Source: Candidatus Methylomirabilis limnetica
Lineage (GTDB): Bacteria > Methylomirabilota > Methylomirabilia > Methylomirabilales > Methylomirabilaceae
Reading direction: 5' to 3'
NCBI RefSeq assembly: GCF_003044035.1
Contig: NZ_NVQC01000032.1
Coordinates: 1-21,336 of the forward strand
Length of the DNA stretch: 21,336 nt
The notes below the pieces were generated by a model. That model searched no databases. It was not told the origin of the DNA and saw nothing but the letters and a program-made list of their open reading frames with translations. Position 1 is the first letter of the stretch. The number at the start of each line of letters is the position of its first letter. Below are positions 1 through 21,336 of the stretch, piece by piece. The translations under genes and the position numbers were made by a program.

Positions 1-1546
1 CCTTGGGGCGCTCCCGCCCTCGTTCCCCCCCCCCCCCCCCCGAAACCGTCTGCGGGATCGCGGTTGGCAGAAAGACGGTGAAACGGGTTCCCTGTCCTTC
101 CTCGCTCTCCACCATCAGCCTCCCCAGGTGGGCCTCCACGTGGCGGTGGGCGATGGAGAGGCCCAGCCCCGTCCCCCCCTCCCGGGTGGTGAAGAAAGGG
201 TCAAAGATGCGGTCGAGGTCTGCCTTGGGGATGCCGTAGCCGGTGTCCACCAGCTCCACCCGCAGCCATTCTGGGGAATCGAAGACTGTGTTGATCGTGA
301 TCGTTCCACCATCGTCCATCGCCTGGATGGCGTTGAGGAGGAGGTTAAGGAAGAGTTGCTGGAGTTGCTCCACATCACCCTTCATACGGGGAAGGTCGGG
401 GGCATACTGCTTCACGAGCTGCACGCCATGCTTGGCGAATTCCCCTCGGAGGAGAAGACACGCTCGATCCAGGGGTTCTGTTAGATCCATCACCTCCAAG
501 CAAGGCGCCTGTGGTCTGGCAAAAGCCAGGAGCCCTCGGATCGTCCGGTCGGCCGCCGCCACGTTTCGGTGGATCGCCTCCAGATATTCGCCCCCTTCGC
601 GGCACGGATCGGCCGCTTGCTTGAGGAGCACCTGGACTGATCCCCCGATGATGGCAAGCGCATTGCCCAGCTCATGGGCCAGTCCCGCGGCAAGTTGGCC
701 CACAGACGCAAGCTTTTCTACATTCTGGAGGTGGTGCGCTTGATGAACCTTCTCCGTGACGTCTCTGATCAGTTCGACGGCCTCCATCGGTCGCTTCCCT
801 TCGTACGCCAGTGGATAGCTAGACACCTCCAGATAGCGAGACCTCCCGTCCGGCATCTGCTGCGAGACTGAGCGTGAGACGGCCCGACCGTTGCTAAAGG
901 TCTCGAGGACCGGGCACCCGTCGCAGATCTCTTCCCTGCCGAACAGGACCCGGTAACACATTCGACCGATGAGGGCCTCAAGCGGGGACCCGGCGAGTGC
1001 GGCAGCGCCTGCATTGGCGACCGAGATCATCAAGTTCTGATCGACGATAATGAGGGAATCGGCAATGGCGTCGAAGACCGCGCGGAGTCGCTGTTGGCTT
1101 TCAATGAGGGCTTGGGTCCTGTTCTCCACTCGCTGCTCCAACTCATCGAGTAGGGCCTCCTTTTCGGAGACAAGTCGGTAGCGCTCCAGGGCCTGTTTCA
1201 CTTGGCGGCCCAGCGTCTGAAGATCGACCGGCTTCAGGAGATAACCAAAAGCGCCTTGCCGAACAGCCTCGACGGCGGATCCAAGATCAGCGTGACCGGT
1301 GAGGATCAGAATCTCGGTCCGTGGACTGAACTCTTTGATGGCCTTCATCAGTGCGAGACCATCCATGAGGGGCATCTGAAGGTCGGTGAGAACGAGGGGA
1401 GGGCGCTCCGCCTGGAAGAGCTGAAGAGCCTCCACCCCATCATGGGCCAGCAGAACCTCACAGCTCAGCGTCGGGAGAAACTCGGCCATCATTTCGAGGG
1501 CATGTTCGTCGTCATCAACGACCAGAACTCTTCTGTCCTCTCCCAT
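1..1546 (-). CDS. Hybrid sensor histidine kinase (REC-PAS-HisKA-HATPase_c); 3' end runs off the left window edge
   Basis: This ORF is absent from the supplied track because it has no stop in the window. My translation from ATG (complement of 1544-1546) reads MGEDRRVLVVDDDEHALEMM...LTDLQMPLMDG (receiver). It continues with a PAS-like segment carrying a CDGCP cysteine motif, H-box LAHELGNAL, N-box LLLNAIQAM, G1 DTGYGI and G2 GTGLGLSIA. A GAGGG Shine-Dalgarno sits about 8 nt upstream. The frame stays open to position 2. Confidence 0.85.
   Translation of the reverse strand, partial: MGEDRRVLVVDDDEHALEMMAEFLPTLSCEVLLAHDGVEALQLFQAERPPLVLTDLQMPLMDGLALMKAIKEFSPRTEILILTGHADLGSAVEAVRQGAFGYLLKPVDLQTLGRQVKQALERYRLVSEKEALLDELEQRVENRTQALIESQQRLRAVFDAIADSLIIVDQNLMISVANAGAAALAGSPLEALIGRMCYRVLFGREEICDGCPVLETFSNGRAVSRSVSQQMPDGRSRYLEVSSYPLAYEGKRPMEAVELIRDVTEKVHQAHHLQNVEKLASVGQLAAGLAHELGNALAIIGGSVQVLLKQAADPCREGGEYLEAIHRNVAAADRTIRGLLAFARPQAPCLEVMDLTEPLDRACLLLRGEFAKHGVQLVKQYAPDLPRMKGDVEQLQQLFLNLLLNAIQAMDDGGTITINTVFDSPEWLRVELVDTGYGIPKADLDRIFDPFFTTREGGTGLGLSIAHRHVEAHLGRLMVESEEGQGTRFTVFLPTAIPQTVSGGGGGERGRERPK
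25..41. repeat. C17 homopolymer (G17 on the coding strand), inside the 3' tail of the kinase ORF
   Basis: Counted directly: positions 25-41 are all C. It is read as GGGGG in the kinase frame, downstream of the last HATPase_c motif. Confidence 0.95.
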
Positions 1547-1853
1547 AGCTCGCACCCTCGCTTGGGCTACAGACCTTTCAGAGAACAAGAAGGAGATACC
1601 ATTGTATTGAAACAGGGGATGGGACGCGGAAAGGCGAACTCTGCCGAAGGGTGGGAACTGGGGCCTAACCCCGACGAGGTAGTACGTGGGCTGTGGGCAC
1701 GCTGAAGGATGAGGGGTTGCTGAACGCGGCGCTGATGCAACAAAGACTGGAACGATCCTGGACCCATATCCCGCTCCCTTTGTTCGACTCCAACCGATTC
1801 TCCGACCCTCAGTCCCTCAGTAGGGTATATTTAAAGTTGGGCTAATATATGCC

Positions 1854-1880
1854 ATTATGCTTAATTGTGCCAAGCATAAT
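1854..1880. promoter_or_regulatory. AT-rich 9-bp inverted repeat (ATTATGCTT-N9-AAGCATAAT), possible operator upstream of the minus-strand kinase
   Basis: Arms 1854-1862 and 1872-1880 are perfect reverse complements. They lie in the most AT-rich patch of the 1547-2395 spacer. Function is not established. Confidence 0.3.
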
Positions 1881-2346
1881 TTAAATATTGGTAAAATTAT
1901 CGGGGTCTTCCCCGACTTTGATGCAGTCTAAGCGCCTTGAGGCAGGTAGCCCCCGAAGCGCCTCGCTCTGGGCACTCTGAAACGTTGATCAACATCTGGC
2001 GGCAAATCGGGGCCGTCCGTCGGGGCTTCAAAAGCCCGCAAGTGAAGTGGATACCCCCTTGATCGGAATACGCACAAGTCGTGCGTCAAGAGTTTTGGCG
2101 TCATGATGACGCCCTAAACACGGAGCAGTCGGCGCGGACCCCATCTAACACGACCAACCTGCCTTACAAGCCGATAACTCACGGATTTCTCAGAGAAAAT
2201 CCTGCCTCTCCTCAGTCTCAGTTCCAATCCTTTGGACGGCGTATAATAGTCATTCTACGCCGTTCAGACCGCCACGCATGCGTTTCCGCACAGATATTCC
2301 CAACCTCATACGCTTGGTCAGATACTCTCTAGAGTATTCAAGAGCC

Positions 2347-2376
2347 TTGACAGACATACCATACATGCGATACAGT
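2347..2376 (+). promoter_or_regulatory. Candidate sigma70 promoter of vapBC (TTGACA-N18-TACAGT)
   Basis: TTGACA at 2347-2352 and TACAGT at 2371-2376. An 8-bp inverted repeat CAGACATA/TATGTCTG (2351-2358 and 2388-2395) straddles it. GAGG at 2383-2386 precedes ATG 2396. Confidence 0.35.
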
Positions 2377-2395
2377 CTCTATGAGGTTATGTCTG

Positions 2396-2662
2396 ATGCG
2401 AAAATATGAGAAAAAAGCCCAGGTCCTCCTGACGGAACGGCAGTACCGGGATCTCCAGGCGATCGCCGAACAACAACAGAAACCGCTTGGCGCATTGCTT
2501 CGCGATGCCGCCGAAGAGGTCTATCTCAAGCAGAAGCGCTCCCACGATAAGGCCCAGGCGGTCCAGGCCCTCCTCTCTCTCACCGAAACCGAGGCACCAG
2601 ACGAGTATCACGACTGGGAGGAGCAATACCTCTCTCACAAGGCCAGTCATGGCAGCGGCTGA
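2396..2662 (+). CDS. vapB: Ribbon-helix-helix (CopG/VapB-like) type II antitoxin
   Basis: MRKYEKKAQVLLTERQYRDLQAIAEQQQKPLGALLRDAAEEVYL fits a beta-strand plus two-helix RHH pattern. The gene overlaps the downstream PIN gene by 14 nt. The start could instead be ATG 2381. Confidence 0.7.
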   Translation: MRKYEKKAQVLLTERQYRDLQAIAEQQQKPLGALLRDAAEEVYLKQKRSHDKAQAVQALLSLTETEAPDEYHDWEEQYLSHKASHGSG

Positions 2663-3086
2663 GACTCTCTTCCTCGACACCAACATCATCATGTACGCCA
2701 TTGGCACAGACCATCCCCTCAAGCCCGCCTGTGTAGCGGCACTGAGGCAGGTCGAGGCCGGGACCATCCAGGTCGTCACCAACGTGGAGGTCTTCCAGGA
2801 GCTACTGCACCGGTACTATGCCATTGGGCGCCATGAGGTGGCCGCTCACGCCTTCACCCACCTCAAGGCCCTATGTGAGCAGGTCCTCCCTGTCCTCGAG
2901 GCAGATCTCGACCGTGCCTTCGCGATCCTCAACGACCACCCCCACATCAACGTCCGCGACGCTCTCCATGCAGCGACCATGCTCAACGGCGGCCTGCGCA
3001 CGATTCTGAGCACCGACACGCACTTCGATACCATCCCCGAGATCACTCGGATCGATCCACGCACCCTTCTCTTCCCCAATAACTGA
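2649..3086 (+). CDS. vapC: PIN-domain toxin (VapC family)
   Basis: The PIN acidic residues are in the expected order: FLDTN, EVFQEL, RDALHAA, STDTHFD. The protein is 145 aa. Its start overlaps the antitoxin stop. Confidence 0.8.
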   Translation: MAAAETLFLDTNIIMYAIGTDHPLKPACVAALRQVEAGTIQVVTNVEVFQELLHRYYAIGRHEVAAHAFTHLKALCEQVLPVLEADLDRAFAILNDHPHINVRDALHAATMLNGGLRTILSTDTHFDTIPEITRIDPRTLLFPNN

Positions 3087-3227
3087 TCACGCCCAACTCT
3101 AGCTGGCTAGAGACACTCTCCGCCTTCGAACGCTAGCCCAAGGTCAAAGCAGGCGACCCCTCACCATTCAGGCGTACCAGTACGACATCGCGCTGCTATG
3201 CCCGCTTGTCGGACCGGATCAGGGATA

Positions 3228-3518
3228 ATAGGGACAGACACTATTTATTGAAATCTTTTCTTGGTCTTCCTCTCTGCAGTACGTGTCTTACTCGTCCAGT
3301 TTCCTGCGCACCTCCCAGATGAACCCGTCTCTTTGCAGTGGCCGCTCTGTCATCGTGCAAATTCTAATCTCTGTCGTTCCGAAAGACCGCCTGGCGATCA
3401 TTCCCTCGTTGCCGCACATAATACGGGTGGCCGGGTGCAACAATTCGAGTAATCAGTGGCATGCGCGATCATGACCGCGAGCACCACGAATTGTCACGAT
3501 AATAGTGTCTGTCCCTAT
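3228..3518 (+). mobile_element. Non-autonomous TIR-bounded element (MITE-like), copy 1, 291 bp
   Basis: Perfect 18-bp terminal inverted repeat: ATAGGGACAGACACTATT (3228-3245) and AATAGTGTCTGTCCCTAT (3501-3518). No credible ORF. Collinear with copy 2 at 4548-4827. Confidence 0.75.
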
Positions 3519-3673
3519 TTTTAAGACACTTTAGGATTTCCACTCTGCGAAAGACCGCCAAAGCGATGTGCGGATGCCTGTCTCTGATGGCGGAATCCCC
3601 AACTGTGCGCCCTTGTTCCACCTTATTGCCTGTCTAGTTTTCGGGGAGCATTATACTGCCAAGGCGCTGCACT

Positions 3674-3701
3674 TGACGTGATATAACATGCATGTTATAT
3701 T
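3674..3701 (+). promoter_or_regulatory. Candidate promoter (TTGACG-N16-TATATT) with an embedded perfect 20-bp palindrome, likely a toxin-antitoxin operator
   Basis: TTGACG at 3674-3679 and TATATT at 3696-3701. ATATAACATGCATGTTATAT at 3681-3700 is a perfect palindrome. It covers the annotated ATG at 3688. Confidence 0.45.
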
Positions 3702-4041
3702 CCCGGTCGTGGGTTACGTCATCGAGTATTTCAACTCGTCCGTCCAAACCGACATCGAGGCGTGGCCGGCGGGGCTGAAGGCGCGCTATCGCGCGTTGAC
3801 GCTGCGCATGGCGGACCATGGGTCGAACCTCGGCATGCCGCATACCCGCGCGTTGGGCGGCGGATTGTTCGAGATTCGCGTCAAGAGTGCGGAAGGCATC
3901 GGGCGCGCCTTCCACTGCACATTGATCGGACGGCGCATCGTGATCCTGCACGGCTACGTGAAGAAGTCCGATAAAACGCCGGCCAAAGTGTTGAGAATCG
4001 CCCGCAACCGCATGAACGAGGTACTGCAACATGGCACGTGA
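3688..4041 (+). CDS. RelE/HigB-superfamily toxin (Gp49-like, DUF891-type)
   Basis: LFEIRVKSAEGIGRAFHCTLIGRRIVILHGYVKKSDKTPAKVLRIARNRMNEV matches the Gp49/HigB-like pattern (LFELR...YR.fy...ivlLhgf.KK.qktP). The toxin gene comes first and overlaps the HTH antitoxin by 11 nt. The true start may be GTG 3709, because ATG 3688 lies inside the putative promoter. Confidence 0.7.
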   Translation: MHVIFPVVGYVIEYFNSSVQTDIEAWPAGLKARYRALTLRMADHGSNLGMPHTRALGGGLFEIRVKSAEGIGRAFHCTLIGRRIVILHGYVKKSDKTPAKVLRIARNRMNEVLQHGT

Positions 4042-4354
4042 CACGAAATACCGTCCGGTTCCGTACGATCCCAAGGCGGCATTGAAACGCGACCTGCGTG
4101 ACCCGGATTTCCGCGCCGCCTGGGAATCCATCCAGGACGAGTTCACCGCACTGGATGTGCTGCTGGAAGCCCGCCACCGGGCGGGCCTGACGCAGGAACA
4201 GGTCGCGGCGCGCATGGGGGTTTCGCAACCGGCGCTGGCGCGAGTGGAGACTTCGCTCGGTTCGCGCAAGCATTCGCCTTCGCTCGCCACGCTGCGCAAG
4301 TACGCCGTCGCCGTGGGTTGCAAGCTGCAAATCCGGCTGGTGCACGAAAAATAA
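4031..4354 (+). CDS. XRE-family HTH antitoxin (HigA-like)
   Basis: HTH segment GLTQEQVAARMGVSQPALARVE and the typical C-terminal tail LRKYAVAVGCKLQIRLV. It is paired with the upstream toxin. Confidence 0.75.
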   Translation: MARDTKYRPVPYDPKAALKRDLRDPDFRAAWESIQDEFTALDVLLEARHRAGLTQEQVAARMGVSQPALARVETSLGSRKHSPSLATLRKYAVAVGCKLQIRLVHEK

Positions 4355-4547
4355 CTGGCCACAGCCATCCCATCACGCACGCGATACCCGGGCACCCCTC
4401 TCTCCCGGGCTGGGCGCATGTGTGCAAGCTGGACATGGTTTACATCGCTCCGCCGATACTACTGGTTGGGGTCACTGGAGTCAGGTGCATAGGCGCCTAT
4501 ACCCGCATCAGAGTTATTGAATTACGTATGATATAGGGACATATGAT

Positions 4548-4827
4548 ATAGGGACAGACACTATTTCTTGAAATCCTTTCTTGGTCTTCCCCTCTGCCAC
4601 ACGTGTATTACTCGTCCAGTTTCCTGCACACCTCCCATATGAACCCGTCTCTTCGCAGCGGCCGCTCTGTCATCGTGTGCCTTCGCATCGCTGTCGTTCC
4701 GAAAGACCGTCTGGCGATCATTCCCTCGTTGTCTCACATGATACGGGTGGTCGGATGCAACGGTTCGGGTAATCCGTAGCAGGCACGATCATGACCGCGA
4801 GCACCCGATAATAGTGTCTGTCCCTAT
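4548..4827 (+). mobile_element. Non-autonomous TIR-bounded element (MITE-like), copy 2, 280 bp
   Basis: The same perfect 18-bp TIRs lie at 4548-4565 and 4810-4827, in the same orientation as copy 1. My hand alignment gives about 31 substitutions plus one 10-bp indel, roughly 89% identity. Confidence 0.75.
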
Positions 4828-4904
4828 TTTCCTATTTTATGGGGTGAACCTTGGATGTTTCCACAAGTCAATTCGGATAGCCGAAAGAAGCGAGCTAAGG
4901 TGCC

Positions 4905-5837
4905 TTAGTGGGGCTGGAGAACGGCTGCTGGTCCCTTTGCATTTAGGACGCATGCCTGCTCAAGCGTGCAGGCCTCGGCTTCAAGCTGGAAGGTGGTGTG
5001 GGCAATGCCGAAGCGCTCCTTCAGCATCTGGTTGATCCGGTCGAGCAGCCGATTTCCCTGGCTGGCCTGGAGATCAGTCACCTGGAGGTGGCAGCTCATG
5101 GCATAGACATGGGAGCTCAAGCTCCAGACATGCAGGTCGTGCACATCCTCGACCTCCGGGAAGCTGCGCACAGCCCCTAAGAGGCGATCCACCTGAACCC
5201 CGCGCGGAACGCCCTCCATCAACACATTCACTGTCTCTGCCACGATGTCCCAGCATCCGGCCAAAACCAGCAGCCCGATCACACAACTCAGGAGCGGATC
5301 GATCAGGCTCCAGCCACTGAGCAGTATGATGACCCCGGCCGCCACGACGCCAAGCGACACGAACCCATCGCTCAGCAGGTGCAGAAAGGCGCTGCGAATG
5401 TTGAGATCCCGGGTCCCCCGCCGAAGCGACAGGGCGACTCCGACATTCATCAGAAACCCTATCCCTGCTACCGCCATCATCACTGGCGCATCCGGTACAA
5501 CCGTGGATCCCAGCCGATTGATGGCCGCATAGAAGATCCACAGGGTGATGCCGATCAGGGCGATCCCGTTGGCAAGGGCGGCCAGGATGCTGGCCCGGTG
5601 ATAGCCAAAGGTCTTTCGTTCGTTGGCGGGACGCTCCACCTGCCGGAGCGCAACCCATGAGATTATCAGCCCGATGACATCGCTAAAGTTATGCCACGCA
5701 TCGCCAATGAGGGCGAGACTTTCAGCAGCCAGACCTGCCGCCAGTTCGGTAAGAGCAAACAGGAGGTTCAGGACGATCCCGACCTTCAAACGCCGACTGA
5801 TGGAACCCTCACTATCCTGGGTAATTCCTGGATTCAT
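4905..5837 (-). CDS. czcD: Cation diffusion facilitator (CDF) family divalent-metal efflux protein
   Basis: Six hydrophobic segments. HxxxD metal-site motifs HNFSD (TM2) and HLLSD (TM5). The C-terminal cytoplasmic domain contains VHDLHVWSLS, typical of CzcD/ZitB. Confidence 0.85.
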   Translation of the reverse strand: MNPGITQDSEGSISRRLKVGIVLNLLFALTELAAGLAAESLALIGDAWHNFSDVIGLIISWVALRQVERPANERKTFGYHRASILAALANGIALIGITLWIFYAAINRLGSTVVPDAPVMMAVAGIGFLMNVGVALSLRRGTRDLNIRSAFLHLLSDGFVSLGVVAAGVIILLSGWSLIDPLLSCVIGLLVLAGCWDIVAETVNVLMEGVPRGVQVDRLLGAVRSFPEVEDVHDLHVWSLSSHVYAMSCHLQVTDLQASQGNRLLDRINQMLKERFGIAHTTFQLEAEACTLEQACVLNAKGPAAVLQPH

Positions 5838-5851
5838 CCCGACCCCACGCC

Positions 5852-6685
5852 TTACTGCCCTGCGAGAGGCGGCTCGCCGTTCTCAGGTAAGGCAAGATTC
5901 TGGATTACCTGACCCCGCGCCCCCTTCAACAGTATCGGCCGCCCATTCAGCGAAAGGGCCACCCCATCGGAGTTTCCGATGGTCACAACAAACCCCCTGT
6001 CCGCTGACCACTGCACCGTCTGACCCGGATATAGCAGGACCCCCTTACGAGGCGCCCCGTCTGCTGCTACCGCAAGCCATGTCTCCTGCTTCGCCTCAGC
6101 CTTGAGCGTATAGCGAGAAGGCTGACCCTGAGGCCTCTGCGCCGCGGGATCAGTGAGTGGGCGGACCGGGTTCACCCCCTCTGGCTGCCCAGCGTCAACA
6201 GCGACGGATTGAGGTCCTGGTAGGGTCGCGGTGCCGGCCTCCGGGGTCGGCTCGGCCGTTTGCTGAGACTCTAGCGACGGCGCCGGTGGTCGCCCGGAGA
6301 AAAGCGAAAGCCCGATGAAGATCAGTGGAATCGCAACGGCAGCCGGCAGTAGGAACGGGAGCAGGCGACGGAGATCGATTTGCTGGCCTATTGATGACAC
6401 AGGATGCGATAGCTCACTCATCCTAGCCGAATGCTCCTGATCCTTCCACTGCGCCTCGACCTGCTTTGGATCAAGGCCGAGAAAGACGGCATATTCCCCT
6501 AGAAACCGGATGATATACAGTAGATCAGGGATGAGGTGGAATTGCTCCTGCTCCATCAATCGGACGAAGGAGAGAGGAACCTTGCTGGCGGCAGCGGCCG
6601 CCTCGATCGTGAGGCCCTTTGCCGTTCTGGCGTCCTGCAAGAGCTGGCCGATCGCGATCGTTGGATTGCTTTCAGGATCACCCAT
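5852..6685 (-). CDS. rodZ: RodZ-like protein: N-terminal HTH, one TM helix, C-terminal DUF4115-like domain
   Basis: IGQLLQDARTAKGLTIEAAAAASKVPLSFVRLMEQ (HTH), LLPFLLPAAVAIPLIFIGLSLF (TM), and a C-terminal WLAVAADG...GNSDGVALSLNGRPI. I prefer ATG 6685, which has GAGGG about 5 nt upstream, over the TTG at 6781 used in the ORF track. Confidence 0.65.
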   Translation of the reverse strand: MGDPESNPTIAIGQLLQDARTAKGLTIEAAAAASKVPLSFVRLMEQEQFHLIPDLLYIIRFLGEYAVFLGLDPKQVEAQWKDQEHSARMSELSHPVSSIGQQIDLRRLLPFLLPAAVAIPLIFIGLSLFSGRPPAPSLESQQTAEPTPEAGTATLPGPQSVAVDAGQPEGVNPVRPLTDPAAQRPQGQPSRYTLKAEAKQETWLAVAADGAPRKGVLLYPGQTVQWSADRGFVVTIGNSDGVALSLNGRPILLKGARGQVIQNLALPENGEPPLAGQ

Positions 6686-6785
6686 TTCACCCTCTGCTCG
6701 TGCCACCAATTTTCCCTTCCACCGATGATCGACGTGCACTCCATCGTACGGGGCTGAACGGTCGATCCTTTTTATCGACAAATGG

Positions 6786-6949
6786 CAACTACTCAGGTGT
6801 TTAGGCTGAAGGCTGTTAGTCGTTGCACATGGGCCGAATCAAGGCGCCCAGAACCTTTTCGGTATCCATCGTTTTCGCGTCGTATTCGAAAACGCCTGGC
6901 GCGTTCCTACAGTCTAAAAGCCTTCAGTCTATCTACCTAAGTAGTTACG
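6786..6949 (-). mobile_element. Second family of small TIR-bounded element, copy 1 (164 bp), inverted relative to copy 2 at 20062-20172
   Basis: Termini CAACTACTCAGG (6786-6797) and CCTAAGTAGTTAC (6936-6948) are inverted repeats. Its reverse complement aligns collinearly with 20062-20172, except for a roughly 66-bp internal insertion and a different heptamer copy number. Confidence 0.65.
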
Positions 6950-6999
6950 ATAATTGTACGCTACCATACCGGCGCAGCAGAGGCAAGCGGAGCGCAGGG

Positions 7000-7596
7000 C
7001 TATCGATTTCCCTGACCCCCGTTCAGTTCATCTATCCGCGTCAGTGCCTCGCCCCATGACCCTACCCGGCGCACGTTGCCAGGGAGCGGGCCCTGATTCC
7101 ACGGGTAGTCGAACAGCAGGATCGGGATAGCCGTTTCCGCCACGGCAAGAGCGACCGCCAGCTCATCCTCGATAAAGAGACCGAGATCTAATGCTGATGC
7201 CGCACCCGACTTGTGGCGCTCCACCGGGTCGAGCGCCCTGTGAACGACCGCCTCAAAGTGGGACAGTACGCCGACGCGCGTCAGCCAGTCCATCGTGATC
7301 CTCTCGTCTCGAAGCGTTCGGCCTGTGATGATGTACAGACTATGGCCGTCTTCGATCAACGCCTGTACCGCTTCTTTCGCGTGAGGTATGAGCGGACGGG
7401 CCGAGAAGAAACCGTCTTCGATCAGTGTCGAGAAGAAGTCATCGGCCTCCTGGCGAGGAATCTGTGGAAACCTGTCGGCGATCCGCCATGCCGCATCGGC
7501 AAGCCTGACCTCGAAGCCAAAGCGCTCATTAAACGCCTGCAGGTAATGCGGGAGTGAATCGGCCAGGACATCATCGAGGTCGATGCCGATCTTCAT
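7000..7596 (-). CDS. HAD-superfamily 5'(3')-deoxyribonucleotidase-like protein (NT5C family)
   Basis: MKIGIDLDDVLADSLPHYLQAFNERFG carries HAD motif I (DxDxV) in the NT5C-type context. IITGR and a later acidic motif follow. ATG (7596-7594) overlaps the helicase stop (7595-7593) as ATGA. The track's longer 7665 start would overlap the helicase by 73 nt. Confidence 0.65.
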   Translation of the reverse strand: MKIGIDLDDVLADSLPHYLQAFNERFGFEVRLADAAWRIADRFPQIPRQEADDFFSTLIEDGFFSARPLIPHAKEAVQALIEDGHSLYIITGRTLRDERITMDWLTRVGVLSHFEAVVHRALDPVERHKSGAASALDLGLFIEDELAVALAVAETAIPILLFDYPWNQGPLPGNVRRVGSWGEALTRIDELNGGQGNR

Positions 7597-10568
7597 CCCT
7601 GGCGCTCCCCGATCCATACGGTGGCGGGGCAGATGGTCCTGAAGGCGCAGAAATCGCACACCCATTGGCTGGGCTTCGCCTGAAAGAGGCCTCCACGAAT
7701 CCCGATTGCGGCCTCCCGAATCCGATCGATCGCCTGATCGAGTTCCTTTTCCTTCTTCACCGCATGGCCGACGATGACGCCGCCAGAGGTCAGGAAGTGC
7801 AACTCCACCCGATCCGGCAACCGGCCCACCGACTTCCAGTAAGCCAGCGCATACAGCGCGAGCTGCTGACTTTCCCGGGCCCCTTTGTCTGCTGCTTTGT
7901 GATCCCTGACCGACGACGACTTATAGTCAATGATCACGGTCTCGCCCTCACGCTCGTCCACCCGATCCAGAAAGCCGGTGACGATGTCGTCATCGAGCTG
8001 GAAGCTGAACCTTTTCTCGACAGACGTCGGCGGTGGCCTTATCCCGGCAACAGCATGAAACCGGGTGAGGGCATCCCGACCTTCCTGTAGTCGCCGCTCT
8101 TCATGCTCCCGGGAGATAAACCCTTCATTGACCCAGTGGGCTTCAAAGGTGTCAATTAAATCCTCAAGCGACATCGTCTGCCCAGCAATGCGGTGGGTAT
8201 TATACGCCTGGACGGCCCGATGCAGCGCGGCGCCATAGATGACCGTGTGATCTCTGAGAACAGGCACCCGCAGGATATGGACGTATTTATACTTTAACGG
8301 GCAGGTCAGGTAGTCGTCGATCTTATAGTGGGAGAGGCTGAGCGGGGTGTCGGCCCGAACAGCGAGATCGTTCGCGGTGTGGAGCGGCGGCGCGTAACGA
8401 CCTATGGCCGCCTCTGGCGTCCCTCGCCAGGGGCGCTCCTCCTCCTCTTTCGGCAGCGCCAGCGCCTCCACCAGGAACCGGCTGCGCTTCCATTCCCGCT
8501 TTGTCCCGTAATCTCTGGCCCGCGTGAGGAACAGGTACCGCTTGGCCCGAGTCATGCCGACGTAGAACAGGCGCCGCTCCTCCTGCAGGTGAAAGTCGCC
8601 GGACGGCAGCGTCTCCTTGATCAGCTCATCAGGAAGCGGGATCGCCTCCCGCCGATCGATCGAGGGAAACCGCTTCTCGACCAGGCCCACAAGAAACACC
8701 GCCTCATACTCAAGCCCCTTGGCCTTGTGGAGCGTGAGCACGGCCACCCCTTCCTCCGCCGCCTCACCCTCCGCGACGGGCGGGTTCTCTCCTGCTTCGA
8801 TCAGCATCGTCAGATACGGGACAAAGCCGGCCACGCGGTCCTGGGGCGCTACCTCGCCAAACCGCTGAACCAGACCAAAGAACAGGGCAAGGTTCCCGAC
8901 CCGTTGGTGATCCCGTGGGGAGTTCGAATGAAGCAGTCTCTTCCCGTAGCCCGGTTGTTCCATCAGGAACTCGTACAGGATACGTCCCGTCACCTCCCGA
9001 ACCGCCTTCTCCAGATACCGATGCAGGTCGGTGAGGATGGCCGTGGCAGCAGCGACCCCTTCGGTCGAGACCCCGGAAAGCTCGGGCACGGCACCAGGCC
9101 GCCTTGTCAGATCGAGCAGCACCTCGTAGAGGCTCCGATGCTTCCGACGCGCGTAGGCGTTGCAGAGGGTCAGATCCGCCGCCGGCATTCCGTAGATATC
9201 GGAGCCGGCCAGATGAAAGAGGCTCAGGGAGTCGTGTGGGTCAGCCAGGAGGCGAAGGAACGAGACCACCAGCCGTATCTCCTCCCTGTCGTACAGGCCC
9301 CTGGCGCCGCTGAAGCTCCACGGAATCCCCTTCATGTTCAGCGCCCGCAGCAACGGATCGGCATCGCTGTTTCTCCGAACGAGAATGGCGATGCTGCCAA
9401 GCGCGCACGCGTTCGCCTCGACGAGCTCCTCGACCTTCCCGGCCACCCAGTCGGCCTCCTCCTGATAGGTCTGGAAGGCCATGCTCTCAACAGCCGGGCC
9501 GTCACCACTGCACGGTCTGAGACGCTTGTCGATGCCTTCCTGGTACTCCAGGCGGTCCGGGTTATTGTGCTGGATCAGACGGTACGCGGCGCCAAGGACG
9601 CTTGGCGTCGAGCGATAGTTCTCCACCAGGACGACCGTCTCTGCCTCGGGGAACTCCCGGCGGAAGCTGAGGATGTTGCTGATTGAGGCCCCTCGAAACT
9701 TGAAGATCGACTGGTCGTCATCCCCCACCACCGTCACATTCCGATGGGAGGCCGTGAGCAGCTTTACGATCTGAAACTGGGCGTAGTTGGTATCCTGAAA
9801 CTCATCGACCAGGATATACCGGAACCGCTCCTGCAACCGTTGGAGTACCAGCGGGTGTTCCCGAAGCAAGGCAAGTGTCCGCGTCATCAGATCGCCAAAG
9901 TCTAGCTTCCCGTTCCGAGCCATCAGCTCCTGGTACTGGTGGTAGGTTCTGGCGATCTCTACCTCACGCTCTGCCCGCTCCGCCAGAGCCTTATCATCGG
10001 GAGAGGCCATCGCTCGACGTGCCAGCTCCTCTGCGTAGCTCGCGTATTGCTCGGGACCGACATCCTCGTCCTTGGCTCGACTGAACAGTTGGAGCAGCGA
10101 CTGAACATGCCGCATCGGATTACCCAGCGGCCGGAAATAGTGTAGTGGAAACTCAAACAGATGCTCTTGAAAGAAGATGACCTGCTCCGCCGCCGTGAGC
10201 AGGCGGAAGTCCGGACTCAGCCCCAGCACCAAGGCGTGATCCCGAAGCACGCGGTCTCCAAAGGCGTGGAAGGTGGAGATCCAGGTATCGGTGAACCCGT
10301 ATGGTACCAGCAGATCCACGCGCCGCTCCATCTCAGCCGCCGCCTTCTCGGTAAAGGTCAGCGCCAGCACCTGCTCCGGCCGGACCCGCTTGACGGTAAT
10401 CAGGTAGGCAATCCGGTGAGCGATCACCGTGGTCTTCCCCGTCCCGGCGCCCGCAATGATGAGCAAAGGGCCATCGCCGTGGGTAACCGCCGCCCGCTGA
10501 GCAGCATTCAGGCCCGCCAAGCCCGTCACGGGAGTACTCGCTGAGATCGTTTGAGTCTGATCCGACAT
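7593..10568 (-). CDS. UvrD/PcrA-type SF1 helicase fused to a C-terminal Cas4/AddB-like Fe-S PD-(D/E)XK nuclease
   Basis: Helicase motifs: I AGAGTGKTT, II DEFQDTN, III VGDDDQSIFKFRGA, IV ENYRS, V LHKAKGLE, VI YVGMTRAK. Nuclease motifs: GFLDRVD...VIIDYKSS. Cysteines: one N-terminal (YLTCPLKY) plus a CxxCxxxxxC cluster (CDFCAFRTIC). AGGAGG lies about 11 nt upstream of ATG 10568. Confidence 0.9.
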   Translation of the reverse strand: MSDQTQTISASTPVTGLAGLNAAQRAAVTHGDGPLLIIAGAGTGKTTVIAHRIAYLITVKRVRPEQVLALTFTEKAAAEMERRVDLLVPYGFTDTWISTFHAFGDRVLRDHALVLGLSPDFRLLTAAEQVIFFQEHLFEFPLHYFRPLGNPMRHVQSLLQLFSRAKDEDVGPEQYASYAEELARRAMASPDDKALAERAEREVEIARTYHQYQELMARNGKLDFGDLMTRTLALLREHPLVLQRLQERFRYILVDEFQDTNYAQFQIVKLLTASHRNVTVVGDDDQSIFKFRGASISNILSFRREFPEAETVVLVENYRSTPSVLGAAYRLIQHNNPDRLEYQEGIDKRLRPCSGDGPAVESMAFQTYQEEADWVAGKVEELVEANACALGSIAILVRRNSDADPLLRALNMKGIPWSFSGARGLYDREEIRLVVSFLRLLADPHDSLSLFHLAGSDIYGMPAADLTLCNAYARRKHRSLYEVLLDLTRRPGAVPELSGVSTEGVAAATAILTDLHRYLEKAVREVTGRILYEFLMEQPGYGKRLLHSNSPRDHQRVGNLALFFGLVQRFGEVAPQDRVAGFVPYLTMLIEAGENPPVAEGEAAEEGVAVLTLHKAKGLEYEAVFLVGLVEKRFPSIDRREAIPLPDELIKETLPSGDFHLQEERRLFYVGMTRAKRYLFLTRARDYGTKREWKRSRFLVEALALPKEEEERPWRGTPEAAIGRYAPPLHTANDLAVRADTPLSLSHYKIDDYLTCPLKYKYVHILRVPVLRDHTVIYGAALHRAVQAYNTHRIAGQTMSLEDLIDTFEAHWVNEGFISREHEERRLQEGRDALTRFHAVAGIRPPPTSVEKRFSFQLDDDIVTGFLDRVDEREGETVIIDYKSSSVRDHKAADKGARESQQLALYALAYWKSVGRLPDRVELHFLTSGGVIVGHAVKKEKELDQAIDRIREAAIGIRGGLFQAKPSQWVCDFCAFRTICPATVWIGERQG

Positions 10569-10670
10569 TCCTCGTCAACCCTCCTGGTGTACTGTGCCAG
10601 AAGTCTCTTTACTCTGATTGTCATTCCGGGCTTGACAAGCCTGCCCCGTACTGGATACGCCGGAAACATC

Positions 10671-10798
10671 ACCCCCCACCTCAATCCTCCCCCTCAAGGG
10701 GGGAGGAGGTTAGCGTAAGACGTCCCTTCTCCCCCCTCAAGGGGAGTTCGCGTGAGGCGTCCCTTCCCCCACGAGGGGGAAGGTGAGGATGGGGGGGG
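10671..10798. repeat. Cluster of three REP-like C5-loop-G5 hairpins with flanking CACCCCCACC-type arms
   Basis: Hairpins at about 10686-10706, 10729-10746 and 10762-10783; the last has a 9-bp stem, CCTTCCCCC/GGGGGAAGG. The outer arms ACCCCCCACCTCAATCC and GGTGAGGATGGGGGGG are roughly complementary. The same unit recurs at 14106-14204 and 20002-20037. Confidence 0.7.
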
Positions 10799-10857
10799 AC
10801 TTTCGAAGCAATAACCGCCTCGAAATCAATGCATGGGTCGCTTAGCCACGTTCCATC

Positions 10858-10902
10858 ATAATATCATGATGATTCCTTCCGGCCATAATGTTCTGGCTCT
10901 TC
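10858..10902 (+). repeat. Left copy of a roughly 45-bp imperfect direct repeat (partner at 20180-20225)
   Basis: The 20-bp core CCATAATGTTCTGGCTCTTC is identical at 10883-10902 and 20206-20225. The upstream part, ATAATATCA(A)TGATG.TTC, is also shared. Hand count gives about 39 of 46 matches. Confidence 0.7.
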
Positions 10903-11015
10903 CGTCAGAATAGAGTCACCGTCACTGAAAAAAGGCTTGCCAGCCACTAATGCTTGGAGTATACCTCATAACTAGTCAATAGTTGGGTGGTTCCAAAGAA
11001 CAGCTATAGAAAGTT

Positions 11016-11092
11016 GTCATTGCGAACGAAGTGAAGCAATCTCATATTGTTGCACTGAGATTGCCACGCACCCTACTGGTACTCGCAATGAC
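11016..11092. repeat. Long nested hairpin repeat (GTCATTGCGA...TCGCAATGAC type)
   Basis: Outer arms 11016-11025 and 11083-11092 are perfect complements. Inner arms GCAATCTCA (11036-11044) and TGAGATTGC (11056-11064) are also perfect complements. Confidence 0.7.
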
Positions 11093-11206
11093 GGGAAGAA
11101 TCGAGTAGTTGCAAAGTCTATCGCTGTTCCTGGGTGGTTTGACGTACATTATAAATTTCTGCTTTCATGCTAAAATGCCGGCTGAGAAAGCCATATACCT
11201 GTTGTC

Positions 11207-11368
11207 ATGCGCGTCAAGGATTACAAGTTCTGGTTTTATGAGGCTGATCTCGATGAGCGACCGCACGTTCATGTCGGCAAACAAGGCAGAGAAGCAAAGT
11301 TCTGGCTTAAACCCGTTGGATGGGCGCGCGCGGGTAGACTTATGACTCATAGCATAAAATCGGCATAG
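11207..11368 (+). pseudogene. Truncated DUF4160-like small ORF (53 codons)
   Basis: MRVKDYKFWFYEADLDERPHVHVGKQGREAKFWLKPVGWARAG matches the DUF4160 pattern (F.FysnE..EPpHvHV....eAKFWL.PV). It stops well before the usual C-terminal helix region. It falls below the ORF-track length cutoff. Confidence 0.5.
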
Positions 11369-11501
11369 TGGGCAGTCAATAAAGGCTGCGCCCCTGCCAC
11401 AGGTAGATCGCCTATTCAATCTTAACCACGCATCGCGCCTCGACCAGATCGAGGCAGCGGCTAACGCTCTTGGACTTCATGTCGAGGTGCGGGTGGTGTA
11501 G
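11358..11501 (+). pseudogene. Start-less remnant of an antitoxin C-terminus
   Basis: An open frame with no start codon ends in RLDQIEAAANALGLHVEVRVV*. This resembles the tail of the intact antitoxin at 4031-4354 (LRKYAVAVGCKLQIRLV). Confidence 0.35.
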
Positions 11502-11545
11502 ATTTAGCGCGAGCGATGCCGGGGAATATCGGAAAGAGGCGCACG

Positions 11546-12784
11546 ATGAATGAGAAGCAAACGCCGGTCAGGGTGCTGATCGTGGACGACAACCCGGGCA
11601 AGCGCGCCGCGCTCGCCGCCGCGCTGGAGGGCCTGGACCTCGCGCTCGCCACGGTCGATTCCGGCGCACAAGCCCTGCGCGAGCTGCTGGCGCAGGATTT
11701 CGCGCTGGCGCTGCTGGACGTGAACATGCCGATCATGGACGGCTTCGAGACCGCGACGATGATCCGCGGCCGGCCGCGCTCGGCGCATCTGCCGATCATC
11801 TTCGTCACCGCCGAGCGCGACGCCGACAGCACGAGGCTGCAGGGCTATGCGCTGGGAGCAGTGGATTACATCGCGAGCCCCATCATTCCCGAAATCCTGC
11901 GCGCCAAGGTGGCGGTGTTCGCCGACCTTTACCGGCTGCGCGAGCGCAGCGAACGCAACGGCGAGGAACTGCTGCGCAAGTCCGAACAGATCGAGCGCCA
12001 GAACCTGCTGCTGCAATACGCCAACCGGATGAAGGACGAGTTCCTCGCCAACACCTCGCATGAGCTGCGCGCGCCGCTCAATTCCATCATCGGTTTCGCC
12101 GAGCTGCTGGCGACAGGCCAGGCGGGGCCGTTGAAGGCGAGGCAGACGCAATTCGCCTCCATAATCCTGGACAGCGGGCGGCGCCTGCTCTCCGTGATCA
12201 ATGACATCCTCGACCTCGCCACGCTGGAGGTGGTCAAGGTGGCGCTGGAACCGGGCGAGATCACGCTGCCGGCGCTACTGCAGGACTGCTTGACCCTGGT
12301 CAAGGGCCGCGCGTTCAAACACCGCATCAACCTTGCGCTGCAGATCGCCCCCGGGGTGGACGCGATGCGCGCCGACGCGCGCAGGCTGAAGCAGATCCTC
12401 TACAACCTGCTCTCCAACGCGGTCAAGTTCACCGCGGACGGCGGCAAGGTCGCGCTGTCGGCGCGGCACGCGCGCCGGACGCAGGCCGGCACGGAAGTGG
12501 ACGGAGTGGAATTCGCGGTGACCGACAGCGGCATCGGCATCGCGGCAGGGGACATCGACAAGCTGTTCCAGCCATTTGTCCAGCTCGACGCAGCGGGGGC
12601 GCGCCGCTACGAGGGGTCCGGGCTCGGGCTCGTTATCAGCAGGCGCCTGGCCGAACTGCACGGCGGCGCGGTGGAGGTACAAAGCGAGCCCGGCCAGGGC
12701 AGTTGCTTCACCGTCTGGCTGCCGCTCGCGCCGCCTGCCTCGGCCGCGGCGGCCGAGCGCGGATCAACCAAGGAGATACCGTGA
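11546..12784 (+). CDS. Hybrid histidine kinase with N-terminal receiver (REC-HisKA-HATPase_c)
   Basis: Receiver VRVLIVDDNPGKR...LLDVNMPIMDG...FVTA, H-box [15 protein letters not shown]-box LLSNAVKFT, G1 DSGIGI, G2 [24 protein letters not shown] lies 8 nt upstream of ATG 11546, which I prefer over 11516. Confidence 0.88.
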   Translation: MNEKQTPVRVLIVDDNPGKRAALAAALEGLDLALATVDSGAQALRELLAQDFALALLDVNMPIMDGFETATMIRGRPRSAHLPIIFVTAERDADSTRLQGYALGAVDYIASPIIPEILRAKVAVFADLYRLRERSERNGEELLRKSEQIERQNLLLQYANRMKDEFLANTSHELRAPLNSIIGFAELLATGQAGPLKARQTQFASIILDSGRRLLSVINDILDLATLEVVKVALEPGEITLPALLQDCLTLVKGRAFKHRINLALQIAPGVDAMRADARRLKQILYNLLSNAVKFTADGGKVALSARHARRTQAGTEVDGVEFAVTDSGIGIAAGDIDKLFQPFVQLDAAGARRYEGSGLGLVISRRLAELHGGAVEVQSEPGQGSCFTVWLPLAPPASAAAAERGSTKEIP

Positions 12785-13797
12785 TGGGGTCCGCTCCAAG
12801 AACCGTCCTGGTGGTGGAAGACGACGAGCACAATCGCCTGCTGCTGGAGACGCTGTTGGCCGACGACGGCCTTGCGGCGACGATGGTCGCGGACGGCGCG
12901 GCGGCCCTGGCGGCGGTGGCGGCCCGGCTCCCCGATCTCGTCATTCTGGACATCCTGCTGCCCGGCGGCATGGACGGCTTCGAAGTGGTCCGGCGTCTCA
13001 AGGCCGACCCGCGCACGCAGCCGATTCCCATCATCATACTCACCGCTCTGCTCGACCTGGAATCCCGCATCGCGGGTCTGCAGGCGGGCGCGGAAGAGTT
13101 CCTGTGCAAGCCGGTGGACCGAATCGAGCTGACGACGCGCGTGAGGAATCTGCTCAAGTTGAAGGAGTACCAGGATTTTCTGGCCGAGCACAACCGGATA
13201 CTCGAAGAGCGGGTGCTGGAACGTACGGCCTCCCTCGCGGCGAGCGATGAGCACTTCCGGGCAGTGACTCAAACCGCCGACGCCGCCATCGTCACCGCCG
13301 ACGCCGCTGGCACGATCATCGGATGGAACGCGGGGGCCGAACGGATGTTCGGCTACACCGGGGCCGAGGTCATCGGTCAAGCGCTCACCCTGTTGATACC
13401 CGAGCGCTACCGGGAGCGGCATCTCGGCGGAATGCAGCGGGTACTCGCCGGCGGCGAGCGGCATGTGATCGGCAAGAGCGTCGAACTGCACGGCATGACC
13501 AAGCGAGGCAACGAGTTTCCGCTGGAACTCTCGCTGTCCGAATGGGAAACCGCGCAAGGGCGCTTTTTCACCGGAATCATACGCGACATCACCGAGCGCA
13601 AGCAGGCGCAAGACGCGCTTTTGAGCCAACTGGACGAACTGCGGCGCTGGGAGGATGTGGGGCTCGGCCGCGAGGACCGCGTGCAGGAACTCAAGCGCGA
13701 GATAAACGAACTCTGCCGCCGCCTGGACGAGCCGGCGCGCTATCCCAGCGAGGAACCCGCGCCGGCGCAATCGCAGGCAGCGAAGCCCAAGCCATGA
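12784..13797 (+). CDS. Response regulator, REC-PAS with a coiled-coil tail and no recognisable enzymatic output domain
   Basis: Receiver VLVVEDDEHNRLL...ILDILLPGGMDG...LTAL...CKPV. PAS segment FRAVTQTADAAIVTADAAGTIIGWNAGAERMFGY...GIIRDITERKQ. The start ATG shares one nucleotide with the upstream stop (TGATG). Confidence 0.85.
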   Translation: MGSAPRTVLVVEDDEHNRLLLETLLADDGLAATMVADGAAALAAVAARLPDLVILDILLPGGMDGFEVVRRLKADPRTQPIPIIILTALLDLESRIAGLQAGAEEFLCKPVDRIELTTRVRNLLKLKEYQDFLAEHNRILEERVLERTASLAASDEHFRAVTQTADAAIVTADAAGTIIGWNAGAERMFGYTGAEVIGQALTLLIPERYRERHLGGMQRVLAGGERHVIGKSVELHGMTKRGNEFPLELSLSEWETAQGRFFTGIIRDITERKQAQDALLSQLDELRRWEDVGLGREDRVQELKREINELCRRLDEPARYPSEEPAPAQSQAAKPKP

Positions 13798-13798
13798 A

Positions 13799-13858
13799 CG
13801 GGGTCAGGTCTTGCATTGACGCATTTGCGCTCATGTGCGCTAAGGCAAGACCTGACCC
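13799..13858 (+). terminator. Stem of a probable intrinsic terminator for the REC-PAS gene, separated from its T-tract by an inserted element
   Basis: GGGTCAGGTCTTGC (13801-13814) pairs perfectly with GCAAGACCTGACCC (13845-13858), leaving a 30-nt loop. The matching T-rich tail GTTTTTCCGTTTTT now sits at 14037-14050, after the 165-bp insert. Confidence 0.45.
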
Positions 13859-14023
13859 GAATGGCATTTACTTAAGCGAAAATGCTGGGTAATACTGAAG
13901 AATTCGTAACTCCGTCATTTCGGCGCAGGCCGGAATCCAGGGCGAGAATGAATTCCTTATTCACCTGGACCCCGTGTCGTAGCACGGGGTGACGAGCTAT
14001 CTACCCTTAAGTAAGTGCCATTC
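13859..14023. mobile_element. 165-bp TIR-bounded insert flanked by an 11-bp direct duplication
   Basis: TIRs GAATGGCATTTACTTAAG (13859-13876) and CTTAAGTAAGTGCCATTC (14006-14023) match at 17 of 18 positions. AGACCTGACCC lies immediately on both sides (13848-13858 and 14024-14034). The interior holds two short hairpins: TTCGGCGCAGGCCGGAA and CCCCGTGTCGTAGCACGGGG. Confidence 0.6.
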
Positions 14024-14105
14024 AGACCTGACCCCGTTTTTCCGTTTTTCATGCGGCCGGTTTTGCGTGATCTTGGATAATCTTACTGCGTCAGAAAAGC
14101 TGATT

Positions 14106-14204
14106 CCCTCCCCCTTGATGGGGGAGGGCTAGGGTGGGGGTGAGAATTATCATGACTCGCAACGTTTTCACCCCATCCCAACCTTCCCCCGTCAAGGGGG
14201 AAGG
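14106..14204. repeat. Inverted pair of REP-like units (9-bp C/G hairpins plus arms)
   Basis: CCCTCCCCC-TTGAT-GGGGGAGGG (14106-14128) and CCTTCCCCC-GTCAA-GGGGGAAGG (14182-14204). The arms CTAGGGTGGGGGTGA and TCACCCCATCCCAAC are roughly complementary, 11 of 15. Confidence 0.7.
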
Positions 14205-14249
14205 AGTTTCTCTTGAATTTTGTGAAACAGTAAGAATAAGGAAGTTGCC

Positions 14250-17200
14250 GTGAGCGAGATTCAGCCGCTGGCAGGAAAACAGATTTTAAGCCTGATCGCT
14301 CGGACCTGCGCAGCGATTGCGGCCGCGCTCGGGTGCGTCGCTATTGCCGGATGGGTTCTGGACCTGCCACAGCTTGCCAGTTTGGGGCCGGGCTGGATTC
14401 CGATGGCGCCGAGCACCGCGCTGCTGTTGGTGTTATTGGGCACCGCGGTGTTCTTCAATACCGGGGCGCCGCTACGCCGCAGCGCTCACTGGGCAAGCGT
14501 CGCCATCGGATCGGGCGTTGTAATCATCGGACTGCTGCTGTTTTGCCTTTCCTATCTGGGCATACGGCTTGAGGCAGAACACCTCGGCATCGCCATTGCC
14601 GGATCGGTAGGCGACTCGCCGATTGGGCATATCTCGCCGGCAACGGCGCTATGTGTCCTGGCCGGAGGCTTGTCGCTGGTGGCATCGCTTTGGTCATCCC
14701 CCGACCGGCCAGGGCCGGCGATGGCAGGTTTCTGGCTCGCCGCGCTCATGCTATCTGCTAGCGTAGTTTTCCTTCTTGGCTATCTTTTCGGGACGCCACT
14801 GTTCTATGCGGGACGGTTCATACCGCCCGCGTTGACGACGAGCATCGCGTTGGCGGCGCTCGGTACGGCGCTGCTTGCGCTCTCCGGGCCGCGTGCCTGG
14901 GCTCCCGGCGGGCAAATTGACCCGGAGACCCTGCGCGCAACGCGCTCGTTCGTGCTGGTATTTTCGCTCCTGGCGGCGGGCCTGGTCGCCACCGGCGCAA
15001 TTTATTTCCGCGGTCAGGTGACACAGCATCGCGCCGAGATCGAGCGCCAGCTATCGGCCATTGCCGAGCTGAAGGTAAGCGATCTGGTACGCTGGCGCGA
15101 AGAGCGCATTGGCGATGCAACGCTGCTTCAGCGGAACCCCGTTTTCGCCGACCTGGTGCGGCGCGCGTTCGGGGTCTCGCCGAATGGTAGGGCGCAGGAC
15201 CAGCTTCACGCCTGGCTGCGGCAAATCGTGGACGCCTATGGCTACGTCGGGGTTTCCCTGATCGATGCGCAGGGCGTGGCGCGGATCTCGGTTCCCGAAG
15301 CACCGATCGCCGTCGGCGCGCTCGAAAGTGCTCGCCAGGCCCTGCTGTCGGGCAAGATCAGTCTGGAGTATTTTCAGCGCGATGAACCGGGGGGTAAGCC
15401 CCGCCTGTTGCTGCGTGTTCCTATAGTCGACGCAACGGCCGGCGGCCGGCCGCTGGGAATCGTGACGTTTGGGATCGACCCCGAAAACTATCTTTATCCC
15501 TCTATCGAGCGCTGGCCCACGCTCAGCCGCACCGCCGAGACGCTGCTGGTGCGCCGCGACGGCAACGACGTGCTGTTTCTGAACGAGCTCCGGTTTCAGA
15601 AGAATACCGCGCTCTCGATGCGCTTTCCTTTGACCAGAACGGAACTGCCCGCAGTAAAGGCTGCGTTGGGACAAGTGGGAATTGTCGAAGGAACGGACTA
15701 CCGTGGAATGCCGGTCATCGCGGCCCTGCGCGCGGTGCCCGGTACGGCGTGGTTCCTGGTAGCCCGTATCGACACCGCGGAGTTTATGGAGTCGCTCGCA
15801 CAGGCCCTGTGGCTGACCGTCAGCATGGTAGCTACGCTGCTTCTTTCAGCCGGCGTGTCCCTGGGACTGATCTGGCGGCGCCAGCGCGTGCGCCATTACA
15901 CAGAACTAGCCCTGGCAGCCGATGCGCTGGGCCGGAGCAACGTGCAACTGCAATCCGAGATCGTCGAGCGCAGTCGCGTGCAGGACGAACTGCGCCGGAG
16001 CCTCGACCGGGCCGAGCGTTCCCGCCGCTCGATGCTCGGCGTGATGGAGGACGAGCGGCGCACCGGGCGGGCGCTCGCTCGGCGCACCGATCTCTACAAC
16101 ATGCTGTCGCAGTCCAACCAGGCGATCGTGCGCACCCCCAACAGCGGCGAGCTGTTCGAGGCCATCTGCCGGATCGCGGTCGAGCATGGTCACTTCCTCT
16201 TCGCTTCGATCAGCCTGATCGATCCGGCCGATGGCCTGATCCGGATGGCCGCGGTATACGGCGAGGACGCGGGGTACGCAGCCGAGGTGCACGCGTTGCG
16301 GGACAAATCCGATCCGCTCGGCGGCGATCTCGCCGGGCGCGCACTGCGCACCGGCGAGCACGTCATCTGCAACGACTTTCTCGCGGACCCGGCGCTCGCG
16401 CCCTGGCACCAGGCCGCGCGGCGCGCCGGGATCGGGGCAGCGGGGATATTCCCGATCCGGGAGGGAGGCGAGGTGCGCGGCGTCATTCGCCTGTATTCCG
16501 GCAAGCCCGGCTACTTCACCGACGACATGCTGCCGACGCTGCAGGAAATGGCGGCCGATGTCTCGTTCGCGCTCGACAACTACGCGCGCGAGACCGGGCG
16601 CAAGCGGGCCGAACAGGAAATCCTGGACCTCAACGCCTCGCTGGAGCTTCGCGTGGCCGAGCGCACGCTGCAGCTCGAGGAGGCGAGCCGCGCGAAATCG
16701 GACTTTCTCGCCAACATGTCGCACGAGTTGCGCACGCCATTGAACTCGATCATCGGTTTTTCCGAGATGCTGAAGGACGGCGTGCTCGGCGGGCTGGAGG
16801 CGAAGCAGCGCGGTTTCGTCACCGACATTTTCGACGCCGGCACGCACTTGCTTTCGCTCATCAATGATATCCTCGATCTCTCCAAGGTCGAGGCGGTGTT
16901 ACTGCAGATCGAAGCGGGCGCGGTGGACGTTGCTGCGCTGCTCAAGGCGAGCACGCTGGTGGTGCGGGAAAAGGCGGCGGCGCATCGCATCCGGCTCGAC
17001 ACCCACCTGGATCCGGCGCTCGGCGCCATGCTCGCCGACGAGCGGAAGCTGAAGCAGATCGCCTACAACCTGCTCGCGAACGCGGTCAAGTTCACCCCCG
17101 ATGGCGGCACGGTGATGCTGCGCGCCCGCCGTTGCACGCGCATCGAGGTGGCCCTCGACGAGGCCATGCCGGGGCGGCTCATCGCGCTGCCGCCGGGCGA

Positions 17201-17507
17201 GGACGCCGAGTTTCTCGCGATCACGGTCGAGGACAGCGGCGTGGGCATTGCCGAGGAGTACCTGCCGAAGCTGTTCGAGCCGTTCATGCAGGTGGACAGC
17301 TCCGTCGCCCGGCGCCAGGGCGGCACGGGGCTGGGACTTTTCCTCGTGCGGCGGCTTGCCGAATTGCACGGCGGCACGGTCGGCGTCGCGAGCCGCCCCG
17401 GGGCCGGCAGCCAATTCTGCGTATGGCTGCCCTGGCGTGAGGTCGCACCCGCCGTGCTAGAAGGCGCCGCGCCGCGCCGCGCGCTGCCGAAGCGCGCCGG
17501 GGACTGA
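14250..17507 (+). CDS. Large membrane sensor histidine kinase: polytopic N-terminal membrane module, Cache-like extracytoplasmic domain, TM, coiled coil, GAF, HisKA, HATPase_c
   Basis: GTG start with AAGGAAG 6 nt upstream. About 7-8 hydrophobic helices lie in the first 260 aa. Cache-like signature [35 protein letters not shown]-like block runs [12 protein letters not shown]...[14 protein letters not shown]-box [15 protein letters not shown]-box [10 protein letters not shown]1 DSGVGI, G2 [18 protein letters not shown]. Confidence 0.88.
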
Positions 17508-17518
17508 GAGCACAACCG

Positions 17519-17893
17519 ATGGCGAAGATCCTGGTGGTGGACAACTACGCGCTGAACCTCAGGCTCGCCGTCACCGCGCTCCAGCAGGCGGGCCACGAGG
17601 TGCTGAGCGCGGGGGGCGGCGCCGAGGGCATCGAGGCCGCGCTGGCGCATGCGCCCGATCTCGTCCTTATGGACGTGCAGATGCAGGGCATGGACGGCAT
17701 CGCCGCGCTCGGGCGGCTGCGCGCCGATCCGCGCACCGCGGCGCTCAAGGTGGTCGCGTTCACCGCGCTCGCGATGAAGGGCGACGCCGAGCGGCTGTTC
17801 GCCGCGGGCTTCGACGGCTATCTCGAAAAGCCGATCCGCTACAAGGAGTTTCTGGCGAGTGTCGCGGCGCTGCTGGAAGGGAGGAACGAATGA
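17519..17893 (+). CDS. Single-domain CheY-like response regulator
   Basis: KILVVDNYALN...LMDVQMQGMDG...AFTALAMKGD...YLEKPI. The phospho-acceptor Asp, Thr and Lys are present. The N-terminal acidic pair reads DN instead of the usual DD. The gene starts 11 nt after the kinase stop. Confidence 0.85.
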   Translation: MAKILVVDNYALNLRLAVTALQQAGHEVLSAGGGAEGIEAALAHAPDLVLMDVQMQGMDGIAALGRLRADPRTAALKVVAFTALAMKGDAERLFAAGFDGYLEKPIRYKEFLASVAALLEGRNE

Positions 17894-17949
17894 GGCGCGC
17901 GTTACGGCTGTGCATGTTGCTTGCCGCACGCGGCGCAGGCGCGGCAGCG

Positions 17950-18060
17950 CTATTTGCCGCAGGGATTCACCCAGCGAAGGCCCGGAAAGCGGGCGAAGTC
18001 CGCGTCGGTCGAATACGGTACGTAGCCGCGCTCGATCGCCAGCGCGGCGGGATGATCGCT
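17950..18060 (-). pseudogene. C-terminal 36-codon remnant of a PIN-domain (VapC-like) toxin
   Basis: The minus-strand translation SDHPAALAIERGYVPYSTDADFARFPGLRWVNPCGK* matches the conserved PIN C-terminus (laA.A...g..l.T.D.DFarfpgl). No upstream part of the gene and no antitoxin are present. Confidence 0.6.
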
Positions 18061-18062
18061 GG

Positions 18063-18299
18063 TTGGAGATTGCGGTGACCGACACGGGGATCGGGATCGC
18101 GGAGGAGGACCTGCCGAAGCTCTTCAATCCGCTCGTCCAGCTCGATTCCGGCCTGGCGCGCCGGCACGGCGGCGTGGGGCTGGGACTGGCGCTCGCGCAC
18201 CGGCTGGCCAGGCTGCACGGCGACACGATCGAAGTAGAAAGTGAACCCGGCAAAGGCAGCACCTTCACGCTGCGTTTGTCCATACGGGAAGAATCATGA
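18063..18299 (+). pseudogene. C-terminal (G1-G2 box) remnant of a histidine kinase paralogous to 11546-12784 and 14250-17507
   Basis: LEIAVTDTGIGIAEEDLPKLFNPLVQLDSGLARRHGGVGLGLALAHRLARLHGDTIEVESEPGKGSTFTLRL aligns with the last 75 aa or so of both intact kinases. The upstream 68 codons of track ORF 17859-18299 are Arg/Ser-rich with no recognisable motifs. The stop overlaps the next gene's ATG as ATGA. Confidence 0.75.
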
Positions 18300-19723
18300 A
18301 CGAAGCGAAGAAAACCGCGCGGATACTGGTGGTTGACGACGATGAAAGAAACCGTAGGCTGCTGATCGCAATGCTCGAGGCCGAGGGCTATACGGTGCAG
18401 GAGGCGGTAGACGGCGAGCGCGCGCTCGAACTCGTGCGGCAGAGTCCGCCGGACATCATCCTGCTGGACATCATGTTGCCGGGCATCGATGGCTACGATT
18501 TGGCGCGCCTACTCAAGGCAAACGCCGCCACTCAGGCCATTCCCATCATCATGGTCACCGCGCTCGACGACCGTGCATCGCGGCTGCGCGGGCTGGAAGC
18601 CGGGGCGGAGGAATTCGTCACCAAGCCCGTGGACCGCAACGAGCTTCGCGTCCGCGTGCATAACCTGCTGCGCCTGAAGGAGTTCAGCGACTTTCTCGCC
18701 GATCACAACCGGATACTCGAAGAGCGGGTCATGGAGCGGACCGCTTCGCTGCATGAAAGCGAACAGCAGTTCCGCGGCCTGGTCGAGCAGTCGATCACCG
18801 GCATCTTCATTATCCAGGACGACAAGTTCACCTACGTCAACCCACGCTTCGCCGAGATCTTCGGCTACGAATCGGCCGAGGAGCTAATCGGCCGCCACCG
18901 GTTGATCATGGTCCCCGAGGCGGACCGCGGTGCCGTTACCGAACGCATACGCCGGCAGTTCGAACGCGATCCGAGTGTCGGTTACGAATTCAGCGCCGTG
19001 CGCAGGGACGGCTCTCCCATCGAGGTAGGGGTGCATGCCACCCGGGCAACCCACCAAGGCCGGCCTGCAATCATCGGGCTGATGCAGGATATCTCCGAGA
19101 AGAGCCGCGCCGAGGAGCAGATCAAGCGCTATGTCGAGCAACTGGAAACCGCGTTCATGAGCACCGTGAACGTGGCGACCACCTTGAGCGAAATGCGCGA
19201 TCCCTACACCGCCGGCCACGAGCGCCGCGTGGCACAGATCGCCGTTGCCATCGGCGCCGAACTTGGGTTCGATGCGCGCCGGCAGGAGGGGCTACGAGTC
19301 GCGGGCCACCTGCACGACATCGGCAAGATCACCGTTCCATTGGAGATTCTCAGCAAACCCGGGAAGCTGACCGCGATCGAATACCAGTTGGTCCAGGGCC
19401 ATGCGCAGGCGAGCTACGACGTGCTGAAGGACGTGAAGTTTCCCTGGCCGGTGGCCGATGTAGCGCTGCAGCACCACGAGCGCAGCGACGGCAGCGGCTA
19501 CCCGCAGGGGCTCAAGGGCGACGCGATCTTGCTCGAAGCGCGCATCATGGCGGTGGCCGACGGGGTCGAGGCGATTTCCTCGCATCGGCCCTACCGCCCG
19601 GGGCTCGGGATCGACAAAGCGCTCGCCGAGATCGAGTGCGGGCGCGGAACCGCCTACGACCCAGCCGTCACCGATGCCTGCCTGAAGCTATTCCGGGAAA
19701 AGGGCTACGTAATTTCTGCGTAG
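18296..19723 (+). CDS. Response regulator REC-PAS-HD-GYP (RpfG-like c-di-GMP phosphodiesterase)
   Basis: Receiver ILVVDDDERNRRL...LLDIMLPGIDG...VTAL...TKPV, followed by a PAS segment. HD-GYP motifs HLHDIGK and HHERSDGSGYPQG. Confidence 0.88.
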   Translation: MNEAKKTARILVVDDDERNRRLLIAMLEAEGYTVQEAVDGERALELVRQSPPDIILLDIMLPGIDGYDLARLLKANAATQAIPIIMVTALDDRASRLRGLEAGAEEFVTKPVDRNELRVRVHNLLRLKEFSDFLADHNRILEERVMERTASLHESEQQFRGLVEQSITGIFIIQDDKFTYVNPRFAEIFGYESAEELIGRHRLIMVPEADRGAVTERIRRQFERDPSVGYEFSAVRRDGSPIEVGVHATRATHQGRPAIIGLMQDISEKSRAEEQIKRYVEQLETAFMSTVNVATTLSEMRDPYTAGHERRVAQIAVAIGAELGFDARRQEGLRVAGHLHDIGKITVPLEILSKPGKLTAIEYQLVQGHAQASYDVLKDVKFPWPVADVALQHHERSDGSGYPQGLKGDAILLEARIMAVADGVEAISSHRPYRPGLGIDKALAEIECGRGTAYDPAVTDACLKLFREKGYVISA

Positions 19724-20001
19724 TCCCTGGCGACAGTGGAGGTGCGTGAGTGTCTGCGCGGCATTAATCGACCAAAGACTTCTTCCGGCAGATGCCGAAT
19801 GCCTTGCTCGCCCGCTACTTTCACGCGCGCAGCCCGCTCGGCATTAACCCATCTTACGCAGTTTGAGAATGGAAAACTAATAACGTCAAGCAGTTACAGC
19901 CCTGATCATGCGATTTTCTGCACTACATGTCAGCGGGTGACAAGCACGCGTCCATACAGCCCAAGAGACGCCATGGGTTACGCTCCGGAAACCTCCGAAC
20001 A

Positions 20002-20037
20002 CACCCCCACCTTCATCCTCCCCCATCAAGGGGGAGG
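20002..20037 (+). repeat. Single REP-like unit (arm CACCCCCACCTTCAT plus an 8-bp C/G hairpin)
   Basis: CCTCCCCC-ATCAA-GGGGGAGG at 20017-20037, preceded by the same arm motif seen at 10671. Confidence 0.65.
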
Positions 20038-20061
20038 AGCCATCCTAATTGAGCCCCCTTG

Positions 20062-20172
20062 GTAACTATTCAGGTAGATAGACTGTAGGCTTTTAGTCTG
20101 TAGGAACGCACCATGCGCAATTACTAACAGCTTACAGCTTACAGCCTACAGCCTAAACACCTTGTAGTTACG
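20062..20172 (+). mobile_element. Second family of small TIR-bounded element, copy 2 (111 bp), containing a 4 x 7-bp tandem array
   Basis: Termini GTAACTATTCAGG and CCTTGTAGTTAC. The tandem array ACAGCTT ACAGCTT ACAGCCT ACAGCCT lies at 20127-20154. Collinear with the reverse complement of 6786-6949. Confidence 0.65.
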
Positions 20173-20179
20173 TCACAAT

Positions 20180-20225
20180 ATAATATCAATGATGGTTCTC
20201 TCACACCATAATGTTCTGGCTCTTC
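20180..20225 (+). repeat. Right copy of the roughly 45-bp imperfect direct repeat (partner at 10858-10902)
   Basis: See the left copy. The 20-bp core at 20206-20225 is identical. Confidence 0.7.
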
Positions 20226-20329
20226 TGGGTTTTCTCCAGGTAAACGATAGCCCAATGAGTTCTCTGGCGTGGGATGAGCACAAATAAGGCTACCTTGACT
20301 TGTACAGACAAAAGATGTACAAATAAAAC

Positions 20330-20608
20330 ATGAGATATGAATGGGACTCCGAGAAGAACGAGTGGTTAAAAGAGGAAAGAGAGATCTCCTTCGAAAAGAT
20401 ACTATTTCATCTGGCCCGAGGTGACGTGTGGAAACTTGCCGGTCACCCCGATCAAGAGAACTATCCCAGACAGAGAATATATTTCGTGATTGTGGAGGAA
20501 TACATTTACCTTGTTCCTCATGTTGTCGAAAAAGATTACATCTTTCTGAAGACCATTATCCCGAGTCGAAAGGCAACCCAAGCATACAAAAAGGAGCAGG
20601 AGGGTTAA
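20330..20608 (+). CDS. brnT: BrnT-like (DUF497) type II toxin
   Basis: N-terminus YEWDSEKNEWLKEEREISFEKI (compare the FEWDe.Ka..N..kHGvsFeeA pattern) and C-terminus IIPSRKATQAYKK (compare IISARkAt..E...Y). It is followed 6 nt later by a CopG-like partner. Confidence 0.65.
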   Translation: MRYEWDSEKNEWLKEEREISFEKILFHLARGDVWKLAGHPDQENYPRQRIYFVIVEEYIYLVPHVVEKDYIFLKTIIPSRKATQAYKKEQEG

Positions 20609-20614
20609 CGACAC

Positions 20615-20887
20615 ATGAAATACAACAAAGAGGAGAAAGTCATTGTTGATGCCTATGAGAAAGGGCTGATGAAACTTTCAACTCCGGCCAAGAAGGAACT
20701 TGAAGCCATAAAGGCGACTGCCAGCAAGACCTTGGTAAAGAACAAACGTATAACCATACGCCTCTATGACCATGACTACAAGGGCATTCAAAAGAAAGCG
20801 ATGGAGTTGGGTATTCCTTATCAAACTCTCATTTCCGGCATCATCCATCGGTATATCGAGGGGGAACTGACTTCAAAAACCGGGTAA
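20615..20887 (+). CDS. brnA: BrnA-like antitoxin (C-terminal RHH)
   Basis: KRITIRLYDHDYKGIQKKAMELGIPYQTLISGIIHRYIEGEL matches the BrnA pattern (i.iRl...dl..lk.kA.e.GipYQtLiss.lHkY). Confidence 0.65.
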   Translation: MKYNKEEKVIVDAYEKGLMKLSTPAKKELEAIKATASKTLVKNKRITIRLYDHDYKGIQKKAMELGIPYQTLISGIIHRYIEGELTSKTG

Positions 20888-21209
20888 CTATCGGGTGCAG
20901 CCGATTGCGTTTTAAGGCGGTTGATCCATGCGTGCAGGCGTTTGATCCTGACTTAATATCTTGAGTACAAATGCATTCCCTGGGCATGAAAGAAGCCGTC
21001 ACTCTCCCGCCTCCCTGAGCGACTGTTCCGGCTCCTGCTACACGCACGTGTTAAACCGAGATGTAGGGGAGTCCACAGCCCAGTTGATAGACTCGGATTG
21101 GGTTCGGGCGGCTCGCTGTCGGAAGGCTGGATAGGCTCGCACAGGTGCAGCGTTTGCCATCGTCCGCATTCAGACAAATTTCTTGTTATTACTCAGAGCC
21201 TAAAATAGC

Positions 21210-21336
21210 GGCTCTTCGCGTAATCGAGTGGGTGAATTTCATGTTTTTCAGAGTGCCGGGAGCATGGACGTGAGTATTTTCAGCCTCAGATATTCTTCAT
21301 CCCGCAGCCCATACGCACGGCGTTGGATAACCCGTA
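21210..21336 (-). mobile_element. End of an ISL3-family insertion sequence (terminal IR plus transposase 3' end); the rest lies beyond the window
   Basis: GGCTCTTCGCG at 21210 matches the GGCTCTT terminus I recall for ISL3-family inverted repeats. It lies 38 bp from the stop of a transposase-like ORF that reads into the element from the right edge. Confidence 0.5.
21248..21336 (-). CDS. C-terminal 28 codons of an ISL3-family (DDE_Tnp_ISL3) transposase, partial
   Basis: The minus-strand translation RVIQRRAYGLRDEEYLRLKILTSMLPAL* resembles the conserved ISL3 C-terminus (K.iKR.AYGFRd.eyF.LKI). The ORF is open to the window edge. Confidence 0.5.
   Translation of the reverse strand, partial: RVIQRRAYGLRDEEYLRLKILTSMLPAL

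Follow-up and report, generated by a model that had tools for sequence, protein, structure and literature searches.

Two direct copies of a short, repeat-bounded element flank a higBA-like toxin–antitoxin cassette in the stretch of Candidatus Methylomirabilis limnetica DNA analysed here (21,336 nucleotides of contig NZ_NVQC01000032.1, referred to as the window), which raises the question of whether these elements are mobile DNA and whether they carry the cassette with them. An earlier note, made from the sequence alone, had compared the arrangement to a composite transposon or a Campbell-type insertion. Our analysis points to a different answer: the two elements, A and B, are likely to be decayed, separately inserted, non-autonomous copies of the TIRYT/"TIRtron" kind that lie beside a higBA cassette which would itself be independently mobile.

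Element A (3228–3518, minus strand, 291 bp) and element B (4548–4827, minus strand, 280 bp) are direct copies that are 88.8% identical when aligned, close to the ~89% and the collinear, same-orientation layout given in the earlier note; an ungapped comparison of 3228–3485 with 4548–4805 in a repeat search of the window gave 88% identity. Each element is delimited by the perfect inverted repeat ATAGGGACAGACACTATT, which is read on the plus strand at the end nearer the transposase C-terminus (3228–3245 in A and 4548–4565 in B) and on the minus strand at the promoter side (3501–3518 and 4810–4827). The perfect arms extend over 19 nt in A (3227–3245/3501–3519) and 18 nt in B (4548–4565/4810–4827), in agreement with the 18-bp repeats described before. 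Four mismatch-free copies of the 17-mer TAGGGACAGACACTATT are present in the window, as expected from the claim that the four terminal copies carry no substitutions, and no further copy was found there when up to three mismatches were allowed (chance expectation, 0.01). Partial echoes of the repeat lie outside both ends of B, at 4524–4547 as ACGTATGATATAGGG and ACATATGATATAGGG in tandem, and at 4828–4839, where the reverse complement reads TAAAATAGGAAA followed by the repeat ATAGGGACAG…. An echo …CCTATATCA, as at 4524–4547, is also seen outside the copies at loci L048 and L052, and that of 4828–4839 is also present at L048. Short-read contigs break ~26 nt into element A, suggesting that A is multi-copy in the source genome. 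The A–higBA–B arrangement recurs at 97.7–100% identity in independent ENA, JGI and Logan assemblies, which rules out an assembly artefact.

No intact transposase gene was found in the window and 8 kb of extra flank. A longer, transposase-encoding element that shares these termini, the partner that the earlier note had proposed to search for, was found as 745-bp relatives in Methylomirabilis genomes and metagenomes. This parent element is bounded by ~20-bp terminal inverted repeats (TIRs; (A)AAATAGGGACAGACACTATT) and contains a single gene encoding a 225-aa HUH/Y1 transposase, with an internal sigma-70-type promoter just inside one repeat. The 225-aa reading frame is intact within 745 bp at L069 (a Ca. 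Methylomirabilis MAG), L150 and L152, and the full-length parents (225–235 aa) comprise L046, L103, L069, L150 and L152 together with six more distant proteins. The parent transposase matches Pfam Y1_Tnp (PF01797) with E=1.5e-16 (E~1e-16 across the full-length parents), and against NCBIfam REP_Tyr_transpos (NF047646; cut-off 80 bits) the L046 and L103 proteins score 80.6 and 71.9 bits, respectively. The motifs NHVH, GHLWQGRF and RYVE(R/N)NP are invariant in 11 proteins. The best solved-structure match in a profile search was E. coli TnpA-REP (4ER8), with these motifs aligned; a PDB search with the single L069 protein sequence returned no match, and the profile was needed. The conserved C-terminal tail of ~85 aa, which includes an SS motif, had no Pfam match even at E≤10. 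By these matches of the predicted proteins, the parent enzyme is an HUH/Y1 transposase of single-stranded DNA whose relatives include the REP-associated tyrosine transposases.

Judged by gene and repeat sequence, the full-length parents of A and B belong to the RAYT-related TIRYT, or "TIRtron", kind. The name, for TIR-associated tyrosine transposases, is that of Di Nocera et al. 2013 (PMC3733652); the same enzymes are subclass 2.1 of TnpA-Y1 in the scheme of Quentin et al. 2018 (PMC6006769) and Group 1 of the RAYTs in that of Bertels et al. 2017 (PMC5581495). The TIR core AGGGACAG (aGGGACAG) fits the published consensus GGGGWSAS (PMC3733652) at 7/8 positions. Subclass 2.1 proteins have ~240 aa, the motifs NH[VYF]H, W[EQ] and Y[IV]xxNP, and a C-terminal extension with HTH-like similarity to Bac_DnaA_C, HTH_23 or HTH_28 (PMC6006769). 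The present family likewise has a gene for a ~225–240-aa HUH/Y1 protein with NHVH, WQ and Y..(E/H)xNP between perfect TIRs, at low copy number and with a wide, patchy taxonomic distribution, and its repeat is also scattered singly, in tight dimers and in clusters; in contrast to the subclass description, C-terminal HTH-like Pfam matches were undetected. Unlike the published TIRtrons, the window holds only dead, internally deleted derivatives that keep both gene ends. Neither PMC3733652 nor PMC6006769 describes gene-remnant MITEs of this sort, and the host groups in which we found the repeat, namely NC10, Omnitrophota, Elusimicrobia, Nitrospirota, anammox Planctomycetota and Desulfobacterota, lie outside the surveys of those papers.

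The repeat is widespread in these hosts. The 17-mer has 152 exact occurrences at 123 loci (seven of them in one Elusimicrobia MAG), and inverted TIR pairs comprise 28 tight dimers, nine of 71–200 bp, eight of ~290 bp and at least five full-length elements. It is common to transposases from six phyla that are only 35–56% identical. Plasmid relatives (~35% amino-acid identity) have the TIRs AAAGGGGACAGA… and AAAAGGGGTCAGA…, with the cores GGGGACAG and GGGGTCAG. Three 17-mer matches on viral contigs, two of which have identical flanks, had no partner repeat beside them and were treated as unrelated to the element. A literature search with the repeat sequence returned only unrelated eukaryotic primer matches.

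Element A is collinear from end to end with the full-length copies L046, L103 and L069 except for one 455-bp gap, which identifies it as a MITE-like internal-deletion derivative of the 745-bp TIRtron. The sense of the transposase in A is the minus strand, which reads MPLITRIVAPGHPYYVRQRGN…, the N-terminus of the intact proteins. The N-terminal remnant (3364–3462, minus strand; HMM E=2.5e-12) encodes MPLITRIVAPGHPYYVRQRGNDRQAVFRNDRD, ending at a stop codon right past the deletion junction (~3366/3367), and its counterpart in the intact protein is MPRIARIVAPGHPYHVTQRGNYRQAIFRND. The C-terminal remnant (3288–3356, minus strand) is out of frame and ends in …ERPLQRDGFIWEVRRKLDE and a stop, where the intact proteins have …GRPLGRDGFIGKLSRKLGRV. 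The ORF fragments of A at 3367–3468 and 3291–3452, both on the minus strand, were matched by an HMM from the full-length proteins. The element promoter is degraded in A (3468–3497, minus strand), with GTGACA-18-CATGAT at the position where the intact parents have TTGACA. Element B, which likewise aligned with full-length elements at both ends around a single gap, belongs to the same deletion lineage, with the common junction at ~4686/4687, and has an additional 11-bp deletion that removed the -35 box; in L134, a 98%-identical strain, B is present without the 11-bp deletion and is 98.9% identical. The copies in the window keep the first 32 and last ~20 codons, and both catalytic motifs are deleted. 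The elements had been called non-coding, which is correct functionally, but each preserves what is left of a minus-strand transposase gene.

This deletion is not confined to A and B. Short copies at different loci, seven at first and then 15, share one identical 455-bp deletion (positions 146–600 of L069) that takes out both catalytic motifs, which argues that they spread in trans after a single deletion event. One copy lost 455 internal bp to give a 289-bp derivative, which would then have multiplied in Candidatus Methylomirabilis by means of transposase supplied in trans by intact copies; the common deletion and its occurrence at many different loci are observed directly, and multiplication after the deletion follows from them. 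The short copies conform to the generic description of MITEs, being short, TIR-bounded, multi-copy and of internal-deletion origin, and having no functional gene. No target-site duplication was seen at the copies, and none is expected for Y1 chemistry. The proposal that the elements are non-autonomous, TIR-bounded mobile DNA dependent on transposase in trans is supported, and the further copies that the earlier note had suggested looking for were found in number at other insertion sites. Other copies and an autonomous relative are present, and covariation of the RNA type is absent, so the observations that would have spoken against mobility were not made.

The same note had left open a TA target duplication of the IS630/Tc1 type. 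IS630/Tc1-mariner membership was rejected, since the parent encodes a Y1 rather than a DDE enzyme and the TA is invariant inside the repeat: it is conserved in 152/152 occurrences with unrelated flanks, further A-rich positions are conserved outside it, and the sequence shared with the nearest relative stops 12 nt beyond the TA. Assignment to IS200/IS605 was also rejected (NF033573, 24–26 bits against a cut-off of 55; Y…NP motif; TIRs present). The family resembles IS200/IS605 in its HUH/Y1 catalytic core and presumably in single-strand DNA chemistry, oriented insertion and lack of target duplication, whereas IS200/IS605 elements have subterminal hairpins, no TIRs and a Y…Q motif and the elements here have TIRs, no end hairpins and Y…NP.

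Another similar system is the REPIN/RAYT (REPtron) system of Gammaproteobacteria, in which the Y1 transposase is likewise related to TnpA-REP (best PDB match 4ER8), hairpin-forming doublets of short inverted repeats are dispersed in intergenic DNA, and the non-autonomous repeats depend on a low-copy enzyme gene. Tight TIR dimers in other genomes fold into hairpins of -26 kcal/mol (z=-13) with A/T runs on either side. REP repeats fold individually into hairpins that have a GT[AG]G foot at the 5' side (PMC6006769), whereas single TIR ends are not self-palindromic and fold like shuffled sequence (z -0.6 to +1.7), and no GTAG or GTGG foot was found on them; canonical REP membership was rejected on these grounds. 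In further contrast to REPIN/RAYT, the same terminus occurs across phyla rather than being lineage-specific, and the short form is a deletion derivative of a gene-bearing element and not a REP doublet. The stable dimers, together with the argument that REP/RAYT systems are domesticated (PMC5581495), would fit a repeat that is useful to the host as an insulator, terminator or mRNA-end structure around the toxin–antitoxin operon. We regard such a role as highly improbable at this locus, where the copies are 280–291-bp forms and not tight hairpins and where no terminator-like site was found within 3050–4950, and it also sits poorly with the way the repeats have decayed. No mismatch occurs in the four TIRs of the window (0/68 sites), with interiors ~7–9% off consensus, and taken as a sign of recent mobility this gives a significant statistic; it was set aside as confounded by ascertainment, because the elements were first noticed through their TIRs. 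Among copies whose detection did not depend on the TIR, the repeats have decayed as fast as the interiors (7.0% vs 8.0%, p=0.63), which indicates neutral decay.

The earlier note had also raised the alternative that the element interior is a structured RNA. The interior is ~90% conserved among copies and contains some predictable stems, as a riboregulator rather than transposon debris might, but it is collinear with a protein-coding gene save for one frame-breaking deletion. Rfam gave no match in the whole window at gathering thresholds or in 1500–5000 at E≤1, and RNAalifold over 15 copies returned a covariation term of +0.67 with 1/74 pairs compensatory. The structured-RNA reading is effectively refuted by these results.

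The segment bracketed by the elements (3519–4547) is 1029 bp long, and Pfam searches and a promoter scan agree that it holds a HigB-like toxin, an XRE antitoxin and their promoter. The Gp49/HigB-like gene (3688–4041, plus strand) matches PF05973 with E=1.8e-22, and the HTH_3/XRE gene higA (4031–4354, plus strand) was matched with E=4e-10. The promoter (3673–3701, plus strand; TTGACG-17-TATATT) overlaps a perfect 20-nt palindrome (3681–3700, plus strand; ATATAACATGCATGTTATAT), a probable operator. A vapBC-like pair (2381–3086, plus strand; VapC PIN domain, 2649–3086) lies upstream of A, and czcD, a cation diffusion facilitator gene (4905–5837, minus strand), is the end gene of a conserved uvrD-NT5C-rodZ-czcD block. 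The G+C content of the segment (59.1%) exceeds that of the elements (50.5% and 53.6%), as had been remarked, but not that of vapC (61.0%) or czcD (59.7%), and the window as a whole has 60.3%. The higBA module (3656–4362, plus strand) recurs elsewhere as a unit: homologues with 84–94% nucleotide identity were found in three unrelated contexts, and no TIR was found near these when up to four mismatches were allowed. Homology to L168 and L163–L167 is confined to the module span (~3656–4362), and the homology block stops 137–185 nt inside the boundaries of A and B.

These comparisons bear on whether the 1.6-kb unit moved, or can move, as a composite, cargo-carrying Y1 transposon, with the transposase acting on B at its promoter side and on A at its C-terminal side. 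The direct orientation of A and B puts one end of each type outside, and because the outer ends form one full set of element ends, co-mobilisation of A–higBA–B is mechanistically conceivable. Two further loci have direct MITE pairs around single genes (Fic at L154 and NmrA/DUF2867 at L149), the six of 16 copies that are paired are more than random placement would give by rough arithmetic, the four TIRs in the window are all perfect, and the outer edge of B is the exact point at which similarity to the nearest relative is lost. Such a unit is nevertheless unlikely. The partners in all three pairs are not each other's nearest relatives (88.8%, 90.0% and 85.7% identity); the copy nearest to A is L155 (91.7%), those nearest to B, its own orthologue aside, are L155 (93.9%) and L048 (92.8%), and the family phylogeny is star-like. 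Identical HigB is encoded on 23 contigs, and all that are long enough to show flanking genes have the same context, so that the unit is seen in one genomic context only, where a composite transposon would be expected at more than one site and typically with near-identical flanking copies. Its proposed cargo occurs in the three TIR-free contexts, with homology ending short of A and B. Y1 elements such as IS608 and ISDra2 insert strand-specifically, and same-orientation neighbours are expected from this anyway. The arrangement shares with cargo-mobilising MITE pairs, such as those that mobilise integrons, two same-orientation elements with intact outer ends and a small cassette between them; it differs from these and from classic composites in that there is no sign of unit movement, the copies on either side are old and divergent, the cargo is found elsewhere without the elements, and the enzyme is Y1 and not DDE. 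The earlier comparison with a composite or Campbell-type unit carrying higBA is accordingly not upheld.

The synteny beside czcD was considered in the same light. Homology with the nearest relative stops at 4839/4840, at the outer edge of B beside czcD, the 4828–4839 echo being the final element-associated sequence ahead of the breakpoint. At least six different continuations past the czcD 3' end are found among close relatives. The position of B exactly at a synteny breakpoint is not predicted by simple spacer insertion. The breakpoint and the varied continuations would suit an origin by recombination, in which circular or foreign DNA with higBA and a MITE joined a resident MITE by czcD or dispersed MITEs recombined, and multi-copy, ~90%-identical repeats could act as substrates. 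We consider this very unlikely: the parental configuration was looked for and not found, the relative's sequence past the breakpoint has no counterpart in either the window or L124, the higBA homology block leaves out the MITEs and spacers, and 88.8% identity makes a poor substrate for homologous recombination. Relatives with an empty vapC–czcD interval had been suggested as a check, and comparisons at czcD and vapC/higB with relatives gave a one-sided boundary and no two-sided empty site, each relative continuing differently. Accordingly, the order in which A and B inserted, and their independence, are inferred from sequence divergence.

Separate insertion beside a mobile cassette therefore remains the preferred reading. 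It is supported by the 88.8% identity of A and B, each of which is closer to copies elsewhere, by the occurrence of higBA without TIRs in three other contexts, by the absence of any HigBA-like gene adjoining the TIR in 123 loci, and by the undistinctive G+C content; a phmmer search against the ORFs of the 123 other loci likewise found no VapBC gene beside the TIR. A and B would have entered the two intergenic spacers beside higBA in separate events and with the same orientation, a cassette that would be independently mobile within a hypervariable toxin–antitoxin island beside czcD. Judged by homology to TnpA-REP and the IS200/IS608 TnpA, the predicted activity of the enzyme is cleavage and rejoining of single strands at the repeats, and insertion would be orientation-specific and without target duplication; such specificity could account for neighbouring copies that point the same way. 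A biochemically characterised TIRYT is not known to us, and the mechanism is proposed by homology. Since insertion, A and B have decayed through stop codons, degradation of the promoter and the 11-bp deletion in B, and they probably do nothing for higBA today.

The locus is a well-documented, ordinary member of a little-studied transposon family. Its repeats are relics, and the higBA genes between them have no demonstrated role as transposon cargo, which removes a tempting over-interpretation of the site. TIRYT/TIRtron elements themselves have been little studied, and opinion is divided on whether RAYT-like enzymes count as transposases or represent domesticated genes. At least 15 copies with a unique 455-bp deletion, scattered over loci and assemblies, provide clean comparative evidence of activity and suggest, indirectly, that a TIRYT acts on the TIR and can mobilise TIR-bounded DNA in trans. 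An exact 17-mer common to enzymes that are 35–56% identical offers a defined DNA substrate for biochemistry and a simple sequence tag by which such elements can be picked out in NC10, Omnitrophota, Elusimicrobia, Nitrospirota and anammox MAGs. A bolder reading, which we hold to be unlikely, is that TIRYT elements are an active, horizontally spreading family of single-strand DNA transposons whose ~17-nt terminus has stayed nearly constant across at least six phyla as the enzymes diverged to 35–56% identity, whose deletion derivatives proliferate in trans and whose same-orientation pairs can capture and move small toxin or defence genes. The candidate at this locus would be higBA; the others would be Fic at L154 and one more gene at L149. 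Taken together, such properties would constitute a Y1-type "composite transposon" route for shuffling toxin–antitoxin islands in uncultivated anaerobes.

Elements A (3228–3518) and B (4548–4827), delineated by a repeat search and by alignment with full-length elements, both have their transposase sense on the minus strand and share 88% identity in the same direction over 258 nt ungapped, or 88.8% when aligned. Both elements end in perfect inverted arms of 18–19 nt, and a mismatch scan of the window revealed four exact copies of the 17-mer TAGGGACAGACACTATT, against a chance expectation of 0.01, with no additional copies at up to three mismatches. The two TIR-bounded direct copies described in the earlier note are thereby borne out. 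Independent assemblies from ENA, JGI and Logan also contain the A–higBA–B arrangement (identity 97.7–100%), and short-read contigs end ~26 nt inside element A, as expected of a multi-copy repeat.

An exact-match scan for the 17-mer in one genome per species revealed at least 120 loci, those listed being mostly from Omnitrophota, Elusimicrobia, Nitrospirota, Methylomirabilis, anammox Planctomycetota and Desulfobacterota. The inverted TIR pairs comprised at least 28 tight palindromes (arms 8–12 nt apart), at least nine intermediate pairs (71–200 bp), at least eight window-like pairs (~290 bp) and at least five long forms (736–746 bp). The long forms exhibit a TTGACA-type promoter, judged by eye, directly inside one repeat, followed by a 225-aa ORF matching Pfam Y1_Tnp (E~1e-16), and represent the longer, transposase-encoding element with the same termini that the earlier note proposed to seek. 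Among solved structures, E. coli TnpA-REP (4ER8) is closest to the parent enzyme, and the two align at the HUH, WQ and Y motifs; the NCBIfam REP-associated tyrosine transposase model scored 80.6 bits for L046 and 71.9 for L103 (cut-off 80). A and B are homologous to this Y1-transposase element: they match both of its termini, and the sole difference in layout is one 455-bp gap, a deletion that takes out the HUH and tyrosine motifs and disrupts the reading frame. The minus strand of element A still encodes MPLITRIVAPGHPYYVRQRGNDRQAVFRNDRD followed by a stop.

Short copies at other insertion sites, which the earlier note proposed to count, number at least seven in the genomes scanned, and a metagenome search with an interior motif as seed added eight. 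The deletion boundaries are identical in all 15, though loci and assemblies differ, which indicates that multiplication came after the deletion and that the transposase must come in trans; we infer mobilisation by a TIRYT, the HUH/Y1 enzyme encoded by TIRtrons, which by analogy would use single-strand DNA chemistry. One Ca. Methylomirabilis MAG (L069) and two metagenome contigs (L150 and L152) contain intact 745-bp parents; the metagenome that supplied L150 also contains the window's closest relative. In a phylogeny of the family, copies radiate in a star from L155, which resembles the consensus. Among copies ascertained independently of their termini, divergence was 7.0% in the termini and 8.0% in the interiors (p=0.63); decay of the repeats has kept pace with that of the interiors, and the family is therefore mostly fossil. 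Methylomirabilis-lineage MITEs ~83–92% identical to the window copies were also observed in L081 and L082 (assembly DATMXF01, labelled Patescibacteria), which are probably mis-binned Methylomirabilis contigs.

TIRtrons carry flanking inverted repeats with the core GGGGWSAS, and these repeats are also dispersed as single copies, dimers and clusters (PMC3733652). Quentin et al. placed most TIRYTs in TnpA-Y1 subclass 2.1, characterised by NHVH, W[EQ] and YIELNP/Y[IV]HLNP motifs, lengths with a median of 238 aa and the lack of a canonical REP (PMC6006769), and Group 1 of Bertels is the RAYT group most like IS (PMC5581495). The parent proteins here similarly have NHVH, WQ and YVE(R/N)NP, and the core AGGGACAG matches GGGGWSAS at 7 of 8 positions; single ends show no fold (z≈0), and the tight dimers reach −26 kcal/mol with z=−13. 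Plasmid relatives with ~35% amino acid identity, from P. aeruginosa (795 bp) and R. rubrum (785 bp), are bounded by the perfect repeats AAAGGGGACAGATTT… and TTAAAAGGGGTCAGACCCC, respectively. The tested features do not fit other families: the IS200 NCBIfam model gave ~25 bits against a cut-off of 55 (IS200/IS605), single ends form no hairpin (canonical REP/RAYT), and TA lies inside the repeat and is conserved (IS630/Tc1). This TA, which the earlier note considered a possible IS630/Tc1-like target duplication, is invariant in at least 152 repeat occurrences with unrelated flanks and belongs to the repeat; A-rich positions outside it are conserved too. The elements are a gene-remnant MITE of a TIRtron, of a kind that is known but little studied.

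TAGGGACAGACACTATT is exact at the ends of the full-length elements L069, L103, L046, L097, L113, L098, L024, L077 and L013 from Methylomirabilis, Nitrospirota, Desulfobacterota, Omnitrophota and Elusimicrobia, whose transposases share only 35–56% identity. The DNA terminus is conserved far more than the enzyme and is widely distributed. In L024, L097, L113 and L077 the 3′ end of the transposase ORF enters the terminal repeat, which is therefore translated (for example …NSVCP from AATAGTGTCTGTCCC and …IGTDTIF from ATAGGGACAGACACTATTT). In L077 (4749–5523, an Elusimicrobia MAG with dimers at seven or more loci), the transposase gene is flanked by tight dimers (4749–4794 and 5478–5523) and by no single repeats, an arrangement resembling a REPtron. 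Immediately beyond the true ends, partial echoes of the repeat are seen at 4524–4553 and 4828–4839 of the window and in L048, L052, L103 (2122–2277), L005, L079, L111 and L114, with a pattern (AAAATAGG-AAAA-TAGGG…; …CCCTA-TAT..CCTATATCA) common to independent copies; the C-terminal-side end of L103 is in tandem triplicate (starts 2122, 2185 and 2261). These echoes may have been left by the transposition mechanism or by slippage.

The 1029-bp interval between A and B contains, as the earlier note claimed, a Gp49/HigB-like toxin gene (higB; PF05973, E=1.8e-22), an antitoxin gene (HTH_3) and a promoter (TTGACG-17-TATATT). Its G+C content (59.1%) is no higher than that of vapC (61.0%), czcD (59.7%) or the window (60.3%), contrary to what had been suggested. 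A perfect 20-nt palindrome read from the sequence, ATATAACATGCATGTTATAT (3681–3700), overlaps the promoter, spanning the −10 region, is kept in the L168 module (94% identical) and contains the annotated higB start ATG (3688). Translation may instead begin with the GTG at 3709, in which case the transcript could be leaderless or nearly so.

CzcD homologues, together with the synteny that the window shares with M. lanthanidiphila, place the host in Candidatus Methylomirabilis (phylum NC10), and uvrD-NT5C-rodZ-czcD is kept in close Methylomirabilis relatives (82–95% CzcD identity). Beyond czcD (4905–5837, minus strand), at least six unrelated continuations occur among L139, L141, L143, L144, L158, L159 and L162, one relative departing only ~10 nt past the stop codon. 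The czcD 3′ flank (4840–4904 onward) is a hypervariable boundary.

Elsewhere, the higBA module (~3656–4362; promoter, higB and higA) is independent of the repeats: it recurs at 84–94% nucleotide identity in L168, in L163/L164 beside AbiEii and ParE/Phd genes, and in L165–L167 between sdhCD and dsbD, all three contexts being free of the repeat at up to four mismatches, and homology to them ends 137–185 nt inside the A/B boundaries. The identical HigB protein was found in one context only, that of the window, and, among the matches listed, the vicinity of the repeat in 123 other loci contained no HigBA-like gene. These observations argue against higBA being cargo of a composite A–higBA–B unit, as does the relationship of A and B, which at 88.8% are each nearer to copies at other loci (A to L155, 91.7%; B, its own orthologue aside, to L155, 93.9%, and L048, 92.8%); A and B appear from these identities to have inserted separately. 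A cargo role is nevertheless conceivable, though unlikely, on three counts. On their outer sides A and B between them supply one complete element-end set, and homology to L139, the nearest long-contig relative (~90% nucleotide identity), ends at 4839/4840 (…CCCCAT/AAAATAGGAAAATAGGGACAG…), precisely where B-associated sequence starts. Same-orientation MITE pairs also bracket one gene each in L154 (590–2261; a 216-aa Fic/Doc protein adjoining a PLD-ResIII-DUF3427 helicase-nuclease gene; partners 90.0% identical) and L149 (340–3271; a 496-aa NmrA/DUF2867 protein; partners 85.7%), with partners that are not nearest relatives. Under rough assumptions, MITE pairing exceeds random placement; clustering in permissive, variable islands or strand-specific insertion, known for IS608 and ISDra2, could produce this excess, making cargo capture unnecessary.

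A structured RNA, the alternative raised in the earlier note, was rejected: the interior is collinear with coding sequence and has no Rfam match at either threshold, and the short-copy alignment gave a covariation term of +0.67 with 1 of 74 pairs compensatory. A host function as terminator or insulator is likewise unsupported for the 280–291-bp window forms, given that no terminator-like site was found around A and B; such a function is plausible for the tight dimers of other genomes. A second, unrelated interspersed family, rich in self-complementary AGGCTGTAGGCTG/CTACAGNCTA motifs, occupies intergenic DNA of the window (6795–6948 with 20062–20162, inverted; 10866–10902 with 20189–20225; 14107–14142 with 20002–20037); one copy has a ~67-bp insertion or deletion, and in L156 (2692–2807) a copy adjoins a MITE. 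A GC-rich palindromic repeat, CCTCCCCCTTGATGGGGGAGG, occurs twice. Between vapB and the gene for the sigma-54 regulator lies a gene-poor, lower-GC stretch of ~730 bp (1650–2380; GC 0.50–0.55), in which neither an Rfam match nor a repeat was found and source contigs call only a 38-aa gene.

The comparative evidence presented here suggests that TIRYTs mobilise TIR-bounded DNA. This evidence and the finding of one 17-nt terminus common to such divergent enzymes in six phyla are the most useful by-products of the analysis.
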